A stretch of DNA of 64,000 nucleotides from Candidatus Eremiobacteria bacterium (GTDB taxonomy: Bacteria > Vulcanimicrobiota > Vulcanimicrobiia > Vulcanimicrobiales > Vulcanimicrobiaceae). The DNA lies in contig CAVTRC010000002.1 in NCBI GenBank assembly GCA_963737065.1, forward strand, positions 224,001 through 288,000, written 5' to 3'. The position numbers and the translations under genes were made by a program. This document shows positions 1-64,000 of this stretch, one piece after another. The notes below the pieces were generated by a model. It did no database searches. It was not told the DNA's origin and was given only the letters and a program-made list of their open reading frames with translations. Each line of letters begins with the position of its first letter. The first letter of the stretch is position 1.

Positions 1-2
1 TC

Positions 3-518
3 ATGCGTAAAGGCATCCAACTCGTCATCGACGGCCGCGACACCGAAATCATTCGTAAAGTGTTGGAGACGGAGGTCTCCAACGCGCAAGAGCAAGGCGC
101 AAAGGCCGAACAAGTTTTCATCAGTCTAGGCGGGTACTCGCCGACGCTCGGCATTATCGGTACGGTCCTCGGACTCATAGGCATGTTGAAATCGCTCGGT
201 GAAGCAAATCAGAGCACGAACATCGCGGGGTCGATCGGGACCGAAACGGCGGTTGCGTTCGTTGCGACGTTCTTCGGCATCATGTTCGCGAACTTACTGT
301 GGCTTCCGATCGGCAACAAGATCAAGGAACGCAACGGAGAGATGCTGCTGATGCGCGAGATCATGATCGAAGGCATTCTCGCGATTCAAGCCGGCGATAA
401 CCCGCGTCTGCTCGAAGAGAAACTTCTCGCGTTCCTCGATCCGAAAGAACGGGAAACCGAAATCGAAGAAGGCGGCGCCATGGCGGGCGAAGCCGGCTAC
501 TCTGCGTCGTCGGCATAG
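3..518 (+). CDS. motA: Flagellar stator protein MotA (5'-truncated by window edge)
   Basis: GGYSPTLGIIGTVLGLI and AFVATFFGI..ANL..LP TM motifs, EGILAIQAGDNPR; directly upstream of motB. Confidence 0.93.
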   Translation: MRKGIQLVIDGRDTEIIRKVLETEVSNAQEQGAKAEQVFISLGGYSPTLGIIGTVLGLIGMLKSLGEANQSTNIAGSIGTETAVAFVATFFGIMFANLLWLPIGNKIKERNGEMLLMREIMIEGILAIQAGDNPRLLEEKLLAFLDPKERETEIEEGGAMAGEAGYSASSA

Positions 519-529
519 CGTTATCGTCC

Positions 530-1312
530 GTGGCACAACCGATCAAAGCGGCCGCTCGCGCAGCCGAGTCGAATCTGCGCAAGAAGAAGTCCGAAGAAAA
601 ATTGGAGACGGCGGGCATGATGCGCTGGCTCCTGACGTACGCGGACATGATCACCCTCATGCTCGCGCTCTTTATTATTCTTTTCGCGATGTCGACGATC
701 AGCCGCGTCAAGGTGCAGGCATTTGCTAAGTCGGTATCGGGCGGGTTCGACAACGTATGGTCCGTGAATCAGCCGCCGAACGGCGGTGTGAACGGAGAGC
801 AATCGTTCGAAGCGACCTCGAGCATTCCGGCGATACAAAAGGAACTCGAAAAGTACGTCAAGCAGAACCATCTCGAAAATCAAGTGCAAGTACACGCCGG
901 CGCGCGCGGTCTGACGATTACGCTTTTGTCCGACGAGTCGTTCTATGATAGCGGCAGCGCGCAGTTGCGCCCCCAAACGCAGAAAATCATCGACGGAATT
1001 GCGCCGTTTATCAGGCGAAACGGCGACGAAATCGCGATCAACGGATTCGCCGACAACGTGCCGATTTCGACGCCGCAGTTCCCGACGAATTGGGAACTGT
1101 CGGCAGCGCGTGCGGTCGGCGTCGCCCGGCGTTTGGTCGAGAACGACGGCATGAATCCTCGACGCATAACCGCGGCCGCTTATGGAGAGTACCGGCCGCG
1201 TAATAACAACTCCACGGATGCAGAGCGCCAAGCGAACCGGCGCGTCGATATCGTATTGCTTCGCGGCAACGGTACTGCGGCGCCGAGTTCACGCCAAGAG
1301 AAAGGGCCGTAG
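530..1312 (+). CDS. motB: Flagellar stator protein MotB
   Basis: WLLTYADMITL TM helix with conserved Asp; OmpA-like domain NWELSAARA...NRRVDI. Confidence 0.95.
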   Translation: MAQPIKAAARAAESNLRKKKSEEKLETAGMMRWLLTYADMITLMLALFIILFAMSTISRVKVQAFAKSVSGGFDNVWSVNQPPNGGVNGEQSFEATSSIPAIQKELEKYVKQNHLENQVQVHAGARGLTITLLSDESFYDSGSAQLRPQTQKIIDGIAPFIRRNGDEIAINGFADNVPISTPQFPTNWELSAARAVGVARRLVENDGMNPRRITAAAYGEYRPRNNNSTDAERQANRRVDIVLLRGNGTAAPSSRQEKGP

Positions 1313-1321
1313 CTCCGCTGC

Positions 1322-2317
1322 ATGTCTAGTCTTTCACAAGAAGAGATTGATGCGCTCATCAATCAACTCTCCGGTACCGGGGGCGCCCCCGCGAAGGAAG
1401 CAATCGATGGACGACGCGTAAAGTCGTTCGATTTTCGCTTCAACAAGCGTCTCGACAAATTCACCAACAATCAGCTGCAGACGCTTCGGACGCTGCACGA
1501 GAACTTCACCCGCCTTCTCAATAACTCGCTCTCCGTCTACCTGCGTACACGAGTCGAAGCGACGATCGTCTCCATCGAGCAGATCAGCTACGGAGATTTC
1601 ATCGCATCGATCGGCATTCCGTCGATCCTCGGGATCTATTCGATGGATCCGCTGCCCGGCAGCGGCATCGTGCAGGTCGATCTCAACCTCGTTTTTTCCA
1701 TCATCGACCGTTTGCTCGGCGGTCCGGGTTGGTTCCCCAACAAGCTTCGCGACCTCACCGACATCGAGCGCACGCTGATGCAGCGGTTCATGGCGCGCAT
1801 GCTCAACAGCTACCGAGAGTCGTGGAACTATCTCTTGACGCTTTCGCTGAAGATCGAAGCGCTCGATTCGAATCCGCAGTTCATTCCACGCATCATTCCG
1901 CTCGACCAAGTCGTCGCGTACGTTTCGATGGAACTCAAGATCGGCGATATGGCGGGCATCATGAATTTCTGCTTGCCGTACCTCGTGCTGCAGTCGATTA
2001 GTACGCAACTCACCGATTTCCAATGGTCACCCACCGTGATGGCCGGACGCGGCATGACCGAAGAAGACATCGCGCAGCTCACGCGCAACGTCGAACGCGC
2101 CGGCGTCGAAGTACAGGTCGAACTCGGCCAGACGATGGTGTCGCTGCGCGATCTGGTGAGCCTGCGCGAAGGCGACATCGTGGTGTTCGACAAGCCGACC
2201 AGCGAGCCGTTATCGGCGCGCGTAAACGAGCGGGAGAAGTTCCGCGTGTTCCCCGGCATCAACAAAGAGCACTTGGCCGTGCAAGTTTCACGCGTCATAG
2301 CGAACGAGGACGAGTAA
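1322..2317 (+). CDS. fliM: Flagellar motor switch protein FliM
   Basis: N-terminal LSQEEIDAL CheY-P binding peptide, IIDRLLGG.G, LTDIE, SNPQF, C-terminal SpoA domain. Confidence 0.95.
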   Translation: MSSLSQEEIDALINQLSGTGGAPAKEAIDGRRVKSFDFRFNKRLDKFTNNQLQTLRTLHENFTRLLNNSLSVYLRTRVEATIVSIEQISYGDFIASIGIPSILGIYSMDPLPGSGIVQVDLNLVFSIIDRLLGGPGWFPNKLRDLTDIERTLMQRFMARMLNSYRESWNYLLTLSLKIEALDSNPQFIPRIIPLDQVVAYVSMELKIGDMAGIMNFCLPYLVLQSISTQLTDFQWSPTVMAGRGMTEEDIAQLTRNVERAGVEVQVELGQTMVSLRDLVSLREGDIVVFDKPTSEPLSARVNEREKFRVFPGINKEHLAVQVSRVIANEDE

Positions 2318-2320
2318 TCC

Positions 2321-3238
2321 ATGCCCGATACACAACAGCTTGCCGATGCGATGCTCGCCGCCGCCGGATCCGTTCTCGGCCGGTTGGTGGAAACACCGCC
2401 GTCGATCAGTCGCGCGACGCGGCACGATCACGAGGGATCGATTCACACCGACGGTGAGGAGCTCGTAACGATCGCCGAAATCCCGTCCGTCGGCGCGCAA
2501 GTCGTCGTTCGTTTTCGAACCTCGGACATGCAGCAGATCGTCGGGCTCATGCTCGGCGGCACCGACGACATGGGTGAAATGGGACCGATGCAACTTTCGA
2601 TTGCTTCGGAAACCGTATCGCAGATCGCATCCGCGATGGTCGAAGCGCTCGCGAAAGGTGTCGGCACGTCAACTGACGGCGTGCACGCTGCGCTGTGCAG
2701 TGACGCAACGCTGCTTCCGCCGCCGCCGTTCGAATCGTATGACGGTACGGTCAGCATCGACGGCGATTTGTCGCCGAAGATCAGCATCGACTTCGCCGCT
2801 ATCACGCTCTCGAAACTGGGGCTCGGCATGGGACAAAGCGCATCTGCGGCGCCCGAACCGGCGCACGTTCGCGAACCGGAACCCGTCGCCGTGGCGCCCG
2901 CGAAGCAGAAAGCAGCTGCGACCCCGGCCAATGCGCAAACCGTAGAATACACATCGATGCAGCCGACGCACGTCCGTGCCGCGCAACCTGGTCAGGCCAA
3001 CCTCGATCTGGTCCACGACGTGCCGCTGCAGATCAGCGCGGTCCTCGGCAAAACCGTAATGCCCCTGCGCGAAGTCGTGTCGTTTGCATCCGGAACGGTG
3101 TTCGAGTTGGACAAACTTGCAGCGGAGCCGATCGATCTGTACGTCAACAACATCTTGATTGCGCGCGGTGAAGTCGTCGTCGTCGACGACAAATACGCGG
3201 TGAAGATCTCTGAACTCAATCCCCAAGTAGGAACGTAA
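2321..3238 (+). CDS. fliY: FliY/FliN switch protein (CheC-like N-domain + FliN C-domain)
   Basis: C-terminal NLDLVHDVPLQI..VLG...IARGEVVVVDD.YAVKI FliN domain; CheC-like N-terminal half; follows fliM. Confidence 0.85.
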   Translation: MPDTQQLADAMLAAAGSVLGRLVETPPSISRATRHDHEGSIHTDGEELVTIAEIPSVGAQVVVRFRTSDMQQIVGLMLGGTDDMGEMGPMQLSIASETVSQIASAMVEALAKGVGTSTDGVHAALCSDATLLPPPPFESYDGTVSIDGDLSPKISIDFAAITLSKLGLGMGQSASAAPEPAHVREPEPVAVAPAKQKAAATPANAQTVEYTSMQPTHVRAAQPGQANLDLVHDVPLQISAVLGKTVMPLREVVSFASGTVFELDKLAAEPIDLYVNNILIARGEVVVVDDKYAVKISELNPQVGT

Positions 3239-3289
3239 CGCGTCCGCGCGTCGCCTCGATGAAACGCGCATGCCGTTAATCTGATTTGT

Positions 3290-3643
3290 ATGTCCGGAAA
3301 TTTCTGGGTTAATTATATCCTCGCGCTTGCGGTCGTCGCCCTTATGCTCGGCGGCCTCTATGCGCTCGTGCGCGGTCTCGCGCGCGGGCGCGTTCTCTCT
3401 TCGGCGGATCGCCGTCTTGTAACCGTGCTAGAATCGACTGCGCTTGGTCAGCACACGGCGGTGCACGTCGTCAAGGTCGGAAACAATTACTTTCTGCTCG
3501 GTGCCGGCAATGGCCATGTAACGGCGCTTGGTGAACTGGGATGCAACGATGTCGAAACGTGGCTCGCTGAACAACGCACGTTGATCGGCGTTCAACGCGC
3601 ATCGCTCGTCGATGCCTTCAAGTTCTTGCGCGGGAAACAGTAG
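3290..3643 (+). CDS. fliO: Flagellar biosynthesis protein FliO/FliZ
   Basis: N-terminal TM then VLESTALG...VVKVG..YFLLG; position between fliN and fliP. Confidence 0.85.
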   Translation: MSGNFWVNYILALAVVALMLGGLYALVRGLARGRVLSSADRRLVTVLESTALGQHTAVHVVKVGNNYFLLGAGNGHVTALGELGCNDVETWLAEQRTLIGVQRASLVDAFKFLRGKQ

Positions 3644-3645
3644 CG

Positions 3646-4455
3646 GTGCGCGAGATCGTCAAACAGCTCTGGGCGCGCCATGGCGCCGTGCTTCTGTGCG
3701 CCGCGTTCGCCGTTTTCACGATGTGGGTCGTACCGGCGATCGCGACCGCGCAAACGGCGCCGACCACGCCGGCGGTTCCCATTCCGCAGGTGAATATCGG
3801 CGTCGGGCAGGCCAAGAGCCCGCAGCAAGTCGTCGGCGCGTTGCAGATCCTCTTGCTGCTAACGGTGCTCGCGTTAGCACCGACGCTGCTCGTCATGGTC
3901 ACGTCTTTTACGCGCATCATCGTCGTGCTCTCATTTGTCCGCACCGCTATGGGCACGCAGAGCGTTCCGCCGAATCAGGTGCTGGTCGGCCTTGCGCTGC
4001 TCCTGACGTTTTTCGTGATGAACCCGGTGATTCGCGACGTCAACGCGAACGCCGTGCAGCCGTATCTCAAGAACCAGATCACGCAGCCTGTTGCACTGGA
4101 TCGTGCAATGACGCCGCTGCGCGCGTTCATGTTCAAGCAGACGCGTGAGAAAGACATTCAGCTCTTTTACTCGATTTCGAAAGAACCGCAGCCAGCCTCG
4201 CAAAAGGACGTCCCGACCTACCTGTTGATTCCCGCCTTCGTTCTCTCGGAGTTGAAGACCGCGTTTGAGATCGGCTTTGCGATCTACATTCCGTTCATCG
4301 TCATCGACATGGTCATCGCAAGCATCTTGCTCAGCATGGGCATGATGATGATCCCGCCGGTCATCATCTCGCTGCCGTTCAAGATCCTCATCTTTATCCT
4401 GGTCGACGGCTGGGATTTAACCGTGAGCGCGCTTTTCCAGAGTTTTCATCCCTAA
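3646..4455 (+). CDS. fliP: Flagellar export gate protein FliP
   Basis: TSFTRIIVVLS..R.AMGTQ..PPNQVL, PAFVLSELKTAF.IGF, SLPFKIL.F.LVDGW. Confidence 0.97.
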   Translation: MREIVKQLWARHGAVLLCAAFAVFTMWVVPAIATAQTAPTTPAVPIPQVNIGVGQAKSPQQVVGALQILLLLTVLALAPTLLVMVTSFTRIIVVLSFVRTAMGTQSVPPNQVLVGLALLLTFFVMNPVIRDVNANAVQPYLKNQITQPVALDRAMTPLRAFMFKQTREKDIQLFYSISKEPQPASQKDVPTYLLIPAFVLSELKTAFEIGFAIYIPFIVIDMVIASILLSMGMMMIPPVIISLPFKILIFILVDGWDLTVSALFQSFHP

Positions 4456-4510
4456 TGAAGATGCACGTTGCGCATTTTCCACTACGCGGTGGGCCCCGCG
4501 GAGCTTCGCT

Positions 4511-4780
4511 GTGAATTTCTCGGACGCGATTACGATAGGGCGCGAAGCGATCTTCATCGCGTTCTGCGCTGCGGGTCCGGTACTGCTGCTCAGCATGATC
4601 GTCGGGCTTGTCGTTTCGCTGTTTCAATCGGTGACGCAGATTCAGGAGCCTACGCTTGCGTTCATTCCGAAGATCGTCGTGTCCGCACTGGCGCTGCTGT
4701 TTTTCGGGCCGTTCATGCTCGCGATGCTGACCGACTTTACGTCGCGCATTTTCTCGAGTATTCCGAATTTCGTCAGGTAG
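4511..4780 (+). CDS. fliQ: Flagellar export gate protein FliQ
   Basis: VGLVVSLFQSVTQIQEPTLAFIPK signature. Confidence 0.97.
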   Translation: MNFSDAITIGREAIFIAFCAAGPVLLLSMIVGLVVSLFQSVTQIQEPTLAFIPKIVVSALALLFFGPFMLAMLTDFTSRIFSSIPNFVR

Positions 4781-4798
4781 GCGGAGGCGCTTCCTACG

Positions 4799-5578
4799 AT
4801 GGTTGACGTCTTCGGGCTGAGCGGCGCACAATTCGAGACCTTCGTGTTGGTCTTTTTGCGGGTGACGAGCATGCTCTACGTCTTTCCCGTGTTCTCGGCA
4901 CCGCAGATTCCGCCACAGTTGCGGTTTGGATTCGGGGTGATACTGTCGTATCTGCTCTACCGAATCGTTCCGCCAGTGCATCTCTCAAACGGCATCTACG
5001 ATCTGATCCTCGCCGGCGCGAGTCAAATCATGCTCGGCATGGTCGTCGGGTTTGTCGCGTCTCTGGTCTTCACCGGAATTCAGTTCGCGGGTGAATTGAT
5101 CGACTTGCAAATCGGCTTTGCCATCGCGAACGTCATCAACCCGCAGACTCAGCAAAACGTGACGATTATCGGCGAATTTCAACTCGCGATCGCGACGCTG
5201 ATCTTTCTCGCGACGAATTCACACTACTTTTTGATTCAAGGGATAGCGGGCTCGTTCAACCTCGTCCCGCTCCCCTACATTTCACCGGATCCTAGTCTCG
5301 CGGGAAACATCACGCTCTTTTTTACGCAAGCGTTTCTCATCGTGTTCCGCATCGCCGCGCCGGTCGTTGCGGCGCTCTTTCTGACAAACGTGGCGCTTGC
5401 GTTCCTAGCCCGCGTCGCACCGCAGATGAACGTCTTCGTCGTCGGCCTTCCCGTTCAGATTGGCGTCGGCCTCATCATGATGGCCGTCAGCCTTCCGCTG
5501 ATGGCGACGGTTGGACCCGAGTTATTCCAAACGGTCGCGCAACAAATGGACGCCGTAATGCGCAGCCTCCACGGCTAA
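4799..5578 (+). CDS. fliR: Flagellar export gate protein FliR
   Basis: AGELIDLQIGF..A...NP, LARVAPQMNVFVVGLP. Confidence 0.96.
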   Translation: MVDVFGLSGAQFETFVLVFLRVTSMLYVFPVFSAPQIPPQLRFGFGVILSYLLYRIVPPVHLSNGIYDLILAGASQIMLGMVVGFVASLVFTGIQFAGELIDLQIGFAIANVINPQTQQNVTIIGEFQLAIATLIFLATNSHYFLIQGIAGSFNLVPLPYISPDPSLAGNITLFFTQAFLIVFRIAAPVVAALFLTNVALAFLARVAPQMNVFVVGLPVQIGVGLIMMAVSLPLMATVGPELFQTVAQQMDAVMRSLHG

Positions 5579-5591
5579 TCGCGTTAGGCGG

Positions 5592-6617
5592 CTAGAAATA
5601 CCGGAATTGTCCGACTTTCGAGGCGGCTTGCTCGGTGAAGTAGACCTCGTTGTCCGGGCCGAGCGAAACCCACCATGGAACCGAGGCGCTCGTCTTTGTT
5701 GCGAACGTCGTAACTTTGCCGGTGCTCGGGATGAATTGCGCGATTGCGCTCCCCTGCGAATCCGCGATGTAGTAGTTGCCGTCGATACCGGCCGTGAGTC
5801 CGAACGGCGCCTTCACGCCGCCGAGCGTCGTTTCGGAGCTCAGCACACCGGAGGTCGTCATGCGTCCGATTTTGTCGCTGCTCGTTTCGGTGAACCAGAG
5901 CGCGTTGTCCGTACCCTGAATGATCACGCCGCCGCCGCTCAGGCTGCCCGAAAGTCCGCCGTACTCAATCACGCCCGTTGTGGGCGCTTGCGCGGGAGCG
6001 ATGGTGCCCACTTTGTTCGAAAACGTGTCGAGAAACCACAGGGCGCCGTTTGCACCGGCCGTGATCGAGGTCGGCTTCGATCCCGCCGGAAGCCCGTAGA
6101 AGGTCGGGATGCCCGCCGTCGTCACGTGCCAGATGCCCGGATTGGTCGCCGACTGGTCGGTCACCCACAGCGCACCGTCTGGTCCACTGACGATGCCCCA
6201 CGGGCGTGAGGCCAAACCGAGCGGAAATTCCGTGAAGATGCCGGTGGTCGTGATCCGGCCGATCTGTCCGATAGCGGATTCGGTGAACCATAACGCGCCG
6301 TCGGGTCCGGTTGTAATGGTTAACGGCTTCGAGTTGGCGCTGGGGACCGTATATTCGCTGACCTGAGCCAGCTGATTGAGTTGGCCGATCTTATTGACGG
6401 CCGTCTCCGTGAACCAAAGGCTCGAGTTTGGCCCGGTAACGATGCCGCCCGGCTGGGCTGCCGACGTTTGCGTTGGGTACTCGCTTGAAACGAATGGCGT
6501 GATCGTCGGCGCCGGCGTCGCGGTGCCGCTCGTTATCGGGGTGGTTTTGCCGCACGCGGCCAGCAGGACGGCCGCAAACGCGCCGGCTAGCGAGGCCAGC
6601 GCTAATTTCGAACTCAT
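5592..6617 (-). CDS. Vgb (virginiamycin B lyase)-like beta-propeller lipoprotein
   Basis: Lipobox LLAAC; seven repeats of P..I..GPDGALWFTE...KIGR. Confidence 0.85.
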   Translation of the reverse strand: MSSKLALASLAGAFAAVLLAACGKTTPITSGTATPAPTITPFVSSEYPTQTSAAQPGGIVTGPNSSLWFTETAVNKIGQLNQLAQVSEYTVPSANSKPLTITTGPDGALWFTESAIGQIGRITTTGIFTEFPLGLASRPWGIVSGPDGALWVTDQSATNPGIWHVTTAGIPTFYGLPAGSKPTSITAGANGALWFLDTFSNKVGTIAPAQAPTTGVIEYGGLSGSLSGGGVIIQGTDNALWFTETSSDKIGRMTTSGVLSSETTLGGVKAPFGLTAGIDGNYYIADSQGSAIAQFIPSTGKVTTFATKTSASVPWWVSLGPDNEVYFTEQAASKVGQFRYF

Positions 6618-6762
6618 CTGTTACGGGTCTTCCTTTCGGGTCAGCTCCCTTATTAGCACAGCGCGGCGCGGCTCCCCCTGTGACCCACAGCCCGAGCTAG
6701 CGTCTCAGGCTTGCGGGGGCCGCACCCGACAACTGTAGGGAGCATGCTCGTCACCGTCGCCG

Positions 6763-7830
6763 ATGGCTAAGCCGGAGCAAACCGAAAAGGCCACTCCAAA
6801 GCGACGCGAGGAAGCACGCGGCAAAGGCCAAGTCCCACGCAGTACGGAGTTGGCCGCCGGCGTGATCTTCCTCGCGGTCGTTCTCGTTCTGCATGCGTTC
6901 TTCGCGCCGATCATGGATTCGCTTGAGGGCTCCACGCGCGGATATTTTTCGCGCATCGGTGATATGCATTCAGACCTCACGATCCATTCCGTGGGCGGCT
7001 TCTTCATTCAAGCCGCATCCGGCGTGATGCTGGTCGTCCTCGTTGTGTTCGCGCTCGCGTTTTTCTTCGGCATCGTCGTCAATATCGCGCAATTCGGTTT
7101 TCTTTTCACATTGAACTCGATCAAGCCGTCGCTAGGAAAACTGAATCCGGTCAACGGCTTCAAGAACATGTTCAGCAAACGCATCGCCGTCAATCTGGGC
7201 AAGCAGCTGCTGAAGCTCGCCGCCGTCGCGATCATTCTGTACGTCGAGATCGCGAAGAACATCTCGTTTTTCGCGCAGGCCGGTCAAATGTCGCCCGCCG
7301 GCACGATCGAAAGCATGATGAATCTCATTTACGGCATCGCGTGGAAGTTCGGTTTACTTCTCGTCGTGGTCGGGCTGCTCGACTATGCCTACGAACGGTG
7401 GCAACTCGAAGAGAACTTGAAGATGACCAAACAAGAAGTCAAGGACGAGTGGCGGCAATCGGAAGGCAATCCCGAAGCGAAGGGTGCGATGAAGAAGCGG
7501 CAACGCGAGTCATCCCGCAGGCGGATGATGCAAGCCGTACCGCGCGCGACCGTCATCGTTACGAACCCCACGCACTTTGCCGTGGCATTGCAGTGGGACG
7601 AAGCGCAGATGGAAGCCCCGGTCGTCATCGCAAAAGGCGCCGACTTACTCGCAAAGCGCATCCGCGACATCGCGCGCGAACACAATATTCCGATCATGGA
7701 GAATCCGCCGCTTGCGCGGACGCTCTACGACAAAGTCGAACTCGATCGAGCGATCCCGCCAAATCTCTATGCAGCGGTCGCGCAGGTCATTGCGTTCGTC
7801 TACAAACTTAAGAGGAAGACGATAGCTTAA
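6763..7830 (+). CDS. flhB: Flagellar export protein FlhB
   Basis: EQTEKATPKRR..AR.KGQ, KMTKQEVKDE, NPTH autocleavage motif. Confidence 0.97.
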   Translation: MAKPEQTEKATPKRREEARGKGQVPRSTELAAGVIFLAVVLVLHAFFAPIMDSLEGSTRGYFSRIGDMHSDLTIHSVGGFFIQAASGVMLVVLVVFALAFFFGIVVNIAQFGFLFTLNSIKPSLGKLNPVNGFKNMFSKRIAVNLGKQLLKLAAVAIILYVEIAKNISFFAQAGQMSPAGTIESMMNLIYGIAWKFGLLLVVVGLLDYAYERWQLEENLKMTKQEVKDEWRQSEGNPEAKGAMKKRQRESSRRRMMQAVPRATVIVTNPTHFAVALQWDEAQMEAPVVIAKGADLLAKRIRDIAREHNIPIMENPPLARTLYDKVELDRAIPPNLYAAVAQVIAFVYKLKRKTIA

Positions 7831-9977
7831 TGGCAGTTCAAGGCGCTCCCGCCGGGCAGATGCAAGGCGGCGGATCGCTCGCACAGCGGCTCGGCACCGC
7901 GGCCCCGATCTTGATCGCGGGCGCGTCGGTCATGCTCGTCCTCCTCATGATCGTGCCGATCCCGGCGTTCGTGCTCGACGTGTTGTTGACGGTGAACATT
8001 TGCCTCGCGCTCGTCATCATCGGGACCGCGCTTTATACGGAGAACGCGCTCGCATTCTCGGCGTTTCCGACGCTGCTGTTGATCATCACGCTCTTCCGCC
8101 TTTCGCTCAACATCACGGCGACACGATCGATTCTCTTACACGGCTATGCCGGCGCCGTCATCGACTTTTTCGGACAGATCGTGATCGGCGGCAACTACGC
8201 CGTGGGTTTCGTGATCTTCCTCATTCTTATCATCATTCAGTTCGTCGTTATCACGAACGGTGCGGGCCGTGTCGCCGAAGTCGCGGCACGTTTCACGTTG
8301 GACGCGATGCCCGGCAAGCAACTTGCGATCGACGCGGACTTGAACGCCGGATTGATCACGGAAGCGGAAGCGCGTCAGCGCCGCAAAGACATTCAGCGCG
8401 CCGCCGACTTCTATGGCGCGATGGACGGCGCGAGCAAATTCGTGCGCGGCGATGCGATTGCGGCGGTCATCATCGTCGCGATCAACACGATCGGCGGGTT
8501 CATCGTCGGTATCGCGCAGCAGCATCTGGACGTGATGACGTCGCTGCAAAAGTTTACGTTATTGACCGTCGGTGAAGGCATCGTCACGCAAGTCCCCGCG
8601 CTCTTGATCTCCACGGCGACCGGTATCATCGTGACTCGCGCCGCGGCCGAATCAGACTTCGGCAGCGACATTACGAAGCAACTTTCATCGCAACCGACGG
8701 CGCTGCTCATTGCGGCGATTATGACGGCCCTCTTCGGGCTTGCCGGGCTCGATCGCTGGCTGCTGCTCACGGCATCGGCGACGCTCTTCGCATTGTACTT
8801 CGCCCGCCGGCGCACGGCGCAGAGAGCGATCGCAAATCTGCCGCCCGGAGCGGTGCCCGGCGCGATCGCCGGTGCGACGAGTGCTTCTGCTGTACCGAAG
8901 CCGGCGGAGAGCGTCGTTCCGCTCCTCTCGTACGATCCGATGGAGCTCGAGATCGGCTTCGGCTTGATTCCGCTCGTCGACGTCAATCAAGGCGGCGATC
9001 TGCTCGAACGGATCACCTTGATCCGCCGTCACGCCGCGCGCGATCTCGGCATCGTCGTGCCGCCGATTCGCGTGCGCGACAATTTGCAGTTGCGCCCGAA
9101 CACGTACACCGTCAAGATCTACGGACTCGAAGTTGCCCACGCCGAGGTAATGGTGAGCCGTTTGCTTGCGATGAACCCCGGGACCGCAACGGCGCCTATC
9201 GACGGCATTCCAACGACGGAACCCGCGTTCGGACTACCTGCACTGTGGATCGCCGAAAACGCGCGCGCGGAAGCGGAGATGGCCGGATACACCGTCATTG
9301 ACCCGACGAGCGTCATAGCGACGCATCTTACGGAACTGATCAAGGGACATGCGCCTGAGTTGCTCGGACGTCAAGAGACGTCTGCGCTGCTCGACAACAT
9401 CAAATCGCATTACCCCGTCGTCGTTGACGAACTCGTTCCGACGCTCCTGACGGTTGGCGAAGTGCAACGCGTCTTGCAGAATCTGCTGCGCGAGCGAATT
9501 CCCGTACGCAATCTCGTATTGATTCTCGAGACGCTTGCGGACGCGGGGCGCGTAAGCAAAGACATCGATTTCCTTACCGAGAAAGTACGAGCGGCGCTCG
9601 CTCGCCACATCTCCGCAGAGTACGCTGAGAACGGCTTACTGTCGGTCATTACGGTCGATCCGCGGCTGGAGTCGTTGCTCTCGGAAGCGGTGCGCCGCGG
9701 CGAGGACGCCTATGCGTTACTCGACCCGAACACCGTCTCGCGCATCTATGCGTCGCTGACGCGCCAAATCGGCACCGCGCAGAACGCAGGTCTTGCGCCG
9801 ATCGTTCTCTGTTCTCCGGCGGTACGGCTCGCGCTCAAGCGGCTTACAGAACGCGCGGCGCCGCAGTTGGTCGTTCTTTCGTATTCTGAGATCGCGCCGG
9901 GTCTGCGTGTCGAGTCGATCGGACAGATTTCCACCACCGAAGACGCAGCGGATCCGGTAGCATCAGCAACACGTTGA
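7830..9977 (+). CDS. flhA: Flagellar export protein FlhA
   Basis: GAGRVAEVAARFTLDAMPGKQ.AIDADL, FYGAMDGASKFV.GD. Confidence 0.97.
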   Translation: MAVQGAPAGQMQGGGSLAQRLGTAAPILIAGASVMLVLLMIVPIPAFVLDVLLTVNICLALVIIGTALYTENALAFSAFPTLLLIITLFRLSLNITATRSILLHGYAGAVIDFFGQIVIGGNYAVGFVIFLILIIIQFVVITNGAGRVAEVAARFTLDAMPGKQLAIDADLNAGLITEAEARQRRKDIQRAADFYGAMDGASKFVRGDAIAAVIIVAINTIGGFIVGIAQQHLDVMTSLQKFTLLTVGEGIVTQVPALLISTATGIIVTRAAAESDFGSDITKQLSSQPTALLIAAIMTALFGLAGLDRWLLLTASATLFALYFARRRTAQRAIANLPPGAVPGAIAGATSASAVPKPAESVVPLLSYDPMELEIGFGLIPLVDVNQGGDLLERITLIRRHAARDLGIVVPPIRVRDNLQLRPNTYTVKIYGLEVAHAEVMVSRLLAMNPGTATAPIDGIPTTEPAFGLPALWIAENARAEAEMAGYTVIDPTSVIATHLTELIKGHAPELLGRQETSALLDNIKSHYPVVVDELVPTLLTVGEVQRVLQNLLRERIPVRNLVLILETLADAGRVSKDIDFLTEKVRAALARHISAEYAENGLLSVITVDPRLESLLSEAVRRGEDAYALLDPNTVSRIYASLTRQIGTAQNAGLAPIVLCSPAVRLALKRLTERAAPQLVVLSYSEIAPGLRVESIGQISTTEDAADPVASATR

Positions 9978-9978
9978 C

Positions 9979-10644
9979 ATGCTGAAATCATTCTTTACGA
10001 AATCGAGTGGTATCCCGCTCTCGCAGCTTCCGCTGCTTCATTCGTTTGTCGATGTCATCGCGGGCGGTCGTCCCGTCCGTCAAGTAACGGTCGAAGCCGT
10101 GGGCCCAAAAGGCATCGTCACCCGCGAAACGCTCGGCACAGCCGGCGAGTCGGCCGTCATCGTATATCAGGCGCAGGACGGACGCTTCCGCGCGCAGACG
10201 AAGATCACGTCTACGGGAAACGCGACGACCACGTTCGAGACACCGCGTAAAGTGAGCCTCATCGGCGCCGCAAGCGGCGTGCAAAAACGCCGGAGCGTTC
10301 GCCTCGACGCGACCGTCGCCGGGCACTGGCGCTTCGCGCCCATGGGCGTCGGCAGCGGAGAGTGGTCGAAATGCAGCCTCCGCGACATCAGTCGCGGCGG
10401 CTGTTCGCTTATCATCGATCGCGCGTTGAAAAATTACACTCGCGTCGAGGTGAAGATGCAGCTGCGCACGGATGGTGAAGCATTGGCGCTCCTCGGCGAA
10501 GTGATGCGCCACGCGGTGATTGCGTCGTCCGGCAAACACTGCCACGGCCTGCGTTTCCAAGCGATCCGCCCGGACGAAGATCAGGCGATCGTCGAGTTTA
10601 TCAATCGCCGCCAGGCAGACTTACGCAACCGCGGTCTGGCTTAA
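9979..10644 (+). CDS. PilZ-domain c-di-GMP receptor (YcgR/flagellar-brake-like)
   Basis: QKRRSVR (RxxxR) and DISRGG (DxSxxG) motifs in the C-terminal half; N-terminal split-barrel-like region; flagellar context. Confidence 0.85.
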   Translation: MLKSFFTKSSGIPLSQLPLLHSFVDVIAGGRPVRQVTVEAVGPKGIVTRETLGTAGESAVIVYQAQDGRFRAQTKITSTGNATTTFETPRKVSLIGAASGVQKRRSVRLDATVAGHWRFAPMGVGSGEWSKCSLRDISRGGCSLIIDRALKNYTRVEVKMQLRTDGEALALLGEVMRHAVIASSGKHCHGLRFQAIRPDEDQAIVEFINRRQADLRNRGLA

Positions 10645-10655
10645 CCGTCGTTCCA

Positions 10656-10683
10656 TAAAGAAGCGCTTTCCTTTGGCCGATGG
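10656..10683 (+). promoter_or_regulatory. Putative sigma28 (FliA/SigD) promoter for cheY-cheC
   Basis: TAAA(10656-10659)-N16-GCCGATGG(10676-10683) versus consensus TAAA-N15/16-GCCGATAA. Confidence 0.6.
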
Positions 10684-10750
10684 TCTTCAAAGGATGGCGT
10701 GAGGCGCGTTTGTGCCTTTCCGCATTTGCACTTCGTCTTGGGAGCTACGG

Positions 10751-11113
10751 ATGAGCAAGAGAGTCCTCATCGTCGACGATGCCGTCGTCATGCGGATGAT
10801 GATCAAAGGGATCCTGTCTAAGAACGGCTTTGATGTCGTCGGAGAGGCTCAAAACGGTGTTGAGGCGGTTGAGAAGTACAAGCATCTCCAGCCGGACCTC
10901 GTGACGATGGACATGGTCATGCCCGAAATGGACGGCATCGCGGCCGTCAAGCAAATCGTTGCATCGGATCCCAGCGCGAAGATTATCATGTGCACCTCGA
11001 TGGGCCAGCAGGCATTGGTCGTCGAGGCGATTCAAGCCGGCGCGAAATCGTTCATCACAAAACCGTTTCAGCCGCCAAAAATTCTCGAAACGATTCAGAA
11101 AGTGCTGTCATGA
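10751..11113 (+). CDS. cheY: Chemotaxis response regulator CheY (Bacillus/Thermotoga type)
   Basis: VLIVDDA, PDLVTMD.VMPEMDG, MCTSMGQQ, FITKPF; ATG 10751 after GGAG. Confidence 0.93.
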   Translation: MSKRVLIVDDAVVMRMMIKGILSKNGFDVVGEAQNGVEAVEKYKHLQPDLVTMDMVMPEMDGIAAVKQIVASDPSAKIIMCTSMGQQALVVEAIQAGAKSFITKPFQPPKILETIQKVLS

Positions 11114-11718
11114 GCGCGAGCATGCAACTCAACGATCTGCAAAAGGACGCGCTCAAGGAAGTGGGCAACATCGGCGCGGGCCATGCAGCTACGGCGCTGT
11201 CGCAACTGCTCAATACGAAGATCAACTTGAGCGAACCGCGCATCGATGTGATCAAGTTCCGCGATCTCGCATCGCGCGTCGGTCATGAAAACCGCACGGT
11301 CGCGGCGCTCCACATGTACGTCCGCGGCGAAGCACCGGGTCAGATGGTGGTGCTGTTCGACCGCGAACAGGCGCTCGATTTCGTCAGCCAGTTCTTGCAT
11401 CGCGTGATCGGCGACATACAGATCTTCGATTCGATCGCCGATTCGACGTTGAAAGAACTCGGCAACATCATCGCCGGGTCGTATCTGACGGCGATCATTC
11501 AGTTGACCGGATCGAATCTGTTGCCGTCGGTTCCGACGCTTTCATACGGGACGGTGCAGGCCGCGTTTCGCACCCTGATGTCGATTCTTCCCGATCAAGA
11601 CGTATTCTTGATCGAGTCGGCTTTCTTGGATAAAGAAAAGGAAGTCGCCGGACAGTTCATTCTGATCCCGGAGACTGGATCGCTCGGGCCGCTGCTCTCC
11701 GTCTTCGGCGTCGAGTAA
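11110..11718 (+). CDS. cheC: CheY-P phosphatase CheC
   Basis: DALKEVGNIGAGHAATALSQL and second site KELGNI; ATGA overlap with cheY stop. Confidence 0.93.
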   Translation: MSASMQLNDLQKDALKEVGNIGAGHAATALSQLLNTKINLSEPRIDVIKFRDLASRVGHENRTVAALHMYVRGEAPGQMVVLFDREQALDFVSQFLHRVIGDIQIFDSIADSTLKELGNIIAGSYLTAIIQLTGSNLLPSVPTLSYGTVQAAFRTLMSILPDQDVFLIESAFLDKEKEVAGQFILIPETGSLGPLLSVFGVE

Positions 11719-11766
11719 CGCTCGCGCCGCGTTTATGGCCGGTCGAGACGCGTTGGTTCGGGGGCC

Positions 11767-11797
11767 GCGCAAAAACCACATCGTGTGGTTTTTGCGC
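11767..11797. repeat. Perfect 14-bp inverted repeat in cheC-cheA intergenic region
   Basis: GCGCAAAAACCACA-tcg-TGTGGTTTTTGCGC. Confidence 0.9.
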
Positions 11798-11990
11798 TTA
11801 CGTGATTTTTGCGCAGAACGACCGCCGATGCGTCAAAGCACGACGCGGTCCCGATGGGACAAGGCTAACGACGACATGTTCATTAGGCGCGCCCTAGGGG
11901 AATCAATGCCGGCGATGGTGCTTTTGCGCGCCATGGTTTGGGGGCCCCACGAAGTGGGGGGCGCGCAGCCTGGGGCGGAGCGCCTTTGAA

Positions 11991-13943
11991 ATGTCGGACG
12001 AGCTGTTTAATCGCGAGGAGTTCATCTCGTACTTCCGGGATGAGGCGGACGAGTTACTGCAGCAGATCGATGCGGATTTGTTGCGGCTTGAAGAGGGCGT
12101 GAATTCGGGTTCGACCGATCCCGAGATCATCAATTCGCTGTTTCGTGCACTGCATACCGTGAAGGGGTCTTCCGGTATGCTCGGCTTTGTTGACGTTCAG
12201 GGGCTCGCGCACAAGCTGGAAAATTTGTGCGATCTGCTTCGGAGAGACCGGATGCCGCTCTCCGAGAGTGCGGTCGACATTCTTTTTACGGGTCGTGATT
12301 TACTCACGGGGCTCGTGCAGGCGGCGATTGGACAAGAACAAGCGCCGGAGGGCGTTGTCGAGTACATCGACAAGCTCGATACCTTTACGTCGATTTACGA
12401 AGAGACGTCGCACGTCATCGATGGGCGAACCGGTCCGGAAGAGTCCTTTGACGAGGCGGCAGCGCACGAGGAACAGGCAACTGCGACGGACGTGGCGGCC
12501 TTCGAGGCGGAAGTAGAGCGCCTGTTGGCGCAAGCGCATTTGGCGAATGGCGCTGCACCGAGCGCGTCCGCAGAACCGCTTGCGGTTCCGGCTTTCGAAC
12601 GGCCGAATGCGGCTGCGGCTCCGGCTCAAATGCCTGCCGTGCCGGCGCCTGCGCAAAAAGCGGCTGCGAACGGCGATCACAAGCGCTCGTCGATTCATCA
12701 GACGATTCGTGTCGATATCGAACGTCTCGATGCGCTCTTGAATCTCGTTGGCGAGCTCGTAATCAATCGCACGCGTATTTCGGATATCGCCAATACGCTC
12801 GAGCGATTGATGAACGATAGATCTAGCGCTGCAGGAGGCGGCGCTCAAGCTATTATCGCGCCCCTTGCGAAGGAACTCGCTGATTCAGCGGCGTTGCTCG
12901 CGCGCACGACGAACGAAATTCAAGAGTCGATCATGAAGGTGCGCATGGTGCCGATCGGTCAAGTCTTCGACCGGTTTCCGCGCCTCGTGCGCGACGTGGC
13001 GAAGGCGCGCGGCAAGGAAGTGCAACTCGTGATCTCCGGCGCGGAAACGGATCTCGACAAGACGATCGTCGATGAAGTCGGCGAGCCGCTCATGCATCTG
13101 CTGCGCAACAACGTCGATCACGGCATCGAAGCACCCGACGAACGGGAACGTCTGGGCAAACCACGAGCCGGCACGATATCGCTCAATGCCTATCACGAAG
13201 GCAATCAGATCATCATCGAAGTGGCCGACGACGGCGGCGGAATCAACCTTGAAAAAGTGCGCGCGCGCGGCGTGAAACAAGGACTCATTTCCGGCGACGA
13301 CCGGTTGACCGATCGGGAAATCGTCGACCTGATCTTCACGCCGGGCTTTTCCACCGCCGACGTGGTGTCCGACGTCAGCGGACGCGGCGTGGGAATGGAT
13401 GTAGTCAAGCGGAACATCTCGCGCCTAAAAGGCGTCTTCGACGTCGAAACGGCCGCAGGTCAAGGGACACGCTTCACGATCAAGCTTCCGCTGACGCTTG
13501 CAATCATACAGGCGCTGCTTGTGCGCGTCGCCGACGAGCTCTACGCGATTCCGCTCGATTCCGTGATCGAATCGCAGCGCGTGGAAATGGCCGACGTGCG
13601 TACGGTACATCGCAACGAAGTCATCACGCTGCGCGGACAAGTCGTGCCGCTCGTGCGAATTGCGGAACTGTTCGAACTGGGCGGGCGGCGCGATCCGGAC
13701 AAGGTGATGATCGTGATCGTTGGCTTGCAAGGACGCCAAGTCGGGCTCGTCGTCGACTCGTTTGAAGGCGAACAAGAGATCGTCATCAAGCCGCTCTCGG
13801 ACGTCGTCGGTCGCATTCCCGGCATCTCGGGTGCGACGATCCTCGGCAACGGTTCGATTTCGCTCATCATCGACGTTCATTCGCTCGTTAGTGAAGCTCA
13901 CGTCGGCGGCAAGGTCGCGCGCGTGGAGTTTTCGGGAGTTTAG
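11991..13943 (+). CDS. cheA: Chemotaxis histidine kinase CheA
   Basis: Hpt FRALHTVKG, dimerisation TIRVDIERLD.L.NLVGELVI, HLLRN.VDHGIE, DDGGG, SGRGVGMDVV, C-terminal CheW domain. Confidence 0.97.
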   Translation: MSDELFNREEFISYFRDEADELLQQIDADLLRLEEGVNSGSTDPEIINSLFRALHTVKGSSGMLGFVDVQGLAHKLENLCDLLRRDRMPLSESAVDILFTGRDLLTGLVQAAIGQEQAPEGVVEYIDKLDTFTSIYEETSHVIDGRTGPEESFDEAAAHEEQATATDVAAFEAEVERLLAQAHLANGAAPSASAEPLAVPAFERPNAAAAPAQMPAVPAPAQKAAANGDHKRSSIHQTIRVDIERLDALLNLVGELVINRTRISDIANTLERLMNDRSSAAGGGAQAIIAPLAKELADSAALLARTTNEIQESIMKVRMVPIGQVFDRFPRLVRDVAKARGKEVQLVISGAETDLDKTIVDEVGEPLMHLLRNNVDHGIEAPDERERLGKPRAGTISLNAYHEGNQIIIEVADDGGGINLEKVRARGVKQGLISGDDRLTDREIVDLIFTPGFSTADVVSDVSGRGVGMDVVKRNISRLKGVFDVETAAGQGTRFTIKLPLTLAIIQALLVRVADELYAIPLDSVIESQRVEMADVRTVHRNEVITLRGQVVPLVRIAELFELGGRRDPDKVMIVIVGLQGRQVGLVVDSFEGEQEIVIKPLSDVVGRIPGISGATILGNGSISLIIDVHSLVSEAHVGGKVARVEFSGV

Positions 13944-13949
13944 TCAGCC

Positions 13950-14462
13950 ATGGCAGACGTCAAACAGGAGAACAAACAGCAGCTCTCCGGCGAAGTGCTC
14001 CAAGTCGTCTCGTTCAAGGTCGCGACCGAAGAGTACGGCGTTGACATTTCGCAAGTTCAAGAAATCATTCGTATGGTGGAGATCACGCACGTCCCGCGCG
14101 CGCCGCATTTCATGGAAGGCGTGATCAACCTGCGCGGCCAGTTGATTCCCATTATCGACCTGCGCACGCGCTTCGGCATGGCACGCATCGACGCAACGAA
14201 GAGCACGCGCATCGTCGTTACCGAGATCGGTAGCAAGCGGATCGGCATGGTCGTCGACAGCGTAAGCGAAGTCCTCAACCTCCCGATGGAAAACGTCGAG
14301 GACGCGCCGGAGATGATTGCCGGAGTCGGCACCGAGTACATCCAAGGGGTCGGGAAGATGGGCGAGCGGCTCATCATCATGCTCGACTTGACGATGGTCA
14401 TTTCGGGCGACGAGAAGCGCCAGCTCGAGCATGCCGGCGACCAAGCCGCAGTCGCCGTTTAA
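13950..14462 (+). CDS. cheW: Chemotaxis adaptor CheW
   Basis: VQEII...IT.VP.AP...EGVINLRG...P.IDLR.RF. Confidence 0.96.
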   Translation: MADVKQENKQQLSGEVLQVVSFKVATEEYGVDISQVQEIIRMVEITHVPRAPHFMEGVINLRGQLIPIIDLRTRFGMARIDATKSTRIVVTEIGSKRIGMVVDSVSEVLNLPMENVEDAPEMIAGVGTEYIQGVGKMGERLIIMLDLTMVISGDEKRQLEHAGDQAAVAV

Positions 14463-14463
14463 C

Positions 14464-14526
14464 CTCTTAAATTATTAGTTGACAACTATCGGACCTAATG
14501 CTATCGTACTCTTAAAGAATTAGGAG
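14464..14526 (+). promoter_or_regulatory. Sigma70 promoter of blaI-like operon flanked by two operator dyads
   Basis: TTGACA(14479-84)-N17-TATCGT(14502-07) with extended TG; dyads CTCTTAA-N4-TTAGTTG (14464-81) and CTCTTAA-N4-TTAGGAG (14509-26). Confidence 0.75.
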
Positions 14527-14540
14527 CGAGGTAGCATAGA

Positions 14541-14924
14541 TTGGCCCGAAAGAAGAGTCCGACCCTCACCGAAGGCGAGCTGCGCATCATGGAAGTGCTG
14601 TGGCGCCTTGGACGGGGGACCGTCGCTGAAGTCTCAGAAGCAATGCCGCCGCCGCCGGTGGCCTACAATACCGTTCTCACGACGCTACGGATCCTCGAAC
14701 AGAAGGGCCACGTCGCCCATGAGGAAGCGGGTCGTGCCTACATGTACTACCCGCTGATTGCGCGCGAAGCCGCCGCGCAGTCGGCCGTCAAACAAGTTGT
14801 TTCAAAATTTTTTGGAAACAATGCGGGCGCGTTAGCGCTACGTTTAATTGAGAACGAACGGCCGTCGGACGACGAACTCGACCGTTTGCGCTCGTTGATC
14901 GAACGGTACGACGAAGGGAAGTAA
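14541..14924 (+). CDS. BlaI/MecI/CopY family transcriptional repressor
   Basis: LTEGELRIMEVLW, AYNTVLT.L.ILE.KG, GRAY.Y.P, FFG; upstream of an M56 peptidase. Confidence 0.93.
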   Translation: MARKKSPTLTEGELRIMEVLWRLGRGTVAEVSEAMPPPPVAYNTVLTTLRILEQKGHVAHEEAGRAYMYYPLIAREAAAQSAVKQVVSKFFGNNAGALALRLIENERPSDDELDRLRSLIERYDEGK

Positions 14925-14927
14925 CGC

Positions 14928-16967
14928 ATGGCTCACCTCGAGCTGCTCGGGCCTGTAGCGCGGATCGGACTAGCGATTCTCCTCAACGGCCTGTGGCAAG
15001 GCGCGCTCATCGCGTTGCTGACATGGGTCGCACTCTATGTTTTTCGCAGTGCGAATGCGACAACGCGATATGCGGTATGGTCGCTCGCCCTATTGGCGAT
15101 CTTCATCGTCCCCGTTGTCACGAGCCTCTCGCGCGTCAGTGTGGAAACTCCGCCGGTAACGACGCACGCAACGAGCGGCGCATCAACGACAACTGCGCAA
15201 GCTGCACGCGTCGCGCGCACCGTCAGCGCGGCACCCGAGACGCGCGTTGCGCCCGTTGCAGCACCGGCGGCAGCGCCGCACGTCGCCGTGCCGTCATTCC
15301 GCTTGCGCGTTCCCGGGCTCGTTGCCCCCGTACTCTTCGCTTTGTGGGGAGTCGCGACGCTCGTCATTATCGTTCGGTTGATCGTCGCGTTTGTGGCACT
15401 CGAACGGCTCAAGCACGATTCACTGCCGCTTTCCGTGCAGTATCGCGACTCAATGCCGCGATGGATGAACGCCCTCAAAGGATCGCGCGACGTGCGGATC
15501 TGCGTTTCCGATGCCATTGAAGTGCCGATCGCGGTCGGACTCTTCGACTCGATGGTGCTCCTGCCGTCGCACCTCGTACACTCGCTCGAGCCGTCGGAGA
15601 TCGATCAAATCAGCCTGCACGAACTCGGGCATTTGCTGCGCGGCGACGATTGGACGAATGCGATTCAACGCATTGCATCCGCGCTCTTGTTTTTCAATCC
15701 CGCGGTGTGGTTTATCTCGCGCCAAATGGACGTGGAACGCGAAGTCGCGTGCGACGACTATGTGCTGCAGTTGACCGGGCAAGTCCGTCCGTATGCGTTC
15801 TGTTTGACGAAGATGGCGGAAATGACCGCCTGGCCGCACCGGCCGATGCCCGCGCCGGGTGTCTTCGCAACGCGCAAGAACATTTCGATTCGCATCGAGC
15901 GCTTGTTGCGCACGGGACGCGCGATCGGCTCGAGCATTGCGCCGAGCGTTGCGGGGAGTTTCGTCGCGGTGCTCGTGGCGGTGTTTATCGTGCTGCGGCT
16001 CATGACGCCGAGCATCGCGTTTACCGCACCCGCCGCGCCCGACCCCGCAGCCTCACCGTCGCCGGTGCGGCCGATGGCGAAGGTTGCTGCTCCGCGAAAG
16101 ATTGCGGTGAAAGTCGAGGCGCCCCGTACCGCGTCCACGACCGCGCCCGTGACAACGGTTGCGCGGGTACAAGCGTTGCCGGCGCCCGTGCAGGCGACGC
16201 CTGCGCCGGCCGCTCCGGTGCATCGCACGACGCACAAGATGCCGCAGATCGCGACGCTGCCGCACATGATCGCGAGGGTTCAGAGCAGCATTCCCAGTTC
16301 GGGAACGCTTGCCGCAAGCGTGCAGAACGCCCTAAGCAACGCCGGCGTTGCGGGATCGCACGCAAAGAACAGCGCCGGATGCACCGGCTGCAACTTCTCC
16401 GATGCAAATCTGGCGGGACGTGACTTCTCGAATCGTTCGATGGAAGGCGCGAACTTCAAGAGTGCAAATCTCGAAGGCGCGCGGTTCGATCACGCGCAGC
16501 TCACAGGCGCGAACTTCGACGGTGCCGATCTTCGGAACGCCTCGTTCCGCGGCGCCGAGCTGCAAGGTTGTAACATGCGCGCTACTCGTCTCGAAGGCGC
16601 GAACTTCGACGGCGCGCACTTGACCGGTTGCAATATCGATGTGAGCAAATTGGCACCGACGCAGGCACGCACCGTCCTCAACAGTTGCGAAGGCTGCAAC
16701 TTTGCTCACGTTAATCTCTACGGCATGGATCTGCACGGCATTCACGTCACCGGCGTCAATTTCGCCGGCGCCGATTTGCGCAACACGAATCTCTCCGCCG
16801 CAGATCTCACCGGGGCCAATCTCGCCGGTGCGAAACTTGCCGGCGCCAACCTCTACAACGCCGACCTCACCGGCTGCAACCTCCACGGCGCCGATCTGCG
16901 CGGCGTCGACCTGTCGCACACGTCGCTCACCGGCGCGAACATGGGCGACGCGATCTGGAAAGACTGA
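14928..16967 (+). CDS. M56 (BlaR1/MecR1-like) membrane metallopeptidase with C-terminal pentapeptide-repeat domain
   Basis: LWQG...A..RYAVW, HELGH zinc motif, FFNPAVW...EREVACDD, RIERLL; TM helix, Pro/Ala linker, then (A/S)(D/N)(L/F)xx repeats. Confidence 0.9.
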   Translation: MAHLELLGPVARIGLAILLNGLWQGALIALLTWVALYVFRSANATTRYAVWSLALLAIFIVPVVTSLSRVSVETPPVTTHATSGASTTTAQAARVARTVSAAPETRVAPVAAPAAAPHVAVPSFRLRVPGLVAPVLFALWGVATLVIIVRLIVAFVALERLKHDSLPLSVQYRDSMPRWMNALKGSRDVRICVSDAIEVPIAVGLFDSMVLLPSHLVHSLEPSEIDQISLHELGHLLRGDDWTNAIQRIASALLFFNPAVWFISRQMDVEREVACDDYVLQLTGQVRPYAFCLTKMAEMTAWPHRPMPAPGVFATRKNISIRIERLLRTGRAIGSSIAPSVAGSFVAVLVAVFIVLRLMTPSIAFTAPAAPDPAASPSPVRPMAKVAAPRKIAVKVEAPRTASTTAPVTTVARVQALPAPVQATPAPAAPVHRTTHKMPQIATLPHMIARVQSSIPSSGTLAASVQNALSNAGVAGSHAKNSAGCTGCNFSDANLAGRDFSNRSMEGANFKSANLEGARFDHAQLTGANFDGADLRNASFRGAELQGCNMRATRLEGANFDGAHLTGCNIDVSKLAPTQARTVLNSCEGCNFAHVNLYGMDLHGIHVTGVNFAGADLRNTNLSAADLTGANLAGAKLAGANLYNADLTGCNLHGADLRGVDLSHTSLTGANMGDAIWKD

Positions 16968-16984
16968 AGCGAGGAGCAAAACCG

Positions 16985-17773
16985 ATGAAACATCTTGCGC
17001 TTGCGCTTTGCGCGCTGGCTTTGTTATCGTACGCGCTCACCGGCGCCGTCCAGGCGAAACCCACGAACTGCATGGGCTGCAATTTCGCAAGCGCCGATCT
17101 GCAAGGACGCGACTTTTCGAACGTCGACTACGTCGGCGCGAACTTCACCGGCGCGAACCTTCGCAACGCAAACTTCAGCGGCTCCAACCTCACCGGCGCG
17201 AACTTCCGCGATGCCGACTTACGCGGAATAAACTTCACGAACGTCGACTGCACGGGTTGTGCCTTTGGCGGCGCGCGCTTGAGCGGTGCGCAATTCAAAG
17301 GGGCGCGATTGACCGGCGCAAATCTGAGCGGTGCGCTCCAAGGACTCAGCGATCAGGAATTGCGTGACATCCTCAACAACTGCACCGGTTGCAACCTGCG
17401 AGGCGCGCAATTGCGCGGGCACGACCTTTCAAACATCGAGGTGACCGGCGCAAATATGGAGGATGTCGATGCATCTTCTGCGCGGTTCACGAATGCACGG
17501 CTCATCGGCGCGAATTTTCGGGATGCGAACTTGCGCAATGCCGATTTTACCAACGCCGCGCTCTGCTGGCACAATACGTTCAACAGCGGCGGAACGGTGG
17601 CCAGGCGCGAGACCGAATGCGTGCGTCTTTCCGGCGCCGACGTACACGGCGCAAAATTTACCGGCGTCCGTCTCTGCGACAGCGATCGCGGTTCGTGGAC
17701 GTGTACTCCCGCCGACGCGTCGACGATTCGCCGGTACAGCGACTCATCGCTCGACGGAGCGGTTCTACAGTAA
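16985..17773 (+). CDS. Secreted pentapeptide-repeat protein
   Basis: Signal peptide (..AVQA), A(D/N)(L/F)xx repeats with CxGC caps; GAGGAG RBS. Confidence 0.88.
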   Translation: MKHLALALCALALLSYALTGAVQAKPTNCMGCNFASADLQGRDFSNVDYVGANFTGANLRNANFSGSNLTGANFRDADLRGINFTNVDCTGCAFGGARLSGAQFKGARLTGANLSGALQGLSDQELRDILNNCTGCNLRGAQLRGHDLSNIEVTGANMEDVDASSARFTNARLIGANFRDANLRNADFTNAALCWHNTFNSGGTVARRETECVRLSGADVHGAKFTGVRLCDSDRGSWTCTPADASTIRRYSDSSLDGAVLQ

Positions 17774-17815
17774 CATGCAGGCGCGGTCTTGCGTTCACGT
17801 AATAGAATGCAGACC

Positions 17816-18676
17816 ATGCGCACTCCCCTCGCGGCGGCACTCATAGGTGCCTTCCTCGCTTGTATTGCTGCCGCTCCGGCGGCCCCGAAACCGTCTCCTT
17901 CACCCGCGCCTACGCGAACCGCTCCGCCGGAGATCTACCATACGGTCGTGCATCCGGTATGCAGCGCGCTTGCGGCGAAGATTCGTCCTGCGATTGGAAT
18001 GCTACTCGAAAACGATCAAATCATCGGCAAGAGCCCGGGGATGTTCAAAGAGTACGGCATGGCGCAATTCAACCAGAGCGACGCGCAAAAGAGCATGACC
18101 GTTTTGCACATGGAAAACTTGGTCACGCCGCTTGCCAACAACGTCCTCGCGATTCAAAAAATGCTCGAAGATCCGTCGGTCTTCCCGCCGAAGGCGCGCG
18201 ATCAGGAAGATCAGCGCACGTTGGATCTCAAGAACAAGCTGCTCCAGTCGCTTGCCGACCAGCAAGCTGCACTCGACATCATCAACGGGTTCGTCGAAAC
18301 CCAGCAATTGGCCGACATGCAGCACGAAGGTTTCGGCTACATCTATGCGATTGCCGGCCGCGAGCAAAGGACGAACACGGGCGGCGTGGATCCGCTGCAC
18401 AACATCTCCCCGACGGCCGATCCGCTTCATCCGCAACCGTTCGACGATACCGTGATCAACGCGGGCTTGCCGACGAATCCGTACGAAATCGATCTCACGC
18501 GCGTCCCGGGATTGACACTCGGCTACAATCCGGTGAAGGATTTGCAACAGGCCGTCGAGTGGGCGCAAAGCGACGGTCAGAAACATGAAGACACCCTTGC
18601 AAAGACGGTCGTGCAAACCGTGAAATTGTGCGGCGGTCAAACAGGCGCAGGCGCTTCTCCGTCCCCGAAACCGTAA
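17816..18676 (+). CDS. Hypothetical secreted protein
   Basis: Signal peptide, PSPSPAPT linker, helical body with two distant Cys; TAGAAT 7 nt before ATG 17816. Confidence 0.7.
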   Translation: MRTPLAAALIGAFLACIAAAPAAPKPSPSPAPTRTAPPEIYHTVVHPVCSALAAKIRPAIGMLLENDQIIGKSPGMFKEYGMAQFNQSDAQKSMTVLHMENLVTPLANNVLAIQKMLEDPSVFPPKARDQEDQRTLDLKNKLLQSLADQQAALDIINGFVETQQLADMQHEGFGYIYAIAGREQRTNTGGVDPLHNISPTADPLHPQPFDDTVINAGLPTNPYEIDLTRVPGLTLGYNPVKDLQQAVEWAQSDGQKHEDTLAKTVVQTVKLCGGQTGAGASPSPKP

Positions 18677-19095
18677 CCCAGTCCCGTAAAGCGCATCAAC
18701 CCTTCGAACGGACCGTAGCTCGCGAAGGCATCCCGCCACAACGCGTGCGCGCGCGAAAGTGCATCGTCGCGTTCGTTCACGATCCGTCGCGTCGTGAGTG
18801 CCAAGCCTGAAACGGTTGCGAGCAACAGGTCACGATCGCGCCAATTGCCGAGCGCCTCTTGCAGTTGCGAAAGGCGGCTTGCGGCTTGGAGCAGCGACGG
18901 TTCCTTCGGCGTGAAGCGTTCGAGCGCGTAGCGCAATCGCGCGCATGCGATGCGAAAGTCATGCACCTCGCGCGCGCGGCGCGTCTGCAGTGCGGGTGCG
19001 AGTGTCAATAGCTCCGCAAAGCGAACGATTGCGATGCGGCGCATCGCATCATCGATGCCGCAGGCAACCGTCAGATCGATGTTGCGGGCCTTCAT
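18637..19095 (-). CDS. Half-CHAD domain protein (C-terminal-type half)
   Basis: VHDFRIACARLRYALE.F...LQEALG.W.D.D; ATG overlaps the stop of the upstream half-CHAD gene (ATGA). Confidence 0.75.
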   Translation of the reverse strand: MKARNIDLTVACGIDDAMRRIAIVRFAELLTLAPALQTRRAREVHDFRIACARLRYALERFTPKEPSLLQAASRLSQLQEALGNWRDRDLLLATVSGLALTTRRIVNERDDALSRAHALWRDAFASYGPFEGLMRFTGLGYGFGDGEAPAPV

Positions 19096-19475
19096 ACGGT
19101 ATACCGCAATCCGGTAAGCAAACGGCGGACGCGCGAAAAACAGGCGCGTTCGCGCGCGCAAAGTTCGGATAAGGTCGTACGCGCATCGCGCCGTTCGCGC
19201 GTATCGAGCGCCGAGCGCAACGTCTCGCGCAACACCGCGGCATCCCGCGCATCACTCGTGAGATCGATCAACCGGCGCAGACGTTTGAACCGCCGCGGCC
19301 GCAGGATGTCGCGGAAATCTTTGAAGAGCGAGCGCAGGCGACGCGCTGCCGTACGGAGCTCATGAAGACGCTTGGTGGACGGCCGTTTCAAAAAGCGCCG
19401 CCGTGCCTTCATAAAGACGCGGACCTCCGCTGCACCGAGGGTTTTCGCCCATGCAATGACGCGATCGTCCGCCAT
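19092..19475 (-). CDS. Half-CHAD domain protein (N-terminal-type half)
   Basis: LHELRTAARRLRSLF..F...ARD..V motif; Arg-rich. Confidence 0.75.
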   Translation of the reverse strand: MADDRVIAWAKTLGAAEVRVFMKARRRFLKRPSTKRLHELRTAARRLRSLFKDFRDILRPRRFKRLRRLIDLTSDARDAAVLRETLRSALDTRERRDARTTLSELCARERACFSRVRRLLTGLRYTV

Positions 19476-19518
19476 TATGCGGTTCAAAATTCTGCTCTTG
19501 AACGGTGATCCCCGGCGC

Positions 19519-19547
19519 TTGACATCGAACATATGTTCGATTAGGAT
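19519..19547 (+). promoter_or_regulatory. Sigma70 promoter of imuA with a perfect LexA (SOS) box filling the spacer
   Basis: TTGACA(19519-24)-TCGAACATATGTTCGAT-TAGGAT(19542-47); matches the Firmicutes/Actinobacteria GAAC-N4-GTTC SOS box. Confidence 0.92.
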
Positions 19548-19555
19548 GATCACCC

Positions 19556-20257
19556 ATGCTTCCCGCTACCGCCTTCCACGACCGCCGCAACCAGCTCTTC
19601 GAAGAGCTCAAAGAGCGTCTTCACGCGGCGCCGGGGGCGGTCGGCGTGGATGTCGATCGCCTCATTACGAGCGGGATCGCACCACTCGATTGTCTCCTAG
19701 GCGGCGGCTTTCCACTTGGATCGCTCGTGACGCTCGAGGGGCTGGGCAGTGCCGGTCGATGGAGCATCGCTGCGGCGCTGCTTGCCCAGGTGACACGCCG
19801 AAGCCTCGGCGCCGTTATCGACGACGGTGAACTGTATCCGCCCGCATTGGAAGATGCCGGCGTCCGTCTCGACCGCTTGCTGGTTATTCCCGCAAAAACG
19901 CCGGTGGGCATTGCCCGGGCCGTCGATGTGATCTTGCGCTCGCGCGCTGCTCGCGTCATTGTCATGCGTGCTCCGGCGTTACGTGCGGCTATGTGGACTC
20001 GTCTTGCAACCCTCGCTCATCGAGCGGGATCCGTCCTCGTCGTGATCGCCGGCCGCGCGGGTACAGAACTCGCCGGCGTGGCGACCGTTCGCCTGGGATG
20101 CATCTTCGAACGCGCGGTGATGCGCGGCTCGCGCGGGCTCTGGGGGTGTTTTTCCGGATTTACGCTGCGTGCGGAACTGCGCAAACACAAAGCCGCGCGG
20201 AGAGCCGGGGGAGCCGTTTCGCTTCGTTCAGCCTTTCTTAAACCCGTGGGCGCATGA
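19556..20257 (+). CDS. imuA: ImuA-like RecA-fold protein (degenerate Walker A)
   Basis: ITSGIAPLD.LLGGGFP.GSLV.L.G; GSAGRWS in place of GxxGKT; YPPAL..AGV.LDRLLV; first gene of the mutagenesis cassette. Confidence 0.8.
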   Translation: MLPATAFHDRRNQLFEELKERLHAAPGAVGVDVDRLITSGIAPLDCLLGGGFPLGSLVTLEGLGSAGRWSIAAALLAQVTRRSLGAVIDDGELYPPALEDAGVRLDRLLVIPAKTPVGIARAVDVILRSRAARVIVMRAPALRAAMWTRLATLAHRAGSVLVVIAGRAGTELAGVATVRLGCIFERAVMRGSRGLWGCFSGFTLRAELRKHKAARRAGGAVSLRSAFLKPVGA

Positions 20258-21723
20258 ATCGCATGAATGAGGAAGTGGCGATGCTGATCTGCTTGCGCGT
20301 TCCCGACTATCCGTTGGCGGTTGCCCTCGGCGGCGCTCGCGTCTGCGAGGACGTTCCGTTGCTCGTCGCCGACCGGTTCGATCGCGGACATGTTATCGCG
20401 CTTGACGATCGTGCACGCGAATGCGGTGCGCGTGCTGGGCAAACGGTGACGCAAGCCGCAGCCGTTGCACCCAATGCGCGTGTCGCCGTCCACGATGCGG
20501 TTCGCGCGCGAGCGGTATGGAACGACGTGCTCGATGCGCTCGATGCGGTAACGCCGCTGATCGACGACGTGCGCGAAGGTATCGCGTTTCTCGACATGCG
20601 CGGGATCGCCGGATCGTTTAACGATTGGGTCGTGCAGATTCATAGCATTCTCGATCGCTTCGATCTGCCGATTCGCACGGGTGCCGGTCCCAACCGGTTT
20701 TGCGCGTATGCAGCAAGTTGGATTGGCGATGCAACCGCGATCGAACCGGGAGAGGAGGCGTCGCGGTTGGCGCCGTTGCCGCTCGACGTGCTCGATGTCG
20801 ATCCGCATGCGCACGAGCGATTGCGTTTACTCGGCCTCTCGACGCTTGGAGAACTTGCGCGCTTGCCGCACGGACCGTTCGTACGCCGCTTCGGACGCGC
20901 CGCGGCGCAGTGGCATGAGTGGGCGCGCGGCATCGACCGCACGCCGTTCATTCCGCGCAGCCATGCGGTAGCGATCGAAGCGTCGATGTTTGGTGAAGGG
21001 TCGGCGGAGAGCGAAGAGGCGGTGCTCTTCGCGATGCGCGTGCTGCTCTCTCGGATTTGCCATGATTTGGAACGGTGCGGCAAACGCGCAAGCGCGCTCG
21101 ATCTCGAAATCGAACTGGAGAACGGACACAACGAACGCCTGGAAATTCTCCTTGCGGCGCCGACTGCGAACGACCGCGCAATGCTCGACGTCGTGCGAGC
21201 TAAAATGGAAGGGCTGACGTTCGATGCGCCGCTCTGCGGACTGCGGCTACGCGCGCTCCGCTTAGAAGAGGGAGGCGAAGCGCTGCCGCTCGTGCGCAAC
21301 GACGATATCGACGTCCAAAACGTTGCCGTCGTCCTCGCGCGTCTGGAAGCGCTGCTCGGTGAACCGGTTCGTCGCGCGCGCACGCGCGCCGCGTATCCCG
21401 TCGAAGAACGCTTCACCTACGAACCGTTTACCGTTCCGAAACTACGAGAAGCGTATTCAGCATTGGTAGTAAACGAAAGCGCGGCCGTACCGCAATTGCG
21501 GCTCATGGACGTAACGGAGGTCGACGTGTCGGTTGCGCGCGGGGAGCCGTCTGTTATCAACGGACACGCGGTCGTTGAATGTGCCGGCCCGTGGCGGATC
21601 GACGAAGCATGGTTCACATCGCCGGTGACGCGGGACGAATACGACGTTGTTCTTGACGACGGCAGCGTGCGGCGTATCTACCGCCAAGGCAATCACTGGT
21701 ATCTGCGGGGCTCGTATGATTGA
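20254..21723 (+). CDS. imuB: ImuB, catalytically inactive Y-family polymerase
   Basis: Y-family-like N-terminus lacking catalytic acidic motifs, LGL.TLGELARLP..F.RRFG, C-terminal GPW.....W....RD.Y....L.G.YD. Confidence 0.88.
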   Translation: MNRMNEEVAMLICLRVPDYPLAVALGGARVCEDVPLLVADRFDRGHVIALDDRARECGARAGQTVTQAAAVAPNARVAVHDAVRARAVWNDVLDALDAVTPLIDDVREGIAFLDMRGIAGSFNDWVVQIHSILDRFDLPIRTGAGPNRFCAYAASWIGDATAIEPGEEASRLAPLPLDVLDVDPHAHERLRLLGLSTLGELARLPHGPFVRRFGRAAAQWHEWARGIDRTPFIPRSHAVAIEASMFGEGSAESEEAVLFAMRVLLSRICHDLERCGKRASALDLEIELENGHNERLEILLAAPTANDRAMLDVVRAKMEGLTFDAPLCGLRLRALRLEEGGEALPLVRNDDIDVQNVAVVLARLEALLGEPVRRARTRAAYPVEERFTYEPFTVPKLREAYSALVVNESAAVPQLRLMDVTEVDVSVARGEPSVINGHAVVECAGPWRIDEAWFTSPVTRDEYDVVLDDGSVRRIYRQGNHWYLRGSYD

Positions 21724-22222
21724 AGTAGCGCAAACCTCCTGTGAAACGTTCCAGCGCGTCGCGTCGGCGTGGCTGCGCAGCGGTGAGATTACGCGCACGA
21801 ACCATTTGCTCTCGCCCCTCGAAGAACTTGCCGGCTTCAATTACGGCTTTGTCTACTTGCTCGAATTGCGCGATGGAAATTCCCGGGCTCCCCAATTTCA
21901 CACCGTGAAATTGGGGTTCTCGGAGCATCCGATGCGGCGCATACGCGAGATCAAAGCGAACTACCGGTACGGCACGCATCTACGCTTGCGCGCGTGCTTT
22001 GTCGGCGAGCCGCGGATGGAACGCGACATGCACAAGCGCTTCACGCATCTGCGGGTGCAGAACGAACAATTTCTCGCTTCGGCCGCGATCGACGATGCGT
22101 TTGCGCAGGAACGCGACCGCGTCCGCGCGCGCCTGCGCTCGCTTCATCTCTGCACGCACGAATGCGCTCAACTCGTCAAGAATCTCGACCTGCGCATGCT
22201 CTGCACGTGGCTACGCCGTTAA
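21716..22222 (+). CDS. GIY-YIG nuclease, T5orf172/MUG113-like
   Basis: GFVYLL...VKLGFS..P.RR..EI...E..MH.RF..LRV.NEQF; ATG 21716 overlaps the imuB stop by 8 nt. Confidence 0.8.
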   Translation: MIEVAQTSCETFQRVASAWLRSGEITRTNHLLSPLEELAGFNYGFVYLLELRDGNSRAPQFHTVKLGFSEHPMRRIREIKANYRYGTHLRLRACFVGEPRMERDMHKRFTHLRVQNEQFLASAAIDDAFAQERDRVRARLRSLHLCTHECAQLVKNLDLRMLCTWLRR

Positions 22223-22237
22223 TACCACGTTCTAGAT

Positions 22238-25200
22238 GTGGCACTAAACTACGCGGAACTGCACTGCTGGTCGAACTTCACCTTTCTCGAAGGCGCATCG
22301 CATCCCGAAGAACTTGTTGAACGAGCCTGCGAGCTGGGGTTACGCGCGCTTGCGTTGACCGATCGCGACGGGCTCTACGGCAGCGTGCGCTTTGCAGCGG
22401 CTGCGCGGCGCGCCGGGCTCGATGCGATCATCGGCGCGGAATTAACCTTCGAAGATAAAACGCATGCGGTCATTCTTGTCGAAAACGCGCGGGGCTATGC
22501 TAACTGCTGTGAGTTGATCTCGACGGCGCAAATGCGCGGAAGTAAAGGTGACGCGCGTTTGCGGATCGAGGACTTCGACGGCCGTAGCGACGGAATCATC
22601 CTGCTGACGCGCACGCTTGACGCCGAGCGCGCGTCAATCTTGCTCGGGCTCTTCCGCGAACGTTGCTATCTTGAGCTGCAGCAGCATCTTACCGTAGAAG
22701 ATGCCGCGATGAACGAAGCGTTGATCGCGCTCGCGCGCCGCTTGAAAATGCCGTACGTCGCGACGAACGCCGTCGCGTACGCGCGGCGCGAGGAGGCGCC
22801 GCTTGCCGACGTGCTTTCGTGCGTGAAAGAAACGATTACGCTCGAACAAGCACGCGCTCAGCATCGCTTGAGGCCGAACGCCGAATACTATTTGAAGCGC
22901 GCCGCAGCAATGCGCAAACTCTTTGCGGCACACCCTGAAGCGATCGATGCGACGCTCGCGATTGCACAACGCTGCGCGTTCCGCCTTGAGCGTCTTGTCG
23001 GGCAGTTTCCGCTCTTCCCGGTCGCGGACGGCTACACGCGCCAGACGTATTTGCGCGAACTCGTCTATAAAGGCGCCGTCGATCGCTACGGCGCGCCGAT
23101 CGCATCGAACGTCGAACGCCAGCTTGAGTACGAACTCGGCATCATCGCCAAGATGGATCTCGCCGGATACTTCCTCATCGTGTGGGATATCGTTCAAGCC
23201 GCAAACCGCTTCGCCGTGTTGTGTCAAGGACGAGGTTCGGCCGCAAACTCCGCCGTCTGCTATGCGCTCGGCATCACGGCCGTGGATCCCATCGGCATGA
23301 ATTTGCTCTTCGAGCGGTTTATGTCGGAAGAACGTCAGGAAATTCCGGACATCGATATCGACTTCGCACATCAAGACCGCGAACAAGTTATCCAGTATAT
23401 TTACGAGCGCTATGGCCGCAGCAATGCCGCGATGGCCGCGGAAGTGGTTACGTTCCGCACGCGCTCGGCGCTGCGCGATGTCGGCAAAGCGCTCGGCTTG
23501 ACACTTGCGCAAGTCGATGCAGTTGTGCGCGAATTCGATGCGCGCGAATCACTTGCCGGCGCAACCGGACAACCGGATCTCGTCTCAACGGAACAACCGC
23601 AATCGGTGCAAAAGCGCCGCGATCTCGATACCGGTTCAAATGCGCGCGCGTCGCGACTGGAGCCCGGACAAACCGATCGGTATTTGTACGGCTTTCGCGG
23701 CCAAGACTACGGCGCGGATCCCGATCCGGCGATTGCTGCGCCGGTCAGCGGCATTCTCGGTGAGCGGCTGTACGCGTTTTGCCGCCGCATCGACGGGTTT
23801 CCGCGCCACATGGGCATTCATTCCGGCGGCATGGTGATCACTCGCGATCCGCTGGTCCGCGTCGCGCCCGTCGAATGGGCAACGATGAAAGACCGCACGA
23901 TCATTCAGTGGGACAAAGACGATCTCCAGGAACTCGGCCTGATCAAAATCGATTTGCTCGGCCTCGGGATGCTCTCGCTCTTGCGCGAAGCATTTTCATT
24001 ACACGAACGGTACGTCACATCGTGTCATGGCGAGCAGAAGCCCCGTGTCATCCTGCGCCGAAGTCCTGAGCTTGCCGAAGGGCTGTCGAAGGATCGCGTC
24101 GCACGTCTGGCTCTTCACACGATCCCATCCGACGACAAACGCACGTATGAAATGATCTCCCGCGCCGACACGATCGGCGTCTTCCAAATCGAATCACGCG
24201 CGCAGCAATCGATGCTGCCGCGGATGAAACCCGCGTGTTTCTACGACATCGTCATGCAAGTCGCGATCATTCGCCCGGGTCCCATTCAAGGACAAATGAT
24301 CCATCCGTTCCTGCGCCGCCGTTCGGGAATGGAACCGGTCGCGTACCCGCATCCTAAACTGAAGCCGGTCCTCGAACGTACGTTGGGCGTGCCGCTCTTT
24401 CAAGAACAAGGGATGCGCATGGCGATCGAAGCGGCCGGTTTTACGCCGGGCGAAGCGGACAAGTTGCGCCGCGCGATGGGCCACAAACGCTCGCACGAAC
24501 GAATGCGCGAGATTTATCCGAAGCTGATCGAAGGCATGGTTGCGAACGGCATCGACCGTACCGCCGCCGAGCAACTCTTCCACATGCTCGAAGGATTCGC
24601 GGATTACGGCTTTCCGGAATCGCACGCGGCGAGCTTTGCATTACTCGCCTATGCGTCGGCATACGTCAAATGTCACTATCCGGCGATCTTCGGCGCGGCA
24701 ATTTTAAACGTGCAGCCGATGGGATTTTATTCGACGGAAGTGCTGGTGAACGACGCACGGCGGCACGGCGTCACGATCAAATCGGTTGAAGTCAACGCGA
24801 GCGAGTATTGGTCGTTCGTCGAGCCCGATGGCAGTTTGCGCCTCGGGTTCCATCTCGTGCGCGGACTCGGTGAAGGACAAAAGGAGCGACTGGAGGAGGC
24901 GTTACGCGGCGGGACGTTTACGGATTTGCTCGAGTTCGCGAAGCGCACGCAGCTTGAAAAAGAAGCGATTGAGAATCTTGCCGTGGCCGGCGCGTTTTCG
25001 CCGTGGTACCGCTCGCGGCGCGAGGCAATGTGGGCATTGCGCGCGCTCGACGAACGCGAGGCGCGCGGTGAGCTCGGGCGTTTGATGGATATGGAGGAGC
25101 CCGAGGCGACGTTCAAAGCGCTTGCGCCCAAACAAGAGACGGCATTCGATTTATGGTCGACCGGCGTCACGACCCGCGGTCAGGCGGTCGAACATTTCCG

Positions 25201-25543
25201 CGCGCAATTGCATGCGGCGCGCGTTATTCCGGCTGCACGGCTTGCGGAAATGCCGAACAACCTCGTCTGCCGCGTCGGCGGACTCGTCATTACCCGTCAA
25301 CGTCCCGGTACCGCGAAGGGCTTCGTCTTTCTGACGCTCGAGGATGAGACGGGACTCGTGAACGTAATCGTGCGTCCGGATGTCTACGAAAAATTCCGCC
25401 GCGTCATCCGTACGAGCAACACGCTCGTTATCGAAGGCAAACTGCAAAAAGAAGCCGGCGCAATCGATATGCTCGCGCGCGCAATCTGGTCATTCGAAGC
25501 CGAAGGCATCCTCGACGGCGTCCGCCCGCGAAATTTTCACTGA
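22238..25543 (+). CDS. dnaE2: Error-prone DNA polymerase DnaE2 (ImuC)
   Basis: YAELHC.SNF.FL.GAS.PEEL PHP start, QGRGSAANS, PDIDIDF, GFPESHAASFA, RQRPGTAKG..F.TLEDETG, C-terminal PRNFH. Confidence 0.96.
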   Translation: MALNYAELHCWSNFTFLEGASHPEELVERACELGLRALALTDRDGLYGSVRFAAAARRAGLDAIIGAELTFEDKTHAVILVENARGYANCCELISTAQMRGSKGDARLRIEDFDGRSDGIILLTRTLDAERASILLGLFRERCYLELQQHLTVEDAAMNEALIALARRLKMPYVATNAVAYARREEAPLADVLSCVKETITLEQARAQHRLRPNAEYYLKRAAAMRKLFAAHPEAIDATLAIAQRCAFRLERLVGQFPLFPVADGYTRQTYLRELVYKGAVDRYGAPIASNVERQLEYELGIIAKMDLAGYFLIVWDIVQAANRFAVLCQGRGSAANSAVCYALGITAVDPIGMNLLFERFMSEERQEIPDIDIDFAHQDREQVIQYIYERYGRSNAAMAAEVVTFRTRSALRDVGKALGLTLAQVDAVVREFDARESLAGATGQPDLVSTEQPQSVQKRRDLDTGSNARASRLEPGQTDRYLYGFRGQDYGADPDPAIAAPVSGILGERLYAFCRRIDGFPRHMGIHSGGMVITRDPLVRVAPVEWATMKDRTIIQWDKDDLQELGLIKIDLLGLGMLSLLREAFSLHERYVTSCHGEQKPRVILRRSPELAEGLSKDRVARLALHTIPSDDKRTYEMISRADTIGVFQIESRAQQSMLPRMKPACFYDIVMQVAIIRPGPIQGQMIHPFLRRRSGMEPVAYPHPKLKPVLERTLGVPLFQEQGMRMAIEAAGFTPGEADKLRRAMGHKRSHERMREIYPKLIEGMVANGIDRTAAEQLFHMLEGFADYGFPESHAASFALLAYASAYVKCHYPAIFGAAILNVQPMGFYSTEVLVNDARRHGVTIKSVEVNASEYWSFVEPDGSLRLGFHLVRGLGEGQKERLEEALRGGTFTDLLEFAKRTQLEKEAIENLAVAGAFSPWYRSRREAMWALRALDEREARGELGRLMDMEEPEATFKALAPKQETAFDLWSTGVTTRGQAVEHFRAQLHAARVIPAARLAEMPNNLVCRVGGLVITRQRPGTAKGFVFLTLEDETGLVNVIVRPDVYEKFRRVIRTSNTLVIEGKLQKEAGAIDMLARAIWSFEAEGILDGVRPRNFH
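24021..24093 (+). repeat. REP-like palindromic element remnants inserted in frame in dnaE2
   Basis: CGTGTCAT twice (24021, 24044); TGTCATCCTG-[cgccgaagTCCTGAGCTTGCCGAAGGgc]-TGTCGAAGGA, translating VIL-RRSPELAEG-LSKD. Confidence 0.65.
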
Positions 25544-25564
25544 AGCGCTGCAGCACAAAGGGGC

Positions 25565-25745
25565 AAGCCTGAAGCTGAAATCGGCGTCGCCATGGCGGCT
25601 GCGATCGCCTCAAGGCTACGCATGTGAATTTTCTCTCCCCATCGCTGTACGGCGCCAAGATCCATCCCAAAAGGTGCCTTTGTTGCTCCGCAGTGTACTC
25701 CGTAATCGGCCGCAACAGTATTTCAGCGATTTTCCTTAATCTGAC
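25565..25745 (-). pseudogene. Possible decayed XRE-family HTH gene
   Basis: Frame-broken pieces LSQIKE.. / ..GMDLGAVQRWGEKIHMRSLEAIAAAMATPIS resemble the XRE HTH pattern; less GC-rich than flanks. Confidence 0.3.
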
Positions 25746-25749
25746 TCAG

Positions 25750-26601
25750 TTAGTTCGGATTGTCGCCTTTGATCTCGCCCGTATAGATCGCACGCAACAG
25801 TGGCGCGAGCGTCACGTCCGGCGGTAGTTTGTATCCGATCGGCGGCGAAGGGATCGGCAATCGATGCGTGCGATCCAGCGGCAGCATCGCATCATGGTCG
25901 GCGGGATAGCACACCGGCCAAGGGATGTTTCCGTCCTCCGTTCCGCCGCCGCTATATTGCGCAAAGTAATGCACGTAGTAGCACGACATACCGCGCGCGA
26001 TCCAATGCTGGTGCGGCAGCGGTTCGAGCAGCGCCTCGACGGATTCGCGTTGCTCCTCGCGTCCGCTCACGTCAATCGGTGCTTCGTGATATGCCGACGC
26101 CGGCAGCGGCGGATTCGTCGCGATGCTGATGCTATGCGACGAATTCAGCTGCTGTGCTTCACGCGCAAACATCTGCTGTTGCTGCGCAAGTTGCTCAGCG
26201 AGCGAGGCGGGGTCGTGCCGCACGCGTTGCGCCGGCGGCACCGGCGTGCCGGCCGGAGTCAAGCGTGCGAGCTCCGCCGGACGTGCCGGTGGCTTTGGTG
26301 GCGCAACGCGTGGTCGACGGGGCTGTTGCTGCTGCTTCGGAGTGGCCGCATGCTGCGTGGGCGCCCGCTGTTGCCGGTGCTGCGCGCTGGGTGGTTGCGG
26401 TACCGTGCGGCGCTCCAGCCGAATGCTCGACGAGGAGACAATCAGCTCGTGCTGCGCACTCACGGGACGCAGGTGCAAATGCACCGCCGAAACCCAGATC
26501 ACGAGCATCCATGCGATCAGATTCATGACGACCGAAGCAACGAGCGACAGGACGAGCGTAGGGCGCTCGTCCTGCCGAAAATCGTCGCGTACAGTAATCA
26601 T
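25750..26601 (-). CDS. Hypothetical membrane-anchored protein with TonB-like Pro/Gln linker
   Basis: N-terminal TM (LVLSLVASVVMNLIAW), Pro/Gln-rich linker, C-terminal domain with two Cys. Confidence 0.7.
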   Translation of the reverse strand: MITVRDDFRQDERPTLVLSLVASVVMNLIAWMLVIWVSAVHLHLRPVSAQHELIVSSSSIRLERRTVPQPPSAQHRQQRAPTQHAATPKQQQQPRRPRVAPPKPPARPAELARLTPAGTPVPPAQRVRHDPASLAEQLAQQQQMFAREAQQLNSSHSISIATNPPLPASAYHEAPIDVSGREEQRESVEALLEPLPHQHWIARGMSCYYVHYFAQYSGGGTEDGNIPWPVCYPADHDAMLPLDRTHRLPIPSPPIGYKLPPDVTLAPLLRAIYTGEIKGDNPN

Positions 26602-26774
26602 CGTTCGTAGTGGGCTAAGCGTACCCGGGCGTCCCGCAGAGCGCCCTGAGAGTCTAGCGATGGGACGTTCAGCGAAACAAGCAGGTCCAATTCGACACCG
26701 CGAGTTTCCGAACGCCGAAGGGTGTTCCCCGGTGAGAAGAAGGCTCCCGCACCGTCGCGAAATAGTACGCTGAC

Positions 26775-27008
26775 ATGGACCAGACGCCCGAACTTCAACG
26801 CGCCGAAGAGCAACGCGACAATGCTCAACTGACGCGAACGCTGATTTGGATCGGCGTCGCGGGTATCGGCGCGGCAGTGGCCTTCACCGTCGTCCGCGTG
26901 CTGTTGAATCGGCGCCCCGCGGATCCGACCAGCGAGCGCATTCAACAGCTGATCGATGAGGCGAACCACTTGCTCAAGACGCTTGACGAACAGAGAAATA
27001 CTGCGTAA
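26775..27008 (+). CDS. Small single-TM hypothetical protein
   Basis: One hydrophobic helix followed by a coiled-coil-like C-terminus; overlaps the rlmD start. Confidence 0.65.
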   Translation: MDQTPELQRAEEQRDNAQLTRTLIWIGVAGIGAAVAFTVVRVLLNRRPADPTSERIQQLIDEANHLLKTLDEQRNTA

Positions 27009-28482
27009 CGCGGCACCGGCGTTACGCGCCGGAACCGAACTCGAATTGTCGTTCACCGACCTGCTTGCAAACGGCCAAGCCGTGGGACGCGCAAGCGGGT
27101 TGGTTGTTTTTTGTTTCGGTCCATTGCCGGAGGAACGCGCGCGCGTGCGCATTTCGACCGTCAAACCAAAATATGCAACCTCGACGATGCTGCAGTTGAT
27201 CTCCGGATCGCCGCATCGCGCGATGCCGTTTTGCCCCGTGTTCGGCACCTGTGGCGGCTGTCAAGCTCAGCACCTAAGCTATCCCGCGCAATTGGCGTGG
27301 AAAACGCATGTCGTCCGCAGCGCGCTGGCCCGTATCGGAGGCTTTACCGGTGTGGACGTTCGCACAACGGTCGGAATGGTCAATCCGCGCGCGTATCGCA
27401 ATAAAATGTCGCTCGTCGTCGATCACACGCTGCCTGCGCCGGCGATCGGCTTTTACCAGCAGCGTTCGCACGACGTCGTGGCGATCGACGATTGTCCGAT
27501 CGTCACGCCTCAGCTCAACGCGTTCATTCACGGATTTAATCGCGCGCGGATAAGACAAGAGACCGCACCGATGATGCAAGTGGCGCGTCACGTTGTGTCG
27601 CGCAGTGCGCAAGCGACGGGAGAAGCGGTCGTGACGGTCACCACGTCGCAGCTCTCTCCCGAAGTGGAACGCGGTGCGACAGCGTTGCTCAAATCCTTAC
27701 CCGGCGCTGTGGGGCTCACGAATTCATATCAGCTCACAAGCCAAAACGCGATCCTGGGGAGGCGTCATCGCGTCGTTGCGGGCTCGCCCGAAATCGAAGA
27801 GACGATCGACGGTATTCGCTATCGCGTTTCCGCAGCGTCGTTTTTTCAAGTCAACGTCGAGATCGTCGGCCGCATCTTCGCCTTTATGAAGAACGCCCTG
27901 CAACATCCACGCCGTATCGTGGACCTCTATTGCGGCGCCGGCACGTTCTCGCTCTTCTTTGCGAAGAACGGCTGCGAAGTGTACGGGGTGGAAGAGAATC
28001 CGCAAGCGATTCTCGAGGCGGAGGGCAACGCGAAGCTCAACAGCCTCGAAGGATGGGTCCGGTTTCACGCCGGCCGCGTGGAGGATGCCGTCCGTTCGCC
28101 GGACGCGCGCGAAGCGATGAACAACGCGGATATCGTGTTTCTCGATCCGCCCCGCAAGGGAAGCGACGAGGCGACCCTGAGCGCAATCGTGGATTTCAAG
28201 GTGCCGTATATCTGGTACCTGTCCTGCGACCCGGCCACGCTCGCCCGGGATTTGAAGTTCTTGGCCGCCAATGGGTACCGGCTCGGCATCGTTCAGCCGT
28301 TTGACATGTTCCCCCAAACGGGGCACGTTGAGACCCTGGTGACGCTCTACCGCGAAGCCATAGCGGACGAGGAAGTCGTGCACGACGCGTTTCTCAACGT
28401 GCCGTCACCGACGTGGCCGAAGAGTGATCAATATGCCGCCGACGAACCGGAGTATCCCGACTTTGTCATCAGAGAAGATTGA
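26983..28482 (+). CDS. rlmD: 23S rRNA (uracil-C5)-methyltransferase RlmD
   Basis: TRAM domain, CPVFGTCGGC Fe-S motif, SFFQVN, DLYCGAG, LDPPRKG, YLSCDPATLARD, DMFPQTGHVE; start (TTG) uncertain. Confidence 0.93.
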   Translation: MTNREILRNAAPALRAGTELELSFTDLLANGQAVGRASGLVVFCFGPLPEERARVRISTVKPKYATSTMLQLISGSPHRAMPFCPVFGTCGGCQAQHLSYPAQLAWKTHVVRSALARIGGFTGVDVRTTVGMVNPRAYRNKMSLVVDHTLPAPAIGFYQQRSHDVVAIDDCPIVTPQLNAFIHGFNRARIRQETAPMMQVARHVVSRSAQATGEAVVTVTTSQLSPEVERGATALLKSLPGAVGLTNSYQLTSQNAILGRRHRVVAGSPEIEETIDGIRYRVSAASFFQVNVEIVGRIFAFMKNALQHPRRIVDLYCGAGTFSLFFAKNGCEVYGVEENPQAILEAEGNAKLNSLEGWVRFHAGRVEDAVRSPDAREAMNNADIVFLDPPRKGSDEATLSAIVDFKVPYIWYLSCDPATLARDLKFLAANGYRLGIVQPFDMFPQTGHVETLVTLYREAIADEEVVHDAFLNVPSPTWPKSDQYAADEPEYPDFVIRED

Positions 28483-28756
28483 CGTTCGCTATGTCGCAAA
28501 GCTCGCGCGCATCGCGCTCACGGACGATGAAGTTCAGCGCTTCGAAACGCAATTGGGCGACCTGCTCGAACACGTGAACGCGCTCGCAAAACTCGACGTT
28601 TCGCACGTCGCGGCGACGGCGCAAGTCGTCGAGTCGCGCAACGTCGAGCGTGATGATGAACCGGCGGCCAGCCTCGATCGCGAGACGGTGCTGGCCCAGG
28701 CGCCGCAACGCCAAGGCGCCTTTTTCCGCGTTCCGCGCATCATCGCCGCAGAGTAG
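28463..28756 (+). CDS. gatC: Asp/Glu-tRNA amidotransferase subunit C
   Basis: IDVRYVAKLARI, R.DE, AP.....F.VPRI. Confidence 0.93.
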   Translation: MSSEKIDVRYVAKLARIALTDDEVQRFETQLGDLLEHVNALAKLDVSHVAATAQVVESRNVERDDEPAASLDRETVLAQAPQRQGAFFRVPRIIAAE

Positions 28757-28762
28757 GACGTC

Positions 28763-30250
28763 ATGGAGATCATCGAACGCAGCGCGGCGCAGATCGCACG
28801 CGACGTCAATAGCGGAAGTATCTCTGCCCGCGAAGTGACCGATGCGATACTTTCACACATCGACGCCGTCGATGGGAACATCGGATCGTACCTGACGGTT
28901 CTGCACGAGCGTGCGCACGCGGATGCGGCGCGCGTCGACGAACGGGTGCAAGGGGGCGAAAAACTTCCGCTTGCCGGCGTGCCGCTTGCGGTGAAAGACA
29001 ACATGTGTTTGACCGGCACGCGAACGACCGCCGGCAGTAAGATCCTTGAGAAATGGAAGTCGCCGTATACTGCAACGGCCGTCCAACGCATGATCGAAGC
29101 GGGCGCGATTCCCGTTGGTAAAACGAACATGGATGAGTTCGCAATGGGAAGCTCGTGCGAAAACTCAGCGCTCGGCGTCACGAAGAATCCCTACGATGTC
29201 TCGCGCGTGCCGGGCGGTTCCAGCGGCGGCTCCGCGGCCGCGGTTGCCGCCTTCGAAGCCACGATCGGCATGGGAAGCGATACCGGCGGTTCAATTCGCG
29301 AACCCGGCGCGTTCTGTAATCTCGTGGGGTTCAAGCCGACGTACGGACGGGTTTCGCGATATGGACTGATCGCGTTCGCATCAAGCTTGGATCAAATCGG
29401 ACCGTTGACGCGCACGGTTGAAGATGCCGCGATCGCGTACGAAGCAATGGCCGGTTGGGACCGCATGGATTCCACGTCGATCAAGCGCAATGTCGAACCG
29501 GTGTCTGAGGATTTGCACAGCGACCTGCGCGGGCTCAGAGTCGGCATCGTCAAGGAATTCGACGCGCACGCGCTCGGCGACAAAATTCATGCGCTGTACG
29601 AACGCGCGTATCGCGATTTGCAGTCGCTCGGTGCCGACCTCGTCGAGGTGTCGCTGCCGACCGCGGAGTACGGCTTGGCCACGTACTATTTGATCGCGCC
29701 GGCGGAATGTTCGTCGAACCTCGCGCGCTTCGATGGCGTTCGCTACGGCTTGCGCGTCGAAGGCGCCGACGTTCACGACATGTACGAAAAGACGCGTGCC
29801 GCAGGGTTCGGACCGGAGGTAAAGCGCCGAATCCTCATCGGCACGTACGCGCTCTCGAGCGGCTACTACGACGCCTACTACGTTCGCGCTCAAAAAGCGC
29901 GCACGCTCATTGCCGACGATTTTCGCAAAGCGTTCGCATCGTGCGATCTCATCGCCGCTCCGGCAGCGAGTTCGCCGGCGTTCCAGTTCAACGCCAAGAG
30001 CGATCCGTACAGCATGTACTTGATGGACTATTACACGATTCCGATGTCGCTTGCCGGATTACCGGCACTCTCGGTTCCTTGCGGCTGGGTGACGCCGCCC
30101 GGCGGCGATCGCGAAATGCCGATGGGCTTACAGCTAACGTCACCATTATTCACCGAGAAACTGTTGCTCGGCGCAGCGCACGCGTACGAAAAAGCGACAA
30201 ACCACGCAAATACACATAAGCCGGCTCTAACGACGGCGGGTAGCCGGTGA
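28763..30250 (+). CDS. gatA: Asp/Glu-tRNA amidotransferase subunit A
   Basis: GKTNMDEFAMGSS, PGGSSGGS, GSDTGGSIR, SSNLARFDG, FG.EVKRRI..GTY.LS.GYYDAYY. Confidence 0.98.
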   Translation: MEIIERSAAQIARDVNSGSISAREVTDAILSHIDAVDGNIGSYLTVLHERAHADAARVDERVQGGEKLPLAGVPLAVKDNMCLTGTRTTAGSKILEKWKSPYTATAVQRMIEAGAIPVGKTNMDEFAMGSSCENSALGVTKNPYDVSRVPGGSSGGSAAAVAAFEATIGMGSDTGGSIREPGAFCNLVGFKPTYGRVSRYGLIAFASSLDQIGPLTRTVEDAAIAYEAMAGWDRMDSTSIKRNVEPVSEDLHSDLRGLRVGIVKEFDAHALGDKIHALYERAYRDLQSLGADLVEVSLPTAEYGLATYYLIAPAECSSNLARFDGVRYGLRVEGADVHDMYEKTRAAGFGPEVKRRILIGTYALSSGYYDAYYVRAQKARTLIADDFRKAFASCDLIAAPAASSPAFQFNAKSDPYSMYLMDYYTIPMSLAGLPALSVPCGWVTPPGGDREMPMGLQLTSPLFTEKLLLGAAHAYEKATNHANTHKPALTTAGSR

Positions 30251-31719
30251 ACGCGCCGTTTCGTTCGAAATACGAAGTTATCATCGGCATCGAATGCCAT
30301 GTCGAGTTAAAGACCGCAACGAAGATGTTTTGCGGCTGCCGCAATGAGTTCGGCGGCGAGCCGAACACGAACGTGTGTCCGGTCTGTCTCGCGCTTCCCG
30401 GTGCATTGCCGGTTGCGAACCGCGAGGCGATCCAACACATGATTTCCGCGGGGCTTGCGTTCGGTGCGCACATCCCCACGTTTTCGAAGTTTGACCGGAA
30501 GAACTACTTTTATCCGGACATGCCGAAGGATTACCAGATCACGCAGTATGACATGCCGCTAACCGTCGGCGGTGTCGTGCGCTACTGGCTCGAGGACGGC
30601 ACGGTGAAAGAATGCCGCCTCACGCGCATCCATTTGGAAGAAGACACCGGCAAGTCGACGCACGCGGGATCCGGCGACGGACGTATCGCGGGCAGCACGT
30701 ACTCGCTGGTCGATTTCAACCGCGCGGGCGTGCCGCTCATGGAATGCGTCTCCGAGCCCGAAATTCACAGCGCCGATGAAGCGGTCGGGTATCTCGAAGC
30801 GCTGCGCCGCACGCTGCAACAGGTCGGCGTGAGCGACGTCAAGATGGAAGAAGGCTCGCTGCGCTGCGATGCCAACGTCTCGATCCGTCCGACGGGTTCG
30901 AAAGAACTCGGTACGAAGACGGAGATTAAAAACATGAACTCGTTTCGCTCGGTGCATCGCGCGATCGAGAGCGAGATCGAACGGCAGATCTCGCTCGTTG
31001 AAGCCGGCGAACGGGTCGTCCAAGAGACGCGCGGCTGGGACGAGGTTCGCGGCGTCACGCACCCGATGCGCAGCAAAGAAGAGGCGCATGACTATCGCTA
31101 CTTTCCGGACCCGGACCTCGTACCGCTCGAGATCGAACGCGTCGATGTGGACCGGTTGCGCGAGCAGCTTCCCGAACTTCCGATCGCGCGATTCGAGCGC
31201 TACGCGAAAGAGTTCGCACTAGACGTGAAGCAGGCGACGCAACTCATCGATACCGTTGCGCTCGCGGTCTACTTCGATGCGGTTGTGAAGGCAAGCACCA
31301 ATCCGAAGCAGTCGACGAACTTCGTGCTCGGTGATCTCTCCCGGCTTGCGAATGAAACGGGGACACCCGTCCACGAATCGCCGATCACGCCGCAACATGT
31401 TGCGGAATTGATCGCGCTCGTCGAAGATAAGACGATCAATTCGAAGATCGCGAAGGAACTGGTCGAGCGGATGTGGCGCGGTGAAGGCTCGCCGAAAGCA
31501 ATCGTCGAGCGGGAGGGGCTCGCGCAAACGTCCGACCCCGGCGCGATCGTTGCGTTCATCGAAGCGGTGCTCGCTGCCAACGAAAAGACCGTCACCGACT
31601 ATAAAGGCGGGAAGACGAATGTTATGGGGTTCCTCGTGGGCCAAGTGATGAAGGCCTCGAAGGGCAAAGCCGACCCGCAAATGGTCAATCAATTGATGAA
31701 GCAGAAGCTGGAAAGTTGA
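30247..31719 (+). CDS. gatB: Asp/Glu-tRNA amidotransferase subunit B
   Basis: IGIECHVEL, FDRKNYFYPD, HLEEDTGK, EEGSLRCDAN, MRSKEEAHDYRYFPDPDL. Confidence 0.98.
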   Translation: MNAPFRSKYEVIIGIECHVELKTATKMFCGCRNEFGGEPNTNVCPVCLALPGALPVANREAIQHMISAGLAFGAHIPTFSKFDRKNYFYPDMPKDYQITQYDMPLTVGGVVRYWLEDGTVKECRLTRIHLEEDTGKSTHAGSGDGRIAGSTYSLVDFNRAGVPLMECVSEPEIHSADEAVGYLEALRRTLQQVGVSDVKMEEGSLRCDANVSIRPTGSKELGTKTEIKNMNSFRSVHRAIESEIERQISLVEAGERVVQETRGWDEVRGVTHPMRSKEEAHDYRYFPDPDLVPLEIERVDVDRLREQLPELPIARFERYAKEFALDVKQATQLIDTVALAVYFDAVVKASTNPKQSTNFVLGDLSRLANETGTPVHESPITPQHVAELIALVEDKTINSKIAKELVERMWRGEGSPKAIVEREGLAQTSDPGAIVAFIEAVLAANEKTVTDYKGGKTNVMGFLVGQVMKASKGKADPQMVNQLMKQKLES

Positions 31720-34073
31720 CGCCGGGCTCTGTTCAAATAGTCGCCGACGAGCGCACGCTCGAGGCTTTAGATTTTGCGAGCGTTCGGGATCGCGTCGTGG
31801 GTGCGACGCGAACCGCGCGCGGACGTCGTTTCGCGAACGAACTCGTACCGTTGACGGACTTTGCGGTGGTGCGCCTGGAGCAGGCGCGCACGGCGATCGT
31901 TCGCCAAGTTGTCGCGGCGGCCGATTTCCACGTCTTGCCGGCGATCGACCCGGAGCCGGATACGCAAGCCGCGGCATTGGGACGTACGCTCGCACCGGCC
32001 GATCTTCGCGCCGTCGCCGACGCGATTGCGGCAGCCGCAGCGGCGTACAACGCACTGCGCGAGGAGAAGTCGCCGGAGCTTGGCGCAATTCTCGCGCGGT
32101 ACACCGTGCTTCGAGACGTACAGCGATCGTTGACCGAAGCGATCGACGAGCGCGGCACGATCCTCGACCGCGCTTCGCCTGCGCTCGGACGCATTCGTCG
32201 CAACCTCGTCAATGCGCAGAACGATGCGCGCGATCGCGTCTCTTCCATCGTACGGTCCGGCAAGTACGCGCGCGTCATCCAAGACGCCGTCGTGACGATT
32301 CGTGAAGGCCGGTTCGTCGTTCCGATCAAGGCCGAATTTTCCGGCGAATTTCCCGGTATCGTGCACGACTCCAGCTCGTCCGGACAAACGCTCTTCATCG
32401 AGCCGCTCGCGGCCCTCGAGACGAATAACCGGCTGCGCACGCTGCGCATCGAAGAAGAGCGCGAGATCGAACGCATACTGCAAGAGCTTTCGCGTACCGT
32501 CGGTGCGCATGCCGACGCGATCGCGTCGAACGTCGAAATGCTCGCACAAATCGACGTGCTCGTTGCCAAAGCGAACGTCGCACGATCGATGGACGCCCTT
32601 GCGCCCGAACTCGTCGACGAGGCGGTGGTGCGCGTCGAACGCGGGCGTCACCCGCTGCTCGGCGAACGCGCAATTCCGCAAACGATTCCGCTCGACGGCG
32701 AAACGCGTGTGCTCGTCGTCAGCGGCCCGAACATGGGCGGTAAAACGGTTGCGCTGAAGATGGTCGGCCTTTTCGTCGCGATGACGTATGCCGGCATGCA
32801 CATTCCGGCATCCGTGGGAACGAAAGTCGGCCGCTTCTCGTGCGTCATCGCGGACATCGGCGACGAACAGTCGATCGTCGGTAACGCTTCGACGTTCTCG
32901 GCTCATCTTTCGCGCATGCGCGAAATGTTCGAACGCGCCGACGAGCACACGCTCGTGCTCGTGGACGAAATCGGCGGCGGAACCGAGCCCGGTGCGGGCG
33001 CTGCGCTTGCGGTCGCGATGCTGGAGCGATTGCTGAGCGTCGGCGCGTGTGGCGTTGTGACGACACACGCAACCGAGTTGAAACTCTTCGCGAGCGCAGC
33101 GGCGGGCGTCGTGAACGCGAGCGTCCGCTTCGATCCGCAAACGTTCCGTCCGACGTACCACCTTGACGTTGGCGCGCCTGGACAGTCGCTGGCGTTTCCG
33201 CTCGCTACCGCGCTCGGCATCGATCGCGCGATCGTGGATCGCGCGCAGGCGTTGCTCGATACGCGTGAGCGCGACTATGAATCTGCGCTCGCGGAGCTTT
33301 CTCTGCGCTCTGCGGAATTGCAAACGGAGCGCGAAGCGCTCTTCAACGAACGCCGTGCAGCGGAGCGTGAGCGCGGAAGCCTCGCAAATGATCGCGAGCG
33401 GTTCGAGGCGGAACGGCGGGCGTTTGCCGAACGCGCGGAGGAACGCATGCAGCAAAGCCTCCGCGAGTTTACTCAGGAACTTCAACGTCGCGCCGCCACG
33501 GCGCAGGCCAAGCGCGCGCGCGTGACCGCATCGCAAAGCGCGCTGCTCTCCCGTACTGCAGAAGAGATGCGGCGCGCGCTCGGCATCACAAACGAGCTCG
33601 ACGGCGCACAACGGTCGGAAGACGGCATGTTGCAGCGCAATGAGCCGGTGCGCATCGTGTCGCTGCGGCAAGATGGGGCCGTCGTCGAAGATTACGGCGA
33701 TAACGTTCTCGTCGCAATCGGTCCGATGAAAACGGTAGTAAAGAAGAGCGACGTCCAGCGTCGCAAAGGCGGCGCGAACAAGCCACGTCACGAAACGGGA
33801 CGAACCGCAAAACTGGAAGCGGCGTCGCGCTCTATGCCGGAACTCGACGTGCGCGGCAAACGCTACATCGAAGCCGAGCCCGTCGTCGATCACTGGCTTG
33901 ACGAAGCGGCACTCGCGGGAAATTCGCCGCTGCGATTGATTCACGGTAAAGGTACCGGCATGCTGGGCCGCGGCCTGCAAGAGTTTCTACGTTCGCATCC
34001 GTCCGTCAAGAGTGTCCGCTACGGACGCGAGGACGAGGGCTCGGGCGGCGTAACGATAATTGAGTTGGCATGA
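31716..34073 (+). CDS. mutS2: Endonuclease MutS2
   Basis: GIVHD.SSSGQT.FIEP, GPNMGGKT, DIGDEQS, DEIGGGTEP, Smr domain IHGKGTG.L. Confidence 0.95.
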   Translation: MTPGSVQIVADERTLEALDFASVRDRVVGATRTARGRRFANELVPLTDFAVVRLEQARTAIVRQVVAAADFHVLPAIDPEPDTQAAALGRTLAPADLRAVADAIAAAAAAYNALREEKSPELGAILARYTVLRDVQRSLTEAIDERGTILDRASPALGRIRRNLVNAQNDARDRVSSIVRSGKYARVIQDAVVTIREGRFVVPIKAEFSGEFPGIVHDSSSSGQTLFIEPLAALETNNRLRTLRIEEEREIERILQELSRTVGAHADAIASNVEMLAQIDVLVAKANVARSMDALAPELVDEAVVRVERGRHPLLGERAIPQTIPLDGETRVLVVSGPNMGGKTVALKMVGLFVAMTYAGMHIPASVGTKVGRFSCVIADIGDEQSIVGNASTFSAHLSRMREMFERADEHTLVLVDEIGGGTEPGAGAALAVAMLERLLSVGACGVVTTHATELKLFASAAAGVVNASVRFDPQTFRPTYHLDVGAPGQSLAFPLATALGIDRAIVDRAQALLDTRERDYESALAELSLRSAELQTEREALFNERRAAERERGSLANDRERFEAERRAFAERAEERMQQSLREFTQELQRRAATAQAKRARVTASQSALLSRTAEEMRRALGITNELDGAQRSEDGMLQRNEPVRIVSLRQDGAVVEDYGDNVLVAIGPMKTVVKKSDVQRRKGGANKPRHETGRTAKLEAASRSMPELDVRGKRYIEAEPVVDHWLDEAALAGNSPLRLIHGKGTGMLGRGLQEFLRSHPSVKSVRYGREDEGSGGVTIIELA

Positions 34074-35272
34074 CGAGCGCGCGCTCATCGGACGTCGAGC
34101 ATTTGCTCGACGGGTTCGAAACGGTCGAAACGGTTGAGGACTTTCGCGACCGCCTCAAACTCGGCCGCCCGCTCAACGTCAAGCTCGGCATCGATCCGAC
34201 GAGTCCCGACCTCCATCTCGGATTCATGGTGGTGCTAGACAAATTGCAGCGGTTTGCGCAGACGGGCCACAACGTCACGCTGATCATCGGCGATTTCACG
34301 GCGAGCATCGGCGATCCGAGCGGCCGCAACGCGTTGCGCCCGCCGCTCACGCGCGAGCACATCGAAGCGAACATGCAAACGTACCGCGAGCAGGCTGGAA
34401 AAGTGCTCGATCTCGAGCGCGTGAAGATCCGATACAATTCCGAATGGCTCGGCAAGATGAATTTCTCCGACGTCGTACGCATGGTTTCGCACGTTACCGT
34501 CGCCCAGATGCTCGAACGAAATGACTTCAATAACCGCTATGAAAGCCGCACGCCGATTTCGCTGCATGAGTTTTTGTATCCGGTTGCCCAAGCTGCGGAC
34601 TCGATTGCGATAGAGTCGGACGTCGAGCTCGGAGGAACGGATCAGCTTTTCAATTTGCTCCTTGGACGCCAGTTTCAACGCGAATACGGACAGCTTCCGC
34701 AGATTTGCGCAACGGTTCCGCTGCTCGTTGGTCTCGACGGTGAGCGGAAAATGAGCAAGTCGCTCGACAACTACGTCGGCATCGCGGAAAGCGCGCGCTC
34801 GCAATTCGGGAAACTGATGAAGATGTCTGATGAGTTGATGCCGACCTATGCGCGCCTTGCTGCGTTTCGATCGCAATCGGAAGCGGATGTACTCGCACGT
34901 CAGATAGCAAGCGGCACGTCCAACGCCATCGAATTGAAGAAGCAGCTCGCGCAAGACATCGTCGGGCGATATCACGGAGCGGCGGAAGCGCTCGCCGCCC
35001 GCGACTACTTCGAGCGAACGGTGCAGCGTAAGGAGATCCCGCGCGATGACGTTCCGGAGATGGAACAAGGTGATGCGAAGACCGTTGCTCAGGTATTGGT
35101 AAAAGCCGGGTTTGCCGAAAGCAAGCGCGCCGCCGAGCGACTAATTTCGCAGAAAGGCGTGAAGGTGGATGGTATAGTCGTGAACGATCCCCGCGCTACC
35201 TGGAGCGCGACCGACCCGGCCGTGCTCTCCGTAGGCTCCCGCAACTTCAAACGCGTGCTTCCTCAGAGGTAA
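34070..35272 (+). CDS. tyrS: Tyrosine--tRNA ligase
   Basis: KLGIDPTSPDLHLG, IGDPSGR, HEFLYP..Q..DS, GGTDQ.FNL, KMSKS, C-terminal S4 domain. Confidence 0.97.
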   Translation: MTSARSSDVEHLLDGFETVETVEDFRDRLKLGRPLNVKLGIDPTSPDLHLGFMVVLDKLQRFAQTGHNVTLIIGDFTASIGDPSGRNALRPPLTREHIEANMQTYREQAGKVLDLERVKIRYNSEWLGKMNFSDVVRMVSHVTVAQMLERNDFNNRYESRTPISLHEFLYPVAQAADSIAIESDVELGGTDQLFNLLLGRQFQREYGQLPQICATVPLLVGLDGERKMSKSLDNYVGIAESARSQFGKLMKMSDELMPTYARLAAFRSQSEADVLARQIASGTSNAIELKKQLAQDIVGRYHGAAEALAARDYFERTVQRKEIPRDDVPEMEQGDAKTVAQVLVKAGFAESKRAAERLISQKGVKVDGIVVNDPRATWSATDPAVLSVGSRNFKRVLPQR

Positions 35273-35281
35273 GATCGTCAA

Positions 35282-35524
35282 ATGGCGCAGTCCCCGGTCA
35301 CGTATACGTCGTCGATGCAGCCAATCGAAGGCAAGAAGCTCGTGTGCAAGCGCTGCAAACGCGTCTACAACTATCCGGAACCCGGCGCGCGCCCGATCCG
35401 CTGCGAGTGCGGGTGGTGGTACTACAACGACGGAGCGCGCGTGCGAGAAGCCTACTGGCAGCGCCTCGAGGGTTACAAAATGCCCGGCGACCTGCGACGC
35501 ATGTTCAAGACCGATATTTTCTAA
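35282..35524 (+). CDS. Small putative zinc-ribbon protein
   Basis: CKRC...CECGWW; TAAGAT 6 nt before ATG. Confidence 0.7.
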   Translation: MAQSPVTYTSSMQPIEGKKLVCKRCKRVYNYPEPGARPIRCECGWWYYNDGARVREAYWQRLEGYKMPGDLRRMFKTDIF

Positions 35525-36405
35525 GCGATGCGTTCGGCTAATTCGTTCACTTCGTCGGACGTAAACACGTAAATCTTTTTACAAAACTCGCACGTTGCTT
35601 CCGTCTCGGGACGCTCTGAGGCCAAGCGCCGCAATTCGTCTGCTCCCATGCCGATCAACGCGCCTTCCACGCGTTCGCGGTTGCAGAGACACGCAAAGTG
35701 GAGGTCGACACTGCGATGCGAACGCAGCTCGATCGGCCCCGCAAGCGCATGCAGCAGTGCATGCGCATCCGCCCCTTCATTGATCATCGTCGTAACCGCC
35801 GGCATCGCAAGCGCACGTTGCTCGAGCGTTGCGATCGCGTCTTCATCCGCCCCGGGTAACACTTGGGCCAGCACTCCACCGGCCGCGCGAACGCCGTCCG
35901 GATTTGCGAGTACGCCGAGTGCGACGACGCTCGGAATTTGCTCGGACTTCACGAGGTACGCCGCGAGATCTTCCGCGATTTCACCGGAGTAAAGCGGCAC
36001 GACGCCGACATACGGCTGACCGACTTCGTACGATTTGATCACTTGCAGCGAACCGTCGCCTATTGCACCCGCGACGTCGAACTTTCCGCGCGCATTGAGC
36101 GGGAGATCGACATGCGGATTCTTCACGTACGCGCGGGCACCCAGCAAATTCTCCTCGAGCAGCCATGCATCAGAACCGACCGATCCGATTGCGCCCTCGC
36201 CGGTGACCTGCAGCGTCAAACGTTCGCGTCCTTTCAGTCCGGACCCGAACAGCACGGTCCCGGTCATCAGACGGCCTGCAGCTGCGGTCGCGAGCGGAGA
36301 GAGATCGTGGCGCTCGCGCACGTCGGTGACGAGTTCGGTTGTGATGGCGGCGACGACCGCGATTCCCGCTTCCGGTGCGGCGGCACTGATCATGAGGTCG
36401 GGCAT
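35521..36405 (-). CDS. hslO: Hsp33 redox-regulated chaperone
   Basis: A.GR..T, GEIAEDL..Y...SEQ.PS, CxC..CxxC (CLCNRE..CEFC). Confidence 0.95.
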   Translation of the reverse strand: MPDLMISAAAPEAGIAVVAAITTELVTDVRERHDLSPLATAAAGRLMTGTVLFGSGLKGRERLTLQVTGEGAIGSVGSDAWLLEENLLGARAYVKNPHVDLPLNARGKFDVAGAIGDGSLQVIKSYEVGQPYVGVVPLYSGEIAEDLAAYLVKSEQIPSVVALGVLANPDGVRAAGGVLAQVLPGADEDAIATLEQRALAMPAVTTMINEGADAHALLHALAGPIELRSHRSVDLHFACLCNRERVEGALIGMGADELRRLASERPETEATCEFCKKIYVFTSDEVNELAERIA

Positions 36406-36464
36406 AGCAGAACTTGCTCTCGTGCGAAGGCGCGTGGTTTTCCTTCTCAGAAGCAAGGGGGCAG

Positions 36465-36899
36465 ATGCGCGTTCTCGTCATTCATGGACCCAACCTCAAT
36501 TTGCTCGGCGAGCGCCAGCCGCAAATTTACGGCTCACAAACGCTCGGTGAAATCAACGAACTGATCGTGACGTCCGCGGCGGAGTTCGGAGTTGACGTCG
36601 ATTGCGCGCAGTATAACGGTGAAGGCGAGATTATCGATGCGATTCACGCGGCTCGCGAATCGTTCGATGCAATCGTGATTAATCCGGGAGCGTACTCGCA
36701 TTATTCGCACGCGATCGCCGACGCCATTGCGGCGGTTCCGATTCCCGTCGTCGAAGCGCATCTCTCAAATATCTCCGCGCGCGAGCCGCATCGACGCGTT
36801 AGCGTCACGGCCGGCGCCTGCACGGGCAGCGTCTCGGGTTTCGGCGCGAATTCCTATATCCTCGCGTTGCGTGCCGCTTTGAGAATCCAGGGAAAATAA
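36465..36899 (+). CDS. aroQ: Type II 3-dehydroquinate dehydratase
   Basis: HGPNLNLLG.R.P.IYG, INPGAYSH.S, E.HLSNI.ARE..R. Confidence 0.96.
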   Translation: MRVLVIHGPNLNLLGERQPQIYGSQTLGEINELIVTSAAEFGVDVDCAQYNGEGEIIDAIHAARESFDAIVINPGAYSHYSHAIADAIAAVPIPVVEAHLSNISAREPHRRVSVTAGACTGSVSGFGANSYILALRAALRIQGK

Positions 36900-36949
36900 C
36901 GATCTTTTGCGTATACCCCTGCCTGGCGGCGGGTCCGCTTCATGGGAGA

Positions 36950-37288
36950 TTGCCGTTGACGAAAGCCGATTTGATTCACACGGTGGCCTCACAGATCAGC
37001 CTCCCCAAGCGACAGGCCGCGCAAATCGTCGATCTGATTCTCAACGAAATCAAATTCGCACTTCAACAAGGTGACCGCGTAGCACTCACGCCGTTCGGAA
37101 GTTTCGTCGTACGCAGCCGCAAAGCGCGCGAAGGACGTAATCCGAAAACCGGAGAGAAGATTAAGATTACGGCGCGCAAAGTTCCGGCCTTCGTCGCGGG
37201 CAAGTCGCTCAAAGACGCCGTCGGTGGACGCATGACCGGCGGCGCAAACAAATCCACGGCGAATAAGAAGGGCGCAAAGCGCAGCTGA
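36950..37288 (+). CDS. hup: HU family DNA-binding protein with short basic tail
   Basis: TKADLI, FGSF....RKAREGRNPKTGE, P.F..GK.LKDAV; tail NKKGAKRS. Confidence 0.93.
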   Translation: MPLTKADLIHTVASQISLPKRQAAQIVDLILNEIKFALQQGDRVALTPFGSFVVRSRKAREGRNPKTGEKIKITARKVPAFVAGKSLKDAVGGRMTGGANKSTANKKGAKRS

Positions 37289-37376
37289 TTACGTCAACGG
37301 CACGCGGCAACGTTCCGATGTCGCGACTCAGTACGTTCGTGCGTTCAAACAAAGCCCGTCCCGAAGATATGTGCGA

Positions 37377-38078
37377 TCAGCGACGCTGGTACGAGTCGGC
37401 GAGGTTGTCATTTATGACAGTTGCTACACCATTGCTGTTCAGCTGTAACGTTGTCGACAGAGTTTGCGAGGAATAACTCCAGCCTGCAGGCAAGGTCAAT
37501 TTGCTGCCCAGTGTAGGCAGTTGTGCATACGTCAGCGCCGGATCAACGATTTGTGCGTACGATTGCATCACATACACATCGCCGTTCGGCGCGGTCAGTT
37601 CGAAGATTGGCTTCCCCGCTAAGTAGATCCACACGGTGTCACGCTGAACCTCGTTAGGAACATAGAACTGTTGCCCGACGGTAGGCTGTCCCACCGGCGT
37701 CTGAATTATGCCGCGCAGACCCATTTCGAGTCCGCCAAACGTGAACGTCGTTCCGGTTGCCGTCGAGCCCGTCGCCGATATCTCGTCCAACACCCAATGC
37801 CTCGGGCCATTGAGCTGCGCGCTCTGAGAGCCAAATTCTTGGTCCACCTGTGCGACGGTGAGCGCGTTCCACTGCGAGGCAGGGCAATCACTATATCCGA
37901 GCGTGTTATAGACGTAGGTGTTCACAGTCTGTCCGGACTGGACCGAGGGAATAACCTCGCAGTAGCGGGCGTCCCGTAGGCCCGTTGTAACGACTGGACC
38001 GGGCCCGATGAACGTGCCGTTGTTACCGCTGCACGCAGCAATCGTCAGCGAAAGCGTAAGTAGATACGATCGTTTCAT
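37377..38078 (-). CDS. Conserved hypothetical lipoprotein
   Basis: Lipobox IAAC; RYCE, YNT....CP...W, NGPR.W..D, YVMQSY. Confidence 0.75.
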   Translation of the reverse strand: MKRSYLLTLSLTIAACSGNNGTFIGPGPVVTTGLRDARYCEVIPSVQSGQTVNTYVYNTLGYSDCPASQWNALTVAQVDQEFGSQSAQLNGPRHWVLDEISATGSTATGTTFTFGGLEMGLRGIIQTPVGQPTVGQQFYVPNEVQRDTVWIYLAGKPIFELTAPNGDVYVMQSYAQIVDPALTYAQLPTLGSKLTLPAGWSYSSQTLSTTLQLNSNGVATVINDNLADSYQRR

Positions 38079-38609
38079 TTCGACACCTACGTAAGTAAAA
38101 TGGCGAGAGTTCGTTTAGTCTAGCAGGTTCGCACACCAGAGGCTATCCTACGTCGTACAAGCAATTCGCGGCGCGCGGGTAAATTCCAGCGGACGCCTGC
38201 TCACATGTGCGACGGCGTCGTTCGGCGCGAAGAGCAGTCGTCTCCGTCGCACCATGCACGGCTCCGTTGATAGTAATTGCGACGTCGCGTACGATGGCAG
38301 CGGAACGTCGCTGGCAGTATTCGACGTTCGCACTGTAGCCGCAGAGCCGGAGAACCAGTTGCACCAGTTGTTTGCGCCCGCCGCTCTTGTCTCGCGTTCG
38401 TCGACGCTGACTGCAGAACAAGGTCGGCATCGCACAGACGTACCGACGCGTCATTGTAGCGATGTCGTTTTAACGGCGCCCGCGTCAGGCCGTTGCGTGA
38501 TGTTGCTCGCTAACGTGCTCGCGACATCGCCGGGAAGCCGATTCTACAAGGAAAAACTCCACACCAGTAGCAAGTGTCAGAGCCGTAGAACTCGCTGTCT
38601 ACATGCGAG

Positions 38610-38687
38610 CGGGCTGTGGCGCAGCTTGGTTAGCGCGCTTGACTGGGGGTCAAGAGGTCGCAGGTTCGAATCCTGTCAGCCCGACCA
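38610..38687 (+). tRNA. tRNA-Pro(GGG)
   Basis: Acceptor CGGGCTG/CAGCCCG, anticodon arm CTTGA-CTGGGGG-TCAAG, GGTTCGAATCC T-arm, encoded CCA. Confidence 0.97.
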
Positions 38688-38691
38688 TTTG

Positions 38692-38722
38692 AGCCTCGAT
38701 TTTTATCGGGCTTTTTCTTTTT
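38692..38722 (+). terminator. Intrinsic terminator after tRNA-Pro
   Basis: AGCCTCGAT-TTTT-ATCGGGCT stem followed by TTTTCTTTTT. Confidence 0.75.
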
Positions 38723-38723
38723 C

Positions 38724-38880
38724 GGCACCAGACCGGAACGCCTCGCCACTTCCAATTCTTCCACGGCTTCCGGGTCGGCGTCTTTTATCACAGCGCGAAT
38801 CTGCGCGAGGGTCTTACCGCGCCAGCCGCCCAGCGCTTTGATCGGTTCGTCCATCATGCGAGAGGGAGACGTTGCTTCGA
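38724..38880 (-). pseudogene. DUF1801 (YdhG-like) fragment, frameshifted and truncated
   Basis: IKALGGWRGKTLAQIRAVIKDADPEAVEE, then a +1 shift (near 38754) restores WKWRGVPVW; breaks off at the tRNA terminator. Confidence 0.75.
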
Positions 38881-38899
38881 ACGAAAGGACGGCGCTGTA

Positions 38900-39856
38900 A
38901 TGCTTCGTCACCTTTTTGCGTACGCGCTTAGCGTTGCGATGCTTGGCGCGGCGCCGTCCCTACCGTACCGTGAAGAACCGGTTTCCGTTACGATTCCAGG
39001 CGGACATCTCAGCGGAACGCTCATGTTACCAGCGTCCAGCGCACCGGTTCCCGTCGCATTGATCGTCGCGGGTTCCGGGCCGACGGACCGCAACGGAAAT
39101 GCAAGAGGCATGATGCAGACCGATGCATATAAGAAGCTCGCGGAAGCATTAGCTGCACACGGCATCGCGACACTTCGGTATGACAAGCGTGGGATTGGTG
39201 AGAGCACCGTTACTCAGACGGAAAGTGCCTTACGGTTCGACGACTACGTCACTGATGCGCTGGCCTTCACGGCGCAACTGGAACAAGACAAACGATTCAG
39301 CCGCGTCGCAATCATCGGCCATAGCGAAGGCTCGTTGATCGGTATGCTCGCCGCGGAGCGCGATCCGCACGTTGCTGCGCTCGTTTCACTCGAAGGCGCC
39401 GGCCGAAATCTCGGAGCGATCCTCGACGAACAGATAAAAAGCAATCCCGCAAACCCGCCCGCGCTCGTGAGCGAAGTTCAGCGCATCGATGCATCGCTCG
39501 AAGTCGGAAAGACCGTAGCGGTTCCCGATCCGCAACTGGCGCCGCTCTTCCGTCCAAGCGTTCAGCCGTACCTCATCTCAGAGTATCGATACGATCCGGC
39601 TTCAGAAATCGGCAAACTGAAGATTCCCGTGTTGATCGTCCACGGAACGCACGACATCCAAGTATCGGATGTCGACGCCTCTCGTCTTGCGTTCGCAGAT
39701 CCGAGTGCGCAAGCCGTGGCGATTCCCAACATGAATCACATCCTCGTCGATGCGCCTGCGAATCGCGAAGGCAACCTGGCGACGTACCAGGATCCGTCGC
39801 TGCCGCTGGACGCAACGCTGGTGAGCTCTATCGCTGCATTCCTGACGAAGCCGTAA
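38900..39856 (+). CDS. Secreted alpha/beta hydrolase
   Basis: AGSGPTDRNG, RYDKRG.G.S, GHSEG nucleophile, G..D.QV, MNH. Confidence 0.9.
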   Translation: MLRHLFAYALSVAMLGAAPSLPYREEPVSVTIPGGHLSGTLMLPASSAPVPVALIVAGSGPTDRNGNARGMMQTDAYKKLAEALAAHGIATLRYDKRGIGESTVTQTESALRFDDYVTDALAFTAQLEQDKRFSRVAIIGHSEGSLIGMLAAERDPHVAALVSLEGAGRNLGAILDEQIKSNPANPPALVSEVQRIDASLEVGKTVAVPDPQLAPLFRPSVQPYLISEYRYDPASEIGKLKIPVLIVHGTHDIQVSDVDASRLAFADPSAQAVAIPNMNHILVDAPANREGNLATYQDPSLPLDATLVSSIAAFLTKP

Positions 39857-39883
39857 CGCCGCAATGCGCGGGGAGTAATCGTC

Positions 39884-40701
39884 ATGCATTTGAAGCGCGT
39901 TCTAGTCGCGTTGCTGTTTCTTATTCCTTGTCCGGCGAGCGCAATCATTATTCGGGATGATGTGAGTGATGCGAAGTATCGCGTTGCCGCTTCGGAATTT
40001 CCGCCGCTTGCCGATCTGCCGGGGGAAGGACACGGTATACTGATTGCTCCGCGATGGGTATTGACCGCGGCGCATGCGGTCTCGTGGCAGATGGCGATCA
40101 ATGAGGTGACGATCAACGGCACGCCACGCGCGGTTTTGCGTGTAGTAAAGTATCCCGGGTTTGAGACGCTTCCGCAGCGTCTCATCGATCAAGAGATGGC
40201 CGACGGCGATCCGACAACGGCGATACGCTTTCTCGAATCGCAGAACGACGTTGCGCTCATCCAACTGAAGGATTCGGTCGAGGACGTCCAGCCCGCGACG
40301 CTTTACGCGGGAGCGAGCGAACGTGGGCAAATCGCCGAGATAATCGGGAAAGGTGCAACGGGAACGGGTCTTACGGGAATGGCGCCAGATGCTCCGCACC
40401 GGACCGTATTGCGTCGCGCCTTTACGACGATCACCGACGTGCAAGACCGCTGGCTTTGCTACACGTTTGCAAGGCTCCGGCCGCGCTTCCACTGCAAGGA
40501 ACAACCGCGAGCGGCGACAGCGGTAGTCCTGTGTTAATCGACGTCAACGGAAAAAAGGAAGTAGCCGGTCTCGCGTCCTGGCAATGGGTTCAAGGCGATG
40601 TGCGAGCGTTTCGCGTCGGTAAATATGGTCAAATAGCGTACAGCGTGCGGGTAAGTCATTACATCAACTGGATTCAGGGGATCATTCACGGCGAGCATTG
40701 A
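39884..40701 (+). pseudogene. Trypsin-like (S1) serine protease split by a 1-nt frameshift near 40470
   Basis: WVLTAAH and DVALI in ORF 39884-40537; GDSGSP and RVSHYINWI in ORF 40456-40701. Confidence 0.82.
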
Positions 40702-40901
40702 TAGCGGATATAAATTCATTTGGCGGACATGGGTGACGAGAGTCGAGGACATCCGATGTTAAACCGATGCCTTCGCTCGTCAGAGCCAACGCGGATCACC
40801 GCACGTGTGGATCGATGCGACGTATGCCAAGAGGCGCGCCTCCGAACGTCGTGTCAATCGGTGACCTCCACGGCCACCTCTGCTGAGAACTGCGTTGCAA
40901 T

Positions 40902-41441
40902 CTAAAGTAATCGCACTTCACCCGAGTCGTACTGAAGCAGACCGGATTCGGTAACCCGCACGCCTTCGGTCAGCTTGTGCGGCGTTGCCTTTCCGGTGTG
41001 CATGATGTGCTGCACGTCGGCATCGTGAAGCAGCGTCGCGGCGTCAGACATCAGACGCCGATGGCAGCGCCACCACACCGACTCCGAGCACATGATCGCG
41101 ATACGGCCGGCGTCGGCGCGTTTCATCAAGAGATCTAACGCTTCGAGAAACTCCGGCGTCTGCATGTAATCGGCGTACGCGCGAAACGCGTCGTTGCGTA
41201 ACGCAACGTTCGGGCTGCGCGGATCGGCTTTCCGAAAGCCGCCGAACTCGGGATGCCATTCATATGCAGCACCCGAGAGGTCGGGCACCCACTGCGCCAT
41301 ACGCTCCGCCCAAACGTGTGGATGCGCGCGACTCTTGGGAATCTTGCGTACGTCGATTACGGTTTCGATGTGGTGCGTTCGCAGCAACGCGGCGAGTTCC
41401 GATTCACTCGCAGTGCCGTGTCCGAACGTCCACAGGCGCAT
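40902..41441 (-). CDS. DUF488 family protein
   Basis: WTFGHGT, IDVR..P.SR..PH, FRAYADYM, MCSE..WWRCHRR. Confidence 0.9.
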   Translation of the reverse strand: MRLWTFGHGTASESELAALLRTHHIETVIDVRKIPKSRAHPHVWAERMAQWVPDLSGAAYEWHPEFGGFRKADPRSPNVALRNDAFRAYADYMQTPEFLEALDLLMKRADAGRIAIMCSESVWWRCHRRLMSDAATLLHDADVQHIMHTGKATPHKLTEGVRVTESGLLQYDSGEVRLL

Positions 41442-41448
41442 GGCGTCG

Positions 41449-42219
41449 CTACAGCGACGCGCAGGCTTTGCGAATGAACGCCTCCGCCTCGTCGCTGTAC
41501 GGCTTCTTGAAGTCCTTCGGCCAGTACGTTTGATCGCTCCACAGCTTGTTTAGGCCTTCGCTGACATCCGGATCGCCGTTGGTGAATTGAGAGACGAGAT
41601 CGCGCCACCGCTGCGCTAAAGCGCGTGCACGTTCGCTCTTCGGATCCTCGGTTTTCGCCGCGTCCTCAACGTCCGCGATGAGTTGCGCCCATGCGCGCTC
41701 GCCCTCTTCGATGACGTGCGGCGGCGTCGTTGCGCGCTTCTCGGCGAGCTTCTTCAGTGCTTCCGCAGAGTAGTAGTTCTCGGTCCAGCCAAAATCGTTT
41801 TTCACTTTAAATGCCTCGATCACGGTGCGGACGGCGCGCCAACGTTCGTCTTGGTCACGTTCCTCCAGCGCGCCTTCGGCTTCGCGGAGGGCAGCGAGCA
41901 CGAGGTCGAGCCTGCGCTGCTCCTCGAGAATGATTTTGCGTTGGAGGCGCAGCGCATCGGTAAGCGGCTGCGGCGGTCCGTCGAGAAGTTTTTTAATTCG
42001 ATCGAGCTGGAGACCGACATAGCGCAGCGCTAGGATCTGCTCCAACCGCTCCAGATCAGCCTCGCCGTAGAGACGATAGCCCGATTCGCTGCGCGCCGTA
42101 GGCGGCAACAACCCGAGACGATCGTAAAAGTGCAACGTGCGAACGGTCACCCCGCACCGCGCCGCAAACTCCTTCGCCCGAAGCAATGCGCGCTTCGGCG
42201 TCTCCATCGATGCTCTCAC
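41449..42219 (-). CDS. MerR family regulator with TipAS-like C-terminal domain
   Basis: GVTVRTLHFYD..GLL.P..RS..GYRLY; C-terminal DP.S..A..LA.RW...FT.GD. Confidence 0.9.
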   Translation of the reverse strand: MRASMETPKRALLRAKEFAARCGVTVRTLHFYDRLGLLPPTARSESGYRLYGEADLERLEQILALRYVGLQLDRIKKLLDGPPQPLTDALRLQRKIILEEQRRLDLVLAALREAEGALEERDQDERWRAVRTVIEAFKVKNDFGWTENYYSAEALKKLAEKRATTPPHVIEEGERAWAQLIADVEDAAKTEDPKSERARALAQRWRDLVSQFTNGDPDVSEGLNKLWSDQTYWPKDFKKPYSDEAEAFIRKACASL

Positions 42220-42226
42220 CCTCCGA

Positions 42227-42257
42227 ACGCTACGCTATGACGTAACGTTAGGGTCAA
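42227..42257 (-). promoter_or_regulatory. MerR-type promoter with 19-bp spacer and internal dyad
   Basis: Minus strand TTGACC-ctaacgttacgtcatagcg(19)-TAGCGT; dyad TAACGT-T-ACGTCA. Confidence 0.85.
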
Positions 42258-42262
42258 GCGAG

Positions 42263-42284
42263 AGCGGCGCCTTTCGGCGCCGCT
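42263..42284 (-). terminator. GC-rich hairpin, likely terminator
   Basis: AGCGGCGCC-GAAA-GGCGCCGCT on the minus strand just after the stop of 42290-42637; weak U-tract. Confidence 0.6.
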
Positions 42285-42289
42285 AGCTG

Positions 42290-42637
42290 TTATTGTTTGC
42301 CGATTCGCTCGTTGGCGTTATTGAGAAGATAGATCTTATCGGCATGCCGGATGCCGAGCGCTTTTTGATCGTAGATCACGCCGACATACTGCCCGGCTTT
42401 GATCGCCTTCATCTGATACGTCGTCTTGCCGTTAGCAGAAAAGATCTTATCGAATTTGGGTACGAGCGCGAAGCTGAGCGTCTGCTTCGTCTTCGGATCC
42501 TGGACCTTGATGTTCGACGTCGAGATGTGAACGGTTATCCCGTAAAAGGTGTTCGCCGCGAGGGCCGTCAGTGGGGCGAACAGCGTGACGATGAGGAGCA
42601 GCGCGGTGGCGGCGCCGCGCACGATGACGTTTCGCAT
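42290..42637 (-). CDS. Hypothetical secreted small beta-barrel protein
   Basis: Signal peptide ending ALA; TATACT 7 nt before ATG 42637. Confidence 0.72.
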   Translation of the reverse strand: MRNVIVRGAATALLLIVTLFAPLTALAANTFYGITVHISTSNIKVQDPKTKQTLSFALVPKFDKIFSANGKTTYQMKAIKAGQYVGVIYDQKALGIRHADKIYLLNNANERIGKQ

Positions 42638-42659
42638 ATGAGATAGTATACCCCGTAGC

Positions 42660-43103
42660 ATGCCCACGTTCTTCGATGACCTGCCCACCGAGGCAACCCT
42701 GTTCGCCGACGGTGGCTCACGCGGCAACCCCGGCCCCGCCGCCAGCGGCGCTGTCCTGATCGATCCCGGCGGGCAGCTCCTCGATGAGGTCGGCCGCTAT
42801 CTCGGGATCGCGACGAACAACGTTGCGGAATGGACGGCGCTGTGCATTGGGCTCGAGCGGGCCAAAGAGCGCGGTATTCGGCGGCTTGCCATTCGCCTCG
42901 ATTCAGAGCTCGTCGTAAAGCAAATGCGCGGCGAATACCGCGTAAAGCACGCAGATCTGCAGCCGCTCCACCGTCGCGCGCAAGCGCTGCTTCGCTCCTT
43001 CGAGCACGTCGACATGAAGCATGTACCTCGTAAAGAGAACGCGGTTGCGGATCGCCTGGTCAACGACATCCTCGACCAGGAAGCATCTGCGTCAGCTTCG
43101 TAG
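42660..43103 (+). CDS. Ribonuclease HI family protein
   Basis: DGGSRGNPG, TNNVAE, DSELVV, VPR..N..AD catalytic motifs. Confidence 0.92.
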   Translation: MPTFFDDLPTEATLFADGGSRGNPGPAASGAVLIDPGGQLLDEVGRYLGIATNNVAEWTALCIGLERAKERGIRRLAIRLDSELVVKQMRGEYRVKHADLQPLHRRAQALLRSFEHVDMKHVPRKENAVADRLVNDILDQEASASAS

Positions 43104-43112
43104 CCACGCCGG

Positions 43113-43763
43113 ATGCGCCATCGCTCGATCGTCCCGTTAGCGATTCTCATCTTCGCGATTTTCATGGCGGTCACCGGATACTTTATTTACTGGCGAGCAG
43201 AGACCGGCCGGGTCGCGCAAGTCGCGAGAATTCATAAAGCGAAGAGTGAAATTTATGCGCATCTACTGATTGCCTACGATAAGCCGCCCGTGTACGAAGA
43301 AGAATACCGGATGCAAGATATCGAAGGTAAGTCGGCGTTTACGTACAGAATTCGATCGTATGCGGGCAAAGAAATCAAGATTATTGCGCCGCCCGCGGCG
43401 ATGTACGACGTCAGTTTCTTTTTCGGGAAACTCGATCAGGACGGTGTCTGGCAGATCGTGAATCAGCCGGCGCGCGGCGACACGTCCGTGCATTACACGG
43501 TCTACGTCAAACAGGTCGTCGATTTTAAGCAGGGCGAACGAACCGTGACGTTTACCGATCCGCATTGGTGGGCGGCGAGCGCGGGCCGTCAGTACAACAT
43601 CGATCTTTCGAAGAACAGTCCGAAAGATCTCCTGAAGATGCAAAGCACGTCGCTCGCCGATCCCCGCTATCAAACGATCGTTCGGGATTTTCGCAATTTT
43701 GGGCCTGACGAATTCCGGCAACATATCGCGCAAGCACGCGCGACGCTGGGCATAAAGTCGTGA
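43113..43763 (+). CDS. Hypothetical membrane-anchored protein
   Basis: N-terminal TM; GTGA overlap with the downstream deacetylase. Confidence 0.72.
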   Translation: MRHRSIVPLAILIFAIFMAVTGYFIYWRAETGRVAQVARIHKAKSEIYAHLLIAYDKPPVYEEEYRMQDIEGKSAFTYRIRSYAGKEIKIIAPPAAMYDVSFFFGKLDQDGVWQIVNQPARGDTSVHYTVYVKQVVDFKQGERTVTFTDPHWWAASAGRQYNIDLSKNSPKDLLKMQSTSLADPRYQTIVRDFRNFGPDEFRQHIAQARATLGIKS

Positions 43764-44581
43764 TTCGATCGGCCGCGCGCCGGTTCGCAGTGCGCAGTGT
43801 GGTTGCGGCGGCGGCAGTCGTCATCATCGGTTTCTCCGCGTACGAGATCGCCGAAAATCCGGCGAATCAACTGTTCGGAAAAACGATCGTGAGCGGGCCG
43901 CCCAATGAGAGAGTCGTTGCGTTGACGTACGACGACGGGCCGAATCCCCCGTACACAAACCGGATTCTCGACGTGCTCGGTAGCGAGCACGTGCACGCAA
44001 CGTTCTTCGTCGTCGGCCGAGCGGCTGCCGCGTATCCGTCGATCGTACGCCGTGAAGTACGCGACGGGGATGCAATCGGTAACCATACATGGAGTCACGA
44101 CCATTTGATCGTGATGGACGCTGCCCAGGTCCGTGAGAGCCTATTGAGGACCGACGGCGCAATCTACAGGGCGGCGAGCATTCACACGCGCATCATGCGG
44201 CCGCCGTTCGGAATGCGCGATTGGCTTGTGCTCGATCAGGCGCGCCGCATGGGGTATACACCCGTCATGTGGTCGGTGCCGCTCGCTCATGACTGGGACA
44301 ATCCCTCGCCGCAGGTAATCGCAAATCGCATCGTGCCGTACGTGCGCGACGGCTCCATCATCGTGCTGCATGACGGAAATCGCGGCCAACTCTGTGCTCA
44401 GCAACACCTCTTGGCGCATGTGTGCGACCGGAAGAACGATATCGAAGCGACGCGCTTGATCGTGCGCGAACTCAAGCGCGAAGGCTATCGTTTTGTCACG
44501 GTCCCGCAATTGATGGCGATGCGCGGCGGCCTAACGCGTGGTGTGAGCGTTATGCATACAGCTTCCCCTGAAAGCGAATGA
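43760..44581 (+). CDS. Polysaccharide deacetylase (CE4/NodB)
   Basis: ALTYDDGP, ATFF, GNHTWSH, RPPFG, IIVLHD. Confidence 0.93.
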   Translation: MIRSAARRFAVRSVVAAAAVVIIGFSAYEIAENPANQLFGKTIVSGPPNERVVALTYDDGPNPPYTNRILDVLGSEHVHATFFVVGRAAAAYPSIVRREVRDGDAIGNHTWSHDHLIVMDAAQVRESLLRTDGAIYRAASIHTRIMRPPFGMRDWLVLDQARRMGYTPVMWSVPLAHDWDNPSPQVIANRIVPYVRDGSIIVLHDGNRGQLCAQQHLLAHVCDRKNDIEATRLIVRELKREGYRFVTVPQLMAMRGGLTRGVSVMHTASPESE

Positions 44582-44840
44582 ACCCATCGGGATGCTTGTG
44601 CGCGGGATCGTGATGCGTCCAATGCAGTATCGGCGGCTTGCCGGCATCGTGCACCATGTCTCCACGCGCTTCGACGCGGTCACCCGGACGTACGGGCACC
44701 CGCGGAGCGATGTCGACGTTGTCGATGACCTCGACGGGCCCTCGGGCCGTGTTCATCGTGAATTGTTCGTGTTCGCACCGCGTGTGCGTTCCGAAGAAGA
44801 AGCTCGGTTGAGTCGTCACGGTGCCCGTCACGTCGGTCAT
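44550..44840 (-). CDS. DUF3465-like protein
   Basis: N.DIAPRVP...GD.V, LHWTHHDP..KHPDG.I...G..Y; GGAGG RBS before ATG 44840. Confidence 0.75.
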   Translation of the reverse strand: MTDVTGTVTTQPSFFFGTHTRCEHEQFTMNTARGPVEVIDNVDIAPRVPVRPGDRVEARGDMVHDAGKPPILHWTHHDPAHKHPDGFIRFQGKLYA

Positions 44841-44893
44841 GCGCGTTACCTCCGCTTGCCGATCACGCGTGCGACCGGGGATAACAAGCGCTA

Positions 44894-45445
44894 ATGCGAA
44901 CGATCGTAACCGCACGCATGCGGCTCGCGCCGGTTACGCCGGAGAATTCAGATTTGCTATGGAGCGTGCTGCAACAGCCTGACTTGCGCGAGTTTCAAGA
45001 CTTGCCCGACGTCGACCGCACGCAGTTTCGGCGTATGGTGTCCGCGCGTCCGCGCACTCTGCTGCCCGGAAGCTGGGGCCGTTTCGAGTGGCTGCTCCAT
45101 CTCACCGATACGAATGAACCGATCGGCTGGGCGTCGTTGCGCATCGCCGAGCGGTCGACGACGACGGGCGAAGTGGGGTACAGCATCGTACGCGAGTATC
45201 GCAGTCGCGGTCTTGCAAGCGAAGCGCTGCGCGCGCTCATCGAAGAGGCGTTCGTAAGGCTCGAGATGCGCAAGGTTCGCGCGTACTGCGTGCCCCGCAA
45301 CGCCGCCTCGCGGCGCGTTCTCGCAAACGCAGGGTTCACCGAAGACGGCGTGCTGCCGCACGGAGCGACGGTGCACGGCAGTCCCGTGGACGTTCTCGGG
45401 TTCGTTCTCGAACGCGTCCGCTGGCTGCAGCGCGAAGCGGTTTAA
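44894..45445 (+). CDS. GNAT family N-acetyltransferase (RimJ/RimL type)
   Basis: T.R..L.P, EVGY....YRSRG.ASEAL, N.AS.RVL...GF..DG. Confidence 0.9.
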   Translation: MRTIVTARMRLAPVTPENSDLLWSVLQQPDLREFQDLPDVDRTQFRRMVSARPRTLLPGSWGRFEWLLHLTDTNEPIGWASLRIAERSTTTGEVGYSIVREYRSRGLASEALRALIEEAFVRLEMRKVRAYCVPRNAASRRVLANAGFTEDGVLPHGATVHGSPVDVLGFVLERVRWLQREAV

Positions 45446-45891
45446 TCGAACCAGCGAACCGTGATACCAGCGTCGTGCGTGCCGAAGTATCGCGTACGCG
45501 TCGCCAAGTACGCGAGCAGCGGTTCGCGCACCACCGCAACGTCGAGCCGCGATCCGAGTTCTTCGAGCGGACACCATGCGGCATCGATGACGTGATCGCC
45601 GGCCGACGGCACACGCAACGTGCCGTTCGTCTCTATTTCGAATACGGCGCTCAGAAAATGCGTCTCGCCGTCGTAGCTTTCACTGACATACGCAAGGTTC
45701 AGAATCGACGCGACCAAACCGGTTTCTTCCCGCACTTCGCGCACGGCGGTTTCGGGCAGGAGCTCGCCGTGCTGCTGACGCCCGCCCGGCAGATTCCACA
45801 ACGGCGCATCGTGGGATGCATACGACGATGCGACGAGCAGCACGGCACCGTTCTGAAGAGCGAGTCCGCTTGCAAGATGAATGCGCGTCAT
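45442..45891 (-). CDS. NUDIX hydrolase
   Basis: LPGGRQQHGELLPETAVREVREETG Nudix box; ATGA overlap with GT4 stop. Confidence 0.9.
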   Translation of the reverse strand: MTRIHLASGLALQNGAVLLVASSYASHDAPLWNLPGGRQQHGELLPETAVREVREETGLVASILNLAYVSESYDGETHFLSAVFEIETNGTLRVPSAGDHVIDAAWCPLEELGSRLDVAVVREPLLAYLATRTRYFGTHDAGITVRWFD

Positions 45892-46922
45892 TCGCGCGCG
45901 GCCTTTTGCAAGACGTCGAGCGTTGCGAGCGCGGTCTTTCTCCATGTCATCTCTGCGGCACGACGCAATCCTCGTTCGCGCAGTTGCGCGGCGAATTGCG
46001 CATCGTGCAGAATGCGAAGAATCGCGTCGGCTATCGCGCGATCGTCGTCGACCGGAACATAGAGTGCGGCGTCGCCCGCGGCTTCGGGGATCGCCGTGTT
46101 CGCCGTCGTGACGACCGGCGTACCGTGCGCCATCGCCTCGAGCGCGGGGAGTCCGAAGCCTTCATACCGCGACGGGAAAACGAAGACCGCTGCATCGCGA
46201 TAGAGCGACGCGAGCGTCGGGTCGTCGGTCCAACCAAGCTCGCGGAAGCGGGTTTTCTGCGCTGCATCGATTCCGTCGCCACGCATGCCGGCGAGCACCA
46301 GCCCGACGTCGGCGCGCTGCGACTGCACCCGTTGCATTGCGCGAAGCAGCGCTTCGACCCCCTTCCGCTTCTCCGTCATGCCGACGAAGAGCACGTACGG
46401 TTTCAACGCCCGCGTGTCGACGCTGCCGGGTGCGTTGCCGTTATCGAAGCGCACGCCGCTCGGAATCGCGGTGATGCGGTCGGGCGCAATGTCCAGCACG
46501 CCAATCAATTCTTGGCGAGAGAACTCAGACACCGTGATGAGACTAGAACAATGCTCGGCCGCCGCGCGGAAAATCGTTTGTATTTCGGGCGCGTAGCCGG
46601 GTATCACGAAGTTCGTCGCGTCGTGAAGCGTCGCGACCGCAGGAAGCGAGAAATTCGTCCAGCTGCACCCGTTCCACGGAAACCACAGCACGTCGAGGCC
46701 AGCGAAGCGGTGCAGCGCGCGCGACACGACGCGGTACGGAGCATTGTCGACTTCACGAGCATATAGTTTGCGCACCGTCCAGGTATGCCACTCGGGGACG
46801 ATCAGCGTTACCGCGACGCGATCCGGAAGCGAGCGCCACTCACGCAGAATTTCGCGAACGTATCGTCCGATACCACGATGATCGCCGGGCAAATTCCAAG
46901 CGTCGACGCCGACCGAAAGCAC
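45888..46922 (-). CDS. Glycosyltransferase family 4
   Basis: GIGRY, TLHD, FVFPSRYEGFGLPALEAMAHG.PV. Confidence 0.92.
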   Translation of the reverse strand: MLSVGVDAWNLPGDHRGIGRYVREILREWRSLPDRVAVTLIVPEWHTWTVRKLYAREVDNAPYRVVSRALHRFAGLDVLWFPWNGCSWTNFSLPAVATLHDATNFVIPGYAPEIQTIFRAAAEHCSSLITVSEFSRQELIGVLDIAPDRITAIPSGVRFDNGNAPGSVDTRALKPYVLFVGMTEKRKGVEALLRAMQRVQSQRADVGLVLAGMRGDGIDAAQKTRFRELGWTDDPTLASLYRDAAVFVFPSRYEGFGLPALEAMAHGTPVVTTANTAIPEAAGDAALYVPVDDDRAIADAILRILHDAQFAAQLRERGLRRAAEMTWRKTALATLDVLQKAARE

Positions 46923-46961
46923 CAGCAAGAACTACGAGGCGCGCATCAAAAATTCCCCACC

Positions 46962-48112
46962 GTGCGATTCTTCCGGCGTCCCACGCCGCCGCCGCTGCCC
47001 TGGAATACGGAAATGCTCGTTCTCGGTGAAAAGGACGGCGCGTTTGCAGCGGTGCGCAACAGCCGAGTGTTGATTTATTGGCCGCACGGCTTCGGGGACT
47101 TCGTCCACCTCTCGTATGTCATTCCGCTACTCGAGCCATCGAACGAGTACTTCATCACGCGCTTCGGCGACGATTTCGTCCATCTCTACGATGAAGGCCG
47201 GCGTGCCGCACCGATCTACTCCGGTGAGATGTCCGTCGGCAATGGGAGCGCCTTCGGCGTTGCGCCGCACTTCGGACTCGACATGGACGCGATCGCAAAC
47301 CGGGTGGAGCGCATTGAGATTCCCGAACCGCTCCGATCGCGTATCCATGATGCGAAGGTCGAGCTGATGCTCTTCAGCCGGTATCCCGAGATGACGGGAC
47401 GCACGCCGTATCCGTACCAGACCAAGGCACGTTTTCTCGCGTCGAAGCTCGTCGGTGCGAAGAGGCTCGCACAGTTCGATCTGTCCAAGCCGCTCCGATC
47501 GTCGCTCGCCTTTCGCGCGCCGGCGGATGCGGTGCGCCGAGTCGAGCAGCGCTTGCGCGATGCTGTTGCTCCCGGTGAGCGCTTGTATCTCCTTTCGCCC
47601 GGCGGTCACACGCAACTGCGCAAAGTTTTCCCCGAAAAGAGGTTGTCGCGTTCGCGCGCGAGATCCGCCGGCGTGATCCTCGCGCCCGCGTGATCACGGT
47701 CGATGAACGGACGTCGGATGCAATAGGACGCGAACGTAATGTCGCACCAACGACGACCGATCTCTTCGCAGATCTCGGCGTGCCGTTCGCGCACGTCCTC
47801 GTGACGCTGATCCGCGCATCCCACGCGTACGCCGGCGTCGCATCGGGCCCGTTGCACGCGGCGCTTTCGATTGGCGAACGGCCGATCGTCGGCATTTGGC
47901 TCGGTCATTGGCCCGAGTACTACGATGAGCCGTCACCCGATGCAGTCCATCTCGTGGGCCCGCTCGTGTATCGGGAAAAGCTCGATCGTCGCGCCGGCGC
48001 GCAAACAAAAGCGGCCGCCGGCGTGCTGCAATATACGATCGTGCCGTTTCGCAAACGCGCTCCACGCGCGCAGGATGTGATCGCCGCGTTCGACGCTATT
48101 CAGCGGCCATAG
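46962..48112 (+). pseudogene. GT-B/GT9-like protein interrupted by a -1 frameshift near 47625-47640
   Basis: YWPHGFGD start and GVASGPLHAA end resemble GT9 (G.GD ... DSGP.H.A); a one-base shift joins ORF 46785-47693 to 47690-48112 via EVVAFAREIRRRDPRARVITVD. Confidence 0.55.
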
Positions 48113-49595
48113 CGACCGACGCGGAGGCGGCCTTGCGTTTCTTTACCGTCAGGAAGAGCACGAGCGGCGTCGCGATGACAAAGACGATCGCGGTTATGCG
48201 GAAGAGATAGTCGTACGCGATCATCGTCGATTGTTGCGAGACCATGTTGGTGAGCGTGCTCACCGAGTAGCCGTGGGTCTGGGTAACGCCCGATGCGAGA
48301 ACGTTCCACGCAATCGCCGTTTCATGCGTGAGGAGCGTCGTCAGGATCGCGATACCGAAGCTTCCTCCGAGCTGACGGATCAGCGTATTGACACCGGTTG
48401 CGCCCGCCAGTTCACCGACCGGCACGTCGTTGAGCGTAACTGTCGAAAGCGGCACGAACAGGAATCCGAGTCCGAACCCCTGGATGAGCCGCGGCCAAAA
48501 GACGTCCCAGTATCCCGCTTGCGTATTCAAACTCCCGAGCCACCAGCAGGAATAGGCAAAGAGCAGCATGCCGAACGCAATCGAGACGCGCGCATCGATG
48601 TAGTTGAGAATGCGCCCGATGATGACCATGCTCAGCGCCGTAGAGAGCGCGCCCGGCAAAAGCGCAAGCCCCGTATCGAACGCCGTGAAATTTAAAATGG
48701 TTTGAAAGAACAGCGGCAAGATCAGCGCGGTGCCGAAGAGTCCGAAGCCGGTAATGACGCCGATAATCTGTCCGATGGTAAACGACTTTAGCCGAAAGAC
48801 ATGCAGGTCCACGAGCGGGTGTTTGTCGCGCAGCATCTTGATGATGAAGAACGTTAGCGTCACCGCCGCAACCACCGTCAGAATCGTAATTGCACTCGAC
48901 GAATACCACTCGTCGTGTTCACCGCGCTCCAAGACGTACTGCAGCGACGCGAGTCCCGCGCACAGCAAACTCAATCCGATCCAATCCACGCCGGCCTTCG
49001 GCTTCTCGATGTACTTCGGGTTTGGGATAAACATCAGCGTCATCATGAACGCAACGATGCCGATCGGGATGTTGATGTAGAAGATCAAGGGCCACGTCGC
49101 ATTATCCACGATGTAGCCTCCGAGCGTCGGACCAACTGCCGGGCCCACCATCGCGCCTAAACCAAAAATCGCCATGGCGGCGCCGCGCTTCTGCGGCGGA
49201 TATGTCTCAAAGAGCAGCGCCTGCGCCGTGGGTTGCAATGCGCCGCCGCCGATGCCTTGCAGCACGCGGTAAATAATCAGCTGCGTGATGCTCGTCGCCG
49301 TTCCGCACAAAAATGATGCGACGGTAAAGACCGCAAGCGACGCCGCGTAAAAGCGTTTGCGTCCCAAGAACGCCGTGAGCCAGCCGTTCAACGGCATGAT
49401 GCAAACGTTAGAAAGAATGTAGCCGGTCGCGACCCACGACACTTCATCAACGGACGCCCCGAGGTTGCCGCCGATGGTGTTGAGGGCAACGTTGACGATC
49501 GTCGTGTCGATGATGGCCATGATCATGCCGAGCATGACCGTGACCGTAATCAGTGCAACCGGTGGATTCTCTTGGTGAGCAAACGGGTTACGCAT
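48096..49595 (-). CDS. DHA2 (EmrB/QacA) family MFS efflux permease
   Basis: IDTTIVNVAL, WV.TGY, GRKR, RVLQGIGGG, GP..GPTLGG, W..IFYINIPIG. Confidence 0.93.
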   Translation of the reverse strand: MRNPFAHQENPPVALITVTVMLGMIMAIIDTTIVNVALNTIGGNLGASVDEVSWVATGYILSNVCIMPLNGWLTAFLGRKRFYAASLAVFTVASFLCGTATSITQLIIYRVLQGIGGGALQPTAQALLFETYPPQKRGAAMAIFGLGAMVGPAVGPTLGGYIVDNATWPLIFYINIPIGIVAFMMTLMFIPNPKYIEKPKAGVDWIGLSLLCAGLASLQYVLERGEHDEWYSSSAITILTVVAAVTLTFFIIKMLRDKHPLVDLHVFRLKSFTIGQIIGVITGFGLFGTALILPLFFQTILNFTAFDTGLALLPGALSTALSMVIIGRILNYIDARVSIAFGMLLFAYSCWWLGSLNTQAGYWDVFWPRLIQGFGLGFLFVPLSTVTLNDVPVGELAGATGVNTLIRQLGGSFGIAILTTLLTHETAIAWNVLASGVTQTHGYSVSTLTNMVSQQSTMIAYDYLFRITAIVFVIATPLVLFLTVKKRKAASASVAMAAE

Positions 49596-49605
49596 CGCGA
49601 TTATT

Positions 49606-49629
49606 AACCTGCTAAATATTTACACGGTT
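49606..49629. promoter_or_regulatory. Candidate operator dyad upstream of the EmrB-type MFS gene
   Basis: AACC-N3-TAAATATTTA-N3-GGTT, AT-rich in a GC-rich background. Confidence 0.5.
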
Positions 49630-49676
49630 GCAGCCGTTAAAGCCTGTTTCGCCGCCGGGCTGCACGGATGCGGTTC

Positions 49677-51014
49677 CTAACGCGGGACCAACAACAGAAG
49701 GCTTGCGCCGAAGACAACGAGTGCAACGAAGAATGCCATCGCAGTGAACGCCATGACGCGTCGTAATCCGATCCCCGCGATCGCCAGGACCGGCAAACAC
49801 CAAAACGGCTGAATCATATTCGCCACCTCTTCCCCGATTGCAACCGCCATCGCGCTCGCGCCTTGCGACGCGCCGAGCTTCGTCGCGGCCGGTACGACAA
49901 ACGGTCCTTGCACGGCCCAGTGCCCGCCGCCGCTCGGCACGAAGAGCGAAATAATAATACTCGAGACATAGCTCCAGAATGGAAGCGTTGCGGCAGTCGA
50001 AAACGCAACGAACCACTGCGCGATCACGCCCGCAAGCCCAGTGCCCGTCATGATCCCCATAATGCCGCCGTAGAGCGGGTACTGCACGAGCAGCGGCCCC
50101 GTTATGCGCGCAGCGTCATTGATCGCGCGAACGTACGCCACCGGCGTCCAGTGCAAGAGTAGCCCGAGCAGAAAGAAGATGAAGATTACGCTCTGAATCG
50201 GAAGCGAAAATCCCGTGGTAAGCCAATTCGACACGAGGTAATACGCGCCGCCGATGACGATCGCAAGATTGAGAATCCATGCGCGATCCAACGCGGAGCC
50301 GAGCGTCGGACGCGCTTGCGGTTCCGCCGTTGGAGGTTCCGTATTGTCGGGCGGAAGTTGCGCTGCAACGACATCGTTGCCGCGCGGCTCGAACGCAAGG
50401 AAGACGAACGGAATCACGATGAGCAGCACGATGACCGGCACGAGGTTGAACGGCGTGAAGATCGTCTTTGAAAGCCGCAGCACGACGCCCGTTAGCGATT
50501 GAACGATATTGAGCTTGCTGCCCGGCGTGGCTTGCGCGAGTGCGATGGAGCTCGAAAGTCCACTTGCCCAAATCAAAAAGCCGCAGTACGCGGCCGCGAC
50601 GAGCCAGCCGAAATCGATCCGCATGCGTTGCGCGATCGTGCGCGCAAGAATTCCGGCCACGACGAGTCCGAATCCCCAATTCAACCAACATGCGATTGCC
50701 GAGACAAGAAACGTTGTCGTCACCGCAGCGCGCGTCGTCGTTGGGAGCGCCGCCAACCCGAGAAGTCCCCGCCGCACCGGCGCGCTGTTTGCGAGCGCAT
50801 AGCCGGTCACGAGGATAAGGATCATCTGCAAGGCAAATTCGAAAATATCGAAGATGCCTTTGTACCAGGACGACGCGACGGCGATCGGCGTATGATGCGG
50901 CGCTAAAATGACGGCCAGCAGCGCGGTTACGAGGGTCAGCAGAACCGCAAAGACATACGGATCGGGAATCGCGAATTCGAAGACGCGGACGAAAAATTCA
51001 GAGATCGCTCGCAT
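49677..51014 (-). CDS. atoE: Short-chain fatty acid transporter (AtoE family)
   Basis: PDPYVFA, F.LQM..ILVTG..LA, NWGFGLV, Q.PLYGGIMG, PSGGG.WAVQGP, NMIQPFW.LP.L.IAG. Confidence 0.9.
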   Translation of the reverse strand: MRAISEFFVRVFEFAIPDPYVFAVLLTLVTALLAVILAPHHTPIAVASSWYKGIFDIFEFALQMILILVTGYALANSAPVRRGLLGLAALPTTTRAAVTTTFLVSAIACWLNWGFGLVVAGILARTIAQRMRIDFGWLVAAAYCGFLIWASGLSSSIALAQATPGSKLNIVQSLTGVVLRLSKTIFTPFNLVPVIVLLIVIPFVFLAFEPRGNDVVAAQLPPDNTEPPTAEPQARPTLGSALDRAWILNLAIVIGGAYYLVSNWLTTGFSLPIQSVIFIFFLLGLLLHWTPVAYVRAINDAARITGPLLVQYPLYGGIMGIMTGTGLAGVIAQWFVAFSTAATLPFWSYVSSIIISLFVPSGGGHWAVQGPFVVPAATKLGASQGASAMAVAIGEEVANMIQPFWCLPVLAIAGIGLRRVMAFTAMAFFVALVVFGASLLLLVPR

Positions 51015-51181
51015 GGCGTTGCGTTCGCGAAAAGCGTGGTTGCGCGCCTGTCGAATAACCGCGGCATGCCGGCCGTCCGCCTATCACGCTTTCCGCGATC
51101 CGGTCGACGTTGTCCACGTCGCCCGGATTGTGCCCCCTTGAGGTCGGCGCGACGTGTGACGTTTTTGTTCCGGAGGTTGGC

Positions 51182-53167
51182 ATGAGGCGACGCGCCTTTT
51201 TGGCGCACACGGTGGGTGCGTTGGGTGCCGCGACGTTCCCCGCGCGCGTACTCGCTACTGGACGTGACCTCACGCTTGCAAACGATGCGATTGCAGCTAC
51301 CTTCACGATCGACGACGGTACGTTGCGTCTCGCGTCCCTCGCCGATCGCCTAAATCGATCCTCCATCCCGCCCCCGCGTGAACTCTTCGCAATAGTTCTG
51401 CATGACGGCACGCAACTTCGCTCGAGCGAATTCACGGTTGTGGGAGACGCGCGCGTCGAAACCCTTGTTCCAGATTCCCAAGCATCGCGCTTCGCCGACC
51501 GGCTTTCGGGCAACGCGGTCGCGGTGGAACTGCTGCATCGAAGCGGTCGCGCGCGGGTGCAGTGGCGCGCGCTGTTGCGTGACGGTGCTCATTACGTTCG
51601 GCAGACCATAAGCGTCGATGCCGTCGGCGCCGAACTCGTGATCGACGGCGTACGCATGATCGACTTCGTCAATCTTCCCGATGCATTGGTCGTTGGCAGT
51701 GTTGACGGTTCGCCGATCGTGTCAGGCAACTGGTTCTTGGGCATCGAGCATCCGTTCGCGCAAGCCGAGGGTGTGTACGACCGAGCATCCGCGACGTTGC
51801 CATACCACCTGCCGCTGCGTCCCGGCGTGCCTGTCGTCGTTTCCAACGTGATCGGTGTAACGCGACCGGGACAACGCCGTCGCGATTTCTTGCGCTACGT
51901 CGAACGCGAGCGAGCGCATCCGTACCGGACGTTTCTGCACTATAACTCGTGGTATGACATCGGCTATTTCACGCCGTACACCGCGGATGAAGCCGTTTCA
52001 CGCATCGAGGCGTTCGGCCAAGCGTTACACGTTCAACGCGGCGTGCGTTTGGAGTCATTCTTATTCGACGATGGCTGGGACGACCCAGACCGTTTGTGGC
52101 AATTCAATTCCGGTTTTCGCGATGGATTCGCGTCGCTGCACGCTGCGGCCGAGCAGTACGGCGCGGCGCCGGGTGCATGGCTCTCGCCATGGGGCGGTTA
52201 TGGAAAACCGCACGAGCGCCGGATTGCAAGTGCCATACGTGAAGGCTATGAGACCGACTCAAATGGTCTTGCGCTCTCCGGCCCGCGATACTATGAATAT
52301 TTCACCGACGTGGTCACGCGGTTCATTCAGCGCGGCGGCGTCAATCAGTTCAAAATCGACGGCACCGGCGACAACAGCACAGTCTATCCCGGCAGCCGCT
52401 TCGGCAGCAACTTCGATGCGGCGATTCATCTCATCGAGACGATGCGCCGGCTGGAGCCGAACATCTACGTCAACTTGACGACCGGCACGTATCCCTCACC
52501 GTTTTGGCTGCGGTACTGCGATTCTATCTGGCGCGGTGGTTACGATCATAACTTCGAGGGCGTTGGCACGCACCGTCAAAAGTGGATCACGTACCGCGAT
52601 GCCGACACGTACGCCGGCATCGTGACGCAAGGGCCGCTCTATCCGCTGAACTCACTCATGCTGCACGGGTTGATCTACGCGCAGCACGCCAAGCATCTCG
52701 ACTCCGATCCACACGGTGATTTTCGCGACGAAATTCGATCGTATTTCTCCACCGGTACGCAGCTGCAGGAGATGTACGTTACGCCGACGCTGCTTTCGCC
52801 GCAAAACTGGAACGATCTCGCGCAAGCGGCAAAGTGGTCGGCCGTGAATGCCGACGTATTGTGCGATACGCACTGGGTCGGCGGCAATCCAGCGCGGCTC
52901 GATGTGTACGGCTGGGCGTCCTGGTCAGCGCGCAAAGGGATTCTTGCATTGCGCAATCCGAGCGATCGAGCACAAGAGATTGCGCTCGACATCGGCTCGG
53001 TGTTGGAGGTCCCTGATGAGTCGCCACGTGAGTATGTCGCTCGCAGCCCCTGGCATGGCGAAGCAGGTTCGCCGTTACGGCTGCGCGCCGACTCAACGCA
53101 CCTTTTCCGCTTGCAGCCCTTCGAGGTCATGACGCTCGAGCTCATCCCGGCCGTCGCACGTAGATGA
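51182..53167 (+). CDS. TAT-exported glycoside hydrolase-like protein (alpha-galactosidase-like TIM barrel; family often labelled 'enterotoxin')
   Basis: MRRRAFL TAT motif; HYNSWYD, FLFDDGW, WLSPWGGY, FKIDG; GGAGG RBS. Confidence 0.72.
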   Translation: MRRRAFLAHTVGALGAATFPARVLATGRDLTLANDAIAATFTIDDGTLRLASLADRLNRSSIPPPRELFAIVLHDGTQLRSSEFTVVGDARVETLVPDSQASRFADRLSGNAVAVELLHRSGRARVQWRALLRDGAHYVRQTISVDAVGAELVIDGVRMIDFVNLPDALVVGSVDGSPIVSGNWFLGIEHPFAQAEGVYDRASATLPYHLPLRPGVPVVVSNVIGVTRPGQRRRDFLRYVERERAHPYRTFLHYNSWYDIGYFTPYTADEAVSRIEAFGQALHVQRGVRLESFLFDDGWDDPDRLWQFNSGFRDGFASLHAAAEQYGAAPGAWLSPWGGYGKPHERRIASAIREGYETDSNGLALSGPRYYEYFTDVVTRFIQRGGVNQFKIDGTGDNSTVYPGSRFGSNFDAAIHLIETMRRLEPNIYVNLTTGTYPSPFWLRYCDSIWRGGYDHNFEGVGTHRQKWITYRDADTYAGIVTQGPLYPLNSLMLHGLIYAQHAKHLDSDPHGDFRDEIRSYFSTGTQLQEMYVTPTLLSPQNWNDLAQAAKWSAVNADVLCDTHWVGGNPARLDVYGWASWSARKGILALRNPSDRAQEIALDIGSVLEVPDESPREYVARSPWHGEAGSPLRLRADSTHLFRLQPFEVMTLELIPAVARR

Positions 53168-53256
53168 CGCGGATTGAGTAGTGCTGAAATGCGTGCCTCA
53201 TGCTATTCTAAAGGCGCGAGTTCGGGCGGAACGCTTCGATTGGTGCGTGTTGTATT

Positions 53257-53517
53257 TTGGATGATTCGAGCCCGGGCATTAGCGCACAAGGGTTGCTGCC
53301 TCTGAAAGACACGTCCGGCAACACGCCCTTCGAGGTCTCGATTCGCGGACCGCGCCGTCGCGAAGTGGGCGACTACGCTTTCGAACTTCCCGTAGACGGT
53401 TTCGCTGAGTCAATCCGGCAGAGCTTCTTTGGGATCGATGCATTGCAAGCGTTGCGCGATTCCGGAAGAGCGGATATTGCTGAGAGATTCGATCGATGGA
53501 AATTCGACTCGCAATAG
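53257..53517 (+). pseudogene. Degraded DUF6968-like small protein
   Basis: V.I..P......Y......G........FGIDALQAL pattern; truncated-looking C-terminus, poor start. Confidence 0.35.
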
Positions 53518-53559
53518 GAAACGAGCTCGGCAGTGCGTTCGCGAAAAGTATGGCTGCAA

Positions 53560-54045
53560 ATGGATTGCACTGAAGGATTGGACCAGCGAGACGGTCGCGC
53601 AACTGAACTTATTGGACGCGCGTTTCTTACCGCGCAGCTGTTTCAGGCTGGCATTGAAGTAGCGGCGCCGATTCGGGATAGAGGTGTGGATCTGATCGCA
53701 TATATCGACCTCCGAGCGGACAGCTTCCGCGCTCGCCCGATCCAAGTAAAAGCGTCCTTGCACTTTCGATTCGTCCACGACAGTAAATACGAGAAGTTCC
53801 CGGATCTCCTCATTGCACATGTCGTATTTCTATCGGATTTCGCCGAGACGAAAGTTTATGCGATGGATTACGAGAGCGAGCATAGCATTTGTAGAAGCCT
53901 CGGCTATCTAAACTCGAAGTTATGGATGAACCCGGGGAGGGGGTCGCCGCGCTATTTCATGACGAAAAAGCCGCCCGAGCTGACGGAGGCATTGAAGCCG
54001 TACCTAATGACGCCGGAGCGATGGCTGCAGTACCTGCGACGATGA
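53560..54045 (+). CDS. Orphan PD-(D/E)XK-fold nuclease-like protein
   Basis: ELIG helix, P.RDRGVDLI, PIQVK; atypical, less GC-rich codons. Confidence 0.65.
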   Translation: MDCTEGLDQRDGRATELIGRAFLTAQLFQAGIEVAAPIRDRGVDLIAYIDLRADSFRARPIQVKASLHFRFVHDSKYEKFPDLLIAHVVFLSDFAETKVYAMDYESEHSICRSLGYLNSKLWMNPGRGSPRYFMTKKPPELTEALKPYLMTPERWLQYLRR

Positions 54046-54094
54046 AGGATCGTCGGCCGGTTCTTCACTCTCCGTGTCGTTGGCATTGACGCTA

Positions 54095-56194
54095 CTATTC
54101 ACCAGGGTGATACGTGCGTTCGATATGGCCCGCAAGTTCGTCGGGATAAAAGTAGACGGGACGAAGGTTTCCCGTTACGTACCGTTCGGCTTGGTCGTCG
54201 AAATGCGGCGAATGCGGATCGCCGCTTTCGCCTCCGGCGGTCACTGCGACGGCTCGCACGCGCGTACCGAACTGAACGACCGCAACAAAACTGTTGCCTG
54301 AACGGCAGTAGCGTTTCTTGGTGTTCGGTCCGGGTGCTGAGTAGCACGCGGCGAGCGATCCCCATGTGCCGGCAACAAAACCAACCGGAATGCTCGCGGC
54401 TGCGTCGTCGAACTGCGGCTCGATGCTATCGTTCAAGCGCTGAAAGCGGTTGATTTGTCCCCACGGCGTTTTCCATGTTCCAAAGTCGGCGTTCAGTTTA
54501 TCGACCGCATCGGCGAAACTCGTGAGTTTCTGCTGCGCCGTCGTCGCGAGCAGATCTGGTTGACGCGCGCTCCCCGCAGCATGCGCGAGCGCTTCCGCCC
54601 AGTACACCGCGAGCGAGGTCGGAATCGAGTCGGCCGCCCAACGATCGTTCCAGGCGCGCAGCGTCGCGAGTGGTTCGGAGAGTTTCGCTTTGAGCGGATC
54701 GCTCATCGAAGCGGCATCGTATGCGGTCACCAGCGACGGAACGAGCGCCGCGAACAACGGCAAATTGCGATCGAACGCCGCCGCAAGCAGCGAGTCGAGC
54801 GTGAAGCCGTGCTGGTTTGCCAGGAGCGTGGCCGCATGCATACCGCGCGCGTTCTCTCCGGCGGTGTCCATGTAACGCGGGAAGTCTTGCGGTTTTGGAC
54901 TGTCGTGACCGGCCGCTGAGTACGGCCAGTCGTTCGTGTTGAAGACGTAGCCGACGCTCGGATCGACGACGTGGGGCTCTTGGTCGAGTGAATCGACGCC
55001 TTGCCAATCGGTCGCCGGATCCGATCCGTCGACGGGCTTCGTAAAGTCGAAGCGGTTGTCGCGGCGCGGAATGAACTGCGGATGCATGTAGGCGATCTCG
55101 CCTTTATCATCCGCGAAGATCGTGTTGTTCGAGGAATTAGCCTTCAATTCGGCGACGTGCCGGAAAGTCGCAAAATCGGTCGCTTTGGTGCGCAGAAACG
55201 ACTGCATCAACGCGCGCCGAGGCCGGTTCATCAACGCTTCGGCGATCCACTTGCCGTTCTCATCGGCAACGATCGGCCCGTGGTGCGTGCGGTAGACCGT
55301 AAACGTCTTGCTGCCGAACGAGCCGCCCGGCAAGCGGAACCGAATGACGACCGACGATACGGTAACCGGTCGCAGCGCGTTTCCGTACCGGTAGTACAAC
55401 CGCCCGTTGCGCCGAACGATCGTTTCCGCAAACTGGTCGACGTTGTCTGCGCCCGTCGACGTATGCATCCAGCCGATGTGCGGATTGAACCCTTGATAGA
55501 CGAAGAACTGCCCCCAGGTGACCGCGCCGTATGCATTCAGGCCTTCATCGCTCGTCATCTGCAGTTCCGAACGAAAATAATACGACGTGTGCGGGTTGAT
55601 CAGCAGCAACGCCTGATGATCGGCCGTGTTAGACGGAGCGATCGCGATGCCGTTCGATCCCGACGGATCGGGGACCGGCGTTGCCGTCGGCGCTGCGTGT
55701 GCAGCGACCGGCGTACCGCCGTAAAACGCCCGGAGTTCCGGGATCGACACGCGCTCGGAATCGCCGCCGATGCTCCCTTCAGTAAAGCTCAGCGCCATCC
55801 AGGGCTCGAAGTGATGAATCGCGCGCGGATGCACGTTCGGATGCGTGGCGAGATAGTAGTTAAGCCCGTCGGCCCATGCGCTCATGAGCGTACGAAGCCA
55901 CAAAGGGCTTTCACGGTATCGCCGCTGCAGATCCACGGGATCGACGAAGAGCCGCGCGCGCAGATCCTCGTACATCGCGCGTTCACCCTGTGCTTCGGAA
56001 AGGCGTCCGAGCGCGGTGAGGTAGTTCGTTTCGACGCGGTTGAAATCGTCTTCGGCCTGCGCGTAGATCATACCGAAGACGGCATCGGCGTCCGTTTTAC
56101 CATGAATGTGCGCGATACCCCAAGTATCGCGCACGATCGTGACGCGCTGCGCTTGCGCATGGAGTGCCGCGCTCAGTGCGAGTGCAAGGATCAT
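54095..56194 (-). CDS. Penicillin acylase family (Ntn hydrolase)
   Basis: IVRD.WGI.HI, YAQAED, GSNG nucleophile Ser, LLINPH, GESGDP.SPHF.DQA; TGATG overlap with the TM0106 stop. Confidence 0.92.
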   Translation of the reverse strand: MILALALSAALHAQAQRVTIVRDTWGIAHIHGKTDADAVFGMIYAQAEDDFNRVETNYLTALGRLSEAQGERAMYEDLRARLFVDPVDLQRRYRESPLWLRTLMSAWADGLNYYLATHPNVHPRAIHHFEPWMALSFTEGSIGGDSERVSIPELRAFYGGTPVAAHAAPTATPVPDPSGSNGIAIAPSNTADHQALLLINPHTSYYFRSELQMTSDEGLNAYGAVTWGQFFVYQGFNPHIGWMHTSTGADNVDQFAETIVRRNGRLYYRYGNALRPVTVSSVVIRFRLPGGSFGSKTFTVYRTHHGPIVADENGKWIAEALMNRPRRALMQSFLRTKATDFATFRHVAELKANSSNNTIFADDKGEIAYMHPQFIPRRDNRFDFTKPVDGSDPATDWQGVDSLDQEPHVVDPSVGYVFNTNDWPYSAAGHDSPKPQDFPRYMDTAGENARGMHAATLLANQHGFTLDSLLAAAFDRNLPLFAALVPSLVTAYDAASMSDPLKAKLSEPLATLRAWNDRWAADSIPTSLAVYWAEALAHAAGSARQPDLLATTAQQKLTSFADAVDKLNADFGTWKTPWGQINRFQRLNDSIEPQFDDAAASIPVGFVAGTWGSLAACYSAPGPNTKKRYCRSGNSFVAVVQFGTRVRAVAVTAGGESGDPHSPHFDDQAERYVTGNLRPVYFYPDELAGHIERTYHPGE

Positions 56195-59100
56195 CAATGG
56201 GCGATTCGCTCCGGAACGCCGCTTCTCTCCACATACGAGCACAGAACGTTGATCATCATCATTTGTTCGGGCGAGCTACACGCTACATCGAGCAATCGTG
56301 GACTACACACCAAGACTGACATAGCGCGCGCTCGCGAGACCGCGACATTGAAGCGGTTCTGTTCGAAGAGGAAGCCGACGTCGCGTGGCACGTCCTCGCC
56401 GCTCGATGTCGCCATCGAGTACAAGACGACCGCTGCTTCTTGCCCCTGAAACTTATCGACCGTTCCGACGGCAATGTACAGACCGGCATCGCGCAGTTTG
56501 CGCTCGATGAGCCGGCGCTGCGCGTTGTATGGGGTTACAACGATGATGTCGTCGTCGCGCATCGAGCGCTCGAGGCCATCATCATCAATGACGAAACCTT
56601 CGCGAAGCAAGGCGATCTCACGAACGATACGATCGGCCTCTTCGACGGAGCTTGCGCTATTCGCCACGTGCTCGACGGGAATGTATCGTAGTCCGCCGCC
56701 GGTGAGGCCGGCGCTGCGAACCGCATGCTGCGCCGTGTGCGGTCCAGCCACGAGACGCTCGTCGTACATCGCGAGCGAGATGAAATTGCAGATTTCCGGG
56801 TGCATGCGGTGACTCACGTCGAGAAAGATGCCGCGATCCGGCGGTATCGTCGGTTCGCTTCCGAGCAGGTGCTCGAGTACGGACCAGCCCGCACGGTACG
56901 GATGGCTTCCTTGGCTGACCTGCGCGAGTTGCGCGGGATCACCGAGCAGCACGACGTTCTTCGCGCATGCCGCAACCGCAACCGCATCGGCCAGCGATAC
57001 CTGTCCCGCTTCGTCGATGAAGAGATAGTCGAACGCGCCGCACAATTCCGGTCGAGAAAAGAGCCACGCGGTTCCGCCGGCGAGGTCGAATTGCAGACTT
57101 TCGAACGCGCCATTGCCGTCGACTGATTCGATCATCGCACGCGGCAATTCCGAGCGGTATTCGGAATGCGCGCTCGTGGACGTGTGCTTGTAGAGGCCGC
57201 GGAAGCGCGCCCCGCGCTCGTACATGCGGGCTTCCACTTTGTGGAGCAGATGATGAATCGCTTTGTGACCCGTGCTCACGACACCGACGCGCGCACCGCG
57301 TTGCAGCAAATCCGCAATAACCGACGAACAAATTGTCGTTTTACCGCTCCCCGGCGGTCCTTGAATAAAAAGATAACTGTTATCGAGATTGCGCACGACG
57401 TGCGAAACAGCGTCCGCGTTCACCGTGTCGGGCTGTAAGACGTCGCCGCGTTGGAAGCCGTGGACGCGCGGAATGGAAGCGCCGACGAGGCCGGCGACGG
57501 CCGGATAGTCTACTGCAAGCTTTCCGTCGAGGGCGCTTTGCGCGACGCGAGTAATCGCACGCCGTTGCTCGGCGGTATTAAGCGGGCCGCCCGGAATGAG
57601 TGCCGAAATCGACCGCGCGTATTCTTCACTGCGCGTCGTCTTTAATTCCAGAATGCCGCGATCGTCGTCGATGCTCACGATGGAGCCAACGCTCTTTTTC
57701 AAGTGCGGGTCGTAGACCGCGTCACCCGCACCGAGCTTGTAGCGCTGTTCGGGCATTCGGTACGTGAAGATTTTGCTGCGCGCTTCGGCGCGTGGCGGAA
57801 CGGTCGCGTCGTATTCCAGGCCCGCAATCGCTTCGCGATCGAACTCGAGCAGATCATCAATGTTATCGCAGCGATCGAAGAACGCCCACCATACGGGCTT
57901 GTCCTCGCGTCGATGGTAACTCAACGCGTGTCCGAGGAGATAGCGTTGCCGCGCGTCTTCGGGAAGCGTCTCGAACGACCGTTCATCGATGATCGGCATG
58001 CCGGTGAGCAGGCTGCGCTGCAGTTCGGTGGCGCAGTGCTCGAGTGCCTCGTCGCGTCGCGGTGCTTCGGAGACGTCGGTTTCGTGAAACGCGTACTCGG
58101 TGTCGTGTAGTCGAGCTGCCTCGTCGCGCCGCGCGAGCAGCCACTCACGCAAAAGATAGGTCGAGTAGCAGTCGTCGCGATTGTACGCCTCGATATCGCG
58201 CAGGATCTCGCCGTCGCCGTCCTGCAGCCATCGTTCGAACATAACGATCGACTCGTCGCCCTTTTTTACGCTCGTCGACCGCTTCAATTCGTAATATTTC
58301 TCCAGCCGCTTGATGCTGTAGCTGTTTTCGGAAATCGCAATCGCTTGTCGAACGACGGCGAACAGATCGACGAGGACCTCGCCGCGCAGTAATTCATCGA
58401 CTTCAGCCTCGCGGGTCGTATGCTGCTGCGCCAAACGGCGCAATGCGGTCTTCTCGTAGTTCGCGTAGTGGTAGACGTGCAAACCCGGAAAGCGGCACCG
58501 GCGTTCGATGATGAAATCCACGAACGCCTCGAACGCGCGCTTTTCTTCTTCGCGATTCAGTCCCCAAAAGGCGTGGAAGTTCGGTTCTTCGAGCGTCCAG
58601 CATCCAAAGAGATATTCGAGCGAACGTCCCGGCTCGTAGAGCGGATCGCCTTCCATATCGAAGAACACGTCGCCGCCGTTCGGCGCGGGCAGAATGCCGA
58701 ACCCGGTTCGTGCGTCGTGACGAAGCAATTCGTAGTGCAAACTTCCATCGGCGCCCCGCGCTTGCAGCGCCGCTTGCCGCCGCAGCTTGACGAATGTCTC
58801 GGGATTCATGCCGTTCGGTCGCGCTTCATCGACGGCGCATGCCAGCTGCGCAACGGTCGTGATCCCCGCATCTTGCAGCTTCGTGACCTGATCGCGGCGC
58901 ATCCACGCGACGATGCTCAAGTGGTCGTCCGCAACGCGCGTGGCCTCGCATGTTCCATCCCACGGACAGTACTTGCAATGCTTGCGGTGCAACGGATATT
59001 CCGACGCGGCATCTTGCCCCGCTGCACGTTCCGTGAATTCGAGGAACTGCTTTTTTAGGTGCCGGTAGTACGCCTCAAAGTCGTGAATGCGAAACGCCCG

Positions 59101-59637
59101 CTGTTCGTTGTTGCCCAGGATGATGTAGCCGTGGCGCGGCGCGACACCTTGCAGCCGCTCCAGGTGCTCGCTGTAGTTGCAGAGCTGGATCAAGAAGTAC
59201 GGCTTCGACGAAAGTGCGAGCTTTGTGTCGAGCACCTCGTAACTCCACGGACCGAGGTCTGACGGTCGCTCGACACGTCGAAGAAAATCGGCGTGTCCGA
59301 GAAACTGCCCGTCAAAAAACGTCGCCTGATAGATGACCGGCGCGCCGGCGCGCATCGCCTCGAGCGTCTGCACCTCCGCGGCATGGTACGCTTCGACGCC
59401 GCGGCCGCTCCGCCCGATCGAAACGACGCCCGGCATGTCGCGTTCGAGGCGCGCGAGGTACGCGGCTTCGTGCTCCTCGCCTTTGCGGCGGATCAGTTTG
59501 TTCTGCTCGTCCTCATCGAGCGGCGCCTGGAGTCGACCGCGCGCGACGAGATCTTCGAGCTCGGTCAACCGCCGGCACTCGAGAAAATTGTTCAAGTCCG
59601 TTGCCGAGAAGATGACGCGGCCGTCAACGTACTGCAT
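56194..59637 (-). CDS. TM0106-family RecB-like nuclease / RNase H-like / SF1 (Upf1/DNA2-like) helicase fusion
   Basis: SATDL..F..C, G.ADFL...YEVLDTKL...QLC.Y, FFDMEGDP, YNRDDC, QGPPGSGKT, IDEAGQ, GDP.QL, GTVDKFQGQE, NR.NVA.SRA. Confidence 0.92.
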   Translation of the reverse strand: MQYVDGRVIFSATDLNNFLECRRLTELEDLVARGRLQAPLDEDEQNKLIRRKGEEHEAAYLARLERDMPGVVSIGRSGRGVEAYHAAEVQTLEAMRAGAPVIYQATFFDGQFLGHADFLRRVERPSDLGPWSYEVLDTKLALSSKPYFLIQLCNYSEHLERLQGVAPRHGYIILGNNEQRAFRIHDFEAYYRHLKKQFLEFTERAAGQDAASEYPLHRKHCKYCPWDGTCEATRVADDHLSIVAWMRRDQVTKLQDAGITTVAQLACAVDEARPNGMNPETFVKLRRQAALQARGADGSLHYELLRHDARTGFGILPAPNGGDVFFDMEGDPLYEPGRSLEYLFGCWTLEEPNFHAFWGLNREEEKRAFEAFVDFIIERRCRFPGLHVYHYANYEKTALRRLAQQHTTREAEVDELLRGEVLVDLFAVVRQAIAISENSYSIKRLEKYYELKRSTSVKKGDESIVMFERWLQDGDGEILRDIEAYNRDDCYSTYLLREWLLARRDEAARLHDTEYAFHETDVSEAPRRDEALEHCATELQRSLLTGMPIIDERSFETLPEDARQRYLLGHALSYHRREDKPVWWAFFDRCDNIDDLLEFDREAIAGLEYDATVPPRAEARSKIFTYRMPEQRYKLGAGDAVYDPHLKKSVGSIVSIDDDRGILELKTTRSEEYARSISALIPGGPLNTAEQRRAITRVAQSALDGKLAVDYPAVAGLVGASIPRVHGFQRGDVLQPDTVNADAVSHVVRNLDNSYLFIQGPPGSGKTTICSSVIADLLQRGARVGVVSTGHKAIHHLLHKVEARMYERGARFRGLYKHTSTSAHSEYRSELPRAMIESVDGNGAFESLQFDLAGGTAWLFSRPELCGAFDYLFIDEAGQVSLADAVAVAACAKNVVLLGDPAQLAQVSQGSHPYRAGWSVLEHLLGSEPTIPPDRGIFLDVSHRMHPEICNFISLAMYDERLVAGPHTAQHAVRSAGLTGGGLRYIPVEHVANSASSVEEADRIVREIALLREGFVIDDDGLERSMRDDDIIVVTPYNAQRRLIERKLRDAGLYIAVGTVDKFQGQEAAVVLYSMATSSGEDVPRDVGFLFEQNRFNVAVSRARAMSVLVCSPRLLDVACSSPEQMMMINVLCSYVERSGVPERIAH

Positions 59638-59707
59638 GCGCCCAGATTACGCTATGGAGATGCCAACTGCATGGCATTACACAAAACGTCCGTTGCCGCC
59701 CCAGCGA

Positions 59708-62491
59708 TCATGAAAAGAGCGTTTCCAGATCTTCGGGGGTCAGCGCGAGCGGCGCATGCGCGCTCTCGTCGAAAAGCGTCGCGGCTAGATCCCCTTTCCG
59801 TTGCTGAAGTTCCACGATGCGATCTTCGACCGTTGCATCGGCGATCAGCTTGTAGACGAAGACATGTTGGTCCTGACCGATGCGGTGCGCACGATCCGTC
59901 GCTTGCTGCTCGACCGCCGGATTCCACCACGGATCGTAATGGATAATCGTATCCGCTGCGGTGAGATTCAGTCCGGTGCCGCCTGCCTTGAGACTGATGA
60001 GAAAGAGTGGAACGTCGCGTGCTTGGAATCGCTGCACGGGACTTTCGCGATCGCGAGTCGCGCCGCGCAACTCGACGTAGGGGATGCTGCGCTTGTGCAG
60101 CTCGGGCTTGATCAGATCGAGCATCGACGTGAACTGGGAGAAGAGAAGAATCCGCCGTCCGTCTTCGATGAGGCTGTCCAGCATCTCGAGGAGCGCTTCG
60201 AGCTTCGCGGACTCGGTGACGGTCGCTGCGGCGGGCAGCTTCAGCAGCCGCGGATCGCAACACACTTGCCGCAGTTTCAGCAGCGCATCGAGCACCACGA
60301 TGCGGCTTCGATTGAGGCCGCGGCGTTCGACTTCTTCCCGTACTCGAGCGTGCATGGCAAGGCGAATCGTTTCGTAGAGGTCGCGTTGCTCGCCGGAGAG
60401 TTCGACGCGCTGAATGATCTCCGTTTTCTCGGGCAGATCGCGCGCCACCGACGCCTTCGTCCGGCGCAGGAGAAACGGCCGCAGGCGCGATGCGAGCGCG
60501 CCGCGCCGAAGCGTATCGCCGTGTTTCTCGATCGGCGTGCGAAAGCGCCGGCGGAACGACGAGAGGTCTTCGAGCAAGGCGGGTTCTGCAAACGCGAAGA
60601 TCGACCACAGTTCCTCGAGGTGATTTTCGATCGGCGTCCCGGTCAGCGCGATGCGCTGCTCGGCGTGCAAACGCCGTGCCACCGTGGCCGCATTCGTTCG
60701 CGGATTCTTGATCGCTTGCGCCTCGTCGAGAACCGCGATCGACCATCGCTGCGGCGTAAGCGTGGCCGCGTCGCGAGGAAGCAACGCGTACGTGGTCAGC
60801 ACGATGTTCGCGTTCGCGATATCGTCGAAACGGTCGCGCCGGCCGGCGCCGGTGATCGAGACGACGCGCAGCGACGGTGCAAACCGCGCGATCTCCGCGC
60901 GCCAGTTCGGAACGACGCTCGTCGGCGCAACGATGAGCGCCGGCGCGTGCAAGCGGCCGGCATCGCGCTCGATCAACACGTGCGCGAGCAACTGCACGGT
61001 TTTGCCGAGGCCCATGTCATCGGCCAGTACGCCGCCGAATCCGCGTTCGCGTAACGCCTGCAGCCACGCGACGCCGTCACGTTGATACGGCCGCAGCTCG
61101 CCGACGAACGACGGCGGCACTCGCAGCGAAACGCCGTCGATTGTCGTCAGCGCATCGAAGAGTTCGCGTAAGCGCGCGGTGCCGATGCCGCGCGTGCCCG
61201 CAACCGTAAACACGTCATCCAGCGCGGCGGCGCGTACCGCGGGAACGCGCATGCGGCCGTCCTCGGTGAGCGGCGCATCGAAAAGATCGACGAGCGTCGC
61301 GAGCAATCGCGCGACGCGTTCGCGCGGCAGGGCGACATATGCTCCGCTCGGCAAGCGCGCATAGAATGGTTCGTTCGAATCGCCGGCGTTGAGGCCGTTG
61401 ACCAACAACGGAAGCAACGCGACCCGTTCACCTTCCACGTCGATACCGAGATCGATGTTGAACCACCGCGCTTGCGCGTCGGTGAGCTCGGCGTGCCATT
61501 CGTCGCTCGCCTCAACCACCGCATACGGGAAATCGTCGGGAATCTCGATCCGCCAGCCTTCACGCCGCAATTGCGGCGCAACGTGACCGACGAACGATAC
61601 CCACTCGCGTTCGCTCGTGTCGGGTCCAAGGCGCAACTCACGAAACCGCTCCGTTACTTGACTTTCAAACGTCGTGCGTCGCGGCCACACCGCGCTTCCG
61701 AGACGAAACTCGCGGCGCGGATCGTGTTCGTGTACTTCATCGTTGCCGTACGCGAACGTTAATTCCGGCATAATGCGTTCGTCCGCGACCGTAAAGCGCA
61801 TGACGGGCGCGGGATTGCGATCGACGACGTCGATCGTTTCATCGAGGTACGGCGGTTCGACGTTTGCGGATGCGAAAACGTGGCGAAGCGCGACGTTCAC
61901 GCGCCGCGCTTGATCGGCGGTGAGGGAAGGTGAAGCGGCCAGCACCGCGGCCATTGCCGGCGCGATATCGACATCGACCGCACCCGACGTATTCGTGCGC
62001 GCATCTACGTACCAGAGCGGCGCCGAAGGCAACAGCACGGTGGACGAGCGTCCACGCACGTGCAGCCGCTGCCGCCCGTCGTTCCCGCGTATCCATCCGA
62101 GCGACGCGTTCGCCAGCGCTCGTTCGACGAGCGGCGGCGCATCAACCGTCCGCCAATGCACACGATGCGTCGCGATCAGCGCTTGTACGAGCGTTGCGAG
62201 CACGACCGGCGAAAGATTTCGCAAACCGCCGAGCAAGCCGCTCGCCGCAACGAGTTTGCCGATCGTCCGATCCGATGCCATCGCATATTTTGCATTAGCC
62301 GTTGCAAGCGTCGCAAGATCGATGCGTCGTCCGCTGACGAATGCCGATAGCACGAAGCGCGGCACGTAATAGTGCTCTTGCACGTCGATTGCATACGAAA
62401 TATATTCGCGCGGCAGACGCGTGGAATCGACGGTCGATGCTGCTACGGCTTCAACCCAACTGTCAACGGCGCCATCGGCTGCGTCACGCAT
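59708..62491 (-). CDS. SNF2/SWI2 family helicase
   Basis: LRPYQ..GV.WL, LADDMGLGKT, DEAQAIKN, LTGTPIENHL, LRQVCCDP, SLKAGGTGLNLT, QATDRAHRIGQ. Confidence 0.95.
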   Translation of the reverse strand: MRDAADGAVDSWVEAVAASTVDSTRLPREYISYAIDVQEHYYVPRFVLSAFVSGRRIDLATLATANAKYAMASDRTIGKLVAASGLLGGLRNLSPVVLATLVQALIATHRVHWRTVDAPPLVERALANASLGWIRGNDGRQRLHVRGRSSTVLLPSAPLWYVDARTNTSGAVDVDIAPAMAAVLAASPSLTADQARRVNVALRHVFASANVEPPYLDETIDVVDRNPAPVMRFTVADERIMPELTFAYGNDEVHEHDPRREFRLGSAVWPRRTTFESQVTERFRELRLGPDTSEREWVSFVGHVAPQLRREGWRIEIPDDFPYAVVEASDEWHAELTDAQARWFNIDLGIDVEGERVALLPLLVNGLNAGDSNEPFYARLPSGAYVALPRERVARLLATLVDLFDAPLTEDGRMRVPAVRAAALDDVFTVAGTRGIGTARLRELFDALTTIDGVSLRVPPSFVGELRPYQRDGVAWLQALRERGFGGVLADDMGLGKTVQLLAHVLIERDAGRLHAPALIVAPTSVVPNWRAEIARFAPSLRVVSITGAGRRDRFDDIANANIVLTTYALLPRDAATLTPQRWSIAVLDEAQAIKNPRTNAATVARRLHAEQRIALTGTPIENHLEELWSIFAFAEPALLEDLSSFRRRFRTPIEKHGDTLRRGALASRLRPFLLRRTKASVARDLPEKTEIIQRVELSGEQRDLYETIRLAMHARVREEVERRGLNRSRIVVLDALLKLRQVCCDPRLLKLPAAATVTESAKLEALLEMLDSLIEDGRRILLFSQFTSMLDLIKPELHKRSIPYVELRGATRDRESPVQRFQARDVPLFLISLKAGGTGLNLTAADTIIHYDPWWNPAVEQQATDRAHRIGQDQHVFVYKLIADATVEDRIVELQQRKGDLAATLFDESAHAPLALTPEDLETLFS

Positions 62492-62566
62492 AAAGATCAA
62501 TGGTACCGCAGCGATCGCCGAGAAAATGCAGCGCTGCCGGGCTGTTTCAGCCGCGAAATAGTAGCC

Positions 62567-62595
62567 TTGACGCCCTCGCGGGGCGGTGGTAGAAT
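62567..62595 (+). promoter_or_regulatory. Sigma70 promoter of rpoB
   Basis: TTGACG-N17-TAGAAT with extended -10 TG (TGGTAGAAT). Confidence 0.8.
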
Positions 62596-62632
62596 CTCAG
62601 CCTATGCCCTGCGGCTTTTAAGCCACAAATAG

Positions 62633-62690
62633 AAGAAGGGCGAGTCCGCCCGGCACCAAGCAGCCGGACGAGCTCGGCCTCTTTTGTGTG
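62633..62690 (+). terminator. Attenuator-like hairpin in the rpoB leader
   Basis: AAGAAGGGCGAGT..CGCCCGGC / GCCGGACG..GCTCGGCCTCTT stem followed by TTTTGTGTG. Confidence 0.55.
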
Positions 62691-62714
62691 TCCAAACGCG
62701 AAGAGAGAGAACGA

Positions 62715-64000
62715 ATGGCGAAAACGACGGCTCCGAAGTCCCCTGCGAAGAGCTCCGCAGGCGCGAAGGGCAAGTCGAAGCGTACCGAGCGGCCCGCGCC
62801 CAACGCCGGCGTCACGACCACTGCGGTTCATACAACCTTCCCGGCAGCGGCCGGCGCATTCACGATCGAACAGCCGCCGGATCCCGGCCCCAAGCGCACC
62901 CGGCACTCGTTCGCAAAGATTCCGCACGTCCTCGAAATCCCGAACCTGATCGAACTTCAAAAAGCGAGTTTCGATTGGTTCAAGACCGAAGGATTGGCCG
63001 AGGCGTTCGCGTCGATTTCGCCGATCAAAGATTTCACCGGCAACCTTATCCTCGAGTTCGGCGACCACTCGCTCGGCGAGCCCAAGTATTCTATTGAAGA
63101 GTGTCGCGAGCGCGACATGACGTACAGTGCGCCGCTCCGCGTCCGCGTTCGTCTCATCACCGCCGAATCGGGCGAAATCAAAGGTATCCCGGACCAAGAA
63201 ATTTTCATGGGCGATTTTCCGCTCATGACCGACAAGGGCACGTTCATGATCAACGGCGCGGAGCGGGTGATCGTCAGCCAGCTGGTCCGTTCGCCCGGCG
63301 TGTACTACAGCCAAGACGTCGATACCAATTCACGCGCGACGTACAACGCCACGATTATTCCGAATCGTGGTGCGTGGATCGAATTCGAAACCGACAACGG
63401 CACCAAGAACGACGATACCGAGGGCACGATCGGCGTTCGCATCGACAAAAACCGCAAGATCTACGTCTCGACGTTCATCCGCGCGCTTTCGCGCCCGGAT
63501 CTCGGTTTCAATTGGGAGAGCGACGAAGCGATTCTTGCGCTCTTCAATGGTGCGCCGTTGATCCGGAACTCGATCGAAAAAGACAAAGACATCAAGACGC
63601 GCGAAGATGCGCTCAAAGAGATCTATAAGAAGCTGCGTCCCGGCGAACCCGAAAATGCGGAGAACGCCGAGAAACTGCTCGAATCGCTGTTCTTCGACGA
63701 GAAGCGTTATGATCTCGCCGGCGTTGGCCGCTACAAACTGCAGGGTAAATTCCATTACCAGATCGACAACCCGGACGTGGAAGAGCGTGCCGCCGCGCCC
63801 AGGATTCAGATCAACGAATACAACGGTCTCGAAGAGCCATCGATCGATGTGAAATGTCTCGCGCGTGCCGATATGATTTCGGTGATCCGACGCCTTATCA
63901 AAGTCGCGACAGGCGTTATCAAGAAGGACGACATCGACCATCTCGGTAACCGCCGCGTGCGCTCCGTCGGCGAACTGCTGCAAAATCAGTTCCGTGTCGG
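62715..64000 (+). CDS. rpoB: RNA polymerase beta subunit (3'-truncated by window edge; absent from the ORF track)
   Basis: Manual translation: IPNLIELQKASF, TYSAPL, FMGDFPLMTDKGTF.INGAERVIVSQLVRSPGVY, RYDL..VGRYK, DDIDHLGNRRVRSVGELLQNQ. Confidence 0.97.
   Translation, partial: MAKTTAPKSPAKSSAGAKGKSKRTERPAPNAGVTTTAVHTTFPAAAGAFTIEQPPDPGPKRTRHSFAKIPHVLEIPNLIELQKASFDWFKTEGLAEAFASISPIKDFTGNLILEFGDHSLGEPKYSIEECRERDMTYSAPLRVRVRLITAESGEIKGIPDQEIFMGDFPLMTDKGTFMINGAERVIVSQLVRSPGVYYSQDVDTNSRATYNATIIPNRGAWIEFETDNGTKNDDTEGTIGVRIDKNRKIYVSTFIRALSRPDLGFNWESDEAILALFNGAPLIRNSIEKDKDIKTREDALKEIYKKLRPGEPENAENAEKLLESLFFDEKRYDLAGVGRYKLQGKFHYQIDNPDVEERAAAPRIQINEYNGLEEPSIDVKCLARADMISVIRRLIKVATGVIKKDDIDHLGNRRVRSVGELLQNQFRV

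What the first reader, a model, noticed from the sequence alone, without database searches (positions are those of the whole stretch)
14464..17773. BlaI / M56-pentapeptide / secreted pentapeptide module: a bla-like circuit whose sensor is a paralog of its effector
Seen: a BlaI repressor; an M56 protease with intact HELGH whose last TM helix is followed by a Pro/Ala stalk and a pentapeptide-repeat solenoid; then a secreted pentapeptide protein. The two solenoids are colinear: CxGCNF..A.L.GRDFSN....GANF..ANL....LTGANF..ADLR....GC....RL.GA.F.GA.LTG.N, a short helical break (QARTVLNS / ELRDILNN), then CxGCN...L.G.DL..I.VTG.N. Established: in staphylococcal blaI-blaR1-blaZ the extracellular sensor is a beta-lactamase-like domain related to the enzyme it induces. 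Characterised pentapeptide proteins (Qnr, MfpA) are cytoplasmic DNA mimics. Inference: an extracytoplasmic beta-helix senses an unknown ligand (DNA-binding toxin or antibiotic, protein, or polyanion) and derepresses a soluble copy that titrates it. I know of no description of this arrangement.
Basis: partly seen in the sequence, partly recalled or inferred. Interest (0 to 1): 0.8.

Follow-up and report, generated by a model that had tools for sequence, protein, structure and literature searches.

The report
BlaR-type switch with pentapeptide-repeat sensor
An uncultured soil bacterium carries a "cut-the-repressor" membrane switch of the kind that senses penicillin in staphylococci, but its outward-facing sensor is a pentapeptide-repeat helix, and free exported copies of that helix are among the genes it appears to control; what it detects is unknown.

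Summary
Window 14464-18676 (+) is one operon: BlaI-family repressor, M56 (BlaR1-like) protease with intact HEXXH/EXXXD, four TM helices, a Pro/Ala stalk and a C-terminal pentapeptide-repeat (PRP) ectodomain, an exported PRP, and a lipoprotein-like ORF. Sensor and exported PRP are true paralogs. They share non-repeat marks (two invariant CxGC motifs, a helical break). In a sister family the exported protein's Cys-rich tail is part of the M56 ectodomain itself.

In 80 species-representative Eremiobacterota/Vulcanimicrobiota loci, BlaI is upstream in 80 and a separate exported PRP is downstream in 59. An unnamed 686-aa CBM9/DUF5916-like protein is co-oriented downstream in 59.

A conserved two-dyad operator (CTnnTAA-N4-TTAnnAG) flanks the promoter. 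Genome-wide it occurs as five pairs only: this operon, a second BlaI-M56 operon, an unlinked exported PRP (the sensor's closest paralog), the 686-aa gene and a 64-aa ORF.

The bla-like logic and the sensor/output paralogy are supported. The "soluble copy titrates the ligand" step is untested and cannot be obligatory, because five genomes keep the sensor as their only PRP.

Verdict: a new variant of the BlaIR family, apparently undescribed in the papers searched.

The parts
14464..14481 (+). Operator dyad O1 (CTCTTAAATTATTAGTTG), overlapping the -35 box
   Evidence: PWM 27.0 bits. The same dyad is at the same place in 20/20 related loci.
14479..14507 (+). Sigma-70-like promoter: TTGACA, 17 nt spacer, TATCGT, with an extended TG
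   Evidence: 10 of 12 matches. TTGACA is conserved in the upstream regions of the 20 loci.
14509..14526 (+). Operator dyad O2 (CTCTTAAAGAATTAGGAG), just downstream of the -10 box and 45 bp from O1
   Evidence: PWM 25.2 bits. A second dyad 44-46 bp from the first occurs in 19/20 loci at >=15 bits.
14541..14924 (+). BlaI/MecI-family winged-helix repressor (127 aa)
   Evidence: PF03965 104.6 bits. Aligns over residues 8-121 to MecI 1sd6.
14928..16004 (+). M56 membrane metalloprotease part of the 679-aa protein: TM1-3, a cytoplasmic HELGH (15618-15632) / EVACD (15741-15755) domain, and TM4 (15948-16004)
   Evidence: PF05569 E 6.9e-34. Ungapped alignment to BlaR1 8exp. H231, E232, H235, E272 and D276 are invariant in 64 homologs. 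TM helices.
16005..16370 (+). Pro/Ala-rich extracytoplasmic stalk (residues 360-481)
   Evidence: Sequence printed. Its length varies among homologs (alignment A2 has 951 columns for a 679-aa query).
16371..16964 (+). Pentapeptide-repeat ectodomain (residues 482-679): CTGC, solenoid, short helix, CEGC, solenoid
   Evidence: PF00805 E 3.4e-64. C485, C488, C587 and C590 are invariant. Sensors form one group in the trees (94/90; 99/94*).
16985..17773 (+). Exported PRP paralog (262 aa): signal-peptide-like N-terminus, two solenoid halves joined by a helix, and a Cys-rich beta-hairpin/helix tail
   Evidence: PF00805 E 2.1e-40. AF2 model pLDDT 89.6. All top Foldseek hits are PRPs. A separate downstream gene with this tail occurs in 59/80 loci.
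17789..18676 (+). Fourth operon gene, lipoprotein-like (FLAC lipobox-like), 295 aa, no known family
   Evidence: 15-nt gap after the PRP gene. No Pfam or NCBIfam match. Homolog downstream in 24/80 loci. Atlas scores <=0.76.

Best explanation
This is an autoregulated BlaI/BlaR1-family (BlaIR) regulated-proteolysis switch. The penicillin-binding sensor is replaced by a pentapeptide-repeat beta-helix held in the periplasm on a roughly 120-residue Pro/Ala stalk.

Shown by sequence:
- The repressor, the M56 protease with its zinc site, the outward-facing PRP domain, an exported PRP paralog and a lipoprotein-like gene form one operon.
- The operon sits behind a sigma-70-like promoter bracketed by two palindromic dyads (CTnnTAA-N4-TTAnnAG).
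- In the whole genome the same dyad pair occurs at only four other promoters. One drives an unlinked exported PRP, which is the sensor's closest paralog. Another drives a 686-aa CBM9/DUF5916-like protein that in most relatives is the last gene of this very operon.

Inferred from how BlaR1/BlaI work:
- A signal at the PRP ectodomain activates the cytoplasmic M56 domain.
- The M56 domain cleaves BlaI.
- The dyads are vacated, and the operon plus the other dyad-bearing promoters are derepressed.

Most likely but untested:
- The signal is an envelope-borne macromolecule (protein or polymer) rather than a small molecule.
- The exported PRPs, being duplicates of the ectodomain, bind the same ligand. 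They would act as inducible periplasmic decoys or neutralisers, which would both protect the cell and damp the signal.
- They are accessory. The core of the module is BlaI, M56-PRP and the 686-aa protein.
For: Domains and motifs.

Topology. Omp85 and LpxC are present, so the cell is diderm and 'exported' means at least periplasmic.

Operon: gaps of 3, 17 and 15 nt and a ribosome site before the PRP gene. No further dyad >=15 bits lies inside any of the 20 loci.

Operator:
- Two dyads about 45 bp apart, one on the -35 box and one after the -10 box, occur in 19/20 loci. The twentieth has one plus a variant.
- A PWM scan of the 3.08-Mb genome gives 10 sites >=18.6 bits, all in 5 promoter-placed pairs. 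The next best site scores 12.8 bits.
- Five shuffled genomes gave 0-2 sites >=18 bits each.
- The pair upstream of the unlinked PRP is kept in 5/5 other genomes.
- The same five promoters carry the site in genome G003. In G019 a single perfect palindrome lies between a divergent 686-aa gene and blaI.

Conservation (80 species loci): BlaI upstream 80/80; exported PRP 59/80; 686-aa gene downstream 59/80 and divergent in 3; all four genes in order in 51/80.

Paralogy. Sister-family M56 proteins carry the exported class's Cys-rich tail.

The same design recurs in the genome's second BlaI-M56 operon. There the ectodomain is a roughly 30-aa repeat array homologous to the downstream exported protein (E 2e-22). 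That arrangement is kept in 6/6 relatives examined.
Against: Nothing here is experimental. No ligand, cleavage or DNA binding has been shown.

The residues aligned to the MecI/BlaI scissile bond are R101-L102, not N-F (N101-F102 is recalled from the literature; alignment).

The genome has three BlaI paralogs with nearly identical recognition helices. Which repressor serves which dyad pair is therefore open.

The exported PRP is missing from 14 of 73 assessable loci. In 5/5 such genomes tested, the sensor is the only PRP.

Exposed residues of sensor and exported PRP are variable. They share only D43/D499, R80/R536 and R127/R581, so no common binding face is visible.

The 686-aa protein of this genome shows no signal peptide at its called start, although many homologs have one.
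Confidence: 0.5

Rival explanations
1. Co-sensor or split sensor. The exported PRP does not compete for a ligand. Instead it binds the M56 ectodomain itself, by solenoid-to-solenoid contact, and its presence, absence or modification is what the protease reads.
For: The two genes are adjacent in 59/80 loci. In the tree the two classes show matching sub-clades (for example the L026+L029 pair in both). In a sister family the exported class's tail is physically part of the ectodomain. That note is a lead only.
Against: Five of five genomes without the adjacent gene have no other PRP yet keep an intact-looking sensor. The unlinked paralog is closer to the sensor than the adjacent one is.
Confidence: 0.15
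2. Cell-surface signalling. The Pro/Ala stalk lets the PRP domain reach the outer membrane, as TonB_C does in the common M56-TonB_C proteins. There it reports on the state or occupancy of the 686-aa CBM9/DUF5916-like protein. The exported PRPs are modulators.
For: The 686-aa gene is downstream or divergent in 62 of 72 assessable loci. It keeps the dyad pair when relocated. Its close homologs pass the Pfam cut-offs for CBM9_1 (27.3 bits) and DUF5916 (25.1 bits). M56-TonB_C is the second commonest M56 architecture (CenIR preprint, section 12 read), and one such protein exists in this genome.
Against: No fold or localisation is established for the 686-aa protein. A second structure job could not be run, and there was no PDB or NCBIfam hit. 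This genome's copy has no evident signal peptide. Co-regulation does not show contact.
Confidence: 0.15
3. Gyrase-protecting, Qnr/MfpA-like drug-resistance module under BlaI control.
For: Below-cut-off NCBIfam matches to Qnr (65 bits, cut-off 240) and MfpA (54 bits, cut-off 360). Qnr, MfpA and AlbG appear among the fold hits.
Against: Both PRPs are outside the cytoplasm. Scores are far below the family cut-offs. Net charge is only -2 to -10. Invariant CxGC pairs fit an oxidising compartment (inference).
Confidence: 0.03
4. No signalling. The M56 protein is a housekeeping membrane protease with a structural repeat domain, BlaI is a plain autoregulator, and the gene order is historical.
For: No signal is known. 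Sensor surfaces are variable.
Against: BlaI is upstream in 80/80 loci, the catalytic site is invariant, and there is a shared operator regulon. According to the CenIR preprint, 96% of M56 proteins lie within 5 genes of a BlaI.
Confidence: 0.05

Closest known systems
BlaI-BlaR1-BlaZ and MecI-MecR1-MecA of Staphylococcus aureus / Bacillus licheniformis
   Same: A winged-helix repressor of PF03965. A four-TM M56 zinc protease with HEXXH and EXXXD in the cytoplasmic loop and the sensor after the last TM helix. Autoregulation through two dyads at the promoter. A sensor that shares ancestry with a regulated exported protein.
   Different: The sensor is a pentapeptide-repeat beta-helix on a long Pro/Ala stalk, not a penicillin-binding domain (blaR1_generic 94.5 bits against a cut-off of 400, matching only positions 23-328 of 585). 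The operator half-sites differ from the TACA/TGTA type (recalled). The residues at the MecI cleavage position are R-L. The outputs are PRPs and a CBM9/DUF5916-like protein, not a beta-lactamase or PBP.
Atypical BlaIR systems: CenIR of C. difficile (bioRxiv 10.64898/2026.04.08.717257), PvmSR of P. aeruginosa (bioRxiv 10.64898/2026.08.03.742534), BlaIR of M. tuberculosis / M. abscessus
   Same: BlaI plus M56 protease without a transpeptidase-type sensor, and an unknown signal. The CenIR preprint counts 254 M56 architectures, with the beta-lactam type only about 6% (section 12 read).
   Different: Those proteins have short, disordered or absent ectodomains. A PRP ectodomain is not among the architectures named there (only those with >=100 entries are named). 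No paralogous exported copy is described in the passages I read.
Exported/lumenal pentapeptide-repeat proteins Rfr32 and Rfr23 (Cyanothece), At2g44920 (Arabidopsis thylakoid lumen), and the SV2 luminal domain
   Same: [quoted passage not shown] Sequence and fold hits to 2o6w, 2f3l/2g0y and 3n90.
   Different: Those proteins are free-standing with unknown function (SV2 is a toxin receptor). None is fused to a protease or placed in a regulatory circuit.
M56-TonB_C proteins (second commonest M56 architecture)
   Same: An M56 protease with a Pro-rich periplasm-spanning linker and a C-terminal protein-interaction domain. One is encoded in this genome with its own BlaI.
   Different: The C-terminal domain is a PRP solenoid, not TonB_C. 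Any outer-membrane partner is hypothetical.

Membership tests
BlaI/MecI/CopY repressors (Pfam PF03965) | Winged-helix DNA-binding domain plus C-terminal dimerisation helices | tested here: met
   PF03965 104.6 bits (cut-off 22.6), profile positions 1-114 of 115. Aligned over residues 8-121 to MecI.
BlaI/MecI/CopY repressors (Pfam PF03965) | Palindromic operators at its own promoter (autoregulation) | tested here: met
   Two dyads bracket the promoter and are conserved in 20/20 loci. Binding itself was not tested.
BlaI/MecI/CopY repressors (Pfam PF03965) | Scissile N101-F102 bond of S. aureus BlaI/MecI (recalled) | tested here: not met
   The aligned residues are R101-L102. Specificity may differ, so cleavability remains open.
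BlaI equivalogs of NCBIfam (BlaI_of_BCL, MecI, CopY_TcrY) | Score above the curated cut-off | tested here: not met
   49.4 bits against 180, 26.3 against 250, and 51.1 against 121.95.
Peptidase M56 / BlaR1-like | M56 domain with HEXXH and EXXXD zinc-site motifs | tested here: met
   PF05569 117.8 bits (cut-off 31). H231ELGH235 and E272VACD276 are invariant in 64 sequences and align to BlaR1 H201/E202/H205/E242. The motif names come from the PvmSR preprint.
Peptidase M56 / BlaR1-like | Four TM helices with the C-terminal domain outside | tested here: met
   Hydropathy and charge bias. Homology to BlaR1, whose topology is recalled. No experimental topology exists for this protein.
BlaR1/MecR1 proper (NCBIfam blaR1_generic) | C-terminal penicillin-binding (transpeptidase-like) sensor domain | tested here: not met
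   94.5 bits against a cut-off of 400. The match stops at profile position 328 of 585. The C-terminus is Pentapeptide.
Pentapeptide repeat proteins (PF00805) | [quoted passage not shown] | tested here: met
   212 and 136 bits. AF2 model pLDDT 89.6 with regular short strands. All top Foldseek hits are PRPs.
Qnr / MfpA topoisomerase-protecting PRPs | Family score above cut-off; cytoplasmic, strongly acidic DNA mimic | tested here: not met
   65.2 bits against 240 and 53.9 against 360. Exported. Net charge -2 to -10.
CBM9_1 + DUF5916 proteins (for the co-regulated 686-aa protein) | Pfam scores above cut-off | tested here: inconclusive
   This genome's copy scores 11.8 bits for DUF5916. Homologs at 68-69% identity pass: CBM9_1 27.3 against 23.4, and DUF5916 25.1 against 22.6. 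Atlas clusters score 0.98-0.99 with DUF5916 in 19-33% of members.

The most novel reading that the evidence does not exclude
A general receptor-plus-decoy design for atypical BlaIR switches. The ectodomain of the M56 protease is duplicated as one or more inducible periplasmic paralogs that bind the same envelope ligand and so set protection and adaptation. In this lineage a stalk-mounted pentapeptide-repeat helix would be the receptor. That would give extracytoplasmic PRPs their first defined role, namely reading an envelope polymer or protein linked to a conserved CBM9/DUF5916-like outer-membrane protein. Two findings keep this open. The design appears twice, with unrelated ectodomains, in this one genome. 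It also appears in earlier unchecked notes of this scan from other phyla.
Probability: 0.2. Interest if true: 0.8.

Novelty: new variant of a known kind. Interest (0 to 1): 0.62.

Why it matters
Only about 6% of BlaR-like proteins sense beta-lactams (CenIR preprint). What the rest detect is an open question that is only now being addressed. Likewise, the function of almost all extracytoplasmic pentapeptide-repeat proteins is unknown (review PMC8145042).

This module joins the two problems in a testable form:
- a defined promoter and operator;
- a small regulon (five promoters);
- a sensor domain with soluble paralogs that can be purified and used as bait;
- conservation across at least 80 species of a phylum (Eremiobacterota/Vulcanimicrobiota) with almost no experimental biology.

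If sensor/output paralogy is a general rule, it offers a way to guess the outputs, and eventually the ligands, of many orphan BlaIR systems.

Tried and rejected
- Complex prediction of the ectodomain (residues 466-679) with the mature exported PRP gave ipSAE 0.01/0.00, which is no verdict. It counts neither for nor against binding.
- The look-up of sequencing runs on 14464-18676 listed no run, so no RNA holder was listed.
- The search of protein representatives with the exported PRP was swamped by giant multi-repeat proteins. It could not rank the sensor against other PRPs. I used non-repeat features and trees instead.
- A per-column comparison of exposed residues between sensor and exported class showed no shared conserved face. 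This is inconclusive.
- Half-site variants (CTCTTAA versus CTACTAA) did not cleanly assign promoters to one of the three BlaI paralogs.
- For the 686-aa protein, the PDB profile search gave 0 hits and NCBIfam gave none.
- For the 295-aa ORF, Pfam and NCBIfam gave nothing and Atlas scores were <=0.76.
- PADLOC gave no defence-system match, only a marginal Csa3-like wHTH hit for BlaI.
- One Pfam call was wasted on a 50-residue fragment.
Cys-Cys distances could not be read from the one model because coordinates are not exposed.
- Rejected: a Qnr-like resistance reading (wrong compartment, scores below cut-off), and concerted evolution of sensor and exported PRP (the classes are separate in both trees).


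Full report
1. WHAT IS THERE

On the + strand, directly after a chemotaxis cluster (CheY, CheC/X, CheA, CheW), lie four co-oriented ORFs separated by 3, 17 and 15 nt:
- 14541-14924, 127 aa, Penicillinase_R/BlaI family at 104.6 bits;
- 14928-16967, 679 aa, Peptidase_M56 over residues 25-324 plus Pentapeptide repeats, E 3.4e-64;
- 16985-17773, 262 aa, Pentapeptide, E 2.1e-40;
- 17789-18676, 295 aa, with a lipobox-like FLAC and no family.

A GAGGAG ribosome site precedes the third gene. A convergent CHAD gene closes the unit.

The genome (3.08 Mb, 2 contigs, 95% complete) belongs to Eremiobacterota/Vulcanimicrobiota, judging from the names sources give to close homologs. It encodes Omp85 and LpxC. 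It is therefore diderm, and 'secreted' here means at least periplasmic.

2. THE PROTEASE AND ITS TOPOLOGY

Residues 137-282 align without gaps to residues 107-252 of S. aureus BlaR1 (PDB 8exp, E 1.6e-8). This places H231-E232-L-G-H235 on H201-E202-x-x-H205, and E272 on E242. H231, E232, H235, E272 and D276 are invariant in 64 homologs. These are the HEXXH and EXXXD motifs that the PvmSR preprint lists for BlaR1 (passages).

Hydropathy gives TM helices at 13-31, 49-67, 131-149 and 341-359. The protease loop is K/R-rich (21 K+R), and the first 15 residues after TM4 have no K/R. Combined with the known BlaR1 topology (recalled), the C-terminal part is extracytoplasmic. It consists of a Pro/Ala-rich stalk (about residues 360-481) and then the PRP domain (482-679).

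The protein is not a BlaR1 equivalog. NCBIfam blaR1_generic scores 94.5 bits against a cut-off of 400, and the match ends at profile position 328 of 585.

3. ARE THE TWO SOLENOIDS REALLY PARALOGS?

BLASTP gives 46% identity over 166 aa, colinear through the non-repeat break (E 7e-41). By itself this is weak evidence. The exported PRP matches 102,765 representative proteins at E<=0.001, and unrelated giant PRPs reach 34-41% identity. The case rests on three non-repeat features.

(a) A CxGC motif opens each solenoid half. C485, C488, C587, G589 and C590 are invariant in 64 sensors. C29, G31 and C32 are invariant in 22 exported PRPs. The spacing is 102 residues in every sensor that has both motifs and 104-105 in the exported class. 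Rfr23, a cyanobacterial PRP, has a Cys39-Cys42 'disulfide bracket' (review PMC8145042, passages). By inference the CxGC pairs here are the same device, which fits an oxidising compartment.

(b) A short helix lies between the halves (residues 123-130 in the AF2 model, pLDDT 89.6), with R127/R581 and L130/L584 conserved in both classes.

(c) The exported class ends in a Cys-rich beta-hairpin/helix tail (C194, C212, C231 and C240 invariant) that the window's own sensor lacks. In a sister family (f3) the M56 proteins are 808-913 aa. There the ectodomain runs on into exactly this tail, at 46% identity over 72 aa, E 5e-20, with all four Cys aligned.

The exported protein is thus homologous over its whole mature length to an M56 ectodomain.

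4. A THIRD PARALOG AND THE TREES

The genome has only three PRP genes. The third (contig C1, 188 aa, signal peptide) belongs to a class that in sister genomes is 233-236 aa and has the same break and CTGC motif.

In a tree of 42 PRP domains (197 columns):
- the sensors form one group (94/90);
- the adjacent exported PRPs form one group (73/68);
- the unlinked class is sister to the sensors (99/97*).

After adding three f3 sensors (45 rows, 234 columns), f1 sensors score 99/94*, f3 sensors 100/100*, and (f3 sensors, (unlinked, f1 sensors)) 90/83. The adjacent class is unresolved at the base.

No sensor groups with the exported PRP of its own genome, so there is no concerted evolution. The classes are old and show matching sub-clades, for example the L026+L029 pair in both. 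The tail shared by f3 sensors and the adjacent class is best read as ancestral, later lost in f1 sensors and in the unlinked class (inference).

Rows left out: none of those fetched. The two outgroup PRPs are long branches.

5. PROMOTER, OPERATOR AND REGULON

Upstream of blaI lies TTGACA-17-TATCGT with an extended TG (14479-14507). Aligning the upstream regions of 20 related loci exposed an 18-bp dyad, CTnnTAA-N4-TTAnnAG, present twice about 45 bp apart. One copy overlaps the -35 box and the other lies just after the -10 box. At >=15 bits two sites are found in 19/20 loci, and nowhere else in those loci.

A PWM scan of the whole genome finds 10 sites >=18.6 bits; the next best scores 12.8. Five shuffled genomes gave 0-2 sites >=18 bits each. 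The ten sites form five pairs, each at a promoter:
- this operon (window 14464/14509);
- a second blaI-M56 operon;
- the unlinked exported PRP, with dyads 18 and 63 nt upstream of its start and the -35 box overlapped in the same way;
- a 686-aa ORF;
- a 64-aa ORF with a hydrophobic N-terminus.

The pair before the unlinked PRP is conserved in 5/5 other genomes. A search for TAANNNNWTAGTTGACA finds the same five promoters in G003 and four of them in G001. In G019 a single perfect palindrome lies between a divergently transcribed 686-aa gene and blaI. The reversed-pattern control gave 0 hits in all five genomes.

Caveat: the genome has three BlaI paralogs (58% and 53% identical to this one) with near-identical recognition helices. 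Cross-regulation is possible, and the assignment of promoters to repressors is open.

6. CONSERVATION

The best 120 database clusters all combine PF05569 with PF00805. Where named, they are called only 'pentapeptide repeat-containing protein'.

In 251 genomes of the phylum, by my reading of a truncated listing, about 78 have a single-frame match spanning both domains. All are in family f1 (75) or f3 (3). The other families gave only weak M56 hits.

A census of 80 species-representative loci (all MAGs; a few carry other phylum labels) gave:

| Feature | Count |
|---|---|
| BlaI upstream | 80/80 |
| PRP domain in the M56 reading frame | 71/80 (the rest are cut by contig ends or split) |
| Separate downstream gene with the exported-class tail | 59/80 (14 without, 7 not assessable) |
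| 686-aa homolog downstream on the same strand | 59/80 |
| 686-aa homolog upstream and divergent | 3 |
| 686-aa homolog not within the flank | 10 |
| 686-aa homolog not assessable | 8 |
| blaI, M56-PRP, exported PRP, 686-aa gene in order | 51/80 |
| Homolog of the 295-aa ORF downstream | 24/80 |

The modal operon thus has the 686-aa gene last. In the window's genus that gene has moved elsewhere and taken the dyad pair with it.

Against an obligatory role for the soluble PRP: in 5/5 genomes without the adjacent gene (completeness 89-97%), every Pentapeptide match lies inside the M56 gene.

7. THE 686-AA PROTEIN

Its own Pfam scores are sub-threshold (DUF5916 at 11.8 bits). Homologs at 68-69% identity pass for CBM9_1 (27.3 bits) and DUF5916 (25.1 bits). 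Atlas clusters score 0.98-0.99 with those families in 14-33% of members. The 120 best clusters are 65-87% identical to it, so it is highly conserved.

Many homologs have signal peptides, but the copy in this genome does not at its called start. The promoter position leaves no room for a longer one. This is unexplained.

No paper in the library mentions DUF5916. I did not test it.

8. THE SAME DESIGN TWICE

The second blaI-M56 operon of this genome has an ectodomain made of roughly 30-residue repeats with no Pfam family. It is homologous to the exported 262-aa protein encoded immediately downstream (30% identity over 174 aa, E 2e-22). That triplet, with its dyads, is kept in 6/6 relatives examined (one of them with a single dyad >=15 bits).

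Earlier unchecked notes of this scan describe 'M56 sensor plus free exported paralog' with other ectodomains in Acidobacteriota, Gemmatimonadales and Flavobacterium. These are leads, not evidence.

9. HOW IT MOST LIKELY WORKS

Shown: the anatomy, the conservation, the operator regulon and the paralogy.

Inferred from BlaR1/BlaI: a signal at the ectodomain activates M56, which cleaves BlaI and derepresses the regulon. One defining detail is not met. The residues aligned to the MecI N101-F102 bond (recalled) are R101-L102.

Speculative: the ligand. PRP solenoids are known as protein- or polymer-binding surfaces (gyrase for Qnr/MfpA, a neurotoxin for SV2; review). The ectodomain sits on a stalk long enough to span a periplasm. 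One regulated product has a carbohydrate-binding-like domain. I therefore favour an envelope macromolecule over a small molecule.

On this view the exported PRPs are inducible soluble copies of the receptor surface (decoy or neutraliser, with negative feedback), and they are accessory to a core of BlaI, M56-PRP and the 686-aa protein. The rivals (co-sensor, outer-membrane contact, Qnr-like resistance, no signalling) are listed with their odds. Exposed residues are variable in both classes, so the data cannot decide between decoy and co-sensor.

10. COMPARISON AND NOVELTY

It works like BlaI/BlaR1. It is a member of the M56 and PF03965 families but not of BlaR1/MecR1 proper. It joins the 'atypical BlaIR' systems now being described (CenIR, PvmSR, mycobacterial BlaIR).

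The CenIR preprint counts 254 M56 architectures but names only those with >=100 entries, and PRP is not among them. I could not see its figure or supplement.

Searches that found nothing relevant:
- 'pentapeptide repeat' + 'BlaR1': 3 generic papers;
- 'Eremiobacterota' + 'pentapeptide': 0;
- 'M56' + 'pentapeptide repeat': 2 irrelevant.

Subscription journals are not covered by the library.

Verdict: a real, conserved, apparently undescribed variant of a known kind of switch. Its most interesting aspect is the recurring sensor/exported-paralog design together with a small operator-defined regulon.

Note on sources: the tallies include genomes marked unpublished in their denominators only. No example, locus, alignment or tree row rests on them.

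Noticed in passing
G000 contig C2:472425-475603 (locus L042), outside the window: A second BlaI-M56 operon. Its ectodomain is an unnamed roughly 30-residue repeat array homologous to the exported 262-aa protein encoded next door (E 2e-22). It has its own dyad pair (CTACTAA-N4-TTAGTAG) and is conserved in 6/6 relatives examined.
   Followed up: partly
G000 contig C1:1844389-1846528 (locus L041): A 686-aa CBM9/DUF5916-like protein behind the same dyad pair. In most relatives it is the last gene of the M56-PRP operon. This genome's copy has no evident signal peptide, although many homologs have one.
   Followed up: partly
G000 contig C1:2166314-2166593 (locus L044): A 64-aa ORF with a hydrophobic N-terminus behind a dyad pair (56-bp spacing), next to what looks like a tRNA gene by eye (not scanned). 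Homologs with the dyad occur in G003 and G001.
   Followed up: partly
locus L060/L063 (G019 contig C4, about 904917-904940): A single perfect palindrome, TGTCAACTAATATATTAGTTGACA, lies between a divergent 686-aa gene and blaI-M56-PRP. This divergon layout recalls blaZ / blaR1-blaI.
   Followed up: partly
loci L030, L031 (G012, G011) and L072, L106, L120, L139, L145: The M56 part and the PRP ectodomain lie in separate or overlapping frames, or the M56 frame is short. These could be frameshifts, pseudogenes or assembly errors. A free PRP made this way would lack a signal peptide.
   Followed up: no
window 18637-19553 (- strand): Two overlapping ORFs (174 and 153 aa) each match one half of a CHAD domain (profile positions 154-225 and 13-122 of 228). 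This is probably one CHAD gene split by a frameshift.
   Followed up: no
window 19556-21723 (+ strand): A RecA-fold 233-aa ORF (below the Pfam cut-off) overlaps by 4 nt a 489-aa ORF of the impB/mucB/samB (Y-family polymerase) family. The pair looks like an ImuA/ImuB-type mutagenesis cassette (name recalled).
   Followed up: no
window 10712-14462 (+ strand): A chemotaxis cluster (CheY, CheC/CheX, CheA, CheW) ends 78 nt before blaI. CheW upstream of blaI is syntenic in many related loci.
   Followed up: partly
G000 contig C1:2144327-2145945 (locus L045): A third BlaI plus M56-TonB_C pair. Its promoter region has no strong dyad of the type described (best 12.1 bits).
   Followed up: no
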